Virus record (IMG/VR): IMGVR_UViG_2565956719_000002
Reading direction: 5' to 3' (one strand)
Source: a virus
Taxonomy: Duplodnaviria > Heunggongvirae > Uroviricota > Caudoviricetes
Length of the DNA stretch: 64,000 nt
The notes under the pieces were generated by a model. That model saw nothing but the letters and a program-made list of their open reading frames with translations, did no database searches and was not told the origin of the DNA. Both the position numbers and the translations under genes were made by a program. Positions 1 through 64,000 of the stretch are shown here, piece after piece. How positions within the stretch are numbered: position 1 is the first letter of the stretch; the number at the start of each line of letters is the position of its first letter.

Positions 1-24
1 TTGTCAATACAGTGAGGCATAATT

Positions 25-234
25 ATGGCTTTCATTCCACCAACCATCGACGACGTTAGACATTGCTCTAACGCTTTATCTGTAGACCCCGCCGAAACCG
101 ACGCTGCCCGCGCCATTGCTGAACACTACTCAAAGATATCCAATCAGGAGTACCGCATCACCCAAGACGACCTGGATGATCTCACTGACACAATCGAATA
201 TCTCATGGCCACTAACCAACCAGACTCACAATAA
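25..234 (+). CDS. coi: Coi-like C1-inactivator (69 aa)
   Basis: 69-aa ORF immediately upstream of a 283-aa c1-like ORF on the same strand; size and position match P1 coi as I recall; no homology search possible. Confidence 0.4.
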   Translation: MAFIPPTIDDVRHCSNALSVDPAETDAARAIAEHYSKISNQEYRITQDDLDDLTDTIEYLMATNQPDSQ

Positions 235-250
235 ATGCACTAATAAATCT
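234..250 (+). promoter_or_regulatory. C1 operator-like site AATGCACTAATAAATCT (14/17 to ATTGCTCTAATAAATTT)
   Basis: motif match between coi and c1; same 17-mer family recurs across the window. Confidence 0.4.
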
Positions 251-280
251 ATTATTTTCGTTGGATCCTTCTATAATGGT

Positions 281-321
281 GGCCAACAACTCCCAGTGTA
301 ATCCGCTGTGAGTTGTTGGCC
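281..321 (+). other. stem-loop between coi and c1 (GGCCAACAACTC ... GAGTTGTTGGCC)
   Basis: 12-bp perfect inverted repeat with 17-nt loop, no T-run; possible attenuator or processing site. Confidence 0.45.
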
Positions 322-344
322 ATGTCAATTCTGGAGGAGGATCA

Positions 345-1196
345 ATGATAAATTATGTCTACGGCGAACAACTGTACCAGGAGTTCGTCAGCTTCAGGGA
401 TCTCTTTCTAAAAAAAGCTGTTGCACGCGCCCAACACGTTGATACAGCCAGCGACGGTCGTCCTGTACGCCCGGTTGTCGTTCTACCGTTCAAAGAAACT
501 GACAGCATTCAGGCTGAAATTGATAAATGGACTTTAATGGCGCGGGAACTGGAACAGTACCCAGACCTCAATATCCCAAAGACTATTTTATATCCAGTGC
601 CTAACATCCTTCGCGGTGTGCGTAAGGTTACAACTTATCAGACAGAAGCTGTGAACAGCGTCAACATGACCGCTGGCCGCATTATTCATCTGATTGATAA
701 GGACATTCGCATCCAAAAAAGCGCGGGGATCAATGAGCACAGTGCGAAATACATAGAGAACCTGGAAGCAACAAAAGAGCTAATGAAGCAGTACCCGGAG
801 GATGAAAAATTCCGTATGCGTGTACACGGCTTTAGCGAAACAATGTTGCGCGTCCATTACATTTCCAGTAGCCCTAACTACAATGATGGTAAATCAGTTA
901 GTTACCATGTGCCGCTGTGTGGTGTGTTTATCTGCGATGAAACTCTCCGTGATGGAATCATCATCAACGGTGAATTCGAGAAAGCAAAATTTAGCCTTTA
1001 TGACTCCATAGAACCGATCATCTGCGACCGCTGGCCGCAAGCAAAAATATATCGCCTGGCAGATATTGAAAATGTAAAAAAACAAATTGCCATCACTCGC
1101 GAAGAGAAAAAGGTTAAGTCAGCCGCATCAGTTACGCGCAGCCGTAAAACCAAGAAGGGGCAGCCAGTAAACGACAACCCCGAAAGCGCGCAATAA
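345..1196 (+). CDS. c1: C1-like master repressor of lysis (283 aa)
   Basis: 283-aa ORF (length of P1 C1 as I recall) with a GGAGG RBS, downstream of the 69-aa coi-like ORF and operator-like sites; no recognisable HTH; identity not verifiable without a search. Confidence 0.45.
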   Translation: MINYVYGEQLYQEFVSFRDLFLKKAVARAQHVDTASDGRPVRPVVVLPFKETDSIQAEIDKWTLMARELEQYPDLNIPKTILYPVPNILRGVRKVTTYQTEAVNSVNMTAGRIIHLIDKDIRIQKSAGINEHSAKYIENLEATKELMKQYPEDEKFRMRVHGFSETMLRVHYISSSPNYNDGKSVSYHVPLCGVFICDETLRDGIIINGEFEKAKFSLYDSIEPIICDRWPQAKIYRLADIENVKKQIAITREEKKVKSAASVTRSRKTKKGQPVNDNPESAQ

Positions 1197-1228
1197 ATTA
1201 TGCCCGGCATCAACCGGGCATTCTTCCA

Positions 1229-2344
1229 TTATTCAGCCGCCACCGGTTTTAACAAGCCAGCATCGAGCAGTTTACGCGTCAACCACTGCTGGCCTTTACC
1301 CGTTAATTGAGGCGTCAACCGTATCTGGTAGCCATCTTCATCATCCAGCACCACTTCTTTCACCGTGAAATACCCCGCGTTGATGTACTGCTGGAACGGC
1401 ACATTTTTACGTCCACCGGACGCTATCAGGATGCCGTTCTCCCGTAACCAGGCAAACAGCGCATTTTGTTTAAGTCCAACGACCTTTGCAAAATTCCCAA
1501 TCAGGATCCCTTTAGCTACTGATACCCGGTCGGCAAAATCGACTTTAGGAGCGGCGGCCACCAGCTGCTGATTTAGCTGGTGGGCTTTCTGTTCCAGAAG
1601 CTGCTTTTGTTCAGCCAGTTCGGCAGCCAGGCGCAGAGCTTCTGGAAGCGTCTGGGGGATTGCAACCGGTTGCTGTTCTTTTTGCCGGAAGTAGCTGTCT
1701 TCCAGTTTTTCAAAGAATGCCCATGCCTGATCGGTTTCGAGCATTTTAGCGTGGCGGGCTGCGCCGCGTTCCGTCCAGAGGATGAGTGAGCGGGCTTTAG
1801 GAGAGATAGGATTTTGTGAGTTACTTAAAGTCACCCGCAAATTGTTCAAATCATCTCCAATAACTTTATAGAAATGCTTACCTTCACAAAAACGTTCAGC
1901 ATTACGGGAAAAGTTCTTCTTGATGTTATCCGCATCTGTCCCATACCCCTTAGCAAGGATCTTAGTTGTCACTACACGCACTCCCTGCCACTCTAGAACG
2001 GGAATTTCATCCGGCTGACTTTGAACAACCACCAGTTCTGATTCCTGAACTAAAGGTGTATTAATTTTTTCAGATTTAACGTTAGTAGCTTTCATTCTGT
2101 GTGCCTCCTTGCGTGTTTCGGCTGCGACGGTTGCGTAATTCAGATGCCCCTGTTCGAGCAGGTATTCACGGATATCAGACAGCAGGATACGGTGAACAGC
2201 GTTCTTGTCCTTTCTCCGGTAAAGTTGTTTGGTGATCATGAAGTAGTTGGCAATAACGCCTGGTATATCCCTGGTACTGATACAGGCAGTGTGCTGTTCA
2301 ATTGCCTCGATCATCTCTTCACGGGTAACTAACGATGTTCTCAT
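1229..2344 (-). CDS. ant: antirepressor Ant (Bro-N-like central domain plus KilAC C-terminal domain)
   Basis: C-terminal KilAC-type region (AIPQTLPEALRLAAELAEQ ... GKGQQWLTRKLLDAG); central Bro-N/ORF6N-like segment; start overlaps the stop of the upstream 73-aa ORF. Confidence 0.8.
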   Translation of the reverse strand: MRTSLVTREEMIEAIEQHTACISTRDIPGVIANYFMITKQLYRRKDKNAVHRILLSDIREYLLEQGHLNYATVAAETRKEAHRMKATNVKSEKINTPLVQESELVVVQSQPDEIPVLEWQGVRVVTTKILAKGYGTDADNIKKNFSRNAERFCEGKHFYKVIGDDLNNLRVTLSNSQNPISPKARSLILWTERGAARHAKMLETDQAWAFFEKLEDSYFRQKEQQPVAIPQTLPEALRLAAELAEQKQLLEQKAHQLNQQLVAAAPKVDFADRVSVAKGILIGNFAKVVGLKQNALFAWLRENGILIASGGRKNVPFQQYINAGYFTVKEVVLDDEDGYQIRLTPQLTGKGQQWLTRKLLDAGLLKPVAAE

Positions 2345-2562
2345 AGTCCCTCCTGAGCAGAAGCGTTAACAGGGAGGCACCAGTAACTGAGAGAATTGCG
2401 TGAATCAGTGGAAAAACGGGCAGAGAAAATACATGGGGCGTCAGGAAGCTGAGAGCGGGCCTCATCTTCTGTCGGTGCAATAACGAAGTGATAGTGACGT
2501 TTTTGGCAGGAGTAAAAGCGCCAGATAAATACAGGATGAGTTGGGGTAGGGATAGTAGCCAT
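2341..2562 (-). CDS. icd: Icd-like small protein (73 aa) translationally coupled to ant
   Basis: 73-aa ORF with TAAGGAGG RBS; paralogue at 52333-52554 shares ...HYHFVIA.TEDEARSQLPD.PCIF.ARFST.SRN.LSYW...; position matches P1 icd upstream of ant. Confidence 0.45.
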   Translation of the reverse strand: MATIPTPTHPVFIWRFYSCQKRHYHFVIAPTEDEARSQLPDAPCIFSARFSTDSRNSLSYWCLPVNASAQEGL

Positions 2563-2639
2563 ATTGGCAGCCTCCTTAGACGTTGGTATGTAACCACCGC
2601 AGAAGAGACCAATCTTGCTGGCGGTGGACTGTACGGAGT

Positions 2640-2720
2640 TGGCCTTACTGGCGTCCAAGGTAACCAGCCTACCCGAAGGTAGCCCCATACAGCCCACCAT
2701 TGTAGAGGTGTGCGTGTACG
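2640..2720 (-). ncRNA. c4: candidate c4-like antisense/structured RNA (approximate bounds)
   Basis: UUCG-tetraloop hairpin (2669-2683) flanked by a block conserved with 52640-52690; stem sequences differ but stay complementary between the two copies. Confidence 0.3.
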
Positions 2721-2881
2721 CCGATACAAAAAAAAGACGCGAGCGGCGTCTGTATCGCCTTAGACTTAAGCGGGAGGCCAATCCCGGCACCCGTTTTAAT
2801 GAGGTGCCTGATAAGCATAAACCGAAAATGCCTCAAGGCGCAAGAGGTCAGGTTCAATGTAACATCGGCAGTCAAAAAACA

Positions 2882-2898
2882 CAATTTATTAGAGCAAG
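2882..2898 (-). promoter_or_regulatory. C1 operator-like site (CTTGCTCTAATAAATTG, 15/17)
   Basis: motif match immediately upstream (minus sense) of the c4/icd/ant module. Confidence 0.5.
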
Positions 2899-2901
2899 AT
2901 T

Positions 2902-4386
2902 TTACTCATTAAGCCATGCCAGAGCTTCATCAACCTGCGCTTCGTCTTCGACGCTAAGCACTTCATCCTGGGGAACATAATCCGCCAGCATAGCGAAACA
3001 ATATGTATCCCAATGGTCTGGTGAATGCAGGTTGAGTTTTTTCTTCATATCCTCCTTACTCATCACCTTCCATTGACCTGCGGAGTTAATCCCTACAGGG
3101 ATTTTCGACGCTTCCTCAATAGTTTCATTACCCTTATCCAGTCTCATACGACCAGATTTTACGGCCTCTGCGGCTTGAACGTTGGCATAAGCACGTTTAT
3201 CAAAGTACAGGCTCTTATCTTCACGGCTATGCATCTTTTTACCCCAGCGTATACGCTGTACGGTAATACCATAATACTCGTACATCAGATCCGCCGTTGC
3301 TTTACCCAGGCCATCGCCGTCTATCGCTATGGTAATATTTGGGAATCGCTCAGGATTACATTCTGCGAAAATTTTGGCGGCAAGCTGCGTTTCTGTAACG
3401 TCTGTGTATTCCAGCATTCGATAGTTGATTACACGGCGTTTATTTCTCTGGCCGGACACCATCATGATATTGATAACGGACTTATCCCGTCCCGTACCAC
3501 CAGCAACGTCCACACATGCAAGCCAGCCCCATCCTTTGGCAATCTTGACTTTCCGCCGCGTCGCACGTTCAACCTCATCACGTCCAAGAAGGAAGCCATC
3601 CTGTGATTTAGGGAATAGTCCGCGTACCTTAATCATGTACATAGGGTTATCACGCCCGCCGTACTCCGCCAGCTTCATTTTGATAAATGCTGGCGTTACC
3701 AGCGGTGATTCCTCACTGTTAAGCGTGATCGCCGTATAAACGCCATCAGGGTTACCAGGACGCTTGGCCAGTTTATGGTGAGTATCGTAGAAATAGCCGC
3801 TTGGGCGTGTAGGCTGTGACAGTAATAAGATGCGGTTATCCTGTCCGGTAAGAGCACCGGTGATGATACCGAAAGCTCTATCACTGACACCGGAGGCTTC
3901 ATCGATAATATACAGAAGATGATCTGCGTGTTCACCGGCGAGAGCTTCTTCACTTCCCAGACGAAAGCCCTTCGGTACTACAGTCCATACACCTTTACCA
4001 GTAACCTCATAGAAAGCGGTTTCTGTCAGAACAAAATAATCAGCAAGCCATGGAAAACGGCTGGTGGCAGTAGCCCAGTTTATCTTGATGTACTTGAATA
4101 TACCGGTCATTACCTGCTGAATTTTGTTCGCAACGATAATGGCGCGGGCACCGGGATACATGATTATGAACAACATGATCATGATAGAAGTCATGTCTGA
4201 TTTCCCGGTACCGTGACCAGACGAAACAGATGTCTTGCTACCCTGTTCCTGCACAGACTCAATAATCAGATCCTGCTGCCAGGTAGGTGTTTTGCCGAAC
4301 AAAACATCAGCGGCAGCAATCCAGTCATAACGATATAGCGCCACCAGCTCGCGCCAACGTGGATCCGTTACGCAACTTCTGGCCAT
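2902..4386 (-). CDS. pacB: terminase large subunit PacB (494 aa)
   Basis: Walker A-like SSGHGTGKS, terminase ATPase plus nuclease architecture; coupled to the upstream small subunit; length matches P1 PacB. Confidence 0.85.
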
Positions 4387-5579
4387 TAATCATCATCCCC
4401 GTATAGCTTGCGGGTAACTTCTTCGTCTTCCTCCTCGTCTTCGTCCAGGTCTTGTTCCAGCCATGGGTCGTTTGATACACCTTCAGTATCAACATCTCCA
4501 TAACCGCCTGTATCAACGATATCGGCGATTTCTTCCCTACGCTGCTCAATCCACAATGCGGCATCGGCGCGGCGGTTGGCGGCCCGTTCTCGCGCAACTT
4601 TGTCCAGATCTTCAAGAGAAGGGCCACCGACGGCTGTTTGCCTTTCCTCATCATCGGTATTGGTCTTAGGAGCACGCAGATCGGCTTTGATTTGCTCCAG
4701 CATCAGGGGCGGTACTTTCCCTCCATGCGCCTCGATGAATTCAGCTGCCTCCAGCACTGACCAGTTGTTTTCACGCTTTCGTTCGTATGCCAGCTTAACA
4801 ATGCCAGCTTGCCCCATAGACAAAGCGTGCTTTTCCGCCTCCCGGCTTTCTTTTCGATAGTTATTCCGGATGCTGTAAATGGTGTTGATCAGGCTGCTTA
4901 TCTGCGCGGAACAGCTGTTTAGCATGCTCGCGATACGGTATTCAGGCGGAGTTCCTTCATCATCGTCTTTTTGTTGATCGCGCATTTCCTGAACCAAGCG
5001 AATACACGTATCCCTGGCGTTCTCCAGCATAAGGAGATGAGAGAGAGACTTTTCCAGAAGAGTGGTTTCCAGAACATCAGCCCCGGACCGACGCAACATA
5101 GCGCGCGCGGCCTTCCGCGCTTCAACGTTATCTATCAGGTAATCGCCAGCTTCGAATTCAAAGCGTTCACCATCATCATCCAGGGTGTCGCGTTCCAGGC
5201 GATCACGTAAGGTCCGGTGGGCGCGGGTGATCACGTCATGATCATCAGAACGATCATTTATGCGCTTATTCTGGCGCTTCGCGTTCTCGACTGCGGCACT
5301 GACAACAGCATTAACTCTTTGTTTTTCAGCCAGTTCAGCCACAATGTGATCACCTGCACGTTGATCATTAGCGTGATCAATGATCATGCTTTTTAGTGGT
5401 TTTCTGACAGGCTTATTTGGCTTACGGCTGTCCGCTGTTCCGGTGTCTTCTTTGAATGCACGGAGATAACGACGTGCGGTGTTTGGGTTGAGATTAAACT
5501 CGGCGGCATATTGTGCGATGGTGTAACCACCATCTCGCGCCAGGCGAGCAAAATTCTTCTTGTGATCGTCCCAGGTCAC
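4386..5579 (-). CDS. pacA: terminase small subunit PacA (397 aa) containing the pac site
   Basis: N-terminal HTH-like region, acidic C-terminus, position upstream of the large terminase; two clusters of TGATCA hexamers inside the gene. Confidence 0.8.
5200..5390. other. P1-type pac site: two clusters of four GATC-containing hexamers about 90 bp apart
   Basis: GATCAC/TGATCA/TGATCA/CGATCA at 5201-5256 and TGATCA x4 at 5347-5386 inside pacA. Confidence 0.6.
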
Positions 5580-5665
5580 TTATGCTTCCTTTCGTATAAA
5601 ACTCTTTTTGACGCGAGGGTAACGAAAGTCACATGTCAAAAGGCCCGGAACGGGCAAGCAATCAA

Positions 5666-6118
5666 TCAGATACGTGCGGATGTGGCATTACCGTAATGAC
5701 GGTGCTGACGGACCACCTTATTGAAAAGTTGACGCGCCATCACCCAAGGCTGGTGCTCCCGGCGTTCCTTTTCGTCCTGCGTCATATAGAGTTCGTTCTG
5801 GAGTTTTTCATCAAACCGGCGCGGAGCGCGGCTGCGGCGAAAGAATTCAGGATTCAGAGAGTGGATCTGAAATCTACGTGGGCGTGTACTGTCATCAATC
5901 AAAACAGACGAATACTTAGACACAGCGATAGCCTTTAAGCGCAGATAAACATCGCGCTTATCGACATCCAGATGCGGGTATTCCTTTTCAAGAATTGCTG
6001 CGAGTTCTTTCGCTGATAGAAGAGATTTAGTGCGGATCATGTAATCCGCAATCTCGTACGATGTTATTCGTGAGTGATTTATTTCCATGAAGTGGCGTCC
6101 CTGCCAGTTAAGTAACAT
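5666..6118 (-). CDS. lpa: late promoter activator Lpa-like (150 aa)
   Basis: 150-aa ORF immediately upstream of pacA and downstream of a C1 operator-like site; assignment by synteny and size only. Confidence 0.45.
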   Translation of the reverse strand: MLLNWQGRHFMEINHSRITSYEIADYMIRTKSLLSAKELAAILEKEYPHLDVDKRDVYLRLKAIAVSKYSSVLIDDSTRPRRFQIHSLNPEFFRRSRAPRRFDEKLQNELYMTQDEKERREHQPWVMARQLFNKVVRQHRHYGNATSARI

Positions 6119-6188
6119 CCTGTCACCTACTGATTAGCCCATGTCAACTAATCAACGTCGAATATAATACCCTCGATTAAAGAAATAG

Positions 6189-6205
6189 CAATACATTAGA
6201 GCAAT
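6189..6205 (-). promoter_or_regulatory. C1 operator-like site (ATTGCTCTAATGTATTG, 14/17)
   Basis: motif match upstream of the lpa-pacA-pacB operon. Confidence 0.5.
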
Positions 6206-6206
6206 T

Positions 6207-7250
6207 TTATCTAACACTCGACGAATGACTTGTGATAGCGCCGACTCCAAGCGCGTAATCAAAGAACAATCGTTGATGCATCGCCAGCCTACCGTGCGTC
6301 TTCTCCCAATTATCGCGGTCACGCTCAATATCACGCTGGCATGACTGGCACAGAGGAATAGCATAAATGTCATGCGCGCATAATCGACTATGACGAACGA
6401 TATAAGGCGTAATGTGAGCGCCAGCTCCCGCAGCTCCACAGCCACAGCATGGACGGGAAGCCACAAAGTCCATGTACTCGGGCAATTTTAGCGATTGAAG
6501 TTTTGGTATCTTGAAATGCGCCATACCTGGGTCGGAGTCAACATCCACAGGGCATACTTTTGCACGCATCGGCGCGGCGCGTTCTTCCATCATCTGAACA
6601 TATGCTGTAGCGCGATCGTCATACGGGCGAATATCCGCCTCTTTCAGAGGTCCGCTATCCTGCGTTGCGGCTTTCATCTTATTTATTGATATACGGCAAA
6701 CTTCTTCCGGCATCAGGTGCATCATGTTGCGCATGAAAGCCCACCAGCACAGTTCCTGAATACTTAAATCATGGCCATCTGAAAGCCCCATTTCCTGACG
6801 GGCGACATCCAGTATCCAGTTAACGCGATTATTATGCAGCGTTTCTTTCAGCTCATTAAAACCACGCATCCGGTAATGGTTATCGTGATGCCAGCACAAC
6901 AACACCGCGCTATTGTCTCGTTCTGCGTGGACAATATGGTTGTCACACCAGCTACGATCTGCGGCCTGGCATTGCCCCTCTTTCCTGCGCAACCACGCCA
7001 CCAGCGCGTCAATTCCACCAATACGGCGAAACAGTTCATCGCTGTTAAAAAACGGCTGCAACGCCTCATTTGTTGCCATAGTTTGCTCGGAAACAACGAG
7101 GCCGTCGTCCATGTGCTCGATTAACTCACGCGGCACCGGCTCCATAATAAATTTACGGCCAGCCTCCACCAGCTTTCTGACTTCCTGATCCACTTTGAAT
7201 GTGGCGACGCCAAGCTCTTTTTGTACAAAGGGAGTAATTACGGCTTTCAC
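6207..7250 (-). CDS. Cys-rich zinc-finger protein (DUF968-like), 347 aa
   Basis: C-terminal CCGCG...C..C.....CQSCQ cysteine cluster; family assignment tentative. Confidence 0.5.
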
Positions 7251-7277
7251 ATCACACCTTTCATCACTGATTGGGCT

Positions 7278-7457
7278 TTATCTGCTGCCCGGCATTCTCT
7301 GTTTAAGCACAACCATTTCCTGACGGCATAACACAGCAATAGCTGTCCTGGCACCAATTTGCTTACCAACCAGGTATTGCTTTACCTTGCGGCGACTCAC
7401 GCCATCAAGAAGCATCTTTAACGCTTCACGGGACAACTTGTTGTATTTGCGTGCCAT
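7278..7457 (-). CDS. small basic putative DNA-binding protein (59 aa from MARKYNK...)
   Basis: ATG 7 nt past the doc stop; basic HTH-like segment; start chosen at internal Met. Confidence 0.35.
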   Translation of the reverse strand: MARKYNKLSREALKMLLDGVSRRKVKQYLVGKQIGARTAIAVLCRQEMVVLKQRMPGSR

Positions 7458-7461
7458 TAAT

Positions 7462-7842
7462 CTACTCCGCAGAACCATACAATCTACGTAACGTGTCGGC
7501 GACAGAAGATACAGATATCTCGCCAGTCGCAGCGCCTACGGTAAGGTCTGCCAGTTCAGGTGAATCAAATACCTGCACCCCGTTACGGCGTAGAAATAGC
7601 AGCGCACTGTTTAGCGCGGTACGCTTATTGGCATCATTGAATATATGCCCTCTCGCTGTAGCCACCAGGTAGGTGGCAGAGACTTCGAAAAGGTCGGTGA
7701 TCTCTTCGTAGGCAACTCTGGCCTGAACTCTCCCGATAATGGCCTCTGCCCTACCCGGATCAGACATTCCCGGCAGGCCGCCGTAGCGGCTTATATTCGC
7801 ATCATGAAGCGCAATAAGTTCTTCCGGTGATATATGCCTCAT
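7462..7842 (-). CDS. doc: Doc toxin (Fic/Doc family)
   Basis: 126-aa ORF matching P1 Doc as I recall it, coupled to phd. Confidence 0.9.
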
Positions 7843-8063
7843 TATCGGTTAACCAGTTCCTTGTTGGTGGAGTCCAGGGTGTCAAACAGGGATGCAAATT
7901 CAGCATCCAGCGCCGCTTTTTTGTAGGCTTCGAAAGTAGCCTTGCTGACAATTACTGCTGGCTCACGGCCTCTGCGGGTGATTTCAACCTCTTCCCCGGC
8001 TTCAACATTGTTGAGCACTTCAGAAAGGTTGCCACGCGCGGTACGGAAGTTAATGGATTGCAT
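7842..8063 (-). CDS. phd: Phd antitoxin (73 aa)
   Basis: [18 protein letters not shown]... Phd/YefM family; stop overlaps the doc start. Confidence 0.9.
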
Positions 8064-8135
8064 AAACACCTCGTGTACTCGTTATGTGTACACAATTATA
8101 AACTTCACAGGCATAAAGCACCAGCCCTTTGCAGC

Positions 8136-8525
8136 TTAAATAACCGGACAATCATCAAACTCCCCACTTCTGGCATCATTGATGACATGAGTGATCACAC
8201 CAAAAACAGCATTACTGCCCGTGTATCCATCGTCATCTACTGGTAACGCCTCTTTCTTCCCGGTGCTTAAGTCCTCCAGGTGCTGGCGCGGATACTTCCT
8301 GTATCTCTTTATGCGATATTCACCCTCCATAGCGCACACAAGCAGAGAACCATCAACCGGAGTAAGCGAGGAATCAACCACCAGCAAAGCACCCTGCAAT
8401 ATTCCCTCACGGTGATGGCTATCAGCTGCCCGCATGAAGTAGGTCGCTGAAGGATGTCTAATTATCTGCTGATCAAGAGAAATTCGGCTTTCAACATAAT
8501 CCGCCGCAGGAGAAGGGAAGCCCAT
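8136..8525 (-). CDS. humD: UmuD'-like protein HumD (S24 peptidase fold, begins at the UmuD cleavage-site equivalent)
   Basis: GFPSPAADYVE...HPSATYF...; Ser and Lys catalytic positions appear conserved; LexA box directly upstream. Confidence 0.85.
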   Translation of the reverse strand: MGFPSPAADYVESRISLDQQIIRHPSATYFMRAADSHHREGILQGALLVVDSSLTPVDGSLLVCAMEGEYRIKRYRKYPRQHLEDLSTGKKEALPVDDDGYTGSNAVFGVITHVINDARSGEFDDCPVI

Positions 8526-8543
8526 AGCGTTTTACCTCAATGA

Positions 8544-8563
8544 TACTGTTTATTCATACAGTA
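8544..8563 (-). promoter_or_regulatory. LexA (SOS) box TACTGTATGAATAAACAGTA
   Basis: CTGT-N8-ACAG palindrome about 20 bp upstream of the humD start. Confidence 0.8.
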
Positions 8564-8648
8564 TACATTGAAAAGGCATAGTTTGTGAAAGCGGGGTTTG
8601 TAGGCGCGCCACGCTGGGGGCTAATCACATTTCTCCCCCATCTTGCCG

Positions 8649-8900
8649 TTATTTTTTTGGTGCATCCTCGTTCTGATACACCGGATCGCTCCCTTTTGGC
8701 AACTGGAGGCTTAACTGCCGGTAGTGCCGTAGCCGTTCCATGAAATAGGCGCGCAGGTTTTCCGGTTGCTCACGGGCCACCTGCTCTGCAATCACAGGTA
8801 TATTCAGCCGTTCTTTGTAAGCAACGCCGCTGGCGGCAAGGTCTACGTTCACCTTGTCTCGCTCTTCCTGGCTTTTAGCTGCTATATTTCGATCTGACAC
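8649..8900 (-). CDS. hot: Hot, homologue of DNA polymerase III theta subunit (HolE)
   Basis: [36 protein letters not shown] resembles E. coli HolE. Confidence 0.8.
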
Positions 8901-8932
8901 AAGAAACCTCCAGGAGTTAGTGGATCAGGCAC

Positions 8933-9283
8933 ATGCACAATAACGTTCTCAATGTTAGCCGTTCAATTCAGACAATCAGAGACTGCACCAGTGTGGTGGC
9001 ATCAATCCCATTGCGGAACAGCATAGACGAACTGCAAATTCGTGTATTGAATCCGAATCAGGCTAATAAGCAATTGCGCTTTATTTTGACGCTGAAAAGT
9101 GAAACAGAGGGGATAAAGCACAGCGTAAAAGTGTTTTCTGAGGCCATTCTGCTTAATGGGAAGCTCCGGCATCTGGTAAGGCCAGAACGTCAATATCCTG
9201 ACGTCCTGGCGCGTGAAAAAGACCTTCTTTCTGAAGTTCAGGATAGGGTGATCGATTTCGTCAAATGCTATCCCCTGCATTGA
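8933..9283 (+). CDS. hypothetical protein (116 aa)
   Basis: only plus-strand ORF in a minus-strand block; weak RBS. Confidence 0.3.
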   Translation: MHNNVLNVSRSIQTIRDCTSVVASIPLRNSIDELQIRVLNPNQANKQLRFILTLKSETEGIKHSVKVFSEAILLNGKLRHLVRPERQYPDVLAREKDLLSEVQDRVIDFVKCYPLH

Positions 9284-9549
9284 GGGCAGGTGTTCCCTTC
9301 CGCAAAGTAGGGAAAATTGCTATCAAGTTCATCACACCATCTGCGATGGTCGTAGCACCAAAACGCCTCCCACGGTGCACGGAAATACTTCATCCACCAG
9401 GACACTCGATCAGGTATATCTGCTGGTGGCAGTTCTTCTGGCAATAATTTGCCTGATAATTCCCTTTCCGCCCGCGACAGCATTTTTTTGAGGCTCGCGT
9501 TCTCTTTTTCAAGCTCATCTACGCGCACCTGTAATTCAGCTTTCGTTGG
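9268..9549 (-). CDS. hypothetical coiled-coil protein (start at MPTKAELQ...)
   Basis: ORF with internal Met start overlapping upstream gene end by 14 nt. Confidence 0.4.
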   Translation of the reverse strand, partial: PTKAELQVRVDELEKENASLKKMLSRAERELSGKLLPEELPPADIPDRVSWWMKYFRAPWEAFWCYDHRRWCDELDSNFPYFAEGNTCPQCRG

Positions 9550-10186
9550 CATGGTCCACCTCATGCTTTTCAGCCACCAGCGGCAATAAAGCCCTGGCCA
9601 TCTTATGAACCAATAGTGCATCAATAATGCCAAGCGTATGCCCCGGCTTAATGTTTAATGCCGCCTCAAGGTGACACCTTTCCAGGTCACTTTTCTCGGC
9701 TTGTTTATGATGATCTGGTGTAATAACGTCGCCCAAAACACGGCTAATTCTTTCTCGTAATTGCTGGGTGCCAGCACACTTGATCGCTGTATCGTGGAGA
9801 CGGTTAACCAGTTCGCGATAAACATGCGGCTTAATGCGGATACGTTCACCGGTGACGCCCTTTCCTGGCGCTGGCACCGAACTATCCGGAATATCCGGAT
9901 AGTTGCCAGCCTCGTAAGCTACCCACAGCCAGTGCATGAATGTTTCAGTGGACACACAACCACAGTCCACATCGATTTTTCCGCGTTGCTGTTCCAGCCA
10001 ATGCTCAAAATTCAATCTACACGTATTACTTTCATGTTGCTCTTTTTGTCTCAAGGCCAGCATCTGCTGGGCTATTTCCAATACTTCATCTGCCGTATAT
10101 CCAGCACCGTGACCATACATTTCGATACGGGAAATAATCTCTGATATGCGCTCTTCAGTGATTCTGGTCATTTCTTTTTGCGCCAT
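9536..10186 (-). CDS. hypothetical protein (216 aa)
   Basis: long ORF in co-directional array. Confidence 0.5.
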   Translation of the reverse strand: MAQKEMTRITEERISEIISRIEMYGHGAGYTADEVLEIAQQMLALRQKEQHESNTCRLNFEHWLEQQRGKIDVDCGCVSTETFMHWLWVAYEAGNYPDIPDSSVPAPGKGVTGERIRIKPHVYRELVNRLHDTAIKCAGTQQLRERISRVLGDVITPDHHKQAEKSDLERCHLEAALNIKPGHTLGIIDALLVHKMARALLPLVAEKHEVDHANES

Positions 10187-10542
10187 TTCTTTTCACATTC
10201 CTTAGTCCATTTTTCAATGTTCATTTTGGCAATATCAGTCATTCCATCACCTAAGAAATACTTTTTCCGGTACGTCTTGCACTTAAACCACACTACAACA
10301 GCCACCAGCCAGAAAATAAAAGGCCATACGGCAATACCAACTCCAGCCGCGATAAAGCCCAATATCCATAAATGAAGCTCTCCAACTTCTGTTTCCGGCA
10401 ATATTCTTAAAGAATTAAACAGCAGGCTGAACGAATGGTCGTATGCATTGGCAGTATAAGACATGCAATCCATATAATTAAAGTCATAGCCTGCGGCTGC
10501 CGCCCATAATGGGCGGTCAAGAAAATGTTTTAGTGTCATCAT
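10168..10542 (-). CDS. hypothetical membrane protein (124 aa)
   Basis: hydrophobic segments, lysine-rich C-terminus. Confidence 0.4.
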   Translation of the reverse strand: MMTLKHFLDRPLWAAAAGYDFNYMDCMSYTANAYDHSFSLLFNSLRILPETEVGELHLWILGFIAAGVGIAVWPFIFWLVAVVVWFKCKTYRKKYFLGDGMTDIAKMNIEKWTKECEKKWRKKK

Positions 10543-10548
10543 ATTAAT

Positions 10549-10842
10549 TTAAGGTTCAGACCAGTTATCTTCAATAGCAATGCTTAATCTTTGTAGCCAT
10601 TCTGCTAATTTCAGCATTGCTTCTCTTTCGCTTAAACCACACGGAAAATCATCAAGCGATATTGTTGGCTTGAAGTTTCCCAAATTATCCATTTCAACGG
10701 TCAGATTTTGCTCCAGAACGGTATTTCTTACGCGGCTATTGTGCCGAAGCAAATATACTGAACGTGATTTATTGGTTTTGTGGTCGAACGTATATTCGGT
10801 AAGTATCATCTGACTTCCGCCATGATTATTACCGCGCCACAT
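10549..10842 (-). CDS. hypothetical protein (97 aa)
   Basis: ORF in operon context. Confidence 0.4.
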   Translation of the reverse strand: MWRGNNHGGSQMILTEYTFDHKTNKSRSVYLLRHNSRVRNTVLEQNLTVEMDNLGNFKPTISLDDFPCGLSEREAMLKLAEWLQRLSIAIEDNWSEP

Positions 10843-10865
10843 AATTACTCCGTGTTAATTGAAAT

Positions 10866-11147
10866 TTAGCTATTAATCTTCACTTTTATCGCGAACACCT
10901 TTACCGGTTTATCACCGAAGTGTGGATGTGTGATTGTTTTTATTTCATATCCGTTATACGGGACGTCAATTCTGCGACTGAAGTCTTCGCGCTTCGGATA
11001 TCCCTTTGTGATAATCAGGCGGTAATACTTACGGTTAACGAGGCGCTTATTCCAGTAGTCATTACACAGGCGATACTCTTCCGTTTTCTCCCCGCGAATC
11101 ATGGCATCGAAGTATTCACCTTTAACGGCAAGTTGCAGGTTAGCCAT
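10866..11147 (-). CDS. ASCH/DUF3850-like small protein
   Basis: RGEKTEEYR motif (GxKTxExR); GGAGGTGAGG RBS; TAATG overlap with upstream gene. Confidence 0.45.
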   Translation of the reverse strand: MANLQLAVKGEYFDAMIRGEKTEEYRLCNDYWNKRLVNRKYYRLIITKGYPKREDFSRRIDVPYNGYEIKTITHPHFGDKPVKVFAIKVKINS

Positions 11148-11407
11148 TACCTCACCTCCAGTCTCCATACCGCCTGACCAATCCGGCTGGCATGGGTATC
11201 TTTGGATACTGTTCCGTCTTTAGCCAGCTCCATAAGAATTTTGCGCAAATCTGCCGAACGCCATTCTTCATCAGGAAATTCCTTCTCCATTGCCAACCGC
11301 AGATTCCAGGTTGCCATCCTGAATGGATATTCCCCGCCGAGAGCTTTATCTTGCAGGGCAGCCCGGGAACGCATCACCTGCAAAACCTTCTCTTTTACAT
11401 CCATCAT
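11147..11407 (-). CDS. hypothetical protein (86 aa)
   Basis: start placed at MMDVKEK...; coupled to neighbours. Confidence 0.4.
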   Translation of the reverse strand: MMDVKEKVLQVMRSRAALQDKALGGEYPFRMATWNLRLAMEKEFPDEEWRSADLRKILMELAKDGTVSKDTHASRIGQAVWRLEVR

Positions 11408-11943
11408 TTCGCCTCCTGCGGCGGTTCTGGTAGCGGCATCCAGAACAAGGCGTTCCCTAACCACGATAAAGTGCCGTCGCTCAACTCCACGTATTCCCCT
11501 TGTACCTGTCCTGCCATATACTCGCCGTGCTTTGAATAAATTAAAATCCAATCATCTTGAGGGGGCATTCGCTCACTACAGCTTATCCAGCCATCCGGAG
11601 TTACCGGAGAGTTGCCATTTACATCGAAGTTTGGCTCTGCGTCCTGAACCAGGAGGATGTAACCATTCTTGGCTGTATCAAGTTCTAACGCCTCGGTGAC
11701 GGTGCCGAAATAGCGATTACCTAAATCAGCATCACAAGTGCTTACATCAATGGAAACTTCCATGCCTTCGATTAATTCTGGTAAGTTGTAAGTTTGGTTT
11801 ACAGGCTCTGCTTCCAGCGATGCCAGAGCAATTCGTGCCAGTTCTTCCGCTTCTTCTGCTGGCAGTACAACGTTGCTACCCGGTCCGTATGTTTCGCGCC
11901 ACTGCTTGATTGTCAGCAGTCGCTCTTTGGTAATAGTGATCAT
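11404..11943 (-). CDS. DUF551-like protein
   Basis: C-terminal PDGWISCSERMPPQDDWILIY region; N-terminus shared with 12818-13180. Confidence 0.5.
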   Translation of the reverse strand: MITITKERLLTIKQWRETYGPGSNVVLPAEEAEELARIALASLEAEPVNQTYNLPELIEGMEVSIDVSTCDADLGNRYFGTVTEALELDTAKNGYILLVQDAEPNFDVNGNSPVTPDGWISCSERMPPQDDWILIYSKHGEYMAGQVQGEYVELSDGTLSWLGNALFWMPLPEPPQEAK

Positions 11944-12455
11944 GCCGCGTTTCCTTCTTTCTTATTAACAATTACACCGTCATATATTTCATTAAGGTGC
12001 CCTCTCAACTCCATGCGCCTTAATGCAGATAACATGTAATCGCATTCAACCTGCTTATTTCCAGTAAATGGCTTATCGTCAGGATTACCCCAACAGCAAT
12101 TACCCTTGGGCCACCCATGTACTTTCCGTACTCTTCCGTTAACAACGTGAAGTAATCCCCAGCCAGGTGGTAAATCCTCAACTGAAATAATTCCCGGCTC
12201 ACTAATAAAGAATCGCCAGTCGCCCATTCCAAGAGATGGATTTTTACGAAAACGCTTTTTTCTATCTGCCAACAAGTCAGCACGAGAACACTTCGCCTCT
12301 ATCAGGCATGATGCTGAATTTCTGAATCCCATAGCATCTGGCTGTTCTCCGGTACTGGTTACAGCTATAAAGCGGTCATGAAAACAAACCTTGAACCCGT
12401 TACGCTTAAGGAACTTATACGCAATCTGACAGAGTTCGCGGTGTGTTAACGCCAT
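11940..12455 (-). CDS. putative PD-(D/E)xK nuclease-like protein (171 aa)
   Basis: PDAMGF ... LIEAKCS motif; AAGGAGAG RBS; start at MALTHREL. Confidence 0.4.
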   Translation of the reverse strand: MALTHRELCQIAYKFLKRNGFKVCFHDRFIAVTSTGEQPDAMGFRNSASCLIEAKCSRADLLADRKKRFRKNPSLGMGDWRFFISEPGIISVEDLPPGWGLLHVVNGRVRKVHGWPKGNCCWGNPDDKPFTGNKQVECDYMLSALRRMELRGHLNEIYDGVIVNKKEGNAA

Positions 12456-12456
12456 A

Positions 12457-12645
12457 TCACTCTCCTTTAGTGCGCAAGTGGTTTTTCCAGCGGTTTTGCG
12501 CCGCGCTGGGCTTTTTGCAAAAACCACAATCCATCATCCCGTAATATTTCATCAACCCCATCCGTCGGTTGCTGAGTCTCACCCACTGCCAGACGCCAGG
12601 AGCGTTTCTACGAACTAACAGAATCTTTGCTTTACGGTTTTTCAT
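12457..12645 (-). CDS. small basic Cys-containing protein (62 aa)
   Basis: AGGAGA RBS; stop overlaps downstream start (TGATATGG). Confidence 0.3.
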   Translation of the reverse strand: MKNRKAKILLVRRNAPGVWQWVRLSNRRMGLMKYYGMMDCGFCKKPSAAQNRWKNHLRTKGE

Positions 12646-12817
12646 CGCTTTGCTCTCCTGCGTCTCTTTGCTGCTCGTCGTGCCGCTGCAATACCGGTAT
12701 GGCGGCGCTTTGGTGCCGGGATGATGTTGTCAGCCATCAGGACATGTGGCTTTGCAATTAGCGCAGAAGCCCAAAAACGAGTCGGGTACGGTAACAAGCC
12801 GAAAAATGCCACACGCA

Positions 12818-13180
12818 TTACTCACCTCCCTTACCCTGAAGCATGGCAGCGCGGCAGGCGTTCCAGCCATCAACATAATCAAACGTATTGCTATCGTCTG
12901 GCTCGATTTCATCCGGCACTACCGGCTCTGGTTGGATAGTGACGTTGGCAAAGGCAGCACGCAAACCGGCCTTAATTTCCTCTACTTCATCAGCGCCTAG
13001 CGATGAATCTGACAATGCGTGATGGAATGCGTAAGCCATGTCGTCGTTTACTGCAACCGGTTCGGCTTCCAGTGATGCCAGCGCAATTCGTGCCAGTTCC
13101 ATTTGTTCGCCACGGGTAAGCCCGTTATCAAGCGGATTTTTAATGAATAATTCGATACGTTCTTTGGTAATAGTGGTCAT
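12818..13180 (-). CDS. hypothetical protein sharing N-terminal module with the DUF551-like protein
   Basis: MTTITKER...ELARIALASLEAEPV shared with 11404-11943. Confidence 0.45.
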   Translation of the reverse strand: MTTITKERIELFIKNPLDNGLTRGEQMELARIALASLEAEPVAVNDDMAYAFHHALSDSSLGADEVEEIKAGLRAAFANVTIQPEPVVPDEIEPDDSNTFDYVDGWNACRAAMLQGKGGE

Positions 13181-13386
13181 TTGTTAATCCTCAAAACTTT
13201 ATGCCCGGGCGCAAAAGCACGTGTTTTGTCTTTACTTATTCGCCACCCGTCTTTACGGGCCTCTTTTGCACAACCAGACCATGACGTACCGATATACTCA
13301 CCGAAGTCTGGCACTGGATATACACCTTCCGTACACTGGCGGCAGTCACAATAGAGATGCATGGTGTAACTTGCAGCGATAGCCAT
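13177..13386 (-). CDS. small Cys-rich protein (69 aa)
   Basis: TGATATGG coupling with upstream gene; start at internal Met. Confidence 0.35.
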   Translation of the reverse strand: MAIAASYTMHLYCDCRQCTEGVYPVPDFGEYIGTSWSGCAKEARKDGWRISKDKTRAFAPGHKVLRINK

Positions 13387-13387
13387 A

Positions 13388-13831
13388 TCACTCTCCTTTG
13401 ATGCGAATGCCTGTTGCAATGCTGTTTATGATGCTGTCAGTGCATGGGGTAGAAAGCTGGGCATCTCCAGCAATTTTCATGACATCAACATCTGCATATC
13501 GAATACCGAGGTGTATCAGACCGGCTATACCTGACTTAAGCCGAGCATTTTCCATAAACAGATCCTTTGCCCGCTGTTTTTCTGCCTCAAGCTCAACGCG
13601 CAACTTCCCTACCGTTAGCGCAATATCCTCGTTCTCCTGGTCGCGGGATTTGATGTATTGCTGGTTTCTTTCCCGTTCATCCAACAATACCAGCGCGATA
13701 TCTGGCGAAAAGTGCTTCATAAAATCGTTAAGCGCATTAATTCGCTGATCGAAAGGCATTACAGGTGCTTCACCAGCAATTTTTGTTTTTTCAGCGATTT
13801 CACGAAGCTTTTGATAATCAATCTTGCTCAC
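13388..13831 (-). CDS. Ea22/Ead-like lambdoid early-region protein
   Basis: N-terminal MSKIDYQKLREIAEK module and coiled coil, paralogous to neighbours. Confidence 0.45.
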   Translation of the reverse strand: MSKIDYQKLREIAEKTKIAGEAPVMPFDQRINALNDFMKHFSPDIALVLLDERERNQQYIKSRDQENEDIALTVGKLRVELEAEKQRAKDLFMENARLKSGIAGLIHLGIRYADVDVMKIAGDAQLSTPCTDSIINSIATGIRIKGE

Positions 13832-14562
13832 TGGTTGCCTCCTTTGCGAAGCTGGGCAGCAAAGTCAACTAACCACTCAGTCATTTCAACCTTCCCTACC
13901 AAGTCTGAACCAGGGTGCATACAGCAATCACTCTGCGCCGCTTTGAAATCCTTATACTCATATTCTTGGGCCACCAGATTTTTTGCAGCTTCTATAGCAG
14001 CATCCACCCCCTGCGCCCGGACTTCAGCCAAGAAAGCGTCGGTGGCTGACATATTTCCTGTTGCCTTCATGGCCTTCAAAATAACCAGAACGCCATCTCG
14101 CCCAACCACCTCAGCGATAACCTCGGTGTTGTCGCCAACAACATCGCAGAATGCCTGAACTGCCTTACGAGCCAGCTCATTCTCCACTGCCAGCGCCGTG
14201 CGATTACCCTCCAGCTCTGCAATGCGCTGTTTTGCGGCATCCAGTTCAATCGACAATTTTTCCAACTGCTCTTGATGCTTCTTGTATTCCTGATATGCGT
14301 GCCAAGACTGACCTTTGCGCACACTATCAGTGATATCAGTAATCTGTTCTGGTGTTAGCGTGGTCAGTGGCTGTGATGGGAAAATAAGCACTTTCCCGGA
14401 ATCCCAATCAAAACCAGCGTGAATTGACTGAACCTCAACTGAAGGTGTTGAACCAATGCTGCCAGGCGAATGAACAACGATTGTTACATCCATATCGCGA
14501 CGATGGCTGTGGTTGTTGGACAAAATACGATTCACCAACTCAGAAAATTTGGAAAATTTCAT
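13828..14562 (-). CDS. Ea22/Ead-like protein
   Basis: coiled-coil; C-terminus ...LRKGGNQ shared with paralogues. Confidence 0.45.
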   Translation of the reverse strand: MKFSKFSELVNRILSNNHSHRRDMDVTIVVHSPGSIGSTPSVEVQSIHAGFDWDSGKVLIFPSQPLTTLTPEQITDITDSVRKGQSWHAYQEYKKHQEQLEKLSIELDAAKQRIAELEGNRTALAVENELARKAVQAFCDVVGDNTEVIAEVVGRDGVLVILKAMKATGNMSATDAFLAEVRAQGVDAAIEAAKNLVAQEYEYKDFKAAQSDCCMHPGSDLVGKVEMTEWLVDFAAQLRKGGNQ

Positions 14563-14882
14563 GCTGATTCCCCTTTCTCTGCTCTCTCCTGTCGGAACAT
14601 CACTATCATCAGGTCGCCTTTTGTCGCTATCCTGGCTGTTGTACCTGGTTCAATGCGGCTAAGCTCAAATGCGTCATAGAACGCTTCTAATGCCTTCTGG
14701 CGTAGTTCCTGTTTGCGCCGTTTTTTCCACTGTTTTAGGAAAATGGAACCCAGCCATCGCCATGTACGGGACATGATGTAAAGCCAACCGAGAAGTGCCA
14801 GACCGGTATTTAGGAGCGTATCGATCGTTATTGTCGTGTCGATATTCACTGGCTGCTTCCTTTGCGAATCTGTTCCGCCCAT
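14559..14882 (-). CDS. small putative membrane protein (start uncertain)
   Basis: hydrophobic segment; overlaps upstream gene so true start is probably internal. Confidence 0.3.
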   Translation of the reverse strand: MGGTDSQRKQPVNIDTTITIDTLLNTGLALLGWLYIMSRTWRWLGSIFLKQWKKRRKQELRQKALEAFYDAFELSRIEPGTTARIATKGDLMIVMFRQERAEKGESA

Positions 14883-15583
14883 TCTTCAAGGGATTTCTCC
14901 GCATATTCACCAGACAGGCCATCAATCGGATGCGCTTCATTAGCCAACTCTTCTTTCGCTGACAAAATCATGCGTGTAACGTCGAAAACTTCACGCAAAG
15001 ACTTATTGATAAATCCGTGATTGAACGCAGCAGCAAGACGGCTGGCGGTATAGTTAATCCCCTCGTTGCGTGCTTCCGCACGAATTTCAGCAAGAAAAGC
15101 ATCGGTAGCTGGAGTTTCGCTGTGGTGTAGGGCATCGTTGATAATCATTGCAGCAACACCAGCCTGCCCTGCATCCGTGACCGACACATGCTCAAGAGTT
15201 ACGGCCATTGCGTGTTTCAGCCCGGCGTTCTCTGCCACCAGCGCCGCGAGCTTAGTCTCAAGCGGTGCTATTCGGCACATAGCATCAATATTTGTGTCCT
15301 CCAGGCGCTTAATTTCACCAAGTAGCGCCAGTGCAACCTTTGGGTTGAATGCGGCAACATAACGAGCGTTGTTCTCTGCGTTTTTCAGCCCATCAAAGCC
15401 GGTCCATTTGATAACATCTTCACATCGTTTATCACCGGGCGTATGCACCGCATACGTACCAGTACCCGGCGAAATAAATGCGACCCATTCGCCCTGTGTT
15501 GCCTGTTTTGCTATCTCACGCAGTGCCCGGTAATTAATTTTGCTCACTGGCTGCCTCCTTTGCGGAGTTGCGCTTCGATGCAC
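14846..15583 (-). CDS. Ea22/Ead-like protein
   Basis: SKINYRALREIAK N-terminal module, ...IRKGSSQ C-terminus; start probably internal GTG near 15543. Confidence 0.45.
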   Translation of the reverse strand: MHRSATPQRRQPVSKINYRALREIAKQATQGEWVAFISPGTGTYAVHTPGDKRCEDVIKWTGFDGLKNAENNARYVAAFNPKVALALLGEIKRLEDTNIDAMCRIAPLETKLAALVAENAGLKHAMAVTLEHVSVTDAGQAGVAAMIINDALHHSETPATDAFLAEIRAEARNEGINYTASRLAAAFNHGFINKSLREVFDVTRMILSAKEELANEAHPIDGLSGEYAEKSLEEWAEQIRKGSSQ

Positions 15584-15783
15584 GAAAAAAAAGACTCCCG
15601 AGTATGACTGTTAAGAGCTGGTGCGAACGCCGCGTTAAGAACGGCAGCATCACAGCCGTCATCAATATAGAGCGCAATTTTTTTCTCCAGGCGCGCTTTG
15701 GCTTCCTGCAACTGCATACCCCGGCACGCACGCGGGATATAATCAGCAATTTGAGCGATAGCTTTTTCGTTCTGTTTAAACAT
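15544..15783 (-). CDS. hypothetical protein (79 aa) with the ...LRKGGSQ C-terminal junction
   Basis: shares C-terminal junction with the Ea22-like paralogues. Confidence 0.4.
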   Translation of the reverse strand: MFKQNEKAIAQIADYIPRACRGMQLQEAKARLEKKIALYIDDGCDAAVLNAAFAPALNSHTRESFFSCIEAQLRKGGSQ

Positions 15784-15979
15784 GCTTCACCTCGATAGGC
15801 TTGATGGTGTCTAACAGCAGTCGACGGCGCGTATTTTCTGCAAAGTGGCGGCGTCCGGTATCTTTGTGGTAAAACTCATTTTTGCCGACGACCCACATCC
15901 GCTCTGTTTGGTGCAGTTTTTTTACCTGCGGACCGTCTTTGGTGATCACGGTGCCGGTATGGGTTTTTACGATTGTCAT
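15776..15979 (-). CDS. hypothetical protein (67 aa)
   Basis: coupled ORF. Confidence 0.35.
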   Translation of the reverse strand: MTIVKTHTGTVITKDGPQVKKLHQTERMWVVGKNEFYHKDTGRRHFAENTRRRLLLDTIKPIEVKHV

Positions 15980-16062
15980 GCCACTACCTATTCGAACAGA
16001 TGAACGAGACAGGCTGATGCTCGTCCACCTGAAAAACTGACGATTTGATGCATACTCACGGT

Positions 16063-16791
16063 TTATTCCTGAATGCGCTTAAACTCGATTACCCACACCC
16101 AGGGATTAGCGTTCCAGCTTTCTTCACCATAGATGGATTCCCACAGGCGCTGGAACGCAACCTTGGCCATTGCGAAATCCCCCTTGGGAGTAAGGAATGT
16201 TCCCGGGTGATCAGGAAGCAAACTTCCAGCAGGCGGAACGCCCTCAGCCCTTGCATCGCATTCGCTGATATCGTTCAACCGTTCAACGCGCACGTTGGTA
16301 ATTTCCAACAGAATGCGTGATGCCCATCGCGGCATGTGAATTGATGGACGCCACCCACCATCAAACTTTTCATTCACAGTGTGAGGTTTCCAGTCGGCAT
16401 CATCGGGTATCGACCATAAGCCGTAATCACCAGGTTTTTGCTCGCAACTGGCCCGATAAATCCTTGCTGCGTTCTTCTCATCGCCACGACAAAGGTTGTC
16501 GTTCCAGTCCACACTGCAACCATCCTCATTGCCTAATATCGCCCATGTTTCACGAACCCAAATTCGATCGCCGACGATACCAAAGGGGCAATTGAAAACA
16601 CTGCTTACACCATCAGCCCCGTACCACTGAAAACCTGCACCAATTTCCCTAACCATCACTGGTGCTTCTGGACCAACTTCCGCAGGCTGATTTTTCATTA
16701 TCCGCCGCGTCTGCGTTTTCCTTCCTTCGAGGATGGCTCGGACCATCTCATCGTTGAAAATCATGCCGCGCTCTTTCACTTCGCCTTTCAT
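16063..16791 (-). CDS. ASCH domain protein (242 aa)
   Basis: N-terminal MIFNDEMVRAILEGRKTQTRR (GxKxxxxR). Confidence 0.5.
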   Translation of the reverse strand: MKGEVKERGMIFNDEMVRAILEGRKTQTRRIMKNQPAEVGPEAPVMVREIGAGFQWYGADGVSSVFNCPFGIVGDRIWVRETWAILGNEDGCSVDWNDNLCRGDEKNAARIYRASCEQKPGDYGLWSIPDDADWKPHTVNEKFDGGWRPSIHMPRWASRILLEITNVRVERLNDISECDARAEGVPPAGSLLPDHPGTFLTPKGDFAMAKVAFQRLWESIYGEESWNANPWVWVIEFKRIQE

Positions 16792-16800
16792 GCATCCCCC

Positions 16801-16887
16801 TTACCCATGCGCGACGATGCCGCCAAAAGTGATAGAGAACAGCCAGAAATAGATCGCGGCCATAATGATTTTGAATGCCGTGTTCAT
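16801..16887 (-). CDS. small hydrophobic peptide (28 aa, MNTAFKIIMAAIYFWLFSITFGGIVAHG)
   Basis: AGGAG RBS 9 nt upstream; not in the ORF track (below 60 aa); immediately upstream of the ASCH gene. Confidence 0.3.
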   Translation of the reverse strand: MNTAFKIIMAAIYFWLFSITFGGIVAHG

Positions 16888-16969
16888 ATTTTCAGCTCCT
16901 GTGATTGATTGGATACATGCCGCGCCTTACGGCATGTTTTTATTTTCACTTTCTCTGTTTTAAAAATCA

Positions 16970-16986
16970 AGATTTATTAGAGCAAT
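16970..16986 (-). promoter_or_regulatory. C1 operator-like site (ATTGCTCTAATAAATCT, 16/17)
   Basis: motif match upstream of the small peptide / ASCH operon. Confidence 0.55.
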
Positions 16987-17492
16987 TATTGTTGATGTAG
17001 AAGCGCGTTTTCATACTCCCTGACCATTAACGTAAGTACGCCGTGACTCCTGAAAACACGCGCCACTTCAATCTTATCTTCCAGCGCGAACGCAATTTTA
17101 CTTAGACCAATTTTCTTCAGGAGATCAATCTTTGCTGGACCGTCATTTCTGTCATCGGTGGCAGGACGCATAGATAGCAAAGGCTCCGCCCCATTTGTTA
17201 CGTGCTTACGCAACCAGGCTCGTGTTTTATCCCTGGCTATCTCACAGCGCCCGGTTACAAACCAGAGGGTGTAAATGCCGGACAACTGGCGCACCATATC
17301 AATAACTGGAGTGATGGGAGCATCAGTGTCACAGGCAAGGTTAAACTCGTTCCAGTGCTCTGTTAATGCACCTTTGCCAGGTGGTGGAAGTAAATGCAGC
17401 CTGTCTTCCGTTGCCTCTGATATCGTCCCATCAATATCTACTATGACGATGTACGGACGTTCCTGGTGTGCGTGTTTATTGAAAATACTCAA
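16986..17492 (-). CDS. HAD-family phosphatase-like protein (168 aa)
   Basis: IVIVDIDGTIS (DxDGT motif I). Confidence 0.5.
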   Translation of the reverse strand: MSIFNKHAHQERPYIVIVDIDGTISEATEDRLHLLPPPGKGALTEHWNEFNLACDTDAPITPVIDMVRQLSGIYTLWFVTGRCEIARDKTRAWLRKHVTNGAEPLLSMRPATDDRNDGPAKIDLLKKIGLSKIAFALEDKIEVARVFRSHGVLTLMVREYENALLHQQ

Positions 17493-17565
17493 ATGCCCTC
17501 CTCATTGGACGAAAAAAAATGCTGGTGGGAGCACTCCACCAGCATTAAAAGTGACACTGTAACTA

Positions 17566-18828
17566 TCAGCGAACGTAAATAGTGCCGCCGTTCTCTTTTT
17601 CCCATGCATCGCTACGTGCATAGCAAACATCGAGAAGTCTTCTTGCCGCAGTTTCCTCTAAACCCAATTCGACAACCAACTGCTCATGACGGCGGGTAAC
17701 CACATCAAACAGGGTATGCAGCCCTTTAGTTGCCAGATCATCAATGAATTCCGGTTCGAACGGCAGCTCTGCATCTGCCAACATAACCTCTTGCGCCCAC
17801 TCAACTCGACGGACCAATTCCGGGCGACGGCTTTCCATCTCTTTACAGATCAATTCATGGAAGAACTCTACCCAACCTTCCGGCTGGAACTCGCGGAAAA
17901 TTGCCAACGGCTGGAAGTTTGGCATCAACCATTCGTTGATTCGGATATCAATGGCATAGCCCATGTCGCAGCAGAACTGATAAGCAAAGTCCAGCTTAGA
18001 AACGATATAAGGACGCTCGTTATTGAACTCTTTAGGCGATGAGATCCCATAAGCCAGGAGGCGCGGGAAGAAGGAGATTTGCCCTAACGTCGGATGAAGT
18101 TTGCTTGCAGGGAAACGGCGCTCAGTAATGCCATACATTTCCTTCTTGAGCGTCGCAAATTTGGCATTCTCATTAACCAGCGCGGTAACCTCTGCTTTTT
18201 TATTAGCAAATGCCACGCGCGCCTCGCTTGCATCTTTAATAGTTTTTTTGAGCTGTTGGTTAAGGTCGGCGACCTGCTTACGCAGTTCCTGTCGCTCGCT
18301 TTTAGCTTTGTTATAGCGTTTCTCAAGGTTAAAAGGATCAAGTTTCATGATCTCTTTATATTGAGATTTTAGCGTTGAAATCTGTGAGTTCCGCAGTTCA
18401 ACCATCGCAGTCATTTCATTGAGTTTTGTTTCCAGCTCAATGCTTATACGTTCGGCATTATCAGCACGCTGGTTGGCGTCATGCGTCGCATCGTCGATCG
18501 CGTCCTGTTGCTGGCGTTTCAAATGTTCAATTTGCAGCTGAAGCTCTTCAATTTCTTTACCCTTCAGACCGAGATCCAACTGCATATTTTCAGCTGCATC
18601 TACCAGGGAGTTATGGCTATCAGCTTCTGCGTTATAAACATCAATAAGCTGTGCGTGAAGCATCTCCGCTGACTGAACCGCATTATCAAAAAAACGCGCT
18701 GTGAGGTCATCACAACTAACGCGGCGTTGCGCGGCCCGGATGTTCTGGATAATGGCCGGGATACCGGCATTCAGGACGTCAGGGATAGATACATTTTCGA
18801 TTGATTGTTTTTGTGCTGAAGTGCTCAT
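17566..18828 (-). CDS. hypothetical protein (420 aa): N-terminal coiled coil plus unknown C-terminal domain
   Basis: long ORF; heptad-rich segment about aa 60-230; no recognisable catalytic motif. Confidence 0.55.
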   Translation of the reverse strand: MSTSAQKQSIENVSIPDVLNAGIPAIIQNIRAAQRRVSCDDLTARFFDNAVQSAEMLHAQLIDVYNAEADSHNSLVDAAENMQLDLGLKGKEIEELQLQIEHLKRQQQDAIDDATHDANQRADNAERISIELETKLNEMTAMVELRNSQISTLKSQYKEIMKLDPFNLEKRYNKAKSERQELRKQVADLNQQLKKTIKDASEARVAFANKKAEVTALVNENAKFATLKKEMYGITERRFPASKLHPTLGQISFFPRLLAYGISSPKEFNNERPYIVSKLDFAYQFCCDMGYAIDIRINEWLMPNFQPLAIFREFQPEGWVEFFHELICKEMESRRPELVRRVEWAQEVMLADAELPFEPEFIDDLATKGLHTLFDVVTRRHEQLVVELGLEETAARRLLDVCYARSDAWEKENGGTIYVR

Positions 18829-18829
18829 T

Positions 18830-40946: not shown

Positions 40947-42143
40947 ATGAGTGATTCCAGCCAGCTTCACAAGGTTGCTCAAAGAGCAAACAGAATGCTC
41001 AATGTTCTGACTGAACAAGTACAGTTGCAAAAGGATGAGCTACACGCGAACGAGTTTTACCAGGTCTATGCGAAAGCGGCACTGGCAAAACTGCCTCTAC
41101 TGACTCGAGCGAACGTTGACTATGCCGTAAGTGAAATGGAAGAAAAGGGTTATGTTTTCGATAAACGCCCTGCTGGCTCTTCAATGAAATATGCGATGTC
41201 AATTCAGAACATCATTGACATATATGAACATCGCGGAGTGCCAAAATACCGGGATCGCTACAGCGAAGCGTATGTGATTTTCATCTCCAATCTTAAAGGC
41301 GGTGTGTCTAAAACTGTATCGACGGTTTCTCTGGCGCATGCAATGCGTGCTCACCCTCATCTTCTGATGGAAGATTTAAGGATTCTGGTTATTGACCTTG
41401 ATCCGCAATCTTCAGCAACGATGTTTTTAAGCCATAAACACTCTATTGGTATCGTAAACGCAACATCTGCACAGGCTATGTTGCAGAATGTAAGCCGTGA
41501 AGAGCTGTTAGAGGAGTTTATTGTTCCTTCTGTTGTACCTGGGGTTGACGTTATGCCTGCGTCGATTGACGATGCCTTTATTGCATCCGATTGGAGAGAG
41601 CTGTGCAATGAGCATCTACCGGGTCAGAACATCCATGCTGTCCTGAAAGAAAATGTGATTGATAAGCTGAAGAGCGATTATGACTTTATCCTCGTTGATA
41701 GTGGTCCTCACCTTGACGCCTTCCTGAAAAATGCTTTGGCCTCGGCCAATATACTGTTTACACCTCTGCCGCCAGCAACTGTCGATTTCCACTCATCGCT
41801 TAAATACGTTGCCCGCCTTCCTGAGTTGGTAAAACTCATTTCGGATGAAGGCTGCGAGTGCCAGCTTGCGACTAACATTGGTTTTATGTCCAAGTTGAGT
41901 AACAAGGCAGATCATAAGTATTGCCATAGCCTGGCTAAAGAAGTGTTCGGTGGGGATATGCTCGATGTCGTCCTCCCTCGCCTTGACGGTTTTGAACGTT
42001 GCGGCGAGTCTTTTGACACTGTTATTTCAGCTAACCCGGCAACGTATGTTGGTAGTGCTGATGCATTGAAGAACGCGCGAATTGCCGCGGAAGATTTTGC
42101 TAAAGCAGTTTTTGACCGTATTGAATTTATCAGATCTAACTGA
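40947..42143 (+). CDS. parA: partition ATPase ParA (398 aa)
   Basis: deviant Walker A KGGVSKT; N-terminal HTH extension; length equals P1 ParA. Confidence 0.9.
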   Translation: MSDSSQLHKVAQRANRMLNVLTEQVQLQKDELHANEFYQVYAKAALAKLPLLTRANVDYAVSEMEEKGYVFDKRPAGSSMKYAMSIQNIIDIYEHRGVPKYRDRYSEAYVIFISNLKGGVSKTVSTVSLAHAMRAHPHLLMEDLRILVIDLDPQSSATMFLSHKHSIGIVNATSAQAMLQNVSREELLEEFIVPSVVPGVDVMPASIDDAFIASDWRELCNEHLPGQNIHAVLKENVIDKLKSDYDFILVDSGPHLDAFLKNALASANILFTPLPPATVDFHSSLKYVARLPELVKLISDEGCECQLATNIGFMSKLSNKADHKYCHSLAKEVFGGDMLDVVLPRLDGFERCGESFDTVISANPATYVGSADALKNARIAAEDFAKAVFDRIEFIRSN

Positions 42144-42159
42144 GGAGTAAGAAACCCCC

Positions 42160-43161
42160 ATGTCAAAGAAAAACAGACCAACAATTGGGCGAACCCTTAA
42201 TCCTTCAATATTAAGCGGATTTGATAGTTCTTCAGCCTCTGGCGATCGAGTCGAGCAGGTATTCAAGTTATCAACTGGTCGCCAGGCCACATTTATTGAA
42301 GAGGTAATACCTCCGAACCAGGTAGAAAGCGATACCTTTGTTGATCAGCATAACAACGGGCGTGACCAGGCATCTCTTACGCCAAAATCATTAAAAAGTA
42401 TCCGAAGCACTATTAAGCATCAGCAATTTTACCCTGCAATAGGTGTTAGACGGGCTACAGGGAAAATTGAAATTTTGGATGGTTCCCGGCGTCGAGCTTC
42501 TGCCATCTTAGAGAACGTAGGGTTGCGGGTTTTAGTCACGGACCAGGAGATCAGCGTTCAGGAAGCGCAAAATTTAGCGAAAGACGTTCAGACAGCATTG
42601 CAGCACAGCATTCGAGAAATAGGTCTGCGTTTGATGCGAATGAAAAATGATGGGATGAGTCAGAAGGATATTGCAGCCAAGGAAGGGCTGTCTCAGGCGA
42701 AAGTCACGCGTGCTCTCCAGGCAGCGAGTGCTCCGGAAGAATTAGTCGCCCTTTTCCCTGTGCAGTCGGAATTAACCTTTTCGGACTACAAAACGCTTTG
42801 TGCTGTTGGCGACGAAATGGGGAACAAGAATTTAGAGTTTGATCAGCTTATTCAAAACATATCCCCGGAAATAAACGACATCTTATCCATTGAAGAAATG
42901 GCCGAAGATGAAGTTAAAAATAAAATCCTGCGCTTGATAACAAAGGAAGCCTCACTACTCACGGATAAAGGTTCTAAAGATAAGTCCGTAGTTACTGAAT
43001 TATGGAAATTTGAGGACAAGGATCGCTTTGCAAGGAAGCGCGTGAAAGGCCGTGCATTTTCTTATGAGTTTAATCGACTTTCAAAAGAGCTACAGGAAGA
43101 ACTCGACAGGATGATTGGGCATATCCTTAGAAAGAGCCTCGATAAAAAGCCGAAGCCTTAA
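42160..43161 (+). CDS. parB: partition protein ParB (333 aa)
   Basis: ParB box GSRR; length and position match P1 ParB. Confidence 0.9.
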   Translation: MSKKNRPTIGRTLNPSILSGFDSSSASGDRVEQVFKLSTGRQATFIEEVIPPNQVESDTFVDQHNNGRDQASLTPKSLKSIRSTIKHQQFYPAIGVRRATGKIEILDGSRRRASAILENVGLRVLVTDQEISVQEAQNLAKDVQTALQHSIREIGLRLMRMKNDGMSQKDIAAKEGLSQAKVTRALQAASAPEELVALFPVQSELTFSDYKTLCAVGDEMGNKNLEFDQLIQNISPEINDILSIEEMAEDEVKNKILRLITKEASLLTDKGSKDKSVVTELWKFEDKDRFARKRVKGRAFSYEFNRLSKELQEELDRMIGHILRKSLDKKPKP

Positions 43162-43164
43162 ACT

Positions 43165-43260
43165 TTCGCCATTCAAATTTCACTATTAACCTACTGTTTT
43201 TAAAGTAAATCCATCTAAAATTTCAAGGTGAAATCGCCACGATTTCACCTTGGATTTTAC
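43165..43260 (+). other. parS: parS centromere: box B TCGCCA and box A ATTTCAC motifs flanking an AT-rich core
   Basis: TCGCCATTCAAATTTCAC ... GTGAAATCGCCACGATTTCACC directly downstream of parB. Confidence 0.7.
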
Positions 43261-43365
43261 CTTCCGCCCCTACTCCCGAAAAAAATAAAAAAATTGCTTG
43301 TCACGAGAAAGTCAACAAGTGACTTTCAATAAAATCTCTTCCGAAAAGGGATTCACACAAGTGCC

Positions 43366-45093
43366 TTGTGTTTAAGGAAGAGTAAATTGAGTAACTTACG
43401 CGAATACCAGAATCGTATTGCAGATATCGCAAAACGCTCTAAAGCTGTGCTTGGCTGGGCAAGCACTGCGCAGTTCGGTACTGATAACCAATTCATTAAA
43501 GATGATGCCGCGCGTGCCGCATCTATCCTTGAAGCTGCACGTAAAGACCCGGTTTTTGCGGGTATCTCTGATAATGCCACCGCTCAAATCGCTACAGCGT
43601 GGGCAAGTGCACTGGCTGACTACGCCGCAGCACATAAATCTATGCCGCGTCCGGAAATTCTGGCCTCCTGCCACCAGACGCTGGAAAACTGCCTGATTGA
43701 GTCCACCCGCAATAGCATGGATGCCACTAATAAAGCGATGCTGGAATCCGTCGCAGCAGAGATGATGAGCGTTTCTGACGGTGTTATGCGTCTGCCTTTA
43801 TTCCTCGCGATGATCCTGCCTGTTCAGTTGGGGGCAGCTACCGCTGATGCGTGTACCTTCATTCCGGTTACGCGTGACCAGTCCGACATCTATGAAGTCT
43901 TTAACGTGGCAGGTTCATCTTTTGGTTCTTATGCTGCTGGTGATGTTCTGGACATGCAATCCGTCGGTGTGTACAGCCAGTTACGCCGCCGCTATGTGCT
44001 GGTGGCAAGCTCCGATGGCACCAGCAAAACCGCAACCTTCAAGATGGAAGACTTCGAAGGCCAGAATGTACCAATCCGAAAAGGTCGCACTAATATCTAC
44101 GTTAACCGTATTAAGTCTGTTGTTGATAACGGTTCCGGCAGCCTACTTCACTCGTTTACTAATGCTGCTGGTGAGCAAATCACTGTTACCTGCTCTCTGA
44201 ACTACAACATTGGTCAGATTGCCCTGTCGTTCTCCAAAGCGCCGGATAAAGGCACTGAGATCGCAATTGAGACGGAAATCAATATTGAAGCCGCTCCTGA
44301 GCTGATCCCGCTGATCAACCACGAAATGAAGAAATACACCCTGTTCCCAAGCCAGTTCGTTATCGCGGCTGAGCACACGGTACAGGCGGCGTATGAAGCA
44401 CAGCGTGAATTTGGTCTGGACCTGGGTTCCCTACAGTTCCGCACCCTGAAGGAATACCTGTCTCATGAACAGGATATGCTGCGTCTTCGCATCATGATCT
44501 GGCGTACTCTTGCGACCGACACCTTTGACATCGCTCTGCCGGTTAACCAGTCCTTTGATGTATGGGCAACCATCATTCGTGGCAAATTCCAGACTGTATA
44601 TCGCGACATTATTGAGCGCGTTAAATCTTCTGGTGCGATGGGGATGTTTGCTGGTGCTGATGCAGCATCTTTCTTCAAACAGTTGCCGAAGGATTTCTTC
44701 CAGCCAGCCGAAGACTATATCCAGACTCCGTATGTTCACTACATCGGTACCCTGTTCGGTAACGTGAAAGTGTACGAAGTACCTGCTGGTATTTGTAAGA
44801 ACTTAACGACAGAGAACATTCAGTTCAGCTCGATGGATGTGCTGTGCTACGTCCGTGATGAAAATCCGGGTAAAGCAGGCTTCGTGACTGGTGATGCTGT
44901 CCCGGCCATCCCGTTCCAGCATCCGACCACTCCGGCGCTGGTCAACCGTACCACGCTGTGGGGTTCGGCTATCAACGATATGCACCCACGCAACGGCGCT
45001 GATTACTTCACTCGTGTAACGCTGACAATGGCCAAAAAAGGCGGGCTTAACTTCATAAGCGGCGACACGATTGATGCCGGTGACTCTGAGTAA
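43366..45093 (+). CDS. putative major head protein (P1 gp23-like); start may be TTG at 43387
   Basis: 575-aa ORF first after parS, upstream of tail sheath; assignment by synteny and size only. Confidence 0.4.
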   Translation: MCLRKSKLSNLREYQNRIADIAKRSKAVLGWASTAQFGTDNQFIKDDAARAASILEAARKDPVFAGISDNATAQIATAWASALADYAAAHKSMPRPEILASCHQTLENCLIESTRNSMDATNKAMLESVAAEMMSVSDGVMRLPLFLAMILPVQLGAATADACTFIPVTRDQSDIYEVFNVAGSSFGSYAAGDVLDMQSVGVYSQLRRRYVLVASSDGTSKTATFKMEDFEGQNVPIRKGRTNIYVNRIKSVVDNGSGSLLHSFTNAAGEQITVTCSLNYNIGQIALSFSKAPDKGTEIAIETEINIEAAPELIPLINHEMKKYTLFPSQFVIAAEHTVQAAYEAQREFGLDLGSLQFRTLKEYLSHEQDMLRLRIMIWRTLATDTFDIALPVNQSFDVWATIIRGKFQTVYRDIIERVKSSGAMGMFAGADAASFFKQLPKDFFQPAEDYIQTPYVHYIGTLFGNVKVYEVPAGICKNLTTENIQFSSMDVLCYVRDENPGKAGFVTGDAVPAIPFQHPTTPALVNRTTLWGSAINDMHPRNGADYFTRVTLTMAKKGGLNFISGDTIDAGDSE

Positions 45094-45153
45094 TCAGGGG
45101 AAGTTCTCCGTTTAACATAGCGCCCCCGTGCGGGGCGCATAACAGGGAAAGTT

Positions 45154-46743
45154 ATGTCTCAATATTCAATTCAACAGTCATTAGGTAATGCATCCGGCGT
45201 CGCGGTTAGCCCGATCAATGCCGATGCGACGTTATCTACCGGTGTTGCATTAAATAGCAGCTTGTGGGCTGGTATTGGCGTATTTGCGCGTGGCAAGCCG
45301 TTTACTGTTCTGGCGGTTACTGAGTCCAATTACGAAGATGTTCTCGGCGAACCGCTGAAGCCGTCTTCCGGCTCACAGTTCGAACCAATTCGTCATGTGT
45401 ACGAAGCTATTCAGCAAACGTCTGGTTATGTTGTTCGTGCTGTTCCGGATGATGCGAAGTTCCCGATTATTATGTTCGATGAATCAGGCGAACCGGCTTA
45501 CAGTGCGTTGCCATACGGTTCTGAAATTGAACTTGATAGTGGCGAAGCCTTTGCTATCTACGTTGATGATGGTGATCCGTGTATTTCACCTACCCGTGAG
45601 TTAACCATCGAAACGGCAACAGCGGATAGCGCGGGTAATGAACGCTTCCTCTTAAAACTGACCCAGACGACTTCGCTCGGCGTGGTAACGACCCTGGAGA
45701 CACACACTGTATCTTTGGCGGAAGAAGCGAAAGATGACATGGGCCGCTTGTGTTATCTGCCTACGGCTCTGGAAGCCCGTTCTAAATATCTGCGCGCGGT
45801 TGTTAATGAAGAGCTGATTTCGACGGCGAAAGTAACAAATAAAAAATCGCTGGCGTTCACTGGTGGTACCAACGGTGATCAGTCGAAAATCTCAACCGCT
45901 GCGTACCTACGTGCGGTTAAAGTGCTGAATAATGCGCCGTACATGTACACCGCTGTTCTTGGCCTGGGCTGCTATGACAATGCGGCTATCACCGCATTAG
46001 GTAAAATCTGTGCAGATCGCCTGATTGATGGCTTCTTTGATGTCAAACCGACATTGACGTACACGGAAGCGATCTCTGCTGTTGAAGATACCGGTTTACT
46101 TGGTACCGATTATGTAAGCTGTGCTGTCTATCACTTCCCGTTCTCCTGCAAAGACAAATGGACCCAATCCCGTGTGGTCTTCGGTCTGTCTGGCGCGGCG
46201 TATGCGGCGAAAGCTCGCGGCGTCAAGAAAAACTCTGATGTCGGCGGTTGGCATTACTCACCGGCTGGTGAAGAACGTGCCGTCATTGCTCGTGCGTCAA
46301 TTCAACCGCTGTATCCGGAAGATACCCCGGACGAAGAAGCAATGGTCAAGGGCCGTCTCAATAAAGTATCTGTTGGCACCTCTGGCCAGATGATCATCGA
46401 CGATGCTTTAACTTGCTGCACGCAGGATAACTATCTGCACTTCCAGCACGTCCCATCCCTGATGAATGCAATCAGCCGTTTCTTTGTCCAGTTAGCCCGA
46501 CAGATGAAGCATAGCCCGGACGGTATTACTGCGGCTGGCCTGACTAAAGGGATGACCAAACTTTTAGATCGCTTTGTCGCCTCCGGCGCTCTGGTGGCTC
46601 CTCGTGATCCTGATGCTGACGGTACAGAACCGTATGTGCTGAAAGTTACGCAGGCGGAATTCGATAAATGGGAAGTAGTCTGGGCCTGCTGCCCGACTGG
46701 CGTAGCCCGTCGTATCCAGGGCGTACCGCTGCTTATTAAGTAA
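45154..46743 (+). CDS. tail sheath protein
   Basis: 529 aa; sheath-like FTGGTNGDQ...AAYLRAVKVLN...LGLGCYDNAAI motifs. Confidence 0.6.
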   Translation: MSQYSIQQSLGNASGVAVSPINADATLSTGVALNSSLWAGIGVFARGKPFTVLAVTESNYEDVLGEPLKPSSGSQFEPIRHVYEAIQQTSGYVVRAVPDDAKFPIIMFDESGEPAYSALPYGSEIELDSGEAFAIYVDDGDPCISPTRELTIETATADSAGNERFLLKLTQTTSLGVVTTLETHTVSLAEEAKDDMGRLCYLPTALEARSKYLRAVVNEELISTAKVTNKKSLAFTGGTNGDQSKISTAAYLRAVKVLNNAPYMYTAVLGLGCYDNAAITALGKICADRLIDGFFDVKPTLTYTEAISAVEDTGLLGTDYVSCAVYHFPFSCKDKWTQSRVVFGLSGAAYAAKARGVKKNSDVGGWHYSPAGEERAVIARASIQPLYPEDTPDEEAMVKGRLNKVSVGTSGQMIIDDALTCCTQDNYLHFQHVPSLMNAISRFFVQLARQMKHSPDGITAAGLTKGMTKLLDRFVASGALVAPRDPDADGTEPYVLKVTQAEFDKWEVVWACCPTGVARRIQGVPLLIK

Positions 46744-46752
46744 GGGAATACA

Positions 46753-47565
46753 ATGAGCAAAAACTTTTTTCAATCCGGGGCATTTTTGGGGAATGGACTG
46801 TCCCGTTTCGCTTTGAACTCTGATCCTGTGCAGCTGATGGAGTCTGCCCGAGCAAGCGCCGAACCGCCAACAGATCCGGTTATTAATAATCCGGAACCGG
46901 CGGCACAGACTAACGATAACGTTCCATCTGCCCCGGCTCCTGAGCAAATCCTGGAAGGGAAAGACGGTAAAGAATGGACCGTCGAACAGGCGCACCAGAT
47001 GATTCTGGAAGCTGCAAATCGAAGTGCTATGCAGAATGCGTTGAGTGATGCGGCCGACGCCGTTTTCGCCTGGGCTGATAGCGGTGATCTGACTTTCGAC
47101 TCCCTTGATGGTTTCGTTCAGGCTATCGCTGGTATCTCTGATGACGACGACGCCGAAGTTACAGAAGAACAGGACGATGCCTATAACGAAGCATGGGCAA
47201 ATGTTGCTGACTTCCTCGCAGCATGCGGTGTAGATGATGACCTGATCGAAGCACTGGCTGACGATGAAGACGACGACGCAGCCGCTGATGTTGGTGCCTC
47301 TATCGCTGGTTTAGATAGCGACGACCGTGACGAACTGGAAGCGGCGTTTGTTGTAGCTGGCACTTCTGATGAAATGCTGACTGAAGCATTTAAGAAGGTT
47401 GTTCGTAACGGTGAGATCAAACTCATCCGTAAACGCCTGCGTAAAAAACGTCTGACTGCGGCTCAAAAATCGGCGCTGAAAAAAGCGCGTCGAAAAGCCC
47501 AGACCGGCGCGGCAAAACTTGCCCGCAAAAAGTCAATGAAACTGCGCCGTAAGCGCCTTGGCTAA
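46753..47565 (+). CDS. hypothetical protein: acidic body, basic Lys/Arg-rich C-terminus
   Basis: strong composition bias; within tail cluster. Confidence 0.4.
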   Translation: MSKNFFQSGAFLGNGLSRFALNSDPVQLMESARASAEPPTDPVINNPEPAAQTNDNVPSAPAPEQILEGKDGKEWTVEQAHQMILEAANRSAMQNALSDAADAVFAWADSGDLTFDSLDGFVQAIAGISDDDDAEVTEEQDDAYNEAWANVADFLAACGVDDDLIEALADDEDDDAAADVGASIAGLDSDDRDELEAAFVVAGTSDEMLTEAFKKVVRNGEIKLIRKRLRKKRLTAAQKSALKKARRKAQTGAAKLARKKSMKLRRKRLG

Positions 47566-47600
47566 AGGAGGAGGCCGGAGAACTCCGGCCTTTAACTTGA

Positions 47601-48182
47601 ATGGCACCTATACCTTATGGGGTTTACAGCCAGGCTGACGGTGTATCGCCATTTCTGAAAGTTACTTTAACGAACTCTCAGTACCAGGTTACCGGATATA
47701 TCAGCCAGGGGGCAGCAATGAATATGGCCCAGAATTGGGAAGCGCCGTTTACCGGTATGTCCATGGGGTCTGTTGCTGGTGCTTTCAGTGGTTTTGCGCA
47801 GGTTGGTACTGAAACAACGTCGGTGGCCCGTTGGAACAGCTTAATGGTTTGGGAGGGGGGAACACCGCCGACTTTCACGCTGCCAGTAACTTTCATCGCT
47901 TTGTTTGACCCATTCACGGAGGTTTCAGGAGCTATCGCCGCATTGTCAGCGATGATTAGCCCGGAACTTAAAGATGCCAGTATTGGTGGTCGAATCCCGG
48001 AGCGTGTGACGCTAAACATTGGTCGCCGGATCAACATCATTGATGTCGCTATCCAGGACATAAGTTTCGATCTCGATGCGCCCAGGGACAGCAATGGGCA
48101 TTTCCTGAAAAACACCGTCAACCTCCAGTTGACCGGTTCTTCGATATATAACAGCTCCGATATTGTTCGGGCGTTCCAGTAA
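47601..48182 (+). CDS. putative tail tube/structural protein (193 aa)
   Basis: position downstream of sheath. Confidence 0.35.
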   Translation: MAPIPYGVYSQADGVSPFLKVTLTNSQYQVTGYISQGAAMNMAQNWEAPFTGMSMGSVAGAFSGFAQVGTETTSVARWNSLMVWEGGTPPTFTLPVTFIALFDPFTEVSGAIAALSAMISPELKDASIGGRIPERVTLNIGRRINIIDVAIQDISFDLDAPRDSNGHFLKNTVNLQLTGSSIYNSSDIVRAFQ

Positions 48183-48193
48183 AAGGATTTTAT

Positions 48194-48703
48194 ATGGGGC
48201 ACAATAACACTAAGGGAAACCGTAAATTTATTAAGGGCCGCTATACTGCCAACGCGGCCAAAGGCGAACGACTGGTATCTTCTGAATTCCAGCTCACTTT
48301 TGCAGGCCATGAAGATATCAGCGTACTGGTTCGCACGTCGCAAATTCCTGAAATGACCCGCGAGGATGTGGAGGACTATGGTCCGAATGGTGTGAAGTTC
48401 AACCAGCACGGACCAATTCGAAACTCTGGGGAAATCCAGGTCCAGTGCGTGGAGACTATCGAAGGCGATATTCTTCAGTTCATCAAGGATCGCATTGCGG
48501 CGAAGGACTATGTTGATATCACGATGGCTGCTACCCCTGAATCCAAATCTTCCGGGGTTAACGCTGTAACAAAAGCTGCTACAACAATTGAAATGTTGGA
48601 CTGCAAAATCTACAGTGATGCAATCGACTTTAGTACCGAAGATGTGACTGCCGCTGTGCGCCCGTCACTTCGTATCGTCTACAACTGGATTGAGTGGGAT
48701 TAA
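48194..48703 (+). CDS. putative tail tube/structural protein (169 aa)
   Basis: size and position typical of tube proteins. Confidence 0.35.
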   Translation: MGHNNTKGNRKFIKGRYTANAAKGERLVSSEFQLTFAGHEDISVLVRTSQIPEMTREDVEDYGPNGVKFNQHGPIRNSGEIQVQCVETIEGDILQFIKDRIAAKDYVDITMAATPESKSSGVNAVTKAATTIEMLDCKIYSDAIDFSTEDVTAAVRPSLRIVYNWIEWD

Positions 48704-48721
48704 GAGTCATCCCTTGTATTT

Positions 48722-48750
48722 TAAAGCTCCTTCGGGAGCTTTTTTATTTG
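48722..48750 (+). terminator. rho-independent terminator AAAGCTCC-TTCG-GGAGCTTT plus TTTTTATTT
   Basis: 8-bp stem, tetraloop, T-run after the tail operon. Confidence 0.8.
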
Positions 48751-48819
48751 GAGATGAAAGGGTGCATTGAGGATACCTGACACACTAAGAGTGGCGGAGA
48801 TCTCTCCCCGCCAGGTCTC

Positions 48820-48975
48820 TTACCTTTCAGATTCGTAGGCTGTGAAGACAGTGACCTCCGTCTGGCCGGTTCGGATTCGTACCTCGCAGAGGTCTTTCCT
48901 CGTTACCAGTGCCGTCACAATGACGGTTAAACAGATGACGATCAGAGCGATTAACATCGCTTTTTGCTGCTTCAT
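48820..48975 (-). CDS. hok: Hok/Gef-family type I toxin (51 aa)
   Basis: MKQQKAMLIALIVICLTVIVTALVTRKDLCEVRIRTGQTEVTVFTAYESER resembles Hok; AAGGAG RBS; not in the ORF track (below 60 aa). Confidence 0.8.
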   Translation of the reverse strand: MKQQKAMLIALIVICLTVIVTALVTRKDLCEVRIRTGQTEVTVFTAYESER

Positions 48976-49033
48976 AGCCTGCTTCTCCTTGACCTTTTGG
49001 TCGGTAAGAGGCTAATCTACGTATGCTAAGCAT
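48827..49033 (-). CDS. mok: Mok-like overlapping reading frame (68 aa)
   Basis: ORF starts upstream of hok and overlaps it in another frame, as in hok/mok/sok loci. Confidence 0.4.
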   Translation of the reverse strand: MLSIRRLASYRPKGQGEAGYEAAKSDVNRSDRHLFNRHCDGTGNEERPLRGTNPNRPDGGHCLHSLRI

Positions 49034-49060
49034 AGATATGGCCTCAGATTAATGTTAAGC
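48990..49060 (+). ncRNA. sok: predicted Sok-like antisense RNA (approximate)
   Basis: inferred from hok/mok architecture only; no sequence evidence inspected. Confidence 0.25.
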
Positions 49061-49156
49061 GTCTTGCAGGACGCGTAATGTTATCTGGGGCTTTCTTCTA
49101 TCTGCTTTTCGGGTAATGCCTGAAGCAGATAGCCTCAAGCACCCGCAACGATTGTA

Positions 49157-49402
49157 TCAATGTCTGGCTTTTTTTCTATAGAAATCACCTGGAAGGGTGA
49201 ATATCCACATCAGAAGAAATGTTGCAGCAAACATGATCCCTAATGGCCAGACCGCGCCAAAGAAAATCCATACTAAGATCTCCTCTGCTTGTTCTTTGCG
49301 GTCGATATCGACAAGCATTTTTCGGCTGAACATGTATACACAGAAGCCAATACAAACATATCCTGCAAAAGCGATCGCTAACTGTAAAAAATCAGATTGC
49401 AT
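49157..49402 (-). CDS. small membrane protein (81 aa from MQSDFLQ)
   Basis: two TM helices; GAGGTCGGAG RBS; longer ORF 49157-49483 overlaps repL. Confidence 0.4.
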   Translation of the reverse strand: MQSDFLQLAIAFAGYVCIGFCVYMFSRKMLVDIDRKEQAEEILVWIFFGAVWPLGIMFAATFLLMWIFTLPGDFYRKKARH

Positions 49403-49433
49403 CTCCGACCTCAAACTGAAAACGCCAGGTGAC

Positions 49434-49450
49434 TCCAGATTAGAGCAATC
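49434..49450 (-). promoter_or_regulatory. weak C1 operator-like half-site (ATTGCTCTAATCTGGAG, 12/17)
   Basis: partial motif upstream of the small membrane protein gene. Confidence 0.25.
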
Positions 49451-49452
49451 TA

Positions 49453-50298
49453 TCACCCTCTGAATCCTGCCGGTATACCCCATTGTTCGTTATCTTTATT
49501 TTTGGCTAAAACCGCATTAAGAGCTTCGTTTACCGTCATGCAATGCGGCAGATTATCGAAGTTTGATACCCCGCCAATATCAGGAGAACGCTTGTTCTTC
49601 AGGTAAGCATATTTCCGCGCTGCCGCCTCTACCTTCTGCTTGAACTCATGTTTTTGAGCGCGTTTTTTGGATAACCGCAGATTGTCAGCCTTTGCTTTTG
49701 CCTCAGCGATCCATGAAGTCAATTTTTTGAGTCTGGTCGTTCCGGCACCGCCGGAAACTGATCTTTTTGTTTTTTTAACTTGTGACTTCTTATTCTTTAT
49801 TGCCACGTCATCCTGACAGGGGGAGGGGGTATCATTTTGACATGGGGGTGTGGATAAAAAATTAAATAAAGCCAATGTCTTAGCGAGAACAGCTTTAACC
49901 TTGGTTGCCGCTGAAGAGATCTTTAATTTGCTTTCAATCAGCGCATTTTTGGCTTGTTGTGCGAAGGCCAAAAAGGATGGTGTAAACCGGTACAGGTTAG
50001 CGCGACGTTCACGGTGATCGCCGATAACAATCTCTACAGACAGAATTCCTTTGTTTACAGCTTCACGGAATGCACGAACGACGGTTGATTGGCTATAACC
50101 AGTTTCTGCCGCGATCAGGCGGTGAGGCTTGTGAATGAAGTATTCACTGGTTGTTGCCGCGAGATTTGCACATTGCGACAGGATATGCCCGGCGCTACGG
50201 GATAGACCGGAGTGTGTTACAAAGCAGGCCAATTCATAGCCAGAAAAAGTAAAATCGCTCATCGTTATACAGCTCAGGAAAGTGACTTTAGCCAGCAT
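49453..50298 (-). CDS. repL: lytic replication protein RepL (281 aa)
   Basis: length and position downstream of kilA match P1 RepL; HTH-like segment. Confidence 0.8.
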   Translation of the reverse strand: MLAKVTFLSCITMSDFTFSGYELACFVTHSGLSRSAGHILSQCANLAATTSEYFIHKPHRLIAAETGYSQSTVVRAFREAVNKGILSVEIVIGDHRERRANLYRFTPSFLAFAQQAKNALIESKLKISSAATKVKAVLAKTLALFNFLSTPPCQNDTPSPCQDDVAIKNKKSQVKKTKRSVSGGAGTTRLKKLTSWIAEAKAKADNLRLSKKRAQKHEFKQKVEAAARKYAYLKNKRSPDIGGVSNFDNLPHCMTVNEALNAVLAKNKDNEQWGIPAGFRG

Positions 50299-50327
50299 TA
50301 CAATGCTGGTGGTTCTTACTACGTCTG

Positions 50328-51128
50328 TTAGCGCTTAGCCGCGACAGGTACCAGCACACCAGCATCAAGCAATCGCTTCATCAGCCACTGCTGACCTTTG
50401 CCGGTTATACGAGTCGTGAAAGAAATCCTGCTTCCATTGCTTGTATCGATCACGGTTTCTTTGAGGGTGAAGTACCCACGGGATATGTATTCTTGTTTGG
50501 GGACGTTCCTGCGTTCACCGGTTGCGATCAGAATTCCGTTATCACGCAACCAGGTGAAGAGATAGTTTTGGCCCAGGCCGAGCACTTTGGCATAGTTGCC
50601 GATTAGAACCCCGCTGGCGGTAGCAACGCGTTCGGCGAATTCGACTTTAGGTGCATCCATAAGCATTTTTTGCTCCAGCCGTTGCTTTTGCTCTGCCAGG
50701 TCGGCAGCCAAACGGAGAGCTTCAGGGAGACTCTGCGGAATAGCAGGTTGTAATCTTCCGGCTCGATAGTCGATAAATGTCTGGTTTACCTTCAGCCGAA
50801 ACGCGGGAGAAATCCAGCCTGCGTACTCCACAGCGAGCAATTCATGGGCAAAAGTGCCGCCGCCACGGCCTTCGAACGAAACTATGCAATTCTGCATAGT
50901 TTCTTTTTCAAGCTCTTCGATGAGCTGTTTGGCTGACAGCGTTCTTAGCCATTGAGCTGGCGCTTTATGGGCACCGAGTCCGCTCGCTCTGTGTAGAGCA
51001 TTAAGGTTGTAACGGCCAGCGCGGTCGGTCGTAATTTCAACACCACAAATAACAGGCAGAGTGGTTGAAGGATCGACATTTTGATGAAGGTTTGATATAT
51101 TCATATCCGCATTGAATGTTTGTTGCAT
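50328..51128 (-). CDS. kilA: KilA (KilA-N plus KilAC domains, 266 aa)
   Basis: C-terminal region paralogous to the Ant KilAC domains; 266 aa as in P1 KilA. Confidence 0.8.
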   Translation of the reverse strand: MQQTFNADMNISNLHQNVDPSTTLPVICGVEITTDRAGRYNLNALHRASGLGAHKAPAQWLRTLSAKQLIEELEKETMQNCIVSFEGRGGGTFAHELLAVEYAGWISPAFRLKVNQTFIDYRAGRLQPAIPQSLPEALRLAADLAEQKQRLEQKMLMDAPKVEFAERVATASGVLIGNYAKVLGLGQNYLFTWLRDNGILIATGERRNVPKQEYISRGYFTLKETVIDTSNGSRISFTTRITGKGQQWLMKRLLDAGVLVPVAAKR

Positions 51129-51196
51129 TTTTTCTCCAAATTTGCATCAACCTTCAATCACCAGCTCGAAATGGTGATTCTTTGCACTTAGAAAAC

Positions 51197-51213
51197 GAAA
51201 TTTATTAGAGCAA
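51197..51213 (-). promoter_or_regulatory. C1 operator-like site (TTTGCTCTAATAAATTT, 16/17) upstream of kilA-repL
   Basis: motif match 70 bp upstream of kilA. Confidence 0.6.
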
Positions 51214-51292
51214 ATTTTTCTAACTCGATCCAGATCGGGTTGGTCGATCTGCTCAGAAACCTGCCAGTTTGCTGGCAGGTTTTTTTCTTTTG

Positions 51293-52336
51293 TTAACCTA
51301 TTGCTACTGGTTTTAACAAACCAGCATCAAGTAGCTTGCGAGTTAACCACTGCTGGCCTTTACCCGTTAATTGGGGCGTCAGCCGTATCTGGTAGCCATT
51401 TTCATCATCCAGTACCACTTCTTTCACCGTGAAATACCCGGCGTTGATGTACTGTTGGCGCGGTACGTTTTTGCGCGCACCAAAAGCCATGAGAATGCCG
51501 TTCTGGCGCAACCATGAGAAAAGGGCGTTTTGCTTAAGTCCAACGACCTTTGCAAAGTTCCCGATCAGGATTCCATTGGCCACTGATACCCGGTCGGCAA
51601 AATCGACTTTAGGGGCTGCGGCCACCAGCTGTTGTTCCAACTGCATTTTCTGTTCTGCTAACTCGGCAGCCAGGCGTAGGGCTTCTGGTAATGTCTGGGG
51701 GATCGATGGGGTAGGTGAGTTTGCCTGCTGCAATTCTTCCAGTTTGTCGATCAGCGAACGGCGGACGGCTTTTGATTCGCGTGCGGCGACTCGCAGGGCT
51801 TGTTTGTAGGTCATGGTTATGACAACCATAGGCGTACCGCCACCTGGCGGCACGGTTGCACTTTTTGTGTAACCGTCCTCACCTTCTAATTCGTCGAGTA
51901 TTTTTTCGATGAATTTGTTGTTCCGAACCTCTGGTTCCCCACATAACTTACGCGCTTCATTGACCATCTTTAACAGTGTCAGGCTGTCGATTGTGTCTCC
52001 GGTGTTGGGGATGATATTCACGGCTGGTGCTGGCGTAGCTGACGTAACAGGTGCTGTTTTTTCAACATTCAAATTATTACCGGTCATTCTATGTGCCTCC
52101 TTTCTCATTTCTGCTGCCACTGTTGCGTAACGTAGACGTCCTTGTTCAATCAAATAATCCCTGATCTCGGCTATCAGTAGCTTGTTGATCACAGCCTTAT
52201 CTGTTCGGGTATAAAAACGTCTGGTTATCATGAAATAGTTGGCAATTGCGCCGGGGATCTCCCGTGTCGGCATACAGGCAGTATGCAGGGCGATCGCTTC
52301 GGCTATGTCATTACGGGTGACGAGAGGTTTTTTCAT
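51293..52336 (-). CDS. ant: antirepressor Ant, second copy (347 aa)
   Basis: N- and C-terminal thirds about 80-90% identical to 1229-2344; different central domain. Confidence 0.8.
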   Translation of the reverse strand: MKKPLVTRNDIAEAIALHTACMPTREIPGAIANYFMITRRFYTRTDKAVINKLLIAEIRDYLIEQGRLRYATVAAEMRKEAHRMTGNNLNVEKTAPVTSATPAPAVNIIPNTGDTIDSLTLLKMVNEARKLCGEPEVRNNKFIEKILDELEGEDGYTKSATVPPGGGTPMVVITMTYKQALRVAARESKAVRRSLIDKLEELQQANSPTPSIPQTLPEALRLAAELAEQKMQLEQQLVAAAPKVDFADRVSVANGILIGNFAKVVGLKQNALFSWLRQNGILMAFGARKNVPRQQYINAGYFTVKEVVLDDENGYQIRLTPQLTGKGQQWLTRKLLDAGLLKPVAIG

Positions 52337-52554
52337 AAACCCCCCTGAACGTCGGCAGAGAAGGGGAGGCTCCAGTAACTAAGTGGATTGCGCGAGTTAG
52401 TTGAAAAACGGGCAGTAAAAATGCAGGGGCCGTCAGGCAATTGAGAGCGTGCTTCGTCTTCTGTTGCTGCGATAACGAAGTGATAGTGGTGTTTTTTACA
52501 GGAATAGAAACGCCAGATGAATTCTTGGCGTGCGCAAGGATTGGCATTAACCAT
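52333..52554 (-). CDS. icd: Icd-like small protein (73 aa), second copy
   Basis: paralogue of 2341-2562; coupled to ant. Confidence 0.45.
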   Translation of the reverse strand: MVNANPCARQEFIWRFYSCKKHHYHFVIAATEDEARSQLPDGPCIFTARFSTNSRNPLSYWSLPFSADVQGGL

Positions 52555-52624
52555 AGTTACGGCCTCACAATCAGGTTTAACAACCTGCTACCCGCTGTCA
52601 AACAGGTGGCAGGACGTGACAGGG

Positions 52625-52705
52625 TTGACAGACTGGCGATTGTGAAACCAGCAGGCCGAAGCCTCCCCATCACGCCCCACCATAATTTGGGCGTAACGCG
52701 GTTTA
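52625..52705 (-). ncRNA. c4: candidate c4-like structured RNA, second copy (approximate)
   Basis: UUCG hairpin (52653-52664) with conserved flanks matching the copy at 2640-2720. Confidence 0.3.
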
Positions 52706-52868
52706 ACGGACACAAAAATACCGCAATATCGGAAATCTGCGGTTGTCCGCACAATCATTCAGGCTGTCAAACCTGGTCGCAGAATTTGCTACGACGGCGG
52801 AACTATAAGCCTGAACGATTAAAAGGTCAATATGATGCGAAAAGATAGCATTCGTGACTTAAAAATAC

Positions 52869-52885
52869 AAATTTATTAGAGCATT
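52869..52885 (-). promoter_or_regulatory. C1 operator-like site (AATGCTCTAATAAATTT, 16/17)
   Basis: motif upstream of the second ImmI module. Confidence 0.55.
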
Positions 52886-52981
52886 GTTTGTTTAATAAAT
52901 GCACAATTGGATCTAATAACCTCTTTTTTTTAAAGGCGAAAATATGTACCCTAAATGAGTTATAAGGCAGGTGAGGTTATA

Positions 52982-53629
52982 ATGAGAAAACTATTACTAC
53001 CGTTATTATTTATGGCTGGGACTGTTAATGCAGCATCAAGCGTAAAGGAGATTTGTACCGATTATACGAAATACCTTGGGCACGTTTACGGCTTTGCTGT
53101 CAGTCAAGACGAATCCATGCGCAAGAAGTTACTGTCAGATATGAAACGCCTTAAACTTTCTGAAGCGATGGTGCAGCAAGAACTGTATAAAGTCGCAACC
53201 AACGAAAATGCTAAATATCAATATTCTCGCCTGTTAAATCCCGACGCAAACGAGATCAATCGAAGCTCTTTCGATTATATGGTAAAGGCATGCGAAACCG
53301 CTCCTGATTTTGCTATTCCTAGCTGGGGTGTGCTGGTGGCGAGCAATGCCGTTAATAAAGAAGACGTTGGAAGAAATGGCATTGACTCAATCAGAAATGC
53401 CCCTGGAATGCGCCATCAAAACGTGCAGGGTACGCTTGAAGAGCGGGCCAGGGGGCCGGGTACAAACTCCCCAATGGGAAACCTCTCACCAGAGGAATTG
53501 CAAGAGTATAACCAACGGATGGAGCAGTATGAGAAAGCGGCACGCGAACAAATGGAACAACAAAAGAACGGCTCACTTAATACCTTTCAGCAAGGTTTAA
53601 AAGCGCTTAATTTACCATATGAATGGTAA
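52982..53629 (+). CDS. secreted protein (signal peptide MRKLLLPLLFMAGTVNA)
   Basis: signal peptide; start moved to MRKLLL; shares VQGTLEERARG segment with the sit-like protein. Confidence 0.45.
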   Translation: MRKLLLPLLFMAGTVNAASSVKEICTDYTKYLGHVYGFAVSQDESMRKKLLSDMKRLKLSEAMVQQELYKVATNENAKYQYSRLLNPDANEINRSSFDYMVKACETAPDFAIPSWGVLVASNAVNKEDVGRNGIDSIRNAPGMRHQNVQGTLEERARGPGTNSPMGNLSPEELQEYNQRMEQYEKAAREQMEQQKNGSLNTFQQGLKALNLPYEW

Positions 53630-53690
53630 ATATATTATGGATAACCAATTAAAATATTGATAATCGTTAATATCCAAAGGAGATAAATTA

Positions 53691-54167
53691 ATGCGCATCA
53701 AACGATTTTTTCTAATTCTTGCTTTGCTTACTCCATTTTCATCAATGGCAAATGTAAGCAAATGGTCAACCGGCGAGACTCATGGTGTTCGTTCTTATGC
53801 TGTTTCCAGCAAAGATAATTATACGCTTACATTTGAGTGCGATGTTGGATTTAATAATACGGATCCCAATCAAGTAGGAACACGACTACTCACTCTCATG
53901 AAAACAGAACCTGGCGGTGAGTCATTTGATGCTAAAAAAGAACAAATAACGCTGAAAGTTGGTGATGATGAATATCCTATAAGTTCTATCGGTTCCTCTG
54001 TGGGTGATAGTTACTGGTATGGTTTTTGGTCAGATACCCCTGATATGGAAGTAAAAACATTCGATGCATACGTAGACGGAAAAAAAATCGCAACATTTAC
54101 GCTACGTAAGGCCGCAGAGCTTTTCAACGCGGCACCTGAAGATGGCTGCCTGAAGCGCGCAAAATGA
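53691..54167 (+). CDS. secreted protein (158 aa)
   Basis: signal peptide MRIKRFFLILALLTPFSSMA; AGGAGA RBS. Confidence 0.45.
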   Translation: MRIKRFFLILALLTPFSSMANVSKWSTGETHGVRSYAVSSKDNYTLTFECDVGFNNTDPNQVGTRLLTLMKTEPGGESFDAKKEQITLKVGDDEYPISSIGSSVGDSYWYGFWSDTPDMEVKTFDAYVDGKKIATFTLRKAAELFNAAPEDGCLKRAK

Positions 54168-54176
54168 CCTGTCACA

Positions 54177-54195
54177 AATGACTACTCGTAGAATC
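54177..54195 (+). promoter_or_regulatory. candidate late-type promoter AAATGACTACTCGTAGAAT
   Basis: 16/19 identical to 22778-22796; followed by inverted repeat CGTAGAATC...GATTCTACG. Confidence 0.35.
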
Positions 54196-54201
54196 GGTTA
54201 A

Positions 54202-54792
<591 letters not shown>

Positions 54793-54802
54793 GGGGGCTG
54801 AT

Positions 54803-55414
54803 ATGGGGCTTAATGTTGCTTCAGTAAAGTCTTATGTATCTTCGGCATTAACGACGACATTATTTGGCTCCGGCGTTGGTGAGCGGGAAGTTGGCAAGCT
54901 GACGTCAATCATCATGAACAAAATGCTGTTCGCGCAAGGATGGCAGTTCTCTGTCGAAGTTGATGGTCTGGAGGGGGCAGACTTCTTTGCTAAAGACATT
55001 ACCTACCACGATTACAGCATCGAATATGAAACGATTAAAATCGGCGGAGGGAATATCCTTCAGCCAACGGAGCGTTCGCCTGGGCAGATAACAATGATGG
55101 TCAGGGATACCGTTGATGGCCTCGTTTTGGACTGGTTTAAGACGGCAAAAAGTCGGGTGATCAATCCGGACGGTACCGGGAATATACCGTCTAAATATTT
55201 GCTCAATGTGCGTATTTATCGGTTGCTGTCCTCCGGTTTAACCAAACTGGAAAATGAGATGACGGTATTCCCGGTCACTACCGGCGATGTCACCTATGCG
55301 CGGGATCAGGTTACGGAATTTAAGTCATTCCCAATGACCTTCGCGTTGCACAGCACGTTTAACCAATCCTCAAGTTCTTTAGCTTCCCTTCTGGGCTTTA
55401 GTTTTTCGCTTTAA
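54803..55414 (+). CDS. hypothetical tail-module protein (203 aa)
   Basis: ORF in tail operon. Confidence 0.45.
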   Translation: MGLNVASVKSYVSSALTTTLFGSGVGEREVGKLTSIIMNKMLFAQGWQFSVEVDGLEGADFFAKDITYHDYSIEYETIKIGGGNILQPTERSPGQITMMVRDTVDGLVLDWFKTAKSRVINPDGTGNIPSKYLLNVRIYRLLSSGLTKLENEMTVFPVTTGDVTYARDQVTEFKSFPMTFALHSTFNQSSSSLASLLGFSFSL

Positions 55415-55428
55415 ATTAAGGAGCAAGG

Positions 55429-56310
55429 ATGCTTTTACCCCTTTTCCCGCTACCATCGCGGCCAACTGAATTAATCCAGTTCCGTCAGCCAAATATTGCT
55501 GATGCGATGCGTTTCAACTCGATAACACCGGAGGAACAAGAACAGCAGACAACAGCGTATTTAAAAGCCTTGCTGGCTGAAGCTGCGAAACATGATCCAC
55601 TGAAATGGACGGCACAGGACCGGATTACCGCGTTATGGTGGATATTTACTGGCTCCCGCGAAACACCGATCGAGACATTTACCTACACCTGTAAACATTG
55701 CGGTAAAGAGCATTATTACGATTGCGATATGAATGCTCTGGCTGAAGATATCCAGGTCCTGGAAGTGGAACCGTTCATTGACGATATTGAGGTGTCTGTA
55801 GAGGGCGTGCCTTATCAATGGCGTATCGTGCCGCTTGATGGTTGGGCAATGGAAATGCTGGAGATGCGCCGAGCAGCATTGCCACCTGAAGACGACGCGG
55901 AATTCAAAGAAGCGATCGTTGATTTGCGTTTTTGGGAATTCGCTTATCAGTGTGAACTTTATAACGATGTTAGCGGTACTCGTGAAGAGCAGGCTGAGCG
56001 TCGTTATGAAACGATCAAACGGATGGCCATTGATACTGAATTTATGAAGCTGGCGGCACACATCCGGCTGGCTCATGAAAAGCTCGAACATGGTTTACCG
56101 TGCTACATCGATAAAGGCGAAATGCGTCTTCGTCTCCCGCCGCACAAATGCCCAAACCAGGATACAAAGGAGTCCACAGAGGGTGCGTATACCCGTCTGT
56201 GGGTGCCCTTTCGGGCTACCGACTTCATTCCACAGGTGGGGATTGAAAAGCTATCAGACCTTAGTGTCCAACCTGGTTTTGTATGGGGGTATACCGATTC
56301 AGGACGCTGA
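55429..56310 (+). CDS. hypothetical protein upstream of tape measure (293 aa)
   Basis: ORF; 3' end overlapped by an alternate-frame ORF running to 56380. Confidence 0.45.
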   Translation: MLLPLFPLPSRPTELIQFRQPNIADAMRFNSITPEEQEQQTTAYLKALLAEAAKHDPLKWTAQDRITALWWIFTGSRETPIETFTYTCKHCGKEHYYDCDMNALAEDIQVLEVEPFIDDIEVSVEGVPYQWRIVPLDGWAMEMLEMRRAALPPEDDAEFKEAIVDLRFWEFAYQCELYNDVSGTREEQAERRYETIKRMAIDTEFMKLAAHIRLAHEKLEHGLPCYIDKGEMRLRLPPHKCPNQDTKESTEGAYTRLWVPFRATDFIPQVGIEKLSDLSVQPGFVWGYTDSGR

Positions 56311-56391
56311 AAGGCTTACTGAATCCTATGCGTTTTTCCTGTTGGAGAAACTGGAAGAAAAACTTAAACCGAAACGGTAGGCGATAAGATC

Positions 56392-59300
56392 ATGGAAAGA
56401 AAAAACGCCAATATTGACGATGTTATAAGGACAGTTGAAACCGCCAGCGCGAAAGAGCTGGAAGAGCTTGCAGGTATTCGGGAAGCTGTTGAAGATTTGA
56501 AAGGGGAACGAGTTGCAACTGTTGATCCTGTCTCTCGCAGTGTGTCGGCATTAAATCGCACAATCGAAAATTCACGTCCTGACTTTGTGACCAATGTGCC
56601 ATCAGTGGACTCTATTGTTGACGCAATGAAACGGCTTAATTTAGGGGACGTTTCTCGTATACGGGAGGACAAAGTCACTAACCGTGAACAGCAGGCTGCA
56701 CCAACAGCGCACAATCCCCCAAATAGACGAAGAGAGGCAATAACAGAGGATGTTAAAGCACAGCGGTTAGAAACGGTCAAACTCGCTCGTGATTTGAAAG
56801 GGGAACGCGTTGCAACGGTTGACCCAGTATCTCGCAGTGTGTCGGCATTAAATCGAACAATCGAAAATTCCCGGCCAGACTTTGTGGCCAATGCGCCATC
56901 AGTAGACCCTATTGTTGACGCAATGAAACGGCTTAATTTAGGGGACGTTTCTCGTGTAGTTCAGGAGGGCATTGCTCAACAGGAACAGCAGGCCAAATCA
57001 ACTACACCAAAGGGTAAAAAAAGACGCAGGAAGGCTATATCAGAGGATATAAAGGCACAACGGACCGAAGCAGCCGAACACGCTCGCGAAATGTTCGATC
57101 AAAAAGGCGGTGCGCAAAAAAGCCAAAACCAACGCGATGCGCGTGGTCGTTTTATTGGAAAGTCAGGGAGTAAGGCCGCAGCGGAAGATGCCCGTGCTGA
57201 ACGTGCTGAAAAGGCCAGGCGCAAAGAGGATGATGAGCGTCTAAATGCTGAATCAGGTTTATTAAAAAAACTGTCAAAAGTAGCTGAAGGCATAGGTAAC
57301 CCTTCAGAGACTCGTGCCGTCGATGCGTTAGGTTATGCCGTTGCTGGTCCATTGTGGGCAGCAGGGAAGGAGCTTGGCGGGATATCAAAAGAAGTTGGTG
57401 GATCGCTTAATGGCGCCAGAAAGTCTATTGCCGATGTGATTCGTGGCAATGACGATAACAGCCGTAGAAAAGGTTTTTTTAGGCGTAAATCGCAAAATAG
57501 TGCCGATGTCGTTCAGGTTAACACCCAAAAACGGACGGTTCAGGAACTTCAGGATCAGACCAGCGAAATTAAAGAGGGCAATGACAAGATTCTCAGCGCC
57601 CTTGATCAGATAGCCAAAAACACCGGGAAAAAGAAGGGCGGCTTGCTGTCCAAATTATTTAGCCTGTTAGGGAAGGGGGCCGGTGGCGTCGCGTCGTTGT
57701 TAATGGGGCGTGGCATGCTGAAAAAAGCTGGAGCACTCGCTTTTGGCGCTCTGGGGGCAAAGAAACTTGTAGGAATGCTACGCGGTGGTGGCAAGAAGAC
57801 TATCGCCCATGAAGGTGGAGATTTGGCTGCCCGGGCAGCAGGTAAATTTGGATTAAAGGCAGTTGGTAAAGGGGCGTTACGCGCAATTCCCTTAGTCGGC
57901 ACAGTGGCTGGAGGTATTTATGATGCGGTAACCGGTTGGAATGATACAGAAGCGCAACGTCGAGCGTTTGGGCTTAAATCAGGACAAGAGCCATCATTCC
58001 AGCAAAAAGCCGCTTATACGTTAGCTAATGTTCTTGATATGGGGGGACTGGTATCTGGTATTAGCAGCGCCATTGGTGAGGTTCTCAAATCACTTGGATT
58101 TGAGGATATCGGCAATATGTTGCAATCATTTTCGACGGAAAGTATTGCCCTGGCCATTGATAGTGGGATTACCAACTTAGAAACATATATTTCTAACCTT
58201 GGCGACACCATTTCTACCAAGTTCGATGATTACACAGCAAAGATTGGTGATGCTGTTTCAGCATGGTTTAGCGATACATCTAATAAGCTGCTTGAAAAGC
58301 TGGATGCCATCAAAGACTTCTTTACTGTCGATAACCTGAAACAGGTTTTCAGTGATGCAATTGATAGTGCAATTGATTTCATTAAGAACCCAGGGAAACA
58401 CATTAAAGAGGCGGCTGGTAATATTTGGGATGGGGTTAAAAATTTACCAGGTAAAGCATTAGATGCAGCGGTTGATGCCGTTAAAAATACCCCTGCGGCA
58501 ATGATTGTATCAAAAATACCCAATCCGATCGGCGAGGCTAATGCGAAAGAAATCACTCCAGAGTTAAAAGCTCCGGTTAATAGCCACCAGGGGACATCTG
58601 ATTCTAAAACTGAATCCGATGCCAAACAGACTAATATTGCTGCCCGCGTGATAAATGCGGCTCTGGATATGGCGAAAGATAGCAATAAAACAGTTAAAGA
58701 AACTGCTAATCAGATTATCAATGCAAATGCCGTAGAAACAGGAAATAAAGCAGCACAAACAATTGATGCTGCCTTGGGGCAGTCTGCTACAGGTAAGGAG
58801 GAAGCATTAAGTGCATATGAGATAGATAAACGTCGATTTAACAATGGCAAGGATGTTTCTTTGCCAAAATTAAATGCTGCCGGATACCAATGGATTTCTG
58901 ACAATGCCGATTATTTTGATGAGCTTGAACGTAAGTATGGGCTTGAAAAAGGGATTCTGTCAGCAGTTGCATCCGCAGAGTCTAGTGCAGGCCAGAGAAC
59001 TGGAAATCCAGTAGACAAAAACGGGAACAAACTTTCATCTGCCCTTGGGGCTTTTCAGATCACTAAAGGTACAAGGGAGGATCTTGGACTCAGCGATGCT
59101 GATGCCATGGATACACGAAAAGCAGCTGATGGTGCCGCCAGATACCTAAGTATGCTGATGAACCGTTATAACGGTGATCAGGGGCGTGCAATAGCTGCCT
59201 ATCATGCTGGTATGGGGCATGTTGATAAGGGGAGAGTAGTCGCAGGTACCGGCGAATATGTTACTCGTGTCAGAGGGTATCAGCAGATGCTCAATAATGG

Positions 59301-60063
59301 TGCCGTTTATGGCTCTAAGGTAGATCATAGCGCACCAGCAATTTACGAAAAGATACCTGATAACGCCGTTATCGATCAGTCTACTGGCCTGGCGTTTACC
59401 CCTGGTGATAGCCCGTTTGAGAAAGGCGGTCTGGTAGACAAAATCGGCAATGCTGTTGGCGTTAACGATCTGGTCAACAAATTCATGAATGGCCGGGGTA
59501 TGCGTCGGGAAGTCGTTCAGGGAACCCTCGAAGAACGTGCACGAGGAAGGGGAACCGCAACGGCAGCTGGCAATGTGTATGTTGATACACCTATGCCAGT
59601 TGAAGAGGCACGTCCGGTGGCCAACAACTCAAGTTACTTTGACCAGCTCGGCGCACAAATGGGGATTGATGGACTGTATGACAAACTCATTAATGCCCGG
59701 GGAATGCGCTCAAATAATTCTCCTCAACCAGCTTCCACGTCCCAGATGACGACTGTCGCCAACGATTTGCAGCAACCAACCGGTCGTATGCAGATAGACG
59801 GGCAGGTTATTAGTGACCTTGGCGGTTCCGGTGCCAAGCCGACAATGCAGTTGGCTGATAATACCGTTTCACTTGATGGTGAAACGAAGCGGCTGTTTGC
59901 GCAGATGACCTCATTGCTTGCCAGGATTGAAGAGCACACCAAAGACTCGGCGAAAGGCCAGGGAACTGTCGTAAAGGTCAGCACGCCTCAGCCGGGCGTT
60001 ATGCGCACGGTACCACTGTCAATTGATGATCCGTTGATGAATGACTACGCGAGAGTTGATTGA
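56392..60063 (+). CDS. sit: tape-measure-like injection protein with lytic transglycosylase domain (Sit-like, 1223 aa)
   Basis: SLT-type motif AESSAGQ...GAFQITKGT...AAYHAGMG; Gly-rich membrane segment; internal 99-aa tandem repeat. Confidence 0.8.
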   Translation: MERKNANIDDVIRTVETASAKELEELAGIREAVEDLKGERVATVDPVSRSVSALNRTIENSRPDFVTNVPSVDSIVDAMKRLNLGDVSRIREDKVTNREQQAAPTAHNPPNRRREAITEDVKAQRLETVKLARDLKGERVATVDPVSRSVSALNRTIENSRPDFVANAPSVDPIVDAMKRLNLGDVSRVVQEGIAQQEQQAKSTTPKGKKRRRKAISEDIKAQRTEAAEHAREMFDQKGGAQKSQNQRDARGRFIGKSGSKAAAEDARAERAEKARRKEDDERLNAESGLLKKLSKVAEGIGNPSETRAVDALGYAVAGPLWAAGKELGGISKEVGGSLNGARKSIADVIRGNDDNSRRKGFFRRKSQNSADVVQVNTQKRTVQELQDQTSEIKEGNDKILSALDQIAKNTGKKKGGLLSKLFSLLGKGAGGVASLLMGRGMLKKAGALAFGALGAKKLVGMLRGGGKKTIAHEGGDLAARAAGKFGLKAVGKGALRAIPLVGTVAGGIYDAVTGWNDTEAQRRAFGLKSGQEPSFQQKAAYTLANVLDMGGLVSGISSAIGEVLKSLGFEDIGNMLQSFSTESIALAIDSGITNLETYISNLGDTISTKFDDYTAKIGDAVSAWFSDTSNKLLEKLDAIKDFFTVDNLKQVFSDAIDSAIDFIKNPGKHIKEAAGNIWDGVKNLPGKALDAAVDAVKNTPAAMIVSKIPNPIGEANAKEITPELKAPVNSHQGTSDSKTESDAKQTNIAARVINAALDMAKDSNKTVKETANQIINANAVETGNKAAQTIDAALGQSATGKEEALSAYEIDKRRFNNGKDVSLPKLNAAGYQWISDNADYFDELERKYGLEKGILSAVASAESSAGQRTGNPVDKNGNKLSSALGAFQITKGTREDLGLSDADAMDTRKAADGAARYLSMLMNRYNGDQGRAIAAYHAGMGHVDKGRVVAGTGEYVTRVRGYQQMLNNGAVYGSKVDHSAPAIYEKIPDNAVIDQSTGLAFTPGDSPFEKGGLVDKIGNAVGVNDLVNKFMNGRGMRREVVQGTLEERARGRGTATAAGNVYVDTPMPVEEARPVANNSSYFDQLGAQMGIDGLYDKLINARGMRSNNSPQPASTSQMTTVANDLQQPTGRMQIDGQVISDLGGSGAKPTMQLADNTVSLDGETKRLFAQMTSLLARIEEHTKDSAKGQGTVVKVSTPQPGVMRTVPLSIDDPLMNDYARVD

Positions 60064-60419
60064 TGGCCAACAATAACGAAATTGATCCTTTGCTGACGCT
60101 GGAGTTATCCGGCGTAAAAACGTATGAGTCCCAGGAGGAGGCCTGGGGCGCTCGTTTATATGAGTGGCTAAACACTTATCAGGGTGAGGTATACGGAGAT
60201 CCGTCATGGGGCAATGTTTTACCGCTGTTTAAACACGAACCGACCAACTTGTCGCATGTTCAAATTGCGGTTGAGGCAATGCTGTTGCAAAAACTGACGG
60301 TAGATTTACCTGACATACCGATTTCTGGCTTGTCAGTAGCCGAGGGAGATGCTTTTGATAAGTTGAAAATATCCATTCGTATCAGGGATATAACTATCAC
60401 ACAGGACGTGGTGCTATGA
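60060..60419 (+). CDS. baseplate protein, gpW/gp25-like (119 aa)
   Basis: size and position after tape measure; tentative. Confidence 0.4.
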   Translation: MMANNNEIDPLLTLELSGVKTYESQEEAWGARLYEWLNTYQGEVYGDPSWGNVLPLFKHEPTNLSHVQIAVEAMLLQKLTVDLPDIPISGLSVAEGDAFDKLKISIRIRDITITQDVVL

Positions 60420-61849
60420 GTAAAACAACACCGACTAAAGACAGTATTCGTGCAGAGTTTGAAGAGCTTGTCGAGAAAGATTCATTCTGGTCGAAGTTTG
60501 TCGGCTCTCAATTTGTCTCGATGCTGACATTGTTTATTACCCAGATTGTCTACAGGTGCTTTCAGTATGCCGATGCGGCGCTGGCTGAAGGCTTTATATC
60601 GACCGCGACGCGGCGTTCCTCTATCCTGGCAGCGGCAGAAACGAATAGTTACGTTGGTACCAAGCCAACACCGTCATCGGGGATGATTGAGATCACCGCC
60701 ACAAGTGAAGATGCCCCAGCGGTAATCCCCAAAAATATGCCTTTAATATCTGACGACCAGTACCCTTACATGACTATGGATGTATGCAGGTTGGTTGACG
60801 GCACCGGTACGGTAGAAGTGGCACAGTTGGAAATCCAGGAGGTGACATATACCGTTACGGCAGCCAAAGAATTTCTGGAAGTCGTGTTATCAAAGGCTCT
60901 CACTGCTGTCTGCTATAAGCTGGAAGTATTCGTGACGACCGATGGTAAGACCACGCAGTGGTCTTCCAGCACTATGTTCCGGTTAGCCGGTAGTAAAAGC
61001 CAGGTCTACGTTGAGTTTTATAAGCCATCCGAGCAGTTGGGGGTTCGATTCGGTGATGGGCTAATTGGGCAAATACCGCCAGAAGGCTCGACCATTACAC
61101 TTAAGGTATGGTGCACCAACGGAGATATAACCCTGGTTGCTGGCCAAAACCTGACGCCTGTCGATTCTGCGGCTAATTTAGCTAATTTGATTTCAGTTAA
61201 GACAACGACACCCATAACCGCAGGTACCGATGCCGAAACAACGGAGATCACACGTAATCGTGCACAATATTACCTTGCCTATGATGATCAGGTCGTATGG
61301 GGCGGGGACTATACGTATTTTTTGGTGCGTAACATCCCGGGACTGTCCTGGGTAAAGGCATGGGGCGAAGGCCAGCAAGAGAAATTAGATGGTGCTTATA
61401 ATGTTCGGAATATCAATAAGATATTTATTTCAGGATGGCATCCAAACAAAAGCCAGTCAGAGCTTGAAGAAGTGATCCTGGCTGCCTTTAAGAAGGTGCC
61501 GAATGAGTTGAACAAGAAATTCTCGTATAAAGAGGTCAGAAAACTCCCCTTTAAGATCACTATCACTGGGCGGATATCGGCAAGCCTGACCATTGAGAAC
61601 GTGACTGATGAGCTGAAGTCGGCACTGGAAACAAAATTTGGGCGTGACTCAACTTTCTTTGATCCGAACCGTGTCGGCAAGTACATCCTAATCAAGAAAA
61701 AAGACGTTTGGGCATTTATCGAAACGCTGGGTTATTTCCGCGACTTTTATCTGGAATTTGTCGAGTGGAATGAGTCCAACGGCTTTTACGATTTCGTTTA
61801 TCTGGATACAGAAAACTCCACCTTTAATATTTCGTATGAGGAGGAGTGA
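60416..61849 (+). CDS. baseplate wedge protein, gpJ/gp6-like (477 aa)
   Basis: size and synteny; tentative. Confidence 0.4.
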   Translation: MSKTTPTKDSIRAEFEELVEKDSFWSKFVGSQFVSMLTLFITQIVYRCFQYADAALAEGFISTATRRSSILAAAETNSYVGTKPTPSSGMIEITATSEDAPAVIPKNMPLISDDQYPYMTMDVCRLVDGTGTVEVAQLEIQEVTYTVTAAKEFLEVVLSKALTAVCYKLEVFVTTDGKTTQWSSSTMFRLAGSKSQVYVEFYKPSEQLGVRFGDGLIGQIPPEGSTITLKVWCTNGDITLVAGQNLTPVDSAANLANLISVKTTTPITAGTDAETTEITRNRAQYYLAYDDQVVWGGDYTYFLVRNIPGLSWVKAWGEGQQEKLDGAYNVRNINKIFISGWHPNKSQSELEEVILAAFKKVPNELNKKFSYKEVRKLPFKITITGRISASLTIENVTDELKSALETKFGRDSTFFDPNRVGKYILIKKKDVWAFIETLGYFRDFYLEFVEWNESNGFYDFVYLDTENSTFNISYEEE

Positions 61850-62685
61850 TGCAGCGTTCCTGGTTTAATAACCGGCTTACATCAGCTAAGCAAAAGTCAT
61901 TACTTTATAAATCATTGGCTGATTTGGTTCAGTCAATGATGGACACCTTTGTTGACCCATGGTTGGAGCGAATTACCAACCGGAAGTCTATTTTCTCCAT
62001 GAGCAAGGAGGATCTGGAGACTAGGACAAATGAACTTGGCCAGTTTTTTACTATCAGAACGTCGAATTCATCTTCCGTTCCGATGTTGTTACAACAGCGG
62101 TTTGATGAGATCCATTTTAAGGGTACTGAACGCCCTATAAACCAGACAATTTATCGCGAATTTAACGGTATATCGGTTTTATGGGATCCAATATATGCTC
62201 CGGTGGACTTTGAACGTCATCCCTATGGCACGGTCCTGATTCCAGAAAGCACACTGGAAACCACCGGCGGCACATTCGGCGAGATGTTTCTGACTTCCAG
62301 AGGAATGATCAGTATTCCCATAAACGACCTGGCCCGGACAATGGGTATTACTGGAACGATAGATCAGTCCGCAATTACAGAAGAAATTCTCAGAAAGTTT
62401 AATCAGTTCGTAAAGCCTCTACTGCCACTGCATATAGTGTTTGATGGGCTTACGCTCTATTTGTCGGTTGTTGTAAATGAACAGGCCGACATGATCACTT
62501 TGAATGAGATTTCTGATACCGAAAAAGCATTCTGCTGGTTTGAAACTTCGGATACAACTTCGCTTACTGAAGTTACGTCGATTAACGCCCCGATCACTGC
62601 AACGCCGGGCGGCACTATTGTGAAAGCAACGCCTACGTTTGATCGCACCCGCGCAGATGATTTGCTGTTGGATAGCGATGCGTGA
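61846..62685 (+). CDS. baseplate/tail protein (279 aa)
   Basis: coupled ORF. Confidence 0.4.
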   Translation: MMQRSWFNNRLTSAKQKSLLYKSLADLVQSMMDTFVDPWLERITNRKSIFSMSKEDLETRTNELGQFFTIRTSNSSSVPMLLQQRFDEIHFKGTERPINQTIYREFNGISVLWDPIYAPVDFERHPYGTVLIPESTLETTGGTFGEMFLTSRGMISIPINDLARTMGITGTIDQSAITEEILRKFNQFVKPLLPLHIVFDGLTLYLSVVVNEQADMITLNEISDTEKAFCWFETSDTTSLTEVTSINAPITATPGGTIVKATPTFDRTRADDLLLDSDA

Positions 62686-62763
62686 CAATCACCCCGTCCG
62701 CAGGGCGGGGTGACAAGTTACTTATCTTACAATGAGGCTTCACAACATTGATTAGGGAAAATC

Positions 62764-63198
62764 ATGTCTGACGTCTCAACAAACCTCTATAAGAGTCAGT
62801 TGTTGGACTATTACTATCAGCGGCGCGCTGAATCGTCCATTAACAAAGGCTCTCGATTTTTAATCAGCAAGGCCGTTTTCGGTACCAGTTCACTGGTTAC
62901 TAAGAAAGGAGATGGCACTTATGAGATTGGAGAACTGCCAAAGGCTTTCGATCTGGCAGAACTGACCAGTCAATTTTGCACCATCAACCTCGTCCCAACC
63001 TACTCAGGCGGGATAATTACTGTCCGAATGGACCTTGATCAAAGTCAGTTGCAGGAAGGGAAAAACTACCCATTCAACACTCTGGTTGTTCTGGATAACG
63101 AGAATAAGCCAATCGCCATTATTTGTGTCCAGGAAGACTCGCTGTATGTGGGCAAAACATATACCGCAGTTATGGCCATAAACTCGACTACAGCATAA
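62764..63198 (+). CDS. hypothetical tail protein (144 aa)
   Basis: AGGGAAAATC RBS region; precedes tail fibre. Confidence 0.4.
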   Translation: MSDVSTNLYKSQLLDYYYQRRAESSINKGSRFLISKAVFGTSSLVTKKGDGTYEIGELPKAFDLAELTSQFCTINLVPTYSGGIITVRMDLDQSQLQEGKNYPFNTLVVLDNENKPIAIICVQEDSLYVGKTYTAVMAINSTTA

Positions 63199-63209
63199 GG
63201 ATATGCTTG

Positions 63210-64000
63210 ATGAATGACGTTACAGTTGTTACATCGGTTACTTACCCATCACCCGAGTCGTTGGCTCTGGTGGCTGATGTGCAATACCACGAACCATATC
63301 TGTCAGCCGCTCTAAACCGAAAATTCAGGGGAATTGTTGACCCGGGATTTTATGCTGGTTTCTTGCCTAAGCCTGGCGGTGGGATGAACCTGTTAATCAC
63401 CTCAGTGGATGGAGATAAAACCGCTGGCGCGGCGTCAGTGGATATTGGTGAATTCTACCAGGTAACTATTCAGCATCGTAAGGATATCTCTCTTGCACTT
63501 AACGCAGGCAAGAAATATGCAATTGTGCTGAAGGGAAGATACCTTCTTGGAGAAGATACCTATCAGGTGAATACCGCGTCACATATTCATGCAGCTGAAT
63601 TTGTTGCCAGAACCTATACCGATTCATATCAGTTAGGTGATGGGGAACTGCTGGTTTGTACGGTGAATATCCCTGCTGGCGTATCTACCATTACTCAAGA
63701 GATGATTGATACATCCGAGCGTATCAACCGCACGATCGGCATTGATATTTCAGACTCTGTAACCAGTACCAGAAGTGATGTTGCTGCGAGTTCGCTGGCA
63801 GTTAAAAAAGCCTACGATCTGGCGAAAAGCAAGTATACGGCGCAGGATGCAAGCACAACGCAAAAGGGATTAGTTCAGCTCAGTAGTGCCACTAACAGTA
63901 CGTCCGAAGTGCTGGCCGCCACACCGAAAGCTGTCAAGGCTGCATATGACCTGGCTAACGGGAAGTATACAGCCCAGGATGCAACCACGACACAAAAAGG
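63210..64000 (+). CDS. tail fibre protein, 5' part (runs off window end)
   Basis: open frame from ATG 63210 to window end; repeats ...AVKKAYDLAKSKYTAQDASTTQKGLVQLSSATNSTSEVLAATPKAVKAAYDLANGKYTAQDATTTQKG typical of phage tail fibres. Confidence 0.7.
   Translation, partial: MNDVTVVTSVTYPSPESLALVADVQYHEPYLSAALNRKFRGIVDPGFYAGFLPKPGGGMNLLITSVDGDKTAGAASVDIGEFYQVTIQHRKDISLALNAGKKYAIVLKGRYLLGEDTYQVNTASHIHAAEFVARTYTDSYQLGDGELLVCTVNIPAGVSTITQEMIDTSERINRTIGIDISDSVTSTRSDVAASSLAVKKAYDLAKSKYTAQDASTTQKGLVQLSSATNSTSEVLAATPKAVKAAYDLANGKYTAQDATTTQK

Follow-up and report, generated by a model that had tools for sequence, protein, structure and literature searches.

A second ImmI-type c4-icd-ant module in the pacB-c1 spacer of a P1-like phage-plasmid, with a probable RNA specificity of its own

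Two ImmI-type modules in one element

The window analyzed here, a stretch of 64,000 nucleotides from IMG/VR virus record IMGVR_UViG_2565956719_000002, contains two ImmI-like modules, as a sequence-only reading had proposed, and all parts of such a module could be located in both of them. Module A occupies the spacer between pacB and c1, and we consider it likely that it constitutes a second functional ImmI-type circuit, a paralogue of the c4-icd-ant operon of P1. The data presented below support the view that immunity specificity resides in the recognition loops of the C4 RNAs and not in the central domains of the Ant proteins. The most probable reading is that of an element with two independent immunity locks, i.e. 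stacked orthogonal specificities.

In phages P1 and P7, Ant inactivates C1 by binding to this repressor, and RNase P cuts C4 from its precursor. The heteroimmunity of P1 and P7, which is based on C4, serves as the textbook example of an antisense RNA setting immunity specificity; it was established with two laboratory phages of one module each. P1 has a single ImmI, as stated earlier: one matching place each was found in P1 and P7.

Module B (51129-52954, minus strand, as are all its parts listed here) is a canonical ImmI with 95.5% identity to that of P1 and lies upstream of kilA (50328-51128) and repL (49453-50298). It contains the C1 operator Oc4 (Op51; 52869-52885, 16 of 17 matches), which aligns with the annotated Oc4 of P1, followed by an a1b1 leader (52714-52808, also delimited as 52756-52808; Rfam c4-a1b1, 56 bits) with a1 (TTGACAG, 52764-52770) and b1 (GATTGTGC, 52749-52756). 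The isrK model also matches this leader, at 43 bits (E 4e-8) and thus under its gathering score. The antisense RNA C4-B (52605-52681; Rfam C4, 68.4 bits at a gathering score of 45; fold z -4.58) combines a b' loop of the P7 form (TCACAATC, in RNA UCACAAUC; 52638-52645) with an a' of the P1 form (CTGTCAA, in RNA CUGUCAA; 52625-52631), forms that were assigned by comparison with the C4 sequences of P1 and P7. Its targets are a2 (52595-52601) and b2 (52565-52572), the latter overlapping the Shine-Dalgarno sequence of icd-B (52333-52554, 73 aa). The icd-B gene is coupled through an ATGA overlap to ant-B (51293-52336, 347 aa, Ant2 start ATG at 52087), the product of which is identical to P1 Ant1 at 330 of 348 aligned positions.

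In P1, the stop codons of pacB and c1 are separated by only 24 nt. The window has an insertion of 1.7 kb at this place, module A (1197-2901, minus strand), flanked by c1 (345-1196, plus strand) and pacB (2902-4386, minus strand). Directly after the pacB stop codon resides a C1-operator-like site (CTTGCTCTAATAAATTG, 2882-2898, minus strand) that matches the P1 operator consensus in 15 of 17 positions, aligns with the Op51 (Oc4) position of module B, has the orientation of the latter and recurs as a conserved site in related loci. A consensus scan of module A returned no match to a sigma-70 promoter, and the promoter position was placed tentatively by alignment to P51a/P51b of P1. The leader that follows (2730-2807, minus strand) is of the IsrK type: it scores 60.8 bits with Rfam isrK (RF01394, gathering score 50) and features two 5' hairpins as well as a hairpin with a U-run resembling an intrinsic terminator (2728-2751, minus strand), found by terminator scan and folding. 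The same leader is matched by Rfam c4-a1b1 at 20.5 bits. It contains a1 (TTGGCCT, 2775-2781, minus strand) inside a hairpin loop and b1 (GTCTAAGG, 2758-2765, minus strand).

The antisense RNA C4-A (2620-2698, minus strand) is matched by Rfam C4 (RF01695) over 2617-2704 with 75.9 bits at the gathering score of 45. Its predicted folding energy is -41.8 kcal/mol (z -4.06) and its architecture is that of C4-B, with a b' loop (CCTTGGAC, in RNA CCUUGGAC; 2653-2660, minus strand) and an a' in a single-stranded junction of the fold (AGGCCAA, 2639-2645, minus strand). On the icd-ant mRNA, a2 (TTGGTCT, 2606-2612, minus strand) precedes b2, which reads GTCTAAGG just as b1 does and overlaps the Shine-Dalgarno sequence AAGGAGG of icd-A (2574-2581, minus strand). 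The icd-A gene (2341-2562, minus strand, 73 aa; phrog_1426, E 1.5e-44) overlaps with its stop codon the start of ant-A (1229-2344, minus strand, 371 aa; phrog_63, E 3.7e-135) in an ATGA arrangement. A palindromic hairpin found by the terminator-like scan at 1200-1221, between the stop codons of ant-A (1229) and c1 (1196), is a candidate two-way terminator. The two Icd proteins share 50 of 73 residues (68%), close to the 70% estimated earlier. Chance is excluded as a source of the modules: both C4 matches have E values of 3e-11 or lower, and the window holds 12 C1-operator-like sites where 0.25 are expected.

Predicted immunity specificity of the C4 RNAs

C4-A and C4-B adopt similar folds and share 55 of 90 aligned bases but differ in their recognition loops. 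Each C4 matches the targets of its own module, in the leader and at the ribosome site of icd, whereas its pairing with those of the other module is weak. Calculated duplexes of C4-A with a2 and b2 have energies of -8.6 and -11.3 kcal/mol, respectively. Across both modules, cognate duplexes between loops and targets range from -8.4 to -11.7 kcal/mol, while non-cognate ones range from -4.4 to -8.8 kcal/mol, the strongest being that of a' from module A, which amounts to a 4-bp GGCC match. Partial cross-talk between modules is possible because of this duplex and because one relative carries two modules with identical b' and different a'.

Covariation among relatives points in the same direction. 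Among 85 C4 genes we found 15 loop combinations, and the changes in b1/b2 and a1/a2 match those of the loops in every one of them. In 19 leaders of the pacB-c1 type, 798 of 798 cells (100%) are paired, compared to 28-50% in slid controls, and 16 pairs in total have changed on both sides. For the a'-a2 and b'-b2 pairs of the 19 relatives, the numbers with changes on both sides are four of seven and three of eight, respectively. All C4-A stems keep their pairing in these relatives, with compensatory changes. The earlier suggestion of two immunity specificities is thus upheld by the orthogonal C4 loops; the link made there to the different central domains of Ant is not.

Domains and evolution of the Ant proteins

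Ant-A consists of an Ant1-specific N-terminal part (residues 1-83), a central ORF6N domain (residues 116-201; Pfam PF10543, E 8.7e-19, 68 bits at a cut-off of 27.8) and a C-terminal KilAC/ANT domain (residues 259-360; PF03374, E 1.4e-31). With the latter model, Ant-A, Ant-B and KilA score 109.5, 106.4 and 112.2 bits, respectively (cut-off 25.3). An internal start of the Ant2 type with its own Shine-Dalgarno sequence is present at codon 84 (ATG at 2095, minus strand), and the same combination of Shine-Dalgarno sequence and ATG is found at codon 84 of ant-B. Nothing beyond ANT and ORF6N is detected by Pfam in Ant-A at E <= 0.01, a search with the center by itself included, so that the central domain is to be addressed as ORF6N and not as Bro-N-like, the initial assignment. 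The termini of Ant-A and Ant-B had been described as near-identical, which applies to the C-terminal part (124 of 136 residues, 91%) but not to the N-terminal 84 residues (62%). The centers are unrelated by sequence, as originally stated, with 25% identity and an hhalign probability of 3% for the two central alignments. A remote relationship is possible, since phrog_1726 matches the center of both proteins.

Structure prediction adds little to this picture. AlphaFold2 gave mediocre models with a mean pLDDT of 58.7 for Ant-A (70-87 in the ORF6N part) and 69.0 for Ant2-B, and Foldseek searches of the PDB with the Ant-A and Ant2-B models returned no match at E <= 0.001. Weak matches for both centers are winged-helix regulators (PadR, MarR, RTP). 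Sequence searches of solved structures yielded no match for Ant-A and six weak, unrelated ones for Ant-B (E 0.08-0.9). The relatives retrieved by a protein search with full-length Ant-A are all at least 85% identical to it.

The ant-A gene is under purifying selection, with a dN/dS of 0.07 in the N-terminal part, 0.29 in the center and 0.04 in the C-terminal part. Among relatives at the pacB-c1 site both terminal parts show a conservation of 96-100% (dS 0.13-0.16), and the center varies between 62 and 100% identity (dS 0.58). An ORF6N-type Ant is encoded at the canonical kilA-repL site in one relative (L033), and a P1-type center occurs at the pacB-c1 site in two others (L006 and L038). Judged from this distribution, the central domains behave as exchangeable cassettes that would not determine immunity specificity.

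These observations bear on the question of whether C1 is the target of Ant-A. The operon may be functional and gated by C4 with Ant-A acting on a different target; the ORF6N center might direct it to a factor of the host or of a defence system, or to the repressors of other resident prophages, with cross-induction of the kind known from Gifsy antirepressors as the result. The center of Ant-A shows no sequence relationship to its counterpart in P1 Ant and diverges far more between relatives than its flanks, the models of both centers weakly resemble winged-helix DNA-binding proteins, and leader and C4 are about 79% identical to an isrK-C4 unit that precedes genes for Rha-family regulators/antirepressors in Stx2a lambdoid phages. 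We nevertheless hold this to be unlikely: both types of center are found at both genomic sites, the termini are strongly conserved and the C-terminal part is 91% identical to that of the canonical Ant, module A has its own C1-operator-like site, and the dN/dS of 0.29 gives no sign of positive selection in the center. Judged by the C-terminal domain and the operon logic, both of which it shares with the canonical module, Ant-A would bind C1; the 62% identity of the Ant1-specific N-terminal parts counts against this. A dedicated anti-defence or sensing role of one of the modules, which had also been considered, was rejected, as module A has a C1-operator-like site of its own and agrees with the canonical module in operon logic and in the Ant C-terminal domain.

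Occurrence and stacking in P1 relatives

Of 778 plasmids in PLSDB with a match, 281 have the module A arrangement, and among 5,426 complete E. coli genomes it occurs in 264. The same insertion is found in RCS47, JL22, vB_EcoM-673R5 and pD72-mcr1. The last of these is the closest matching plasmid and carries mcr-1. That P1-like and D6-like plasmids can have a second icd/ant or c4/icd region has been noted before (Venturini et al.); in the available text of this literature such regions figure in one-sentence remarks, and a treatment of the RNA, of its targets, specificity and prevalence or of its function was not found there. The arrangement is thus common in natural relatives of P1 and hardly studied.

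Such wide occurrence is difficult to reconcile with an artefact or with decay, that is, with a mis-assembly of two elements or with module A as the pseudogenised remnant of a duplication. We found no support for either, though a few relatives have a truncated ant (60, 80 and 254 codons) and one contig (L012) contains a tandem copy. Both flanks of module A are collinear with P1, and the same junctions recur in complete sequence records of phages and plasmids that were obtained independently and stem from several countries and hosts, which excludes mis-assembly. Intact reading frames, dN/dS values of 0.04-0.29 and targets that covary with the RNA loops exclude a remnant. Taken together, this class of explanation is extremely improbable.

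Where several modules co-reside, their specificities differ. This is true for the element in the window and within six named elements, and p06-3542 even contains five modules, all of different specificity. A pattern scan of IMG/VR revealed at least 18 contigs with two or more modules, again with specificities differing within each, the module numbers per contig being lower bounds. The pattern that specificities are never repeated rests on few informative elements, with a probability of about 0.04 under random draw, and on contigs among the matches listed.

Stacking without repeats might also be expected if module A served mainly as a source of defensive RNA, with C4-A silencing incoming P1-like phages of the same type and icd-A and ant-A carried along, contributing little. 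By analogy with P1, C4 would be the only product made in the lysogen. A mainly defensive function is nonetheless very unlikely, because the great majority of relatives have retained icd-A and ant-A in intact form (370-372 codons in 49 of 58 ant genes) and under purifying selection, and because neither the ATGA coupling nor the internal Ant2 start has been lost.

Comparison with known systems

Module A resembles the ImmI region of P1 and P7 in its parts and in their order, namely a C1-operator-like site, an a1/b1 leader, a C4 recognizing its targets by b' loop and a' junction, the targets a2/b2 at the ribosome site of icd, a 73-aa Icd coupled to nested Ant1/Ant2, and the KilAC domain. It differs in its position between pacB and c1 instead of upstream of kilA-repL, in the entirely different a' and b' sequences of its C4, in a leader that scores as isrK rather than c4-a1b1, in the ORF6N center of Ant and in its co-residence with a canonical module.

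A second point of reference is the isrK-orf45-anrP region of Gifsy-1 in Salmonella, where trans-activation by IsrK of the antirepressor encoded downstream has been established by experiment (Hershko-Shalev et al., 2016; PMC4825925). Both systems comprise a short terminated RNA and read-through to a small ORF coupled via AUGA to an antirepressor gene, but module A has a recognizable C4 RNA and a 73-aa icd between leader and ant. The region complementary to IsrK in Gifsy-1 is orf45, of which the nucleotide sequence is conserved and the protein sequence is not (PMC4825925), and we infer that this region is C4-like. The unit in Stx2a lambdoid phages is about 79% identical at the nucleotide level to the leader, C4 and a2/b2 stretch of module A, and carries the annotations 'C4 antisense RNA' and 'isrK' side by side in some records. 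Unlike module A, it precedes Rha-family regulators and lacks P1-type Ant termini and the C1 operator context.

Proposed mechanism and implications

In the following scheme, the steps concerning operator, transcript layout and complementarity are read from sequence, and the later ones are modelled on ImmI of P1/P7 and IsrK of Gifsy-1. Transcription would start just downstream of the C1-operator-like site, which would place module A in the C1 regulon. The predicted transcript comprises, in this order, the leader with a1/b1 and terminator, C4-A, a2/b2, icd and ant. C4-A is predicted to pair through its a' junction with a2 and through its b' loop with b2, which covers the icd ribosome-binding site, and complementarity to the targets of the other module appears weak in both directions. 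In a lysogen, C4-A should block translation of icd-A and, via the ATGA coupling, also that of ant-A, and it should likewise silence an incoming phage of the same specificity. Upon entry into a cell the P1-like prophage of which makes neither C4-A nor C4-B, unrepressed Ant1/Ant2 would inactivate C1, and the element would then be heteroimmune to such a resident prophage. A possible function of the IsrK-like leader RNA, which is short and terminated, is that of a decoy for C4, by which the threshold would be set. With two orthogonal locks, more rivals would be covered by the immunity of the lysogen and fewer residents would be able to silence the element. The exchangeable Ant cassette, ORF6N in module A and P1 type in module B, appears to begin at the Ant2 start.

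More tentatively, it is quite conceivable that natural P1-like phage-plasmids are each marked by a 'barcode', consisting of one to five orthogonal C4/Icd/Ant locks that are non-redundant within an element and take their specificities from a combinatorial two-site code (a' x b'), each lock situated at an intergenic site bearing a C1 operator (kilA-repL, pacB-c1, near cre/res-mod, lyz/pro and ban). The IsrK-homologous leader would serve as an anti-C4 decoy here, making each lock a switch of sRNA and anti-sRNA.

The IsrK and c4-a1b1 leaders, which have been curated and reviewed separately, are linked here as one homologous element, and this homology suggests a role in antirepressor trans-activation for the long-unexplained a1/b1 sites of P1. 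If natural P1-like phage-plasmids indeed stack two to five orthogonal modules, immunity groups would be combinatorial, competition and co-residence of plasmids would become predictable from C4 loop sequences, and the evolution of new RNA specificities, which requires coordinated changes at three sites, would be traceable in hundreds of genomes. P1-like plasmids often carry resistance genes, for example mcr-1 and ESBL genes. Should the barcode reading be correct, the stack would decide which P1-like elements displace, induce or exclude each other and would thereby have a bearing on how cargo spreads, for instance the mcr-1 gene of pD72-mcr1.

Genomic context

The window derives from a P1-like Punavirus phage-plasmid, and the first gene on it is coi (25-234, plus strand), followed by c1 (345-1196, plus strand), pacB (2902-4386, minus strand) and pacA (4386-5579, minus strand); repL, kilA and an icd-ant pair all reside farther along on the minus strand. 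The closest complete record for the stretch containing the second c4-icd-ant module (module A, 1197-2901, minus strand) is pD72-mcr1 of E. coli D72 with 99.9% identity. The canonical C4 of pD72-mcr1 differs from that of the window, which must therefore stem from a related element. Three tRNA genes (30275-30347, 32154-32226 and 32232-32304, minus strand) are present as in P1-like phages. A hok/sok-type antitoxin RNA (48970-49144, minus strand; Rfam sok, 114.9 bits) is located just past repL, and hokD is annotated at the matching place in pD72-mcr1. Beside the canonical ImmI, P1 simA-simB-simC are replaced by two other ORFs (52955-53629 and 53691-54167, plus strand; 224 and 158 aa), whose N-termini resemble signal peptides and which gave no solid match in a Pfam search. 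This pair may form a different superinfection-exclusion cassette.

Two modules with separate predicted RNA specificities

The sequence-only reading had pointed at two ImmI-like modules and a single ImmI in P1. Indeed, an Rfam C4 match accompanied by icd and ant is found at both places, and P1 and P7 each give one matching place only. In P1, 24 nt separate the pacB stop codon from that of c1; module A fills this spacer and thus represents a 1,705-bp insertion replacing it. A C1-operator-like site (CTTGCTCTAATAAATTG; 2882-2898, minus strand) lies directly past the pacB stop. Twelve such sites occur in the window (0.25 expected) and the remaining ones coincide with known operator places of P1. 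An isrK-type leader of 78 nt (2730-2807, minus strand; Rfam isrK, 60.8 bits versus a threshold of 50) forms two hairpins, the second of which carries target a1 (TTGGCCT) in its loop and is followed by target b1 (GTCTAAGG), a GC-rich hairpin and a run of eight U. The C4-A RNA (2620-2698, minus strand; Rfam C4 match at 2617-2704, 75.9 bits, gathering score 45) folds like P1 C4: the long closing stem is accompanied by a small hairpin, by another hairpin bearing recognition region b' (CCUUGGAC) in its loop and by a single-stranded junction with a' (AGGCCAA). The downstream targets are a2 (TTGGTCT) and b2 (GTCTAAGG), and b2 overlaps the icd-A ribosome site AAGGAGG. A 149-aa ORF with a GTG start (2341-2790, minus strand) crosses the C4-A gene into icd and matches Phage_ASH (PF10554) with residues 20-88, a stretch spanning the leader terminator, the entire C4 gene and a2/b2. 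Small 'ash family protein' genes are annotated over C4 genes in public records as well, and part of the Phage_ASH family may consist of translated RNA genes.

Module B, the canonical ImmI (51129-52954, minus strand), shares 95.5% identity with its P1 counterpart across 1.8 kb. Its C4-B RNA (52605-52681, minus strand; Rfam C4 match at 52602-52687, 68.4 bits, gathering score 45) combines b' of the P7 form (UCACAAUC) with a' of the P1 form (CUGUCAA). Judged from these loops, C4-B is a P1/P7 hybrid with a predicted third specificity beside P1 and P7; phage JL22 C4 has the identical combination. In both modules, the C4 RNA is followed by a 73-aa icd, the stop of which overlaps the ant start (ATGA), and both ant genes contain an internal ribosome site and an ATG at codon 84, the P1 Ant2 start position. 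Computed cognate loop-target duplexes reach -8.4 to -11.7 kcal/mol in both modules versus -4.4 to -8.8 kcal/mol for non-cognate duplexes, the strongest of which is a mere 4-bp GGCC match. C4-A and C4-B should thus not cross-react, though weak cross-talk is possible.

Covariation and selection in relatives

A search of 79 IMG/VR loci that encode relatives of Icd-A, using a covariance model derived from four C4 sequences, retrieved 85 C4 genes. Their loops form 15 combinations, distributed over three scaffolds, and in all 15 b' is complementary to b1 and b2, and a' to a1 and a2. Pairing was formally counted for 19 distinct module A-type leaders, most of them from the pacB-c1 site and two (loci L033 and L042) from kilA-repL: standard pairs occupy 100% of 798 cells, compared with 28-50% when one strand is slid by 1-3 columns, and both-sided changes occur in 16 pairs, including 3/8 for b'-b2 and 4/7 for a'-a2. 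Loop and both target copies change together, and a specificity switch therefore needs coordinated change at three places; such switches have occurred repeatedly. Furthermore, dN/dS in 45 distinct full-length ant genes of the ORF6N type amounts to 0.07, 0.29 and 0.04 for the N-terminal part, centre and C-terminal part, respectively. An assembly artefact or a decaying remnant as an explanation for module A is contradicted by the covariation and the low dN/dS in relatives, and was ruled out. Locus L012 (IMGVR_UViG_2698536372_000019) carries identical C4-A copies at 2859-2949 and 4425-4515, 1,566 bp apart and each followed by icd and ant, on a contig with runs of N elsewhere; this is either a tandem module duplication or an assembly artefact.

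Mosaic antirepressors

The Icd proteins of the two modules share 68% identity, close to the 70% estimated at first. Near-identity of the outer thirds of Ant holds for the C-terminal part (91%) and fails for residues 1-84 (62%). The centres are unrelated as proposed (25%), and that of Ant-A belongs to ORF6N (PF10543) in a domain search instead of the suggested Bro-N. Compared with Ant-A, relatives at pacB-c1 are 94-100% (mostly at least 96%) identical in the N-terminal 84 residues and 98-100% in the C-terminal part, while their centres are 62-100% identical or of the P1 type (16%). Synonymous divergence likewise rises from 0.13-0.16 in the flanking parts to 0.58 in the centre, and the variable block begins at the Ant2 start codon. 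ORF6N-type Ant also occurs at kilA-repL (locus L033) and P1-type Ant at pacB-c1 (loci L006 and L038). The centres are thus exchangeable cassettes that mark neither site nor separate function, and of the two specificities envisaged by the sequence-only reading it is the C4 loops and targets, not the Ant centres, that lend support. The P1-type centre (Ant2-B residues 28-122; window 51293-52087, minus strand) matches no Pfam family. It is also found N-terminally in prophage proteins of about 220 aa with various C-terminal parts, from hosts including Escherichia, Salmonella, Arsenophonus, Sodalis and Xenorhabdus, and is a separate mobile domain. As to a possible shared fold of the two centres, the hhalign probability for ORF6N and the P1-type centre is 3%; both Ant proteins match phrog_1726 in the centre, and AlphaFold models of both centres give weak winged-helix matches.

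Relation to IsrK

At permissive thresholds, the Rfam models isrK and c4-a1b1 match the same leader in module A (60.8 and 20.5 bits) and in module B (43 bits, E 4e-8, and 56 bits), which identifies the two families as one homologous element; a 2025 review still handles IsrK and c4 as separate. Leader and C4 of module A are about 79% identical to an isrK-C4 unit of Stx2a lambdoid phages. In Gifsy-1, the short IsrK RNA pairs with a long transcript and activates translation of a downstream antirepressor in trans (PMC4825925). The leader of the present modules may analogously serve as a C4 decoy.

Distribution and multi-module elements

With at least 80% of module A covered by one stretch as the criterion, the module is present in four phage records (RCS47 in two records, vB_EcoM-673R5 and JL22), in 281 of 778 matching PLSDB plasmids and in 264 of 5,426 complete E. 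coli genomes. ImmI-type modules also occupy further sites, all with C1-operator-like sequences. The P1-like E. albertii plasmid p06-3542 (NZ_CP034163.1; loci L088/L089; 95.7 kb) contains five C4 genes, no two of which have the same loop combination. One occupies the canonical site and another pacB-c1; the other three are located near cre, near lysozyme/head-processing genes and beside a dnaB-like helicase. Several of the five are close to TnpB genes. C4 genes were tallied, as lower bounds, on 34 IMG/VR contigs with a length of 80 kb or more: a single gene was counted on 16 contigs, two genes on 14, three on 3 and five on 1, and no (b', a') pair is repeated inside one element among the matches listed. 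Random draws give a probability of about 0.04 for such non-repetition in five elements with several P1-scaffold modules, which is only suggestive of non-redundant specificities. Canonical and pacB-c1 C4 types assort freely between elements. IMGVR_UViG_2703718869_000013 (97 kb; loci L007, L107, L142, L190 and L212) has at least five C4 genes, two of which share b' (AUGUAC) and differ in a' only, a pair bearing on whether a change in a' alone gives orthogonality.

A probable second lock in the C1 regulon

The literature contains remarks of one sentence each. In pTZ20_1P and RCS47, ant and two short orfs were noted in the pacB-c1 interval, and pSvP1 was said to have homologues of icd-ant at another place (both PMC6906374); a D6-like plasmid was described as having a second region with an antisense RNA and icd (PMC6799933). 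We found no analysis of the second module in the searched literature, which largely left out subscription journals, and an earlier description is possible. Parts and logic of module A are those of ImmI; its site, RNA scaffold and specificity, Ant centre and the stacked arrangement appear undescribed.

Overall, module A is probably a second ImmI-type lock within the C1 regulon, in which C4-A gates an Ant-A that counteracts C1. C4-A would silence icd-A and ant-A in the lysogen as well as in an incoming phage of the same type, and we are highly confident that this RNA circuit operates as described; a less likely rival explanation is that module A is mainly a defensive RNA. Upon entry into a cell lacking C4-A, Ant-A would be produced and counteract C1. 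Ant-A could also have a target other than C1, and we lean towards C1. As a second lock orthogonal to the first, module A would extend the immunity of the lysogen to more rivals and make the element itself harder to silence.

Follow-up and report, generated by a model that had tools for sequence, protein, structure and literature searches.

The immI operon of phages P1 and P7 is one of the closest known systems (Citron and Schuster, 1990; RF01695, RF03163), in which the antisense RNA C4 represses ant and underlies the heteroimmunity between the two phages (PMC8201110; PMC12197685). The C4 precursor is a substrate of RNase P (PMC2190699, citing Hartmann 1995), and the interaction of RCCA with RNase P has also been described (PMC12710915). 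The P1 record annotates a1, b1, a2, and b2 as C4 binding sites; a2 and b2 bear the label 'repression of icd ant translation', and a1 and b1 are labelled merely putative targets. Rho-dependent polarity on untranslated P1 RNA was reportedly described by Biere, Citron, and Schuster in 1992.

The isrK-'orf45'(STnc1160)-anrP locus of Gifsy-1 in Salmonella is another such system (Hershko-Shalev et al., 2016, PMC4825925; RF01394). IsrK is a short, terminated, Hfq-binding RNA that activates the downstream antirepressor in trans, a property known for Gifsy-1 only, and the activation of anrP exceeds 100-fold (PMC4825925). A processed RNA of approximately 80 nt, STnc1160, was detected by Northern blots at the position homologous to C4. 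The region was treated there as a translated ORF and IsrK as an activator, and P4 seqA/CI was given as the analogue, with C4 unnamed (PMC4825925).

Two immI-type modules in a P1-like phage-plasmid

The window, meaning the whole 64,000-nt stretch of DNA analysed, is recognizable from its sequence as a P1-like phage-plasmid with two immI-type modules on the minus strand. Module B is the canonical P1 immI, with the gene order c4, icd, ant1/2, kilA, repL and 96% DNA identity with P1 immI. Module A is bordered on one side by the pacB stop (2902) and on the other by c1 (345-1196, plus strand), which is convergent with it. The initial annotation had proposed a structured RNA upstream of each icd-ant pair; in line with this, an Icd-like ORF (NF033153) followed by a KilAC antirepressor lies downstream of C4 in both modules, as listed below.

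1229..2344, minus strand: ant-A, antirepressor of 371 aa with ORF6N and KilAC domains (Pfam PF10543, PF03374), convergent with c1
2341..2562, minus strand: icd-A, Icd-like, 73 aa, starting with the ATG at 2562 (NF033153, 49.8 bits)
51293-52336, minus strand: ant1/ant2 of module B (PF03374, KilAC)
52333-52554, minus strand: icd-B (NF033153), in the canonical immI operon (51293..52554)

The products of icd-A and icd-B are 79% identical, while ant-A and Ant1 share 54% identity, with conserved termini and a swapped middle part. The counterpart of ant-A in RCS47 carries the annotation 'ant'. Modules A and B alike have an ATGA overlap between the icd stop and the ant start, and the architecture of module A consists of a C1 operator, an a1/b1 leader, c4, a2/b2 over the icd Shine-Dalgarno, icd, and an ATGA-coupled ant. 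The immI locus is placed between sim and kilA-repL; module B precedes kilA-repL as in P1, whereas module A lies elsewhere and is best described as an additional immI-like paralogous cassette, not the immI locus itself.

Genome comparison did not find module A in P1 or P7, and it is present in RCS47, vB_EcoM-673R5, and JL22. Its leader plus c4 has at least 80% query coverage in 103 plasmids, more than 70 of which are at least 99% identical and come from E. coli, E. albertii, and Salmonella. At the gene level, an inserted ant with two short ORFs was noted by Venturini 2019 (PMC6906374), with no mention of RNA. The genes of the cassette have thus been noted before, whereas P1-like records carry no annotation of an RNA locus there. 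At least three alleles occupy the pacB-c1 slot, namely, the window/673R5 type, the RCS47 type, and the JL22 type, which equals the D6 allele.

C4 RNA genes: family, fold, and covariation

The whole window was scanned against Rfam 15 at gathering thresholds, which returned eight matches, two of them to the C4 family RF01695. A covariance-model search of this sort had been suggested in the initial annotation, and both copies scored well above the gathering score of 45 bits, each spanning model positions 1-87 of 87.

2617..2704, minus strand: C4 antisense RNA copy A, Rfam match with 5-nt flanks (RF01695, 75.9 bits, E 4.7e-13)
2683-2699 with 2622-2638, minus strand: closing stem of C4-A
2669-2682, minus strand: hairpin 1 of C4-A, CUACC-UUCG-GGUAG
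2647-2668, minus strand: hairpin 2 of C4-A
2619-2622, minus strand: GCCA tail of C4-A
52602..52687, minus strand: C4 antisense RNA copy B, the canonical immI c4 (RF01695, 68.4 bits, E 3.4e-11)
52605-52681, minus strand: mature C4-B RNA of 77 nt, by alignment with the annotated P1 c4

Copy A reads AUGGUGGGC..UGGGG-CUACC-UUCG-GGUAG-GCUGGUU on the minus strand and copy B reads AUGGUGGGG..UGGGG-AGGC-UUCG-GCCU-GCUGGUU, so the motif UGGUGGG..UGGGG-stem-UUCG-stem-CUGGUU, which had first drawn attention to the two modules, is present in the sequence of both. The ranges then given for it, 2640-2720 and approximately 52625-52705, overlap the two elements; they are shifted and too short, and the missing 3' quarter is where a' and the downstream strand of the closing stem are found.

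From the P1 precedent, mature C4-A is predicted to extend from about G2698 to about 2619. The RNase P-type sequence features include a U before the G that is aligned with the annotated P1 5' end. The differences of copy B from the annotated c4 of P1 and P7 are confined to specificity nucleotides. After the closing stem comes GCCA in copy A (2619-2622) and ACC in copy B, and all 15 aligned C4 sequences keep a tRNA-like closing stem plus RCC(A) tail; together, stem and tail resemble the acceptor end of a tRNA.

Folding of both copies, likewise suggested beforehand, gave the C4 shape. Copy A has a minimum free energy (MFE) of -41.6 kcal/mol (z -3.5) and copy B of -42.5 kcal/mol (z -4.6), with 0 of 200 shuffles as good in either case, and both MFE folds equal the family consensus of a long closing stem round two hairpins.

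An alignment of 15 distinct C4 sequences was assembled from P1, P7, RCS47, JL22, D6, six lambdoid/Stx phages, Tyrion, and PA28. Every one of the 402 cells is a standard pair in the Rfam consensus structure, and 15 of the 27 pairs show compensatory changes on both sides; when the partners were slid by 1-3 columns as a control, pairing fell to 32-51%. All five pairs of the UUCG/GAAA hairpin vary on both sides, as do nine pairs of the closing stem. Such doubly compensated pairs together with complete pairing are a signature of RNA selection. The RNAs of copies A and B are 61% identical, and of their 27 pairs, 14 are identical, six have one-side changes that still pair, six are doubly compensated, none is broken, and one falls on a gap. 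The earlier suggestion that the stems differ yet stay complementary through selection on RNA structure is borne out by these counts and is not limited to the UUCG hairpin, since the long closing stem accounts for three of the six double changes.

A coding origin of the conservation has to be weighed here, since a hairpin lying within a protein-coding frame had been named as an observation that would speak against a structured RNA. A frame begins at a conserved AUG (C4 nt 5-7) and in module A runs uninterrupted into icd; from the ATG at 2698-2700, it has 119 codons through icd, and the ORF list holds a 149-aa ORF at 2341-2790. The region could thus encode an 'orf45'-like small peptide, fused in frame to Icd in module A, whose sequence would be what is conserved. 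The AUG is in phase with the downstream start in 14 of 16 modules, and SPA-tagged orf45 was detected in Gifsy-1 (PMC4825925). However, the frame length from the conserved AUG in the 16 modules is 14 aa (P1), 15 (Tyrion), 31, 37-39, 45, 64, 119-123, or >161, with the stops of P1 and Tyrion inside C4 itself, and the peptides are unrelated across the a'/b' regions. The AUG has no preceding Shine-Dalgarno, and the Gifsy-1 study itself reports that the nucleotide but not the amino acid sequence is conserved (PMC4825925). These varied lengths, internal stops, and unrelated peptides, taken with the compensatory changes, show that coding is not the source of the conservation, and the small-peptide explanation is considered highly improbable. 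Some translation may still pass through the module A RNA gene, given its open frame and the translation of orf45 reported in Gifsy-1 (PMC4825925). Several deposited CDSs that run through C4 or isrK are probably artefacts.

Effector segments, target sites, and predicted specificity

C4 exposes two short effector segments, a' and b', and their complements were located on both sides of c4 in each module.

2652..2663, minus strand: b' effector of C4-A, hairpin-2 loop UUACCUUGGACG, complementary to b1 and b2
2639..2646, minus strand: a' effector of C4-A, unpaired junction AAGGCCAA, complementary to a1 and a2
2775-2782, minus strand: module A a1, ATTGGCCT, complement of a'
2758-2767, minus strand: module A b1, AAGTCTAAGG, complement of b'
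2606-2613, minus strand: module A a2, ATTGGTCT, complement of a'
2574-2582, minus strand: module A b2, CGTCTAAGG, overlapping the icd Shine-Dalgarno AAGGAGG (2571-2577)
2571..2613, minus strand: downstream target region of C4-A (a2, b2, and icd Shine-Dalgarno)
52638-52644, minus strand: C4-B b', CACAAUC, P7-type
52625-52631, minus strand: C4-B a', CUGUCAA, P1-type
52764-52770, minus strand: module B a1, TTGACAG
52750-52756, minus strand: module B b1, GATTGTG
52595-52601, minus strand: module B a2, TTGACAG (downstream target region 52566..52601)
52566-52572, minus strand: module B b2, GATTGTG, beside the icd Shine-Dalgarno GAGG

The b' segment of C4-A forms duplexes of -12.4 kcal/mol with b1 and -13.9 kcal/mol with b2, and a' forms duplexes of -11.0 kcal/mol with a1 and -8.3 kcal/mol with a2, the latter weaker and containing a G:U pair. 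In both modules, the relative positions of the a and b sites equal those annotated in P1. All 18 modules examined carry complements of a' and b' at fixed positions (a1 between about -75 and -98, b1 between -60 and -81, a2 between +1 and +5, and b2 between +29 and +35, on the Shine-Dalgarno), and these target sites co-vary with the effectors. The sites expected near the icd ribosome binding site were thus recovered, b2 overlapping or adjoining the icd Shine-Dalgarno in both modules, and the proposal of a c4-type antisense RNA of icd/ant agrees with the RF01695 matches and with the pairing of a'/b' to a1/b1 and a2/b2.

The summed a2+b2 duplex energy has a cognate mean of -22.0 kcal/mol and a non-cognate mean of -8.6 kcal/mol (sd 3.6). 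In the window, the cognate values are -22.2 kcal/mol for C4-A and -19.8 kcal/mol for C4-B, whereas the cross pairings reach -8.0 kcal/mol (C4-A on the B leader) and -2.5 kcal/mol (C4-B on the A leader), and each C4 ranks its own leader first; duplex energies of this kind measure orthogonality only crudely. Tandem sites were searched with regular expressions on both strands of the whole window, as an a-site followed by a b-site within 3-40 nt with G:U allowed, and the 64 kb contain only the two cognate places for each RNA, apart from each gene's own trivial antisense. Modules A and B are predicted to be orthogonal, each C4 controlling its own icd-ant pair, because the cross energies are weak and the tandem sites are restricted to the cognate module. 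Cross-regulation between the modules or onto other genes of the window is unlikely on the same grounds.

The C4-B allele is a hybrid of a P1 a' and a P7 b' with matching targets, and its exact 51-mer occurs in 60 plasmids, compared with 78 for the P1 allele. Among phages, a' and b' assort independently.

Both elements are, with high confidence, genes for C4-type antisense RNAs that repress the immI-type antirepressor operons of P1-like phages. Family membership, fold, covariation, target complementarity, gene order, and the operator core come directly from the sequence; from the P1/P7 and Gifsy-1 systems, we infer a stable processed RNA, trans action, translational coupling, and polarity. Each module would form one transcription unit (a1/b1 leader, c4, a2/b2, icd, and ant) that starts at promoters beside the C1 operator, and a C4 RNA of approximately 77-80 nt would be excised from the operon transcript, its 5' end being generated by RNase P as in P1/P7. 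This RNA would display b' in the hairpin-2 loop and a' in the unpaired stretch leading into the 3' side of the closing stem, and the two segments would bind a2 and b2 on additional transcripts of their own operon. The icd gene would remain untranslated because b2 pairing covers its Shine-Dalgarno, and ant would remain untranslated too because its start lies on the icd stop (ATGA). The untranslated operon RNA may also be prematurely terminated, as it is in P1. With no antirepressor made, C1 would keep the prophage silent. The C4 RNA family, structure, targets, and role are textbook P1 biology, and the finding is in this respect correct and already known.

Leaders, operators, and relation to IsrK

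Upstream of each c4, a leader, a C1 operator, and promoter candidates were located.

2730..2807, minus strand: isrK-type leader of module A (RF01394, 60.8 bits against a gathering score of 50)
2814-2843, minus strand: putative P51b equivalent of module A, TTGCGC-18-TATGCT, assigned by position only
2856-2884, minus strand: putative P51a equivalent of module A, TTGTGT-17-TACATT, assigned by position only
2882..2897, minus strand: C1-operator-like site of module A, core 2883-2896, 5 nt past the pacB stop
52750..52808, minus strand: a1/b1 leader of module B (RF03163, c4-a1b1; match 52756-52808, 56 bits against 46.7)
52802-52830, minus strand: P51b-type promoter of module B, TTGACC-17-TATAGT, homologous feature annotated in P1
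52868-52884, minus strand: C1 operator Op51/Oc4 of module B, core 52870-52883, homologous feature annotated in P1

The exact 14-nt core of the C1 operator, TGCTCTAATAAATT, has six matches in the window against 0.03 expected. The P51a and P51b equivalents of module A are weak, with 3-4 of 6 bases matched per hexamer, and a consensus promoter scan of module A found no good sigma-70 promoter. In the fold of the module A leader, a1 lies in a hairpin loop and b1 is largely unpaired. The hairpins of this leader are 94% paired with four compensatory pairs, which lends them modest support; the fold energy is undistinguished (z -0.74). A terminator scan found an intrinsic terminator-like hairpin with a U-run at 2735-2751.

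It could be argued that module A is an inert recombination relic, whose RNA folds and regulates nothing, with module B as the sole functional immI. The weak promoter hexamers, the absence of the module from P1 and P7, and the lack of a reported function, only the inserted ant and two short ORFs having been noted (Venturini 2019, PMC6906374), are in keeping with a relic. However, its leader and c4 are 99-100% identical in the more than 70 plasmids from three hosts mentioned above, neither icd nor ant is disrupted, the operator core has no mismatch, and a'/b' still find their complements at all four target sites. Other P1-like phages (RCS47, JL22) hold different, internally matched alleles in the same slot, which requires continued co-evolution of effectors and targets. 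A relic is therefore very hard to credit.

The Rfam scan at gathering thresholds gave no isrK (RF01394) match in the module B leader, and the module A leader is below the RF03163 threshold despite its a1/b1 sites. The isrK and c4-a1b1 models match overlapping sequence in PA28 and Gifsy-1, which indicates that both models describe the same kind of leader. An isrK match lies 20-45 nt upstream of C4 in 14 of 14 loci other than P1/P7. In Gifsy-1, isrK is at 34240-34316, overlapped by c4-a1b1, and is followed by the C4 match (34131-34214, minus strand) and then anrP. The Gifsy-1 RNA was numbered from the first base of the Rfam isrK match (34316), taken as the isrK transcription start, which brings the published orf45 AUGs (nt 107 and 119) and AUGA (nt 241) into exact register. 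Judged by sequence alone, 'orf45'/STnc1160 coincides with a C4 gene and IsrK with its a1/b1 leader.

For Gifsy-1 isrK-orf45-anrP, a cis switch between a 'structure A' and a 'structure B' was proposed (PMC4825925), and the same could hold for the window: the structure would act only as a 5'-UTR switch, with a1/b1 pairing to a'/b' in the same transcript and setting access to the icd ribosome binding site, with no RNA acting in trans. Alternative conformers of the isrK-orf45 RNA were shown, and the compensatory mutations G28/C162 and G31/C159 of that study (PMC4825925) fall on a1 (AUUGGCGU) and a' (ACGCCAA), that is, on the a1:a' pairing. The a1/b1 sites are also conserved and co-vary with a'/b' in every module, which makes cis pairing physically possible. 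On the other side, the c4 of P1/P7 is annotated and described as trans-acting, underlying heteroimmunity (PMC12197685), and a discrete processed species of approximately 80 nt exists in Gifsy-1 (PMC4825925). The tRNA-like closing stem and RCC(A) tail of all 15 aligned sequences correspond to a need for RNase P excision, not to a cis switch. A purely cis-acting structure is accordingly judged improbable, and an antisense RNA acting in trans is preferred; the cis and trans modes are not mutually exclusive.

The more than 100-fold activation of anrP by IsrK supplied in trans suggests that the a1/b1 leader is possibly a decoy for C4. The leader of module A may end at 2735-2751 and yield an IsrK-type sRNA that titrates its cognate C4 in trans and switches on icd-ant. 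Every immI-type cassette would then be a self-contained sRNA/anti-sRNA switch, and the Gifsy-1 'orf45' would really be a C4 gene; this proposal is tentative, and we lean somewhat against it. If it holds, the window carries two orthogonal switches, each behind a C1 operator, as two independently addressable antirepressor triggers, and the a' and b' segments would make up a combinatorial (a' x b') immunity code.

For annotation, two unannotated regulatory RNA genes and their targets are placed in a P1-like phage-plasmid, a group whose members often bear resistance genes. A sizeable fraction of P1-like elements have a second antisense-controlled antirepressor cassette with its own predicted-orthogonal specificity, and the dual modules and the assortment of a' and b' bear on immunity versus heteroimmunity between related prophages. 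The link of IsrK/orf45/STnc1160 to C4/a1b1 joins two literatures and suggests a testable role for a1/b1. What remains of interest is the pair of predicted-orthogonal modules and the unification of IsrK with C4; the basic picture of C4 is unchanged.

Compared with P1/P7 immI, module B is this operon and module A has the same architecture. C4-B joins the a' of P1 to the b' of P7 and is neither the P1 nor the P7 allele. Module A differs from immI in its locus (pacB-c1), in its unrelated a'/b', in an isrK-type leader with a clear terminator, and in an Ant with an ORF6N middle domain. Gifsy-1 resembles module A in having a leader that passes the isrK model and a C4 approximately 25 nt downstream of it, and differs in lacking icd, anrP following C4 directly.

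Similar cassettes are present in other phages. Those of Stx2 phages have a leader plus c4 about 79-80% identical to module A, and in LC710660, 'isrK' and 'C4 antisense RNA' are annotated side by side. A 2025 review and the APSE genome paper list isrK and C4 separately. The immI of phage D6 consists of isrK-C4-icd-ant, with the same C4 a'/b' as the JL22 allele of module A. The cassettes of lambdoid phages usually have no icd and lie in other genome contexts, whereas in the window, the cassette is a second copy in a P1 backbone beside immC.

Two other antisense RNAs of phages are comparable. The CI RNA of P4 arises by processing of an untranslated leader and base-pairs with seqA upstream and seqC downstream (PMC4825925), which follows the a1b1/C4/a2b2 logic, a likeness drawn from its description; its outcome is premature termination of transcription of replication genes, unlike the block of antirepressor translation by C4. 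Like C4, the sar antisense RNA of P22 prevents a phage antirepressor, ant, from being translated (PMC12197685). It is encoded in cis on the opposite strand and is fully complementary to its target, whereas C4 is encoded on the same strand as its target and pairs with it through two short seed-like segments.

Hybrid C4 allele and assortment of the effector segments

In this phage, the C4 antisense RNA of the canonical immI module is a natural hybrid: at 52625-52644 on the minus strand it combines a P1-type a' segment (CUGUCAA) with a P7-type b' segment (CACAAUC). Its complementary sites match, a1/a2 fitting this a' and b1/b2 this b'; a2 and b2 lie within 52566-52601, a1 and b1 within 52750-52770. 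An exact 51-mer of the hybrid allele was found in 60 PLSDB plasmids, compared with 78 for the P1 allele.

Among the C4 loci of RCS47, JL22, D6, Stx phages, Tyrion, and PA28 (L003 and L005-L016), a' and b' assort independently. For instance, F039, Ss-VASD, and phi346 have one b' in common, with a different a' in each; RCS47 shares its a' with JL22/D6 and differs from them in b'; 2H10, Ayreon, PA28, and Gifsy-1 possess the same a' with differing b'. The pattern resembles a combinatorial code for immunity that recombination has shaped.

A C4 match in Gifsy-1 and coding annotations across the RNA genes

In Gifsy-1 (NC_010392), an Rfam C4 match of 69 bits coincides with the published Salmonella 'orf45' (STnc1160), which lies between isrK and anrP, and the Rfam c4-a1b1 model overlaps the leader RNA IsrK. 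G28/C162 and G31/C159, the pairs of compensatory mutants in the published work, fall on the a1:a' helix, and C4 is not named for this locus in the literature examined on it.

34076-34329, minus: Gifsy-1 isrK-'orf45'-anrP region (L017), with Rfam C4 and c4-a1b1 matches

Several deposited CDSs in the compared loci, labeled as 'antirepressor', 'immunity region', or hypothetical proteins, cross the isrK and/or C4 RNA genes; these ORF calls are probably spurious or extend too far.

CDSs deposited across isrK and/or C4
L006: 1993-2199 and 2354-2599
L007: 1954-2253
L009 (Shigella phage Ss-VASD): 1305-2090
L011: 1136-1681
L012: 977-1999
L014: 845-1681

A conserved AUG near the 5' end of C4, at nucleotides 5-7 (2698 and 52681 in the window), is in frame with the start of the gene that follows in 14 of the 16 modules, although the reading frame between them is often broken; independent indels are so few that this agreement may be fortuitous.

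Operators, other RNA genes, and the region upstream of module B

The core of the C1 repressor operator, TGCTCTAATAAATT, has four more minus-strand matches in the window.

16971-16984, minus: one mismatch
32972-32985, minus: exact
36248-36261, minus: one mismatch
51199-51212, minus: exact, corresponding to the kilA/repL operator

Further RNA genes include a strong hok/sok-type toxin-antitoxin RNA match just past repL (49453-50298).

48970-49144, minus: sok antitoxin RNA (Rfam, 114.9 bits)
30275-30347, 32154-32226, and 32232-32304, minus: three tRNA genes
L009, 2224-2307: sRNA-Xcc1 (Rfam, 79.6 bits)

The last lies directly 3' of the C4-controlled antirepressor gene in Ss-VASD; adjacency of the sRNA-Xcc1 family to an ORF6N protein is recorded in the APSE paper.

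Upstream of module B, the match to P1 stops near 53121, and 52955-54167 (plus strand) instead matches phage vB_EcoM-Ro157c2YLVW. This segment contains two other ORFs, of 224 and 158 amino acids, both with signal-peptide-like N-termini, at the position that is occupied in P1 by simABC.

Follow-up and report, generated by a model that had tools for sequence, protein, structure and literature searches.

In E. coli, UmuD' is the already cleaved, active accessory subunit of Pol V, and the RecA-mediated cleavage of host UmuD is a slow and late checkpoint step. HumD of phage P1, the closest described counterpart of the gene reported here, reportedly dimerises, interacts with UmuC and with RecA filaments, and is natively expressed at a low level. 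The P1 RefSeq record carries a note on humD stating that it 'functionally complements E. coli UmuD'', and complementation of UmuD' by P1 HumD is also mentioned, with McLenigan et al. 1999 (J Bacteriol 181:7005) as the source, in a passage of PMC7092418. The humD-phd-doc cluster is conserved in P1-like phage-plasmids, humD being a LexA-regulated SOS gene in these elements, which also spread antibiotic-resistance genes (PMC9603915). A CRISPRi screen found humD to be non-essential for lytic growth of P1 (PMC10695390). The humD gene itself, the truncation, the LexA site, and the lack of a umuC partner are already known, having been reported for P1 in 1999-2004 and incorporated into the annotation models of NCBI.

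The window, i.e., the whole stretch of 64,000 nucleotides that was analysed, represents a phage-plasmid of the P1 family, with RCS47 as its closest relative. It was collinear with P1-family genomes, and the DNA identity along the 1.6-kb humD locus reached 98.9% with RCS47 and about 95% with P1, with P7, D6, and SJ46 among the other matches. At the protein level HumD was 100% identical to its counterpart in vB_EcoM-813R1, 99% to that of P7 and 98% to that of P1. This last value, together with a full-length match to the NCBIfam model NF051876.1, supported the name humD given to the gene by the initial annotation of this DNA. That annotation had covered positions 8136-8563, which correspond exactly to the humD ORF plus the LexA box, and had left unstated the strand, which is the minus one. 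The features of the locus are collected in Table 1.

Table 1. Location of the features of the humD locus in the window and of the paired genes in the loci used for comparison.
Feature	Position	Strand	Basis
doc, toxin gene	7462..7842	minus	PF02661 Fic/DOC, 38 bits
phd, antitoxin gene, downstream of humD	7842..8063	minus	PF02604, 49.7 bits; start = ATG matching P1 Phd
humD CDS, pre-truncated UmuD' homologue, 129 aa plus stop	8136..8525	minus	ORF list
HumD residues 120-129, C-terminal tail	8139..8168	minus	family alignment
Codon of HumD residue 36, UmuD Ser60 equivalent	8418..8420	minus	family alignment
In-frame TAA, three codons 5' of humD ATG	8532..8534	minus	translation of 8136-8702
Shine-Dalgarno-like GAGG, 9 nt 5' of humD ATG	8535..8538	minus	direct reading of sequence
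LexA (SOS) box TACTGTATGAATAAACAGTA, predicted	8544..8563	minus	17/20 vs consensus TACTGTATATATATACAGTA
Sigma-70 promoter-like site, TTCACA-18 nt-TATACT	8560..8589	minus	consensus scan, 10/12
hot, DNA polymerase III theta subunit homologue, immediately upstream of humD	8649..8900	minus	PF06440, 113.9 bits
humD homologue/dinI pairs, loci L004-L011	5430..6390		
humD homologue/dinI pair, locus L013 (HK140)	1910..2890		
humD homologue/dinI pair, locus L014 (phiKO2)	2181..2884		

Other parts of the window were also compared with known elements. A segment of about 5 kb (11617..16700) was not collinear with RCS47 and contained accessory genes of lambdoid / Stx-phage type, including two Ead/Ea22-like genes, DUF551, and DUF4752; these genes explain the many matches obtained with Stx phages, and the segment falls in a region that is highly variable among P1-like phage-plasmids (PMC9603915). 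An antirepressor-like gene of 371 aa with ORF6N and ANT/KilAC domains was located on the minus strand (1229..2344) between pacB and c1, as is 'ant' in RCS47, and two further antirepressor genes with KilAC domains were found at 50328..51128 and 51293..52336. Beyond hot, the intervals 8933..9283 (plus strand) and 9268..10186 (minus strand) contained three ORFs of 116, 121, and 216 aa without a Pfam family, standing in for the upfO-upfN-upfM-pmgV block of P1; RCS47 lists a hypothetical gene as the counterpart of the 116-aa ORF, and for the 216-aa ORF its annotation gives a putative morphogenetic protein.

The start codon of humD was an ATG (8523..8525, minus strand), and the translated product began with MGFPSPAADYVESRISLDQQ, its start being M-GFPSPAADYVE. 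The best matches of HumD among solved structures were UmuD' (1umu_A, E = 4.5e-23, and 1i4v_A) and full-length UmuD (8gmt_B), Gly2 of HumD being aligned to residue 1 of UmuD' in 1umu_A and to residue 25 of UmuD in 8gmt_B. The ORF does begin just past the cleavage site of UmuD, as initially noted, with Gly2 of HumD corresponding to Gly25 of UmuD. The cleavable N-terminal arm with the Cys24-Gly25 site, which defines UmuD proper, was absent, and the start at the first residue of UmuD' was that of the HumD family, in which 103 of the best-scoring 120 listed cluster representatives started with MGFPSP. The minus-strand translation of 8136-8702 read ...SLR*NAMGFPSP, and the in-frame TAA within it rules out a longer N-terminus. 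The same codon excluded an upstream in-frame start restoring the N-terminus of UmuD, which had been named beforehand as the finding that would overturn the proposed truncation. No resemblance to the first 24 residues of UmuD was detected in any of the three frames upstream of humD. On the gene strand the sequence ahead of humD was TACTGTATGAATAAACAGTA-tcattGAGGtaaaacgct-ATG, and the GAGG in this region was also conserved in P1, P7, and RCS47.

Membership of the product in the different families was evaluated with profile models. HumD matched Peptidase_S24 (PF00717) with 35.9 bits, above the gathering threshold of 23.3 for this Peptidase S24 / LexA-like superfamily. It was also recognized by the equivalog model NF051876.1, 'HumD family translesion DNA polymerase', with 220.3 bits vs. 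a cut-off of 120 and coverage of model positions 1-129 out of 129, whereas the canonical UmuD model NF007621.2 gave 87 bits, below its cut-off of 110. A protein search retrieved 603 relatives at E ≤ 1e-5; most of the best 120 listed were 128-129 aa long, many of them were already named 'HumD family' by NCBI/UniRef, and they came from Escherichia, Citrobacter, Enterobacter, Salmonella, Kluyvera, and Klebsiella. An AlphaFold2 model built from a 30-sequence alignment of close relatives only had a mean pLDDT of 51 and was set aside as too poor.

The alignment of HumD with UmuD contained a single one-residue gap, after Ala34 of HumD, so that Ser36 corresponds to Ser60 of UmuD and Lys73 to Lys97. 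The Ser/Lys dyad of UmuD proper was consequently present in HumD according to this alignment; the residue facing Lys73 in 8gmt_B was Ala, which is what a non-cleavable K97A construct should have. The comparison with UmuD that the initial annotation had called for thus revealed both the N-terminal truncation and the two conserved positions. A start just past the Cys24/Gly25 cleavage site, which could not be extended upstream, and the retention of Ser and Lys bore out the earlier proposal of a pre-activated protein and supported the conclusion that the product is a pre-truncated analogue of UmuD'.

A LexA operator ahead of the gene, as in other members of the HumD family, was present at sequence level in the form of the predicted 17/20 box (Table 1), which ended 18 nt ahead of the humD ATG; the distance had been given before as about 20 bp. 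The box had also been described as perfect, which holds for its outer arms, TACTGT and ACAGTA, but not for its center, where three A/T positions differed from the consensus. It was unique in the 64-kb window at three or fewer mismatches to TACTGTATATATATACAGTA, and none of 100 shuffles gave matches. The bare core CTGT-N8-ACAG constitutes weaker evidence, since it appeared twice in the window vs. 0.58 expected; the other core (32907..32922, CTGTCGCGGCTAACAG) has a G+C-rich spacer, matches the LexA consensus poorly, and is probably a chance match. A LexA box has been reported at the coi promoter of P1 (PMC4713147). No second box of this kind was found in the window, in which the one upstream of humD was the only CTG-N10-CAG 20-mer scoring at least 13/20; to judge from the collinearity with RCS47, the coi promoter is probably at the left edge of the window or outside it. 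LexA binding sites are annotated (protein_bind) at the homologous position in the P1 and P7 records, and LexA-box-like sites scoring 16-18/20 were located upstream of the humD homologues of N15, HK140, phiKO2, and Citrobacter and Salmonella prophages; conservation of the box covers six other elements whose homologues are about 70% identical.

The promoter-like site TTCACA-18-TATACT was the sole one detected between positions 7400 and 9300. Its -10 hexamer (8560..8565) overlapped the LexA box by four bases on its 5' side, which is the usual arrangement for repression by LexA, and we infer that this site may be the humD promoter. The hexamer was TATACT in the window, P7, and RCS47, and TGTACT in P1, and the box itself (ATGAATAA) departed from its P1 version (ATAAATGA) in two positions of the center. 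The locus also differed from that of P1 with regard to lxr, a divergent P1 gene of 573 bp ('LexA regulated function') placed between humD and hot, which was absent both here and in RCS47 (window 8526..8648 compared with P1 2627..3379, locus L001). In the absence of lxr, only 123 bp separate humD from hot, which precedes it in the same orientation as it does in RCS47, and humD would be the single gene served by the LexA box; for the same reason the 'predicted PhumD' annotated in P1, which is inside lxr, has no counterpart in the window. With PhumD absent, the promoter-like site overlapping the LexA box is the obvious local candidate for driving humD. The scan revealed no terminator between hot and humD, and read-through from the hot promoter is thus possible.

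Downstream of humD, the two genes phd and doc were identified on the same strand through PF02604 and PF02661, in accordance with the initial annotation; both are annotated as such in P1, P7, and RCS47, and hot is annotated in RCS47 and P1. The absence of a umuC partner was likewise borne out, given that none of the 29 ORFs of at least 250 aa in the window displayed an IMS / Y-family polymerase domain in the Pfam scan, and umuC was also missing from the collinear annotations of P1 and RCS47. The gene is therefore an orphan, carried by a phage without an adjacent umuC as is characteristic of the HumD family, and not part of the umuC operon in which UmuD proper is encoded, with phd and doc following it instead.

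The best explanation for these observations, to which we assign a probability of roughly 0.9, is that the gene is the humD of a P1-family phage-plasmid and codes for a 129-aa counterpart of UmuD'. The mechanism proposed coincides with the one already published. According to this model, in an undamaged lysogen host LexA would sit on the box over the -10 hexamer and keep humD off. Upon DNA damage, active RecA would promote the self-cleavage of LexA and humD would be transcribed; its product, having neither the 24-residue arm nor the Cys-Gly site, would skip the RecA-mediated self-cleavage. A dimer of HumD would then join host UmuC to form a Pol V-like translesion polymerase, the host protein being the expected partner because the phage lacks umuC. 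By analogy, the protein could replace UmuD' in UmuC-dependent SOS mutagenesis, as reported for the 98%-identical P1 HumD. Nothing spoke against the identity of the gene. A physiological benefit to the phage is a less certain part of the model; humD was non-essential for the lytic growth of P1.

Other explanations were weighed against this one. Some homologues are longer in the databases (137-223 aa), as would be expected if the short form were an artefact and a true upstream start gave a cleavable full-length UmuD, or if humD were the decaying remnant of a umuDC operon. We give practically no credence to this explanation, since the in-frame TAA lies three codons upstream and the upstream frames contain no UmuD-like N-terminus, whereas the long entries consist of unrelated N-terminal extensions joined to an internal MGFPSP (TGFPSP in one of them). 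Such entries were attributed to over-called starts or to the fusion of the gene with a small ORF that precedes it in locus L004. In addition, the length of 128-129 aa was maintained across genera and the dN/dS of humD with respect to the P1, Citrobacter, and Salmonella copies was 0.04-0.14, thus indicating a maintained gene under purifying selection and not a remnant. The conservation of Ser36 and Lys73 at the positions of UmuD Ser60 and Lys97, the equivalent of Lys97 being 97% conserved in the family, could reflect a still active S24 Ser/Lys protease that acts in trans on another protein, such as host UmuD, LexA, or a phage repressor, and in a dimer of UmuD one subunit can indeed be cleaved by the other. 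Such an activity is very improbable in view of the nucleophile position, occupied by Ser in 63, Thr in 39, and Ala in one of 103 family representatives, with Thr in N15, HK140, and phiKO2, and in view of the surroundings of the nucleophile, where the G-D-S-M motif of UmuD is replaced by x-S/T-H-[FYH]-R-E in the family. Furthermore, UmuD' does not require the catalytic Ser for translesion synthesis. This pattern suggests that proteolysis is probably dispensable in the HumD family.

It is also conceivable, although unlikely, that HumD acts mainly by modulating how the host responds to damage, with mutagenesis as a side effect. It might titrate UmuC/UmuD, reduce the recombination mediated by RecA, or change which polymerases gain access to stalled forks, to the advantage of the plasmid prophage in replication or survival. 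The dispensability of humD for lytic growth (PMC10695390) is in line with this role, as are its position next to hot, whose product likewise mimics a subunit of the host replisome, and the divergent arrangement, around a shared LexA box, of humD homologues and homologues of dinI, whose product is a modulator of the RecA filament, in phiKO2, HK140, and Citrobacter and Salmonella prophages. A further point in its favour is a C-terminal extension that is conserved in the family and missing from UmuD. Against it, published complementation shows that HumD can do the job of UmuD' with UmuC (P1 record note and a passage of PMC7092418), and in any case modulation and translesion synthesis are not mutually exclusive.

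The extension deserves separate comment. Alignments with the PDB structures and with the UmuD model ended at HumD residues 115-118, so residues from about 117 to 129 extend beyond UmuD. The last ten residues (120-129), SGEFDDCPVI, belong to a strongly conserved acidic stretch with the family form SGEFDDCPV[IM], in which E122, F123, D124, D125, C126, P127, and V128 were each at least 91% conserved. We take this tail to resemble the acidic C-terminal tip of SSB (DFDDDIPF). It could be a short interaction motif through which HumD would bind a partner, or compete at stalled forks, in a way not open to UmuD'; this proposal, a lead from sequence conservation, is quite doubtful. The variation among Ser, Thr, and Ala at the old nucleophile would fit a family that has traded proteolysis for a tail-based role. 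To compare the tail with SSB, the window was searched for a phage SSB gene whose product ends in DDIPF, and none was found. No discussion of the tail was found in the literature searched, which comprised sources other than the primary P1 papers (McLenigan 1999; Lobocka 2004).

The reading of the gene as a humD coding for a UmuD' counterpart confirms the window as a P1-family phage-plasmid with an intact humD-phd-doc cluster that is predicted to be SOS-inducible. HumD illustrates how a mobile element can bypass the host checkpoint that RecA-mediated cleavage imposes on error-prone DNA synthesis.

Compared with known systems, the protein was closest to P1 HumD (P1_gp103, YP_006569.1), from which it differed by two substitutions, with the same length of 129 aa, the same M-GFPSP start, and the same C-terminal tail; the position of the LexA box and the presence of phd-doc immediately downstream were also shared with the P1 locus. 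With E. coli UmuD/UmuD' (1umu, 1i4v, 8gmt) it shared the S24 fold family, about 44% identity, and, by prediction, regulation by LexA. HumD differed from UmuD in lacking the 24-residue arm and the Cys-Gly site, and hence a RecA-dependent activation step, in a one-residue deletion before the Ser, in a longer loop at residues 93-106, in the C-terminal extension (about 117-129), and in the location of its gene outside any umuC operon. The homologues of N15 (gp26), phiKO2 (gp23), HK140 (gp28), and enterobacterial prophages, of 127-129 aa and 62-75% identical, likewise presented the pre-truncated start, an upstream LexA box, and no nearby umuC. Ser occupied the nucleophile position in the HumD of the window, in contrast with Thr in N15, HK140, and phiKO2. 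Among the prophages compared, lambdoid, N15-like, and P2-like ones contained a humD homologue/dinI pair around a shared LexA-box-like site, whereas P1-type elements were devoid of dinI; a lexA site between both genes is already annotated in the phiKO2 record, and no dinI is annotated alongside gp26 in N15. The humD homologues of phiKO2, HK140, and the Citrobacter and Salmonella prophages diverge from dinI, while the neighbours of humD in the window are hot and phd-doc.

Follow-up and report, generated by a model that had tools for sequence, protein, structure and literature searches.

P1-like phage-plasmids very likely carry a genuine, translated protein-coding gene of 28 codons between the C1 repressor operator OpmgT and pmgT. 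This small open reading frame (ORF) is absent from the reference annotation of P1 and P7 and from the literature searched, and it is a member of no described family. Here, we describe it in a 64,000-nucleotide stretch of viral DNA (IMG/VR record IMGVR_UViG_2565956719_000002; hereafter, the window) that is, judged by its similarity to P1, a P1-like phage-plasmid. The explanation that we favor, and hold as a package to be reasonably probable, is that the ORF specifies a single-pass inner-membrane protein and stands first in an early operon repressed by C1, the mRNA of which would start with a stem-loop. The peptide represents a new family among small phage-encoded membrane proteins, with a conserved regulatory head.

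Over the 1.6 kb around the ORF, identity is 97 to 98% with phage P1 and reaches 100% with Escherichia coli plasmids. Gene order in the curated P1 record (AF234172) is pmgR-pmgS-pap, OpmgT (formerly Op88), and pmgT-pmgU-pmgV; OpmgT, a monovalent C1-controlled operator, sits between pap and pmgT, with two predicted sigma-70 promoters (P1pmgT and P2pmgT) annotated at the operator. The 178-nt gap from the operator to pmgT holds no annotated coding sequence in AF234172, and the P7 record likewise has no gene there. The genes and sites of the window that frame this gap are as follows.

16986-17492, minus strand: pap, encoding a HAD-type polynucleotide phosphatase, last gene of the pmgR-pmgS-pap unit (context only).
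16970-16986, minus strand: C1 repressor operator OpmgT/Op88, ATTGCTCTAATAAATCT (annotated in AF234172; consensus match).
16896-16900, minus strand: Shine-Dalgarno sequence AGGAG, 8 nt before the ATG.
16801-16887, minus strand (read from 16887 to 16801): 28-codon ORF, ATG to TAA, MNTAFKIIMAAIYFWLFSITFGGIVAHG, a putative single-pass hydrophobic protein (conserved frame, codon statistics, and hydropathy).
16063-16791, minus strand: pmgT-type gene (242 aa), second cistron, with its own GGGGGA (PHROG 874).

The operator that a preliminary description of this DNA had placed upstream of the ORF is P1 OpmgT/Op88. It matches ATTGCTCTAATAAATTT at 16 of 17 positions; the window contains 12 C1-operator matches, this one included, where chance would give 0.25. 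A match was found in all of the diverged lineages described below, and one substitution occurs in a few P1-group haplotypes. The 17-bp operator of the OpmgT unit overlaps a sigma-70-type promoter, and C1 control of the unit would follow from the curated annotation and from older binding studies cited in the GenBank record. Because the promoter would be occluded at the C1 operator, the small ORF is classed here as an early gene. Window Pap is 93 to 98% identical to Pap of P1-group phages and matches Pfam HAD_PNKP (E = 3e-11); the Salmonella lineage lacks pap, and the operator there directly follows pmgS.

The ORF had been called unlisted, which is true of the P1 and P7 reference records, but some automated records do list it, as a 44-aa "membrane protein" in SJ46 (Salmonella phage), as a 28-aa "hypothetical protein" at NCBI, and in several further NCBI entries named "membrane protein, partial". 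The literature searched on pmgT/Op88, on the peptide sequence and accessions, and on P1 transcriptomics nowhere mentions the peptide. The start of the 44-aa form is an ATG inside the leader hairpin described below, and a TAA in the hairpin loop closes that frame in the window. We rejected this longer form as a real product: it is closed in the window, begins inside the hairpin without a Shine-Dalgarno sequence, and has no equivalent in the Salmonella or Cronobacter relatives. Since these relatives have no in-frame start upstream of the Shine-Dalgarno-proximal ATG and the 44-aa frame is closed in the window, the proximal ATG is the shared start. The AGGAG ribosome-binding site noted previously is present at 16900-16896, with a spacer (CTGAAAAT) of 8 nt, not 9, and GGAG is retained in all lineages, 5 to 8 nt from the ATG.

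Divergent relatives were reached by three routes. Synteny with Pap led to Cronobacter phage JK004 (Pap 72% identical), weak tblastn matches led to Salmonella plasmids (about 86 and 93 kb), and a leader-motif scan of viral contigs led to two metagenomic types (L033 and L055); as the viral contigs were selected by a leader pattern, the invariance seen in the leader box, Shine-Dalgarno sequence, and ATG is biased. Further variants, all on contigs of ~90 kb, came from a profile search of 5.8 billion proteins, giving a family of about a dozen variants that are 28 to 65 aa long. The small ORF occupies the same position in all relatives, e.g., MHTVFKLAMAAFYIWIFTIVFTGIAKATPVN... (46 aa), MHLIFKLAITAFYAWMLTVVITSFKPDANMK... 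(53 aa), and MNTAFKLAMAAFYFWIFCIAFNGLVKAAPT... (48 aa). M1, K6, A11, and W15 are invariant across the family, and position 13 is always Y or F. The E. coli P1 group, the Salmonella plasmids, JK004, and the two metagenomic types have a common layout, comprising the operator, an overlapping -35, 17 nt, a -10, a hairpin, CAATCAATCA, GGAG, ATG, and a small hydrophobic ORF. About 320 IncF-type plasmids hold only a relic, from codon 3 to the stop, adjoining the 3' end of a type I hsdR; these copies were set aside as conservation evidence because they are IS1-truncated relics. A scan of genome contigs for Pap gave no informative loci, only two from E. coli that are nearly identical.

Comparison at the codon level indicates that the ORF evolves as a protein and shows purifying selection. 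Between the window and the Salmonella plasmids, synonymous sites are saturated (pS, 0.84) at a pN of 0.26, and identity by codon position is 16, 20, and 10 of 25. The two Salmonella variants differ from each other in their first 25 codons by 2 synonymous and 0 nonsynonymous changes. JK004 mainly keeps the second codon position (18 of 25 codons), and hydrophobicity is thus preserved, at a dN/dS of ~0.7 for the window-JK004 pair alone. Although the DNA has diverged to 46 to 38 identities in 75 nt, the frame, the position of the start, the Shine-Dalgarno sequence, and the hydrophobic pattern are still kept, and in the other two frames, stops occur or similarity is lost. P1-group copies hardly differ in DNA sequence, and conservation within that group alone is for this reason uninformative. 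Its 96 copies resolve into 49 haplotypes with 8 synonymous and 11 nonsynonymous segregating changes in the ORF (18.3 synonymous and 65.7 nonsynonymous sites; per-site ratio, 0.38; binomial P = 0.038 for the synonymous excess). The nonsynonymous variants are all rare (1 to 4 copies), and the commonest synonymous variant is found in 46 copies. Since the family is narrow, these selection statistics rest on few independent comparisons.

Retention of frame, start, and Shine-Dalgarno sequence in diverged homologues, together with the synonymous excess, bears directly on the reading that the ORF is not a gene but a chance frame in a leader conserved for regulatory reasons. That reading could draw on the near identity of the P1-group region throughout and on the omission of the ORF from the curated P1 annotation. 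The codon-level comparison has already largely refuted it, with the third codon position the most variable in the Salmonella comparison, and we regard it as highly improbable. Loss of the frame in homologous regions had been named beforehand as the observation that would count against a gene; the homologous regions were compared, and the frame is conserved.

The earlier description of a small hydrophobic, membrane-type peptide was borne out by its relatives. The best 19-residue Kyte-Doolittle window of the P1-type peptide scores 2.10, and only 1.8% of the 387 ATG-initiated ORFs of 25 to 60 aa in the window attain 2.0. Every family member has a single hydrophobic stretch of ~19 residues (Kyte-Doolittle, 1.6 to 2.4) and an N-terminal flank with a charge of +1; the tail, where one exists, is acidic (-1 to -3), and the P1 form has no charged C-terminal tail. 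The best-conserved positions (A8, A11, W15, S/T18, and G/T22) lie on one helical face. AlphaFold, run with the family alignment on a 46-aa relative, predicted a helix over residues 2 to 27 (pLDDT, 85 to 91 over the first 20) and a low-confidence tail. One predicted helix of at least about 19 residues with positive charge on one flank is what a single-pass inner-membrane protein would present, and the peptide is likely a membrane helix. Profile searches of Pfam, PHROGs, NCBIfam, PADLOC, and PDB gave no family match for the peptide, and an exhaustive HMMER scan of 1.84 billion representatives returned only the family's own members and two spurious-looking long proteins.

The hydrophobic segment might instead be the signal peptide of a short exported product: in the long forms, it would be cleaved off to release an acidic peptide of ~20 to 28 residues to the periplasm, and the 28-aa P1 form would be a cargo-less remnant. 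The Salmonella and L055 forms do have an n-h-c layout with AKA or VKA just before the tail, and the tails share a Y-[CS]-[DE] motif. The conserved part, however, is the hydrophobic segment and not the tail, the segment is almost invariant in the P1 group without any tail, and JK004-type forms have no AXA motif there, so that we consider export quite unlikely.

The preliminary description had also suggested a holin-like or toxin-like factor. A holin, antiholin, or lysis-timing factor would agree with the small size and hydrophobicity of the peptide and with expression confined to lytic development. The lysis genes of P1 are late, whereas this ORF lies behind an early, C1-controlled, sigma-70-type promoter, unlike the late LPhot feature further along the P1 record. 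The peptide has one hydrophobic segment, its P1 form does not end in a charged cytoplasmic tail, searches of PHROGs and Pfam matched no holin family, and the mapped genes of the adjoining variable accessory region are nonessential for plaque formation. We found neither signs of late expression with an endolysin nor the tail or family membership expected of a holin, and we judge this role most unlikely. Along with the early promoter, the single segment, the missing tail, and the lack of a detectable antisense promoter (below), the natural occurrence of interrupted and truncated copies and the nonessentiality of pmgT by CRISPRi (PMC10695390) also speak against the holin-like or toxin-like suggestion.

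Likenesses are also found among bacterial small membrane regulators (MgrB, MgtS, AcrZ, MgtR, KdpF, and CydX), which share with the peptide a length of 28 to 53 aa, one transmembrane helix, and conservation on one small/polar and aromatic helical face; classical annotation misses both. The peptide has no sequence similarity to these regulators and differs in being phage encoded and repressor controlled. The likeness to MgrB-type regulators is a functional analogy.

Between the operator and the ORF, the following elements lie in the leader region.

16980-16985 (-35) and 16957-16962 (-10, TAAAAC), minus strand: alternative promoter P2pmgT, with the -10 less well conserved.
16965-16970, minus strand: predicted P1pmgT -35, TTGATT, which shares the operator's last base.
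16942-16947, minus strand: -10 GAAAAT of predicted P1pmgT (comparative).
16915-16937, minus strand: stem-loop with an 8-bp stem and a 7-nt loop, at the predicted mRNA 5' end, 4 nt past the -10.
16915-16947, plus strand: the same hairpin plus TTTTTATTTT, an intrinsic-terminator-like site facing the pmgT side (terminator scan).
16902-16911, minus strand: leader box CAATCAATCA, between the hairpin and the Shine-Dalgarno sequence (conserved).

The predicted promoter P1pmgT gains support from the comparison: the -35 is TTGATT or TTGTTT throughout, the spacing to the -10 is exactly 17 nt, and the -10 reads GAAAAT, AAGAAT, or AATAAT, with A2 and T6 always retained. The ORF had been proposed to be the first cistron after the C1 operator, and this comparative evidence supports that position. 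The transcription start, placed by promoter prediction, would be no more than about three bases away from the nucleotide that opens the stem.

A hairpin (CATGCCG/CGGCATG, 16936-16916) in the 5' leader, with its T-run on the opposite strand, had been recognized correctly in the preliminary description; one more pair extends it to 16937-16915. Folded as RNA, it reaches -16.2 kcal/mol (z = -4.1 versus shuffles). The hairpin starts 4 to 7 nt past the -10 across lineages, and four different stem sequences occupy the same position (ACATGCCG / CGGCATGT; AGGCCAC / GTGGCCT; GGCCGC / GCGGCC; AGCCGC / GCGGCT). When all leaders were processed together (MAFFT and RNAalifold), the P1 hairpin was misaligned against the others, which is why only the four non-P1 hairpins (gapless alignment) were used to count covariation. 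In this small sample, pairing is 100% over the six core pairs, with full compensation at two positions, and it collapses if the 3' partners of the stems are slid; fold z-scores are modest (-0.8 to -1.9). Across the 49 P1-group haplotypes, the stems never change, but the loop and the upstream spacer do; the four non-P1 lineages have a nearly conserved 9-nt loop. The box CAATCAATCA, unpaired in the predicted folds, is identical in P1, JK004, and the Salmonella plasmids, all of which were found independently of the motif. A scan of the region against Rfam (both strands; E up to 10) gave only chance-level matches, including a 13.8-bit "GcvB" on the plus strand.

These features suggest, on balance, that the hairpin is a 5'-terminal stabilizing stem-loop of the mRNA. 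Such stabilizers, of the ompA 5' untranslated region type, were reportedly described by Emory, Bouvet, and Belasco in 1992. The P1-type leader resembles them in having a GC-rich hairpin 0 to 3 nt from the predicted 5' end, an unstructured leader, and a strong Shine-Dalgarno sequence and in conserving structure rather than sequence. It differs in that the 5' end at the P1 locus is a prediction and in the nearly conserved non-P1 loop, which would not be required of a pure stabilizer.

On the plus strand, the terminator-like call comprises 16915-16937 followed by TTTTTATTTTC, and its T-run complements GAAAAT (the -10) plus AAAA. The T-run is present only in the P1 group and is absent from the Salmonella, JK004, L033, and L055 lineages, so the plus-strand site is probably incidental or P1-group specific, and the conserved role of the hairpin would lie on the sense strand. 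The earlier view that the hairpin is no terminator for the ORF transcript agrees with this comparison.

The same site is central to the possibility of a type I toxin-antitoxin-like module in the P1 group, with an antisense RNA of ~70 nt running from within the ORF to the plus-strand hairpin and T-run. The terminator motif at 16915-16947 (+) is canonical and is preceded, about 50 nt upstream, by a -10-like CATAAT (16861-16866, +); the Shine-Dalgarno sequence and start codon would both fall within such an RNA, and type I toxins are similar in size and hydrophobicity. But the sigma-70 scan gave no plus-strand promoter, CATAAT has no -35, no Rfam family was matched, and the T-run, a mere complement of the -10 and A-tract, is absent together with CATAAT from other lineages that keep the peptide. 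The sense promoter is moreover repressor controlled and not constitutive. Known type I toxins (TisB, Ibs, ShoB, Ldr, and Hok) thus share with this locus a short hydrophobic peptide and, in the P1 group, an opposite-strand terminator motif; the locus differs from them in its lack of a detectable antisense promoter, its unconserved antisense features, its control by a protein repressor, and the lack of sequence similarity. We regard such a module as very unlikely.

Downstream of the ORF, the content of the locus changes from lineage to lineage. The pmgT-type ATG of the window lies 9 nt past the peptide stop; some copies have a pmgT-type or upf86.8-type gene at this distance, and others have other genes. 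The diverged lineages have an unrelated gene of ~100 aa that abuts or overlaps the ORF stop (stop-to-next-gene distance of 4 nt in Salmonella, against 9 nt in P1; ATGA/TGATG overlaps in JK004, L033, and L055), and a search of the window for this following gene found no counterpart. The downstream gene has no homologue between lineages. Joints with unrelated DNA cluster within about 5 nt of the stop, including several "...IVAHGY..." read-through fusions; in this respect, the locus resembles phage mosaics with joints at gene boundaries, several independent joints lying near the ORF stop codon. In 21 copies, a convergent type I hsdR lies downstream and no co-directional gene follows; the ORF is intact in all 21. 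In two copies, the joint falls inside the ORF, after codon 19, and is followed by an invasin/intimin-like gene.

With such variable cargo downstream, the operator, promoter, hairpin, and peptide are, by comparison of the lineages, the only conserved elements at the locus and form the fixed left border of the cargo region. The segment pmgT...humD has been described as "variable region 8" of P1-like phage-plasmids (PMC9603915), and the ORF ends exactly at its start; the small ORF and the promoter-hairpin-peptide left border went unrecognized in that study. The genes pap, pmgT, pmgU, and pmgV are nonessential for plaque formation by CRISPRi, whose roadblocks are polar on downstream genes; the peptide itself was not targeted (PMC10695390).

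Constraint on the peptide differs with its downstream neighbor. The peptide is identical in 69 of the 72 copies followed by a pmgT-type or upf86.8-type gene, against amino-acid changes in 11 of the 21 copies with only the convergent hsdR downstream (including G22D and G23D), a comparison in which copies are not phylogenetically independent. This suggests that constraint relaxes once the block is detached from the phage operon, which would fit either a lytic-cycle function of the peptide or a cis role in expression of the downstream gene. The interrupted and truncated copies, together with the changes in the hsdR context, imply that the gene is dispensable for maintenance of the element and possibly generally; it is probably nonessential.

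A cis role of this kind would make the ORF mainly a translated leader, or "expression head", whose translation keeps Rho off the 5' region and delivers ribosomes to the cargo, the peptide having hardly any function in its own right. In keeping with such a role, the gene that follows abuts or overlaps the stop whichever the lineage, cargo is swapped exactly at the stop codon, and amino-acid changes are frequent where no co-directional gene follows (11 of 21, versus 3 of 72 copies otherwise). It does not account for an amino-acid pattern (K6, A11, and W15) kept while synonymous sites saturate, nor would it need hydrophobicity in every lineage; pmgT has its own GGGGGA Shine-Dalgarno sequence, and the ORF stays open in all of the monocistronic copies. 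We consider a mainly cis-acting ORF unlikely.

An early operon headed by a small membrane protein brings these observations together as follows. At OpmgT/Op88, C1 would cover the promoter -35, and because of this the gene would be silent in the lysogen; its product would appear early once the phage infects or is induced. The predicted transcript starts at the foot of the GC hairpin, and the 5'-terminal stem-loop would most plausibly protect the mRNA from 5'-end-dependent decay, with the unstructured CAATCAATCA-GGAG leader allowing efficient initiation. The product would cross the membrane once as a helix, its short N terminus, positively charged through K6, lying in the cytoplasm and its C terminus outside; to the latter, more distant relatives would add an acidic periplasmic tail of 18 to 25 residues. 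Promoter, hairpin, and peptide form a fixed head, and the accessory genes behind it, unrelated to one another, have been swapped repeatedly, with joints at the stop codon. The likeliest activity of the peptide would be to bind and modulate a host or phage inner-membrane protein through helix-helix contact, with the conserved small/polar face (A8, A11, W15, S/T18, and G/T22) as a candidate contact surface, much as bacterial small membrane-protein regulators do. We infer the transcription start, translation, membrane insertion and topology, and the stabilizer role from sequence, and the molecular target is purely conjectural.

A bolder version, which we think improbable, would make operator, promoter, hairpin, and peptide a dedicated "cargo head", a fixed module for early expression that stops exactly with the peptide frame and behind which cargo is swapped time and again. 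In it, the peptide is an early membrane effector aimed at a specific host target, and the nearly conserved loop and CAATCAATCA are recognition elements for a post-transcriptional regulator instead of simple stabilizers. If so, the effector might block a membrane-bound defense, entry, or division function in lytic growth.

Few phages have been annotated as thoroughly as P1, and resistance genes are commonly carried by P1-like phage-plasmids. A conserved gene overlooked in the P1 reference annotation would bring a further player into the early lytic program, and the small ORF would show exactly where the main variable cargo region has its left border. The locus would supply a compact modular expression head, consisting of a repressible promoter, a 5' stem-loop, and a strong ribosome-binding site, and the small ORF offers a clean test case for small-protein discovery.

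Across the four lineages outside the P1 group (Cronobacter phage JK004, L007; a Salmonella plasmid, L010; and two viral contigs, L033 and L055), the hairpin stems covary and the 9-nt loop (RYGCTWYCA) is nearly conserved. The CAATCAATCA box in the leader is identical in the lineages whose discovery did not depend on that box. The near-conserved loop and the identical box point to constraint exceeding what a simple stabilising hairpin needs. Within the P1 group, the T at window position 16929, in the loop, is the minority allele (14 of 96 copies, with C in 81 and A in 1); it creates a TAA that closes the 44-aa reading frame listed by certain automated annotations.

The opposite (plus) strand carries two motifs restricted to the P1 group:

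Window 16915-16947, plus strand: canonical intrinsic-terminator motif, directed toward the pmgT side.
Window 16861-16866, plus strand: lone -10-like CATAAT, about 50 nt upstream of the terminator motif.

No -35 was found for the plus-strand CATAAT. Together, the two motifs would specify a putative antisense RNA of about 70 nt, spanning the Shine-Dalgarno sequence and start codon of the peptide gene.

Independent joints to unrelated downstream DNA were clustered within about 5 nt of the peptide stop codon (breaking after GGGTA):

Window 16798-16803: stop codon of the peptide, with joints seen at loci L006, L068, L112, and L115.

Some of these joints delete the stop, giving "...IVAHGY..." fusions with 9 to 37 added residues. 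Homology stops inside the open reading frame, after codon 19, in two viral contigs (L086, 4719-8949, and L035), where AT-rich DNA is followed by a same-strand 1,211-aa invasin/intimin-like open reading frame. An IS1-truncated relic, running from codon 3 to the stop, is retained in approximately 320 IncF-type plasmids, where it adjoins the 3' end of a type I hsdR (L004, about 3950-4085; L005); the P1 record already notes this homology, as "R124/3 downstream of hsdR".

The neighbouring gene pap is wholly absent from the Salmonella P1-like plasmids (L010 and L011, 2335-2500), and there the operator-hairpin-peptide block lies directly 3' of pmgS. PmgT is 309 aa in reference P1 (L001, 3309-4238), overlapping pmgU, and 241 to 242 aa in the window (16063-16791, minus strand) and most relatives, with a different C-terminal frame (...NPWVWVIEFKRIQE); a frameshift probably separates the reference record from the others.

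Hairpins near a predicted -10 were also found in the window sequence 3' of further C1-operator matches:

Window 234-250, plus strand: operator match, then TATAAT, then a 12-bp stem (GGCCAACAACTC...GAGTTGTTGGCC) immediately 5' of ATG.
Window 51198-51214, minus strand: operator match, then AATCACCA-TTTCGAGC-TGGTGATT, followed by GGAG and ATG.
Window 19063-19128: operator pair 19063/19112, with CGTGATG-AGTGTA-CATCACG between both operators.

Stem-loops in a 5'-proximal position may recur as a design element among transcripts under C1 control.

What the first reader, a model, noticed from the sequence alone, without database searches (positions are those of the whole stretch)
48760..49100. Unlisted hok/mok/sok-like type I toxin locus; second addiction system beside phd-doc
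A 51-aa Hok-like ORF (48820-48975, minus) with an AAGGAG RBS is overlapped in another frame by a 68-aa Mok-like ORF starting upstream, the signature arrangement of hok/mok/sok. It sits between the tail-operon terminator and repL. Hok falls below the 60-aa cut-off of the ORF track.
Basis: partly seen in the sequence, partly recalled or inferred. Interest (0 to 1): 0.5.

Follow-up and report, generated by a model that had tools for sequence, protein, structure and literature searches.

The report
Known hok/mok/sok toxin–antitoxin cassette

Summary
The 51-aa ORF at 48820-48975(-) is a Hok/Gef toxin (Pfam PF01848, E=2.4e-22). Its leader matches Rfam RF01794 at 114.9 bits against a cut-off of 59. 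The 68-aa mok ORF, both promoters, the Sok antisense RNA (about 49025-49095, +) and the hok mRNA control elements (tac, ucb, dcb, fbi) are all present. The 385-nt transcript closes by 5'-3' end pairing (z=-8.3), and 64 related loci support that structure with compensatory changes.

It is part of a 693-bp module (48746-49438) that also holds an 81-aa ORF of unknown function. This module replaces pmgF-rlfB-rlfA of reference P1.

It is not novel. Identical DNA is annotated "hokD" or "MokW", and about 61% (416 of 679) of P1-like plasmids in PLSDB carry it. Hok is 47/51 identical to HokW of prophage Sp5, a tested type I toxin-antitoxin (TA) system.

The molecular mechanism is well supported. The "addiction" role is inferred only: the nearest tested relative instead aids lysis and phage release on induction, and chromosomal-type hok loci failed killing assays. 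phd-doc is indeed present (7462-8063).

The parts
49151..49178 (-). hok promoter: -35 TAGAAA (49178-49173), 16-nt spacer, extended -10 TGaTACAAT (49159-49151). The predicted +1 is at 49144.
   Evidence: Promoter scan gives 9/12 matches with TG; coordinates. The -10 aligns with TAGAAT/TATAAT of relatives. The transcript start is inferred, not measured.
48760..49144 (-). Full-length hok mRNA (385 nt), translationally inert closed form.
   Evidence: The fold has MFE -152.4 kcal/mol, z=-8.3, 0/100 shuffles as good, and the 5' and 3' ends pair. It is 85.6% identical to 933W hokW mRNA. The ends are inferred from homology and the tac/fbi positions.
49133..49144 (-). tac (translational activator element), GGGTGCTTGAGG, at the 5' end of hok mRNA.
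   Evidence: Pairs with fbi in the full-length fold. Nearly invariant in 64 loci. Forms the first stem of the Rfam model.
49087..49093 (-). ucb / anti-SD box (AAGCCCC). It sequesters the mok SD in the closed form and pairs with tac in the open form.
   Evidence: CCCC (mRNA nt 55-58) pairs with GAGG (nt 100-103) in the full-length fold. The tac/ucb stem is in the Rfam CM alignment. Enforcing it costs +12.0 kcal/mol in the full-length mRNA but only +1.4 to +2.8 after 3' truncation.
48827..49033 (-). mok ORF (68 aa) with SD GAGG at 49045-49042. It overlaps hok in the +1 frame and stops 7 nt before the hok stop.
   Evidence: ATG is conserved in 58/64 relatives, most with GAGG; in 49/64 it is in frame with hok, and +1 in the P1 type. 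Matches phrog_37205, E=8.3e-21.
49015..49037 (-). Sok-target hairpin around the mok start codon; its loop CUUAGCAUA contains YUNR-type motifs.
   Evidence: Stem nt 108-114 / 124-130 in the full-length fold. It is complementary to the unpaired 5' tail of the Sok candidate. The U-turn reading comes from my knowledge of the R1 system and was not tested.
49008..49013 (-). dcb (downstream complementary box), AGCCUC, the alternative partner of the mok SD.
   Evidence: GAGGC (nt 100-104) pairs with nt 131-135 in the truncated mRNA when tac/ucb is enforced. It lies in the nearly invariant TTAGCCTCTTAC block. The dcb is adjacent to the Sok -10 region, as stated for R1 in PMC9841398.
48820..48975 (-). 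hok CDS (51 aa, membrane toxin) with SD AAGGAG at 48990-48985.
   Evidence: Pfam PF01848 E=2.4e-22; phrog_251 'MokW-like host killing' E=4.9e-32. It is 47/51 identical to HokW. Annotated as WP_001313475.1 HokD.
48832..48838 (-). CUACGAA motif over the Tyr47 codon (UAC, 48837-48835), a candidate TadA A-to-I editing site (A at 48836) that would recode Tyr47 to Cys.
   Evidence: The motif was located. Editing of the equivalent Tyr in hokC/D/E is stated in bioRxiv 10.1101/2025.08.07.668861. No local hairpin is predicted. Whether this site is edited is an inference.
48793..48812 (-). GC-rich 3' stem-loop (GGCGGGGAG-AGAU-CUCCGCC), the presumed 3' end protector of the processed, translatable hok mRNA.
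   Evidence: Present in the folds (helices 17-18, 81-82% of cells paired). Its role follows PMC9841398. An IS421 insertion hits this hairpin in L012 and L098.
48760..48772 (-). fbi (fold-back inhibitory element), CCTCAATGCACCC, at the 3' end of the full-length hok mRNA.
   Evidence: Pairs with tac over 12 bp with one bulged U. In the tac-fbi helix, 92.7% of cells are paired and 5/12 pairs show compensatory changes, e.g. U-A to C-G in 9 loci.
48989..49018 (+). Sok promoter: -35 TTGACC (48989-48994, overlapping the hok SD on the other strand), 18-nt spacer, -10 TAATCT (49013-49018).
   Evidence: Coordinates. The -10 aligns with sokW TAACCT, the element mutated in the 'pro-less' construct that abolished antitoxin activity (primers YO-421/422). 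The generic promoter scan did not flag it.
49025..49095 (+). Sok antisense RNA (about 71 nt): an unpaired 5' tail plus a long terminator-like hairpin, followed by CUUUCUUCU.
   Evidence: Mapped from the annotated sokW of 933W through the alignment. The fold is -31.8 kcal/mol, z=-5.3. It is 87.3% identical to sokW, with the differences concentrated in the 5' tail. The transcript itself was not observed.
48746..49438 (.). The swapped 693-bp accessory module (hok/sok cassette plus orf81) that replaces pmgF-rlfB-rlfA of reference P1.
   Evidence: Identity to P1 ends at 48745, after the shared terminator hairpin at 48723-48742, and resumes at 49439 inside the C1 operator Orlf.
49157..49402 (-). orf81, a small hydrophobic protein of unknown function. 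It is co-inherited with hok, and its stop codon overlaps the hok -10 region. It is not demonstrably part of the toxin-antitoxin system.
   Evidence: WP_029401368.1. phrog_3772, E=9.7e-54, unknown function. No Pfam or NCBIfam hit. Lambdoid hok cassettes lack it: their homology ends at about 49156.

Best explanation
This is an intact hok/mok/sok type I toxin-antitoxin cassette on a P1-like plasmid prophage.

Proposed mechanism:
1. A weak promoter (49151-49178) makes a stable 385-nt hok mRNA (49144 to 48760). Its 5' end (tac) pairs with its 3' end (fbi), and its mok SD is held by the upstream CCCC box, so the mRNA is neither translated nor bound by antisense RNA.
2. Slow 3' trimming back to the GC-rich hairpin (48793-48812) removes fbi.
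3. The leader then refolds into the tac/ucb stem. This exposes the mok SD and start codon and the target hairpin.
4. While the element is present and transcribed, the short-lived Sok RNA (about 49025-49095, + strand, from its own promoter at 48989-49018) pairs with that region through its free 5' tail. It blocks mok translation, and the duplex is destroyed.
5. If Sok synthesis stops, Sok decays first. This could happen through loss of the plasmid, a transcription block by an infecting phage, or prophage induction.
6. Ribosomes then translate mok and, by coupling, hok. The 51-aa Hok inserts into the inner membrane and kills the cell.

Shown here: all sequence elements, the predicted folds and the covariation.

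Inferred from homologs (R1 hok/sok; hokW-sokW, 47/51 identical Hok): the transcripts, the processing, toxicity and neutralisation.

Biological pay-off. My best guess is stabilisation of the plasmid prophage by post-segregational killing, next to phd-doc (about 45%). P1 plasmids are roughly single-copy (from my own knowledge, not tested here). Help with lysis and release on induction is the main alternative (about 25%), followed by abortive-infection defence (about 15%) and no current function (about 15%).
For: - Toxin: Pfam PF01848 E=2.4e-22; phrog_251.
- Leader: Rfam RF01794 at 114.9 bits against a cut-off of 59, on the hok-sense strand and including the tac/ucb stem.
- Elements: ORFs and SDs.
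- Full-length fold: closed by tac-fbi, z=-8.3.
- Open conformer: costs +12 kcal/mol in the full-length mRNA but only +1.4 to +2.8 after 3' truncation.
- Covariation: on 64 loci, 89.6% of cells are paired against 37-45% for slid controls. The covariation score is 0.137 against 0.058 or less, and 0/500 shuffles reach it. The tac-fbi helix has 5/12 compensatory pairs.
- Sok: a hairpin with a free 5' tail, z=-5.3. Its position matches the annotated sokW. Its -10 aligns with the experimentally disrupted sokW -10.
- Tested relative: Hok is 47/51 identical to the toxic, membrane-located HokW.
- Conservation: the cassette is 100% conserved in the 21 top-listed plasmids and 99% or more in 375 records, and it is present in 416 of 679 P1-like plasmids.
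- Mechanism: the elements are as defined in PMC9841398.
Against: - No transcript, processing or toxicity data exist for this locus.
- The MFE of the truncated mRNA keeps tac in the local (metastable-type) hairpin rather than tac/ucb.
- The generic promoter scan does not call the Sok promoter; its -10 matches the consensus at only 3/6 positions.
- The cassette's own intrinsic terminator, present after fbi in lambdoid relatives (CCCGCTTCGGCGGGTTTTT), is missing. Only the reversed bplB terminator hairpin, without a U-tract, follows.
- Hok has Tyr, not Cys, at position 47 and may need TadA editing for full toxicity.
[quoted passage not shown] The closest tested relative works at induction.
Confidence: 0.85

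Rival explanations
1. The molecular machine is the same, but its role is different. The cassette is triggered by prophage induction and helps host killing, lysis and phage release, as shown for hokW-sokW in Sp5, rather than serving plasmid addiction. One possible trigger here: de-repressed transcription of the C1-controlled kilA-repL operon reads through orf81 into the cassette. That read-through runs co-directionally with hok and head-on against the Sok promoter, which would lower Sok.
For: - hokW-sokW has a Hok 47/51 identical and a cassette about 86-88% identical in nucleotides. In that system sokW RNA disappears on induction, HokW is made about 1 h before endolysin, and deleting the locus halves phage release.
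- In the window the cassette lies directly downstream of kilA-repL-orf81 and is co-oriented with them. Only one weak terminator-like site intervenes, at 49200-49185.
Against: - The read-through and interference trigger is pure inference.
- In Sp5 the trigger is unknown.
- P1 has its own holin/endolysin timing system.
- The module is absent from reference P1 and P7, which lyse normally.
- The effect in Sp5 was only two-fold.
Confidence: 0.25
2. The cassette serves as an abortive-infection or exclusion defence. Host transcription shut-off by an infecting lytic phage stops Sok synthesis, and Hok kills the cell before that phage matures, which protects the lysogen population.
For: - R1 hok/sok on a high-copy plasmid reduced T4 plating by 42% and plaque size by about 85% (cited).
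- The cassette sits in a variable accessory slot of the P1 backbone, where reference P1 has pmgF-rlfB-rlfA and RCS47 has a transposase annotated under the match.
- Phage defence is a recognised role of toxin-antitoxin systems.
Against: - The Hok survey found no enrichment of hok near defence systems.
- The R1 effect was modest and depended on copy number.
- Nothing was tested for this clade.
Confidence: 0.15
3. The cassette is a hitch-hiking, functionally silent copy. It looks intact but is not activatable, like the chromosomal hok loci, and was simply carried in by recombination with a lambdoid or Rac-type prophage.
For: - It belongs to the chromosomal/prophage hokD/hokW/hokC clade, whose members failed post-segregational killing and rifampicin tests.
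- Its own terminator was lost at the recombination junction.
- Tyr47 needs editing.
- Some copies are hit by IS421 at the 3' hairpin.
Against: - All regulatory elements are intact, and the sequence is identical or nearly so in hundreds of plasmids.
- HokD-type peptides and 42 of 45 tested homologs are toxic.
- hokW-sokW, from the same clade, is active.
- Compensatory changes maintain the long-range structure.
Confidence: 0.15
4. The two small overlapping ORFs are chance ORFs in an intergenic spacer.
For: Both are short. The +1 mok frame staying open for 68 codons is only mildly improbable on its own (about 4% by a simple stop-codon estimate).
Against: - Pfam E=2.4e-22 and Rfam E=1.9e-26.
- Hundreds of homologous loci conserve the starts, the SDs and the RNA structure.
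Confidence: 0.01

Closest known systems
hokW-sokW (with mokW) of Stx2 prophages Sp5/VT2-Sakai and 933W
   Same: - Hok is 47/51 identical, the hok CDS 92.9%, the whole mRNA 85.6% and the Sok region 87.3%.
- tac is identical, fbi differs at 1 nt, and the Sok promoter layout is the same.
- This system is experimentally a type I toxin-antitoxin: it is partly dependent on RNase III and Hfq, and HokW locates to the inner membrane.
   Different: - In hokW, mok is an in-frame N-terminal extension of hok. Here one extra T puts mok in the +1 frame.
- The 5' recognition tail of Sok differs at 6 of its first 19 nt, so cross-neutralisation is doubtful.
- The upstream promoter context and the downstream terminator differ.
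- The host element is a lambdoid integrated prophage, not a plasmid prophage.
hok/sok (parB) of plasmid R1, the family prototype
   Same: - The architecture is the same: an out-of-frame overlapping mok, a Sok promoter whose -35 overlaps the hok SD, the tac/fbi/ucb/dcb logic, and 3' processing to a translatable form (PMC9841398).
- It also sits on a low-copy plasmid, where it mediates post-segregational killing.
   Different: - The proteins are only distantly similar. HokW, which is 47/51 identical to this Hok, shares 44% identity with R1 Hok.
- The NCBIfam Hok subfamily model scores below its cut-off, 49.5 against 73 bits.
- This Hok has Tyr at the position where some family members encode Cys.
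- Post-segregational killing is demonstrated for R1 but not for this clade.
hokD (relF) / hok-mok of Rac-type prophages
   Same: - This is the best non-P1 nucleotide match: 91.3% over 397 nt to Rac of E. coli 442/2, with mok annotated in the same +1 frame and at the same length.
- PGAP names the window's protein HokD.
   Different: - From my knowledge of Pedersen & Gerdes 1999, the K-12 hokD locus lacks the upstream mok/sok part. 5'-truncated relatives of this kind are seen here (L094, L109).
- The window's copy is complete.
phd-doc of P1 (type II addiction module on the same element)
   Same: It is a toxin-antitoxin module on the same plasmid prophage (7462-8063), and it is the established P1 addiction system. 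It is a functional analogue if hok/sok mediates post-segregational killing.
   Different: It has a protein antitoxin and a Fic-family kinase toxin, with no RNA control. It is unrelated in sequence and mechanism.

Membership tests
[quoted passage not shown] | A toxin of about 50 aa with an N-terminal hydrophobic helix that matches the Hok/Gef family profile. | tested here: met
   Pfam PF01848 at 78.7 bits against a cut-off of 22, E=2.4e-22, full model 1-42. phrog_251 E=4.9e-32.
[quoted passage not shown] | A mok reading frame with its own SD that starts upstream of hok and overlaps it (translational coupling). | tested here: met
   The ORF is at 48827-49033 with GAGG 8 nt upstream. The start is conserved as ATG in 58/64 relatives. 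The frame varies: in frame in 49/64, +1 here. Coupling itself was not tested.
[quoted passage not shown] | A cis-encoded antisense Sok RNA with its own promoter, complementary to the mok translation-initiation region. | tested here: met
   Met at sequence level. The position maps from the annotated sokW. The fold has a free 5' tail and a long hairpin, z=-5.3. The -35 is TTGACC and the -10 TAATCT; the -10 aligns to the experimentally mutated sokW -10. The transcript was not observed, which these tools cannot test.
[quoted passage not shown] | tac-fbi pairing of the mRNA 5' and 3' ends that locks the full-length mRNA. | tested here: met
   A 12-bp end pairing is present in the MFE and centroid structures. 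In 64 loci, 92.7% of cells are paired and 5/12 pairs show compensatory change.
[quoted passage not shown] | The mok SD is sequestered by ucb in the closed form. After 3' processing, the leader switches to tac/ucb plus SD/dcb. | tested here: inconclusive
   The closed form is met: GAGG pairs with CCCC. The tac/ucb stem is present in the Rfam CM alignment, and truncation makes it nearly isoenergetic, a ddG of +12.0 falling to +1.4-2.8 kcal/mol. However, it is not the predicted MFE. Processing cannot be tested in silico.
[quoted passage not shown] | The leader RNA matches the curated covariance model above its gathering score. | tested here: met
   RF01794 at 114.9 bits against 59, full length 1-157. 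The match is on the hok-sense strand.
[quoted passage not shown] | Hok kills or arrests cells when expressed, and Sok neutralises it. | not testable with these tools
   Only by proxy. HokW, 47/51 identical, is toxic and is neutralised by sokW. HokD and 42 of 45 tested homologs are toxic.
Plasmid addiction (post-segregational killing) modules | The module increases plasmid retention by killing plasmid-free segregants, with an unstable antitoxin and a stable toxin message. | not testable with these tools
   No data exist for this locus. Chromosomal-type hok loci failed post-segregational killing tests, and hokW-sokW acts at induction.
NCBIfam Hok subfamily NF007279 / HokA equivalog NF007290 | A score at or above the curated whole-protein cut-off. 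| tested here: not met
   49.5 bits against a cut-off of 73, and 38.1 against 89. The 'HokD' name in RefSeq must come from another naming rule. This does not affect membership of the broader Pfam family.

The most novel reading that the evidence does not exclude
In P1-type phage-plasmids the hok/sok cassette may be wired to the lytic switch. It sits immediately downstream of the C1-repressed kilA-repL operon and is co-oriented with it. The recombination junction lies inside the old Orlf operator, and the cassette's own terminator is gone. On induction, read-through transcription would oppose the Sok promoter and add hok message. One cassette could then act as a plasmid-addiction module during lysogeny and as an induction-triggered lysis accelerator in the lytic cycle. 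That would also suggest a mechanism for the unexplained loss of sokW seen in Sp5.
Probability: 0.12. Interest if true: 0.45.

Novelty: already known. Interest (0 to 1): 0.12.

Why it matters
It matters little as a discovery. The family has been understood since the plasmid R1 work, and this exact sequence is already named in RefSeq.

Three points are useful for annotation:
1. Most sequenced P1-like plasmids (about 61%) carry a second, RNA-controlled toxin-antitoxin module that reference P1 and P7 lack. P1-derived statements that phd-doc is 'the' addiction system do not transfer to field isolates.
2. Public records annotate only the Hok peptide, sometimes mislabelled MokW. They omit mok, Sok and the mRNA elements, which are mapped here to the base.
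3. The papers on P1-like phage-plasmids that my searches returned do not mention this hok locus.

If the module contributes to the persistence of resistance-carrying P1-like plasmids, or to their induction biology, that would be of practical interest, but it needs experiments.

Tried and rejected
- The generic sigma-70 scan found the hok promoter but not the Sok promoter. I assigned the Sok promoter through alignment to sokW and the published promoter mutation.
- MFE folding of 3'-truncated mRNAs did not reproduce the tac/ucb 'open' stem. It gave the local tac hairpin that the literature calls metastable. Constrained folding showed the open form is within 1.4-2.8 kcal/mol, so I scored that feature as inconclusive rather than met.
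- The NCBIfam Hok models score below their cut-offs, so I did not use them for membership.
- A local tRNA-like hairpin around the candidate TadA site was not predicted. I kept it only as a motif-level note.
- Three literature searches for hok in P1-like, IncY or phage-plasmid papers (passages read) found hok only on other plasmids of the same strains. None discussed this locus.
- orf81 has no Pfam or NCBIfam match and only a PHROG of unknown function. I rejected treating it as part of the toxin-antitoxin system, because lambdoid hok cassettes lack it.
- I considered and rejected a second hok copy in the window and the chance-ORF explanation.
- I did not use the large protein-database, structure-prediction or fold-search tools. 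The family assignment was already unambiguous.
Full report
**What is in the sequence.**
The first is a 51-aa ORF at 48820-48975, MKQQKAMLIALIVICLTVIVTALVTRKDLCEVRIRTGQTEVTVFTAYESER. The second is a 68-aa ORF at 48827-49033 in a different frame. AAGGAG lies 9 nt upstream of the first ATG, and GAGG lies 8 nt upstream of the second.

The 51-aa protein matches Pfam HOK_GEF over the whole model (E=2.4e-22, 78.7 bits against a cut-off of 22) and PHROG 251, 'MokW-like host killing'. The DNA from 49144 to 48970 matches Rfam RF01794 ('sok') full length at 114.9 bits against a gathering score of 59. That match is on the hok-sense strand. The model starts with the tac stem and ends at the hok start codon, so it describes the hok mRNA leader, which contains the complement of Sok. 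The window holds only one such locus.

**Anatomy.**
I aligned the locus with the annotated hokW/mokW/sokW of phage 933W and with an intact Rac hok/mok. Combined with folding, this places every named element of the family.

- **hok promoter:** TAGAAA, 16 nt, TGaTACAAT (49178-49151). It predicts a start at 49144.
- **tac:** GGGTGCTTGAGG at 49144-49133.
- **ucb / anti-SD:** AAGCCCC at 49093-49087.
- **mok SD and ATG:** 49045-49042 and 49033.
- **Target hairpin:** 49037-49015.
- **dcb:** AGCCUC at 49013-49008.
- **hok SD and ATG:** 48990-48985 and 48975.
- **GC-rich 3' hairpin:** 48812-48793.
- **fbi:** CCTCAATGCACCC at 48772-48760.

On the plus strand the Sok promoter reads TTGACC (48989-48994, overlapping the hok SD), 18 nt, TAATCT (49013-49018). 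It would start Sok near 49025, and the annotated 71-nt sokW maps to 49025-49095.

**RNA structure.**
The 385-nt transcript folds at -152.4 kcal/mol (z=-8.3), with nt 1-12 paired to nt 373-385 (tac-fbi) and the mok SD paired to the CCCC box. The Sok candidate has an unpaired 5' tail and a long hairpin followed by CUUUCUUCU (z=-5.3).

Forcing the tac/ucb stem that Rfam's model uses costs +12.0 kcal/mol in the full-length RNA. Once the last 35-40 nt are removed, it costs only +1.4 to +2.8, and in the -35 form the first three bases of the mok SD (GAG) are then unpaired. This agrees with the published 3'-processing switch (PMC9841398). The unconstrained MFE of the truncated RNA still keeps tac in the local hairpin, so I rate that feature inconclusive.

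**Evolutionary support.**
I fetched 127 related loci from the viral and genome collections and reduced them to 63 representatives at 70-99% nucleotide identity. I aligned these with the window and counted pairs for the window's full-length structure.

| Measure | Observed | Control |
|---|---|---|
| Cells forming a standard pair | 89.6% | 37-45% (3' partners slid 1-3 columns) |
| Covariation score | 0.137 | 0.058 or less (slid) |
| Shuffles reaching the observed score | 0 of 500 | n/a |

In the tac-fbi helix, 92.7% of cells are paired and 5 of 12 pairs change on both sides. One example is U-A to C-G in nine loci, the Photorhabdus type GGGCGC...GCGCCC. Another is GAAG/CTTC in Citrobacter. The structure was derived from one member of the alignment, which inflates the paired percentage, but the compensatory changes do not depend on that.

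**mok.**
The aligned start codon is ATG in 58 of 64 loci, and most of these keep the GAGG SD. In 49 of 64 loci mok is in frame with hok, giving a leader-Hok fusion like the annotated mokW. The P1-type cassette has one extra T (AAAGGTCAAGGAG), which puts mok in the +1 frame and yields the 68-aa overlapping ORF. To my recollection, plasmid R1 has the same out-of-frame overlap. The 'signature' overlap in another frame is thus real here, but it is not universal in this clade. What is conserved is translation initiating upstream and running across the hok start.

**Context and origin.**
The window is a P1-like phage-plasmid.

- phd (7845-8063) is 100% identical to the P1 Phd sequence as I recalled it.
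- doc (7462-7842) has the Fic motif.
- C4 RNA, three tRNAs and the kilA-repL region are present.

Reference P1 and P7 have pmgF, rlfB and rlfA between bplB and repL. Identity to P1 stops at 48745, just after the shared terminator hairpin, and resumes at 49439. That second junction lies inside the C1 operator Orlf/Op55, of which the window keeps 11 of 17 nt. A 693-bp module therefore replaces about 1.8 kb of P1. It consists of the hok/sok cassette plus an 81-aa hydrophobic ORF (phrog_3772, unknown function).

The cassette itself (48760-49156) is 88-91% identical to hok loci of Rac-type and Stx prophages, which lack the 81-aa ORF. Those relatives have an intrinsic terminator right after fbi. Here only 14 nt follow before the reversed bplB terminator, which has no U-tract on this strand.

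**Already known.**
The identical 501-bp stretch is present in many plasmids, where PGAP annotates 'hokD: type I toxin-antitoxin system toxin HokD' (WP_001313475.1). In phage records it is 'MokW' or hypothetical. In PLSDB, 679 plasmids carry this bplB and 416 carry at least 80% of the hok stretch. The module is therefore the majority state (about 61%) among P1-like plasmids.

A recent survey counts 44,248 Hok homologs and reports enrichment in prophages and large plasmids (bioRxiv 10.1101/2025.08.07.668861). None of the P1-like phage-plasmid papers I searched discusses the locus. Mok, Sok and the RNA elements are not annotated in the P1-like records I inspected.

**Function.**
The closest tested relative is hokW-sokW of Sp5. 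Its Hok is 47/51 identical, its Sok region 87.3% identical, its tac identical and its fbi different at 1 nt. In that system:

- HokW arrests growth.
- sokW expressed from its own promoter neutralises it.
- Mutating the -10 (TAACCT, which aligns with the window's TAATCT) abolishes protection.
- Neutralisation partly depends on RNase III and Hfq.

On prophage induction sokW disappears, HokW accumulates in the inner membrane about an hour before endolysin, and deleting the locus halves phage release (PMC8621323). By contrast, chromosomal-type hok loci did not mediate post-segregational killing (cited), while R1 hok/sok does and also weakly excludes T4 (cited).

I therefore rate the molecular mechanism as well supported (0.85). 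Among the possible pay-offs I give post-segregational killing only a plurality. The window's Sok differs from sokW mainly in its 5' recognition tail, which suggests it is specific for its own mRNA.

**Verdict.**
The thing itself is an ordinary, already annotated member of a classic family. Interest is low.

Noticed in passing
window 49439-49449 (-): The repL-side recombination junction of the hok module falls inside P1's C1 operator Orlf/Op55. The window keeps ATTGCTCTAAT (11 of 17 nt) and then diverges. P1's PrlfA promoter lies in the replaced segment, so it was lost. Whether the half-site still binds C1 is unknown.
   Followed up: partly
window 49157-49402 (-) (ORF open to 49483): A hydrophobic ORF of 81 aa (108 aa from the first possible start), WP_029401368.1, phrog_3772, unknown function, with no Pfam or NCBIfam hit. 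It is co-inherited with hok in P1-like plasmids but absent from lambdoid hok cassettes. Its TGA stop overlaps the extended -10 of the hok promoter.
   Followed up: partly
window 48832-48838 (-); edited base would be 48836: CUACGAA, which I recall as the tRNA-Arg2 anticodon-loop sequence and which contains UACG, the TadA target motif as I recall it. It lies over Hok codon Tyr47. A recent survey states that hokC/D/E mRNAs are A-to-I edited at the equivalent Tyr to give the Cys needed for a disulfide. No local hairpin is predicted here.
   Followed up: partly
L012:502-956 (91-kb P1-like IMG/VR contig) and L098 (E. coli chromosome, hokC-type): An IS421/IS186-type element (end sequence CATAAGCGCTAACTTAAGGGTTGA) is inserted in the GC-rich 3' hairpin of the hok mRNA, after nt 346. 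It removes fbi. The same target is hit in two unrelated hok loci, which recalls the IS-disrupted hok loci of E. coli K-12.
   Followed up: partly
alignment A4 (64 hok loci), columns 202-261: In 49 of 64 relatives mok is an in-frame N-terminal extension of hok. A single extra T in the P1-type cassette (also in L093, L106 and L108) shifts it to the overlapping +1 frame.
   Followed up: yes
window 48746-48759 and 48723-48742: The hok cassette's own intrinsic terminator (CCCGCTTCGGCGGGTTTTT in lambdoid relatives) is missing. Only the reversed bplB terminator hairpin follows fbi, with no U-tract on the hok strand. How the full-length 3' end is formed here is therefore unclear.
   Followed up: partly
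window 2617-2807 (-): A second C4-type antisense RNA (75.9 bits) plus an isrK-like RNA (60.8 bits) lie just downstream of pacB, where P1 has immC. The region is shared with RCS47, JL22 and vB_EcoM-673R5, whose records annotate Icd, antirepressor and Roi-like genes there. The expected immI C4 copy is at 52602-52687.
   Followed up: partly
window 48970-49144 (-): Rfam RF01794 is named 'sok antitoxin' but matches the hok-sense strand. Its consensus runs from the tac stem to the hok AUG. A hit's strand therefore gives the orientation of hok, not of Sok, which is a trap for automated annotation.
   Followed up: yes
L095 (275 bp, 'Acinetobacter idrijaensis') and L107 (431 bp, 'Xanthomonas pisi'): Tiny contigs in non-enterobacterial assemblies encode Hok fragments 100% identical to the window's. 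This is most likely E. coli or P1-like contamination rather than true hosts.
   Followed up: no
window 50328-52200 approx. (-); L001 4629-6501: Two consecutive KilAC-domain antirepressor genes (kilA, and an ant-like gene annotated 'KilA protein') lie upstream of repL, as in other P1-like records. I noted this only from the annotation.
   Followed up: no

Follow-up and report, generated by a model that had tools for sequence, protein, structure and literature searches.

The 64,000-nucleotide stretch of DNA analyzed here (the window) belongs to a P1-like (Punavirus) phage-plasmid and encodes, in the slot that holds simA-simB-simC in P1, an exported protein with a short peptide module that recurs in the tape-measure protein Sit. 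The module is real, statistically significant, and conserved in both protein families, and the gene that carries it is the intact form of one that is reduced in P1 to the 52-codon stub simA. Our best reading, which we would put at roughly 40%, is that the product acts from the periplasm in superinfection exclusion, by mimicry of a short linear motif of Sit, and competes with Sit for a partner. Since the gene sits in the superinfection-exclusion slot of P1, incoming P1-type phages would be the most likely object of such a block.

The simA-type gene and its remnant in P1

An earlier, sequence-only reading of the window described a 224-aa secreted protein at this position. A start at ATG 52955 would give that length; the likelier start is ATG 52982, which has GGTGAGG 5 nt upstream, concurs with the RefSeq start call in phage Ro157c2YLVW, and shortens the product to 215 aa. 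This protein matches phrog_3933 from end to end (E=5.3e-137), its aa 1-215 spanning all 213 positions of the profile. Its homologs fall into 28 clusters, are 45-100% identical to it, and were found in Escherichia, Salmonella, Klebsiella, Enterobacter, and Cronobacter, where the contigs that encode them are P1-like and ~90 kb long; the source records name several of them "simA domain protein". Searches with PADLOC and NCBIfam retrieved no match and no meaningful match, respectively.

Per tblastn, the 52 aa of P1 simA correspond to aa 1-48 of the exported protein at 85% identity, and the DNA of the window is near-identical to that of P1 from 52783 to ~53095, i.e., through Oc4, PsimA, and approximately codon 38, after which they diverge. 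The two proteins thus have the same promoter/operator region, the same start codon, an identical signal peptide, and ~38 near-identical codons, but neither the helical domain nor the Sit-like motif described below is present in P1 SimA. Because the DNA is near-identical up to about codon 38 and homologous to the full-length gene, P1 simA is best read as its 5' remnant, truncated when simB-simC replaced the remainder of the gene: P1 retains merely the promoter, the signal peptide, and those codons, and the simB-simC insertion follows. P1 simA is accordingly to be read as a truncated remnant and not as an accessory gene. P1 SimA (P1_gp043) is currently annotated with a "putative superimmunity accessory function". 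The P1-type remnant is present at 24 of the 69 IMG/VR loci that we recovered, and the other 45 have a longer simA-type gene that is either intact or truncated after the motif; the genome-collection scan contributed just 4 loci.

An exchangeable cassette between Oc4 and LPsit

Gene names in the window were assigned by comparison with the annotated records of P1, P7, and Ro157c2YLVW (Table 1). The P1 annotation and the DNA alignment bear out the sequence-only reading in that the simA-type gene and the 158-aa gene behind it are divergent from c4-icd-ant and lie where P1 has simA-simB-simC. In a three-way DNA alignment, the window, P1, and P7 turn identical from ~54174, at LPsit. Between Oc4 and LPsit, P1 has simA'-simB-simC, P7 has genes for a lipoprotein and a DUF5384 protein, and the window and Ro157c2YLVW have the simA-type/YfjT pair, so that this stretch, which corresponds to variable region 4 of P1-like phage-plasmids (PMC9603915), is an exchangeable cassette slot. 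The cassette is not part of the tail operon, as it lies upstream of LPsit and adjoins a C1 operator. The P7 cassette was considered as a possible relative and set aside: it occupies the same slot and is unrelated, and GMR is absent from both its lipoprotein and its DUF5384 protein.

Table 1. Genes, control elements, and protein segments in the window. Amino acid (aa) ranges refer to the protein encoded by the gene in question.
Feature	Coordinates	Strand	Basis or remark
repL	49453-50298	minus	
kilA	50328-51128	minus	
ant1	51293-52336	minus	
icd	52333-52554	minus	c4 region beyond, also minus
Control region shared with P1 (Oc4 + PsimA)	52869-52917		near-identity to P1
Oc4, C1 operator	52869-52885	minus	coordinates transferred from P1 annotation
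PsimA, predicted promoter	52891-52917	+	transferred from P1, where it is a prediction only
simA-type gene, 215-aa exported protein	52982-53629	+	ORF list, phrog_3933
Sec signal peptide MRKLLLPLLFMAGTVNA	52982-53032	+	read from sequence; predicted cleavage after VNA
N-terminal all-helical domain, aa 20-130	53039-53371	+	invariant C25, C104; orphan fold
Sit-like linear motif NAPGMRHQNVQGTLEERARGPGTNSPMGN, aa 139-167	53396-53482	+	BLASTP, Sit profile match
Variable C-terminal long helix, aa 170-208	53489-53605	+	AlphaFold2, family alignment
Partner gene, 158 aa, YfjT family (PF27224, phrog_3429)	53691-54167	+	
LPsit, late promoter, right border of cassette slot	54176-54194	+	transferred from P1, P7
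pmgC	54226-54792	+	
tub	54803-55414	+	
pmgB	55429-56310	+	
sit, tape-measure protein, 1223 aa	56392-60063	+	ORF; pmgA, bplA next
Sit motif copy 1 NGRGMRREVVQGTLEERARGRGTATAAGN, aa 1033-1061	59488-59574	+	BLASTP, motif comparison
Sit half-copy 2 IDGLYDKLINARGMRS, aa 1092-1107	59665-59712	+	alignment of Sit C-termini

The 158-aa partner has a predicted signal peptide, is beta-rich, and contains an invariant C50 and C153. Its assignment to PF27224 comes from precomputed annotations, which give this family for each of its 16 homolog clusters as well as for the neighboring genes in L078-L082; a local Pfam scan of the partner itself returned no family, perhaps due to the local copy being without that model. 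It directly follows the simA-type gene in the window and at L052, L080, and L082, it is separated from it by one extra gene at L078, and at L038 it is divergent in form. The simA-type gene thus usually travels with a YfjT-family partner. An obligate pairing of the two is ruled out, since the partner was not found beside the divergent simA-type homolog in L087. We found no functional literature on YfjT, and the partner has no fold similarity to the periplasmic lysozyme/transglycosylase inhibitors PliC/MliC and Ivy.

Neither cassette protein is a homolog of SimC or SimB by BLASTP or hhalign. For the exported protein against SimC, the best BLASTP E-value was 28 and the hhalign probability was 0.1%, and the partner likewise gave no SimC homology with either program. 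What the sequence-only reading had proposed is supported as far as the shared module, the export signals, and the position in the sim slot are concerned. The exported protein is an intact simA-type protein, not a member of the SimC family.

Anatomy of the exported protein

The secretion of the protein, as read earlier, is consistent with a predicted classical Sec signal peptide (MRKLLLPLLFMAGTVNA, followed by ASS) and with two invariant cysteines. By reading, the signal peptide has an n-region with RK, a hydrophobic core, and a VNA/A cleavage site, and it is without a lipobox cysteine; N16, A17, and S19 around the predicted cleavage site are invariant across the family alignment. No hydrophobic helix occurs after aa 17, and the AlphaFold2 model is that of a soluble helical domain, all-helical and confident (pLDDT >90) over aa 21-120. 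A linker follows at aa 131-170 with a pLDDT of 46-56 (46-48 over the motif itself, i.e., predicted disorder), and then a C-terminal helix at aa 170-208 with a pLDDT of 55-75, which in relatives is absent or swapped for Cys-containing modules. The protein ends in an aromatic ...PYEW. The structure predictions of both cassette proteins yielded no informative fold match, including in searches of PDB and BFVD. A hit of the exported protein to PTP-like phytase (PF14566) was rejected, as it lies below the gathering score, the CX5R loop is missing, and the model is all-helical.

Across the family, the linker varies in length and sequence except at N139, G142, M143, R144, and Q146, of which N139 and R144 are invariant and the other three nearly so. 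The only universally conserved motif core in the family is N-x-x-G-M-R, which in the window protein is extended by VQGTLEERARG-x-GT. A subset alone continues with V-[QE]-G-[ST]-L-x-E-R-A-R-G, like copy 1 of the motif in Sit, and the other members have after the core a P/S-rich stretch, like copy 2 in Sit, and then 1-2 Cys-containing modules. Because many members keep only N..GMR[HQ]Q, the VQGTLEERARG half must be dispensable for the function of the family. At 13 loci, the encoded version ends directly after the motif (...ERARGPGVAP*), and such natural truncations retain the N-terminal domain and the motif and drop all beyond. From the family variation and these truncations, the constant unit is the signal peptide, the helical domain, and the N-x-x-G-M-R core.

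The motif shared with Sit

Both positions given for the shared peptide by the sequence-only reading are correct: in the ORF at 52982, GMRHQNVQGTLEERARGPGT occupies aa 142-161 (nt 53405-53464), in Sit, GMRREVVQGTLEERARGRGT occupies aa 1036-1055 (nt 59497-59556), and 16/20 residues are common to the two. Pairwise alignment, by which the segment was to be delimited, extends the match to a core of NAPGMRHQNVQGTLEERARGPGTNSPMGN vs NGRGMRREVVQGTLEERARGRGTATAAGN with 19/29 residues identical, and compositionally adjusted BLASTP of the exported protein against Sit gives an alignment of 47 columns with 49% identity (E=1e-8); the common segment spans ~30-45 aa. The Smith-Waterman score of 100 lies far above a shuffle mean of 40.2 (sd 5.7, maximum 66), with 0/1000 shuffles reaching it and a Gumbel fit giving p~8e-7. 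In addition, aa 129-171 match positions 929-972 of the 1130 in the Sit profile phrog_2533 (E=8e-8). The similarity is not one of low-complexity sequence, as the 20-mer contains 12 distinct residues.

Beyond the module of 30-45 aa, the exported protein and Sit/phrog_2533 have nothing in common. The exported protein is without an SLT domain (no match in a domain scan), without hydrophobic/glycine-rich segments, without the conserved C-terminal domain, and without the full tape-measure architecture of Sit, and it has, unlike Sit, a signal peptide.

On the Sit side, the tape-measure and transglycosylase nature assumed in the sequence-only reading is consistent with an SLT transglycosylase domain (PF01464) at aa 841-946 (E=2e-14) and with ~98% identity to P1 Sit over the C-terminal 240 aa. 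In P1, Sit is essential and is accepted as the tape-measure protein (PMC9024508, PMC10695390); the cryo-EM structure of P1 did not resolve it (PMC12810830). We aligned the Sit C-termini of the window, L046, L050, L052, L078, L080, L082, and the P1-type L047, which represent six distinct lineages. The motif follows the transglycosylase domain and precedes the conserved C-terminus, in a conserved block that reads ...TG-L-A-F-T-P-G-x-S-P-F-x-K-G-G-L-V-D-K-x-G... and then K-F-[ML]-[NS]-x-x-G-M-R-x-x-x-V-Q-G-T-L-x-[ED]-R-A-[RY]-G-x-G. Copy 1 is kept in all divergent Sit proteins examined (L046, L050, L052, L078, L080, L082, and L088). The region directly downstream of it is indel-rich, and the last ~110 residues are conserved again. 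Which variant of the motif is present (ERARG or AERAYG) is independent of the two mosaic types of the SLT-distal segment of Sit.

A second ARGMRS had also been noticed in Sit, and it is there as NARGMRS at aa 1101-1107, 68 residues past the first copy. Copies 1 and 2 share their upstream context (VNDLVNKFMNGRGMR vs IDGLYDKLINARGMR, h-x-D/N-K-h-x-N-x-x-G-M-R). Copy 2 sits inside an insertion of 43 aa that only the Sit proteins of the P1 group have, and among their alleles it is conserved as N[AS][RP]GMR; in the alleles NARGMRSNNSPQP and NSPGMRKNNAPEP, the N..GMR core is kept in both. The motif therefore forms a conservation island in both protein families, and in both proteins it looks like a short linear motif in its behavior.

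Selection and specificity

Although 19 residues of the motif are identical between the two genes of the window, merely 4 codons are. Synonymous codons exist for 18 of these residues, and about 14-15/18 use different ones; one shared codon is the unique ATG. The same pattern was seen in four other lineages, with 52-62% nucleotide identity over the motif, and recent gene conversion or DNA copying is ruled out by the codon comparison in the five lineages. Because the codons have diverged while the residues are identical, the motif is evidently kept by selection on the peptide. At L078, 19/21 nt are identical at NSRGMRH, which could be a micro-conversion.

A reading in which a sit fragment was captured by illegitimate recombination and has since been carried along as a functionless relic would find a natural place here, as this slot is a hot spot of mosaicism, in which breakpoints fall at codon ~39 (P1) and directly past the motif (L031-L044). 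We regard it as highly improbable, since synonymous sites are largely randomized with the peptide kept in five lineages, the core is invariant in homologs just 45-66% identical overall, and the motif persists in a phage whose simA-type gene now lies ~13 kb from sit. Codon usage and conservation both disfavor it.

To gauge how specific the module is, we built a profile from its two segments in the window and searched it exhaustively against 1.84 billion representative proteins. Fragments included, the module was found only in Sit-type tape measures and simA-type proteins; at the sensitivity of this search, no host protein with the module was found. A 376-aa tandem-repeat protein (P0034) matched with just LEERTRGHG, six times, and was judged spurious. 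Two divergent proteins also came to light in this search, P0036 of the simA type (NAPGMRHQAVKGSMAERARGDGT) and the Sit protein P0035 (NAPGMRHQVATGSMADRAYGMGT); their close relatives L087 and L088 lie on one IMG/VR contig, ~13 kb apart. Both L087 and L088 have GSM at the position where every other sequence has G[TS]L.

Whether the copies in the two proteins vary together was asked by permutation. With five full-motif cognate pairs, covariation was not significant (p=0.07-0.11, including the 8-residue core). With six pairs, i.e., with L087/L088 added, cognates were more alike than expected (p=0.008 for the 23-mer to 0.02 for the 29-mer), and the 8-residue core alone gave p=0.07. The motif of the window's exported protein is nearer to a Klebsiella-type Sit (22/29) than to the window's own Sit (19/29). 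Because significance arose only after L087/L088 were added, the covariation is weak and may be taken as suggestive.

Proposed exclusion by motif mimicry and its alternatives

The simplest reading of these data would be superinfection exclusion acting through the motif. In a lysogen, the exported protein would presumably be expressed, from the predicted promoter PsimA, and wait in the periplasm. A superinfecting P1-type phage would contract its tail and expel Sit into the periplasm, where the Sit motif would have to engage a postulated partner in order to get through the cell wall or to form a channel; the protein already present in the lysogen, displaying the same motif, would compete for that partner, and DNA entry would be blocked after adsorption. 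Because the exported protein and Sit could meet only in the periplasm, their encounter would fall during superinfection. Consistent with such a role are the export signals and invariant cysteine pairs of both cassette proteins, as well as the promoter/operator region, which is as in P1 sim and lies upstream of LPsit. That a decoy with a copy of the tape-measure motif protects the lysogen, and that the motif thereby marks a periplasmic contact through which P1-type phages deliver their DNA, is a further step that we consider somewhat doubtful.

The position of the gene invites a comparison with P1 Sim/SimC, whose role in superinfection exclusion is proven and was reportedly described by Kliem and Dreiseikelmann in 1989 and by Maillou and Dreiseikelmann in 1990. 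The sim phenotype was reportedly clear only from multicopy clones. Like the window gene, simC lies between Oc4 and LPsit, and its product bears a signal peptide too. We know of no established mechanism for the classical Sim exclusion of P1, and since SimC shares nothing with Sit in sequence comparison, its mechanism need not be mimicry. For P1 itself, simA-C are non-essential for lytic growth (PMC10695390).

Exclusion proteins with a tape-measure target are known from other phages. Ltp of Streptococcus phage TP-J34 and gp15 of HK97 are summarized as exclusion proteins that are escaped via tape-measure changes (PMC10883804); they resemble the proposed function of the window protein as prophage-encoded envelope proteins that block DNA entry post-adsorption with the tape measure as genetic target. 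Ltp is a lipoprotein and gp15 an inner-membrane protein, whereas the window protein lacks a lipobox and has no membrane helix beyond the signal peptide, and no copy of a tape-measure segment is reported for Ltp or gp15. In addition, the phages concerned are siphoviruses, whereas P1 is a myovirus. The proposed function would be of a known kind, prophage exclusion acting on tape-measure-dependent entry.

A different comparison is with Spackle (Sp) of T4, which inhibits the tail lysozyme gp5 in the periplasm. Similar to the window protein, Spackle is small, exported, and mostly helical, and it acts in the periplasm on the cell-wall-degrading component of an incoming tail; the target here would be an SLT-type tape measure and not the gp5 lysozyme. 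Searches of PDB and BFVD with the exported protein returned no fold match, and to our knowledge, Spackle is not a mimic of its target.

In an alternative that resembles the mechanism of Spackle, which binds the tail lysozyme directly, or of Ltp, the helical domain, or the YfjT-type partner, recognizes the motif on incoming Sit and neutralizes Sit. The outcome would again be exclusion; the protein's own copy of the motif would then be a pseudo-ligand or a self-association element, and the transglycosylase or the membrane insertion of Sit, for example, would be blocked. Within the family, conservation is highest in the helical domain, which always adjoins the motif, the cassette usually adds a second exported protein, and Ltp is summarized as binding the tape measure directly (PMC10883804). 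We nevertheless think direct binding unlikely and prefer competition: AlphaFold2 leaves the motif undocked on the domain (pLDDT <50), the motif variant is independent of the two SLT-domain types of Sit, and the YfjT-type partner is missing beside the L087 homolog.

The motif could also be a processing site at which one protease, host periplasmic or phage-encoded, cuts both proteins, Sit in tail maturation or post-ejection and the exported protein so that its domain is split from its tail. In other phages, tape-measure proteins undergo proteolytic processing (lambda H, T5 pb2), the motif lies in exposed, disordered interdomain linkers of both proteins, and natural variants of the exported protein end or switch module directly past it. 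Set against this, tails assemble in the cytoplasm and the other protein is exported, so a common protease would be possible only in the periplasm post-ejection; conservation over 30 residues is more than a cleavage site would be expected to show; and processing of P1 Sit is not reported in PMC9024508 or PMC12810830. Taken together, this makes a shared cleavage site very improbable in our judgment.

Alternatively, the cassette may be a lysogenic-conversion module that acts on the host envelope (stress signaling, cell-wall association) and not on phages, with the motif as a generic envelope or peptidoglycan anchor that Sit uses too. This would fit the P7 slot, where the genes encode an outer-membrane lipoprotein and a DUF5384 protein, both unrelated envelope proteins, as well as the aromatic C-terminus ...PYEW, and YfjT homologs, going by the Pfam family name, are found in a cryptic E. 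coli prophage with no phage-related role known. A generic anchor sits poorly with the confinement of the module to the Sit and simA-type families, which points to a P1-specific interaction, and the weak cognate covariation agrees with the latter; an envelope function therefore seems quite unlikely to us.

How DNA passes through the periplasm and inner membrane is poorly understood for contractile-tailed phages such as P1. Exclusion by mimicry, if true, would offer a handle on the entry partner of P1, and the motif is a defined, mutable target with which the role of Sit after ejection could be probed, as well as a bait for the partner. We found no description of an exclusion protein that mimics its tape-measure target in the literature searched, so that, within that literature, this would be the first to mimic an injected protein.

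The cassette is common among sequenced plasmids: 125 PLSDB plasmids contain the one of the window, 81 of them covering at least 80% of it, which makes it a candidate exclusion system in at least 125 sequenced P1-like phage-plasmids. Such phage-plasmids matter as carriers of resistance genes (PMC9603915). In the PLSDB records listed, the cassette genes go by the names "hypothetical protein" or "simA domain protein".

The simA-type gene in P1 and in related loci

In P1, where the annotation reads 'SimA, putative superimmunity accessory function', simA is a remnant of 52 codons, which cover the signal peptide plus some 20 residues of the mature protein. It is what is left of a gene disrupted by simB-simC, and the remnant product is probably non-functional.

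A third cassette type was seen in the related loci L031-L043. The simA-type gene here is cut short directly behind the motif shared with Sit (...ERARGPGVAP*). Two genes come after it: a divergent YfjT-like one of 168 aa, then one of 394 aa whose C-terminal SH3_3 domain is borderline, scoring 26 bits where the cut-off is 27.

The simA-type gene can also be found away from sit. Loci L087 and L088 both lie on contig IMGVR_UViG_2871745582_000001, a divergent P1-like phage, and the simA-type gene of L087 does not adjoin pmgC and sit but lies about 13 kb from them. Its neighbours are small, unrelated exported proteins, a large ORF resembling a methyltransferase, and a DnaB-like helicase. On L086, a related contig, the stretch from the upstream structural genes to the pmgC-like gene contains no cassette genes.

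Positions of the features discussed
Feature	Locus	Position	Sequence or carriers
C-run, site of +1-frame switch in 205-aa variants	window	~53465-53480	...AACTCCCCAATGGG...
+1-frame ORF entered by 205-aa variants	window	53310-53600	
Aromatic C-terminal end	window	53615-53626	...LNLPYEW; also P0013
Tandem duplication, 5' part of sit	window	56494-57063	297 nt, 1.9 copies, 81% matches
Sit post-SLT segment, type 1	window	~59200-59350	IAAYHAGMGHVDK...; window, L078, L082
Sit post-SLT segment, type 2	P1 (L004), others		ITAYNAGFGTINKWK...; P1, L080, L046, L050, L052
simA remnant	P1 (L001)	2052-2210	
Cassette type 3 (example)	L038	9974-12258	
Relocated simA-type gene	L087	10001-10528	

The C-terminal end of the exported protein

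Two 205-aa variants of the exported protein (P0002 and P0008), known only from Logan assemblies, shift into the +1 frame directly behind the motif; these could be sequencing errors or genuine frameshift alleles. The exported protein itself has an aromatic Y-E-W end, and the unrelated DUF5384 protein that occupies the corresponding slot in P7 terminates in ...SSWW. Such aromatic ends may constitute an envelope C-terminal recognition signal.

Variation in Sit

In the Salmonella phage-plasmid L078, the simA-type gene and sit agree at 19 of the 21 nt that open the motif (NSR[GS]MRH), which may reflect a local micro-conversion; in the other lineages, the motif codons of the two genes are different throughout. 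Directly downstream of the SLT catalytic core, Sit is mosaic, with one type in the window and another in P1, both recurring among loci L046-L082. The segment type showed no correlation with the motif variant.

Because of the tandem duplication, Sit is 1223 aa long in the window versus 1140 aa in P1. Full-length sit frames in the related IMG/VR loci, counted from stop to stop, mostly span about 1108-1271 aa. This size variation is a tape-measure length polymorphism, and it may alter tail length.
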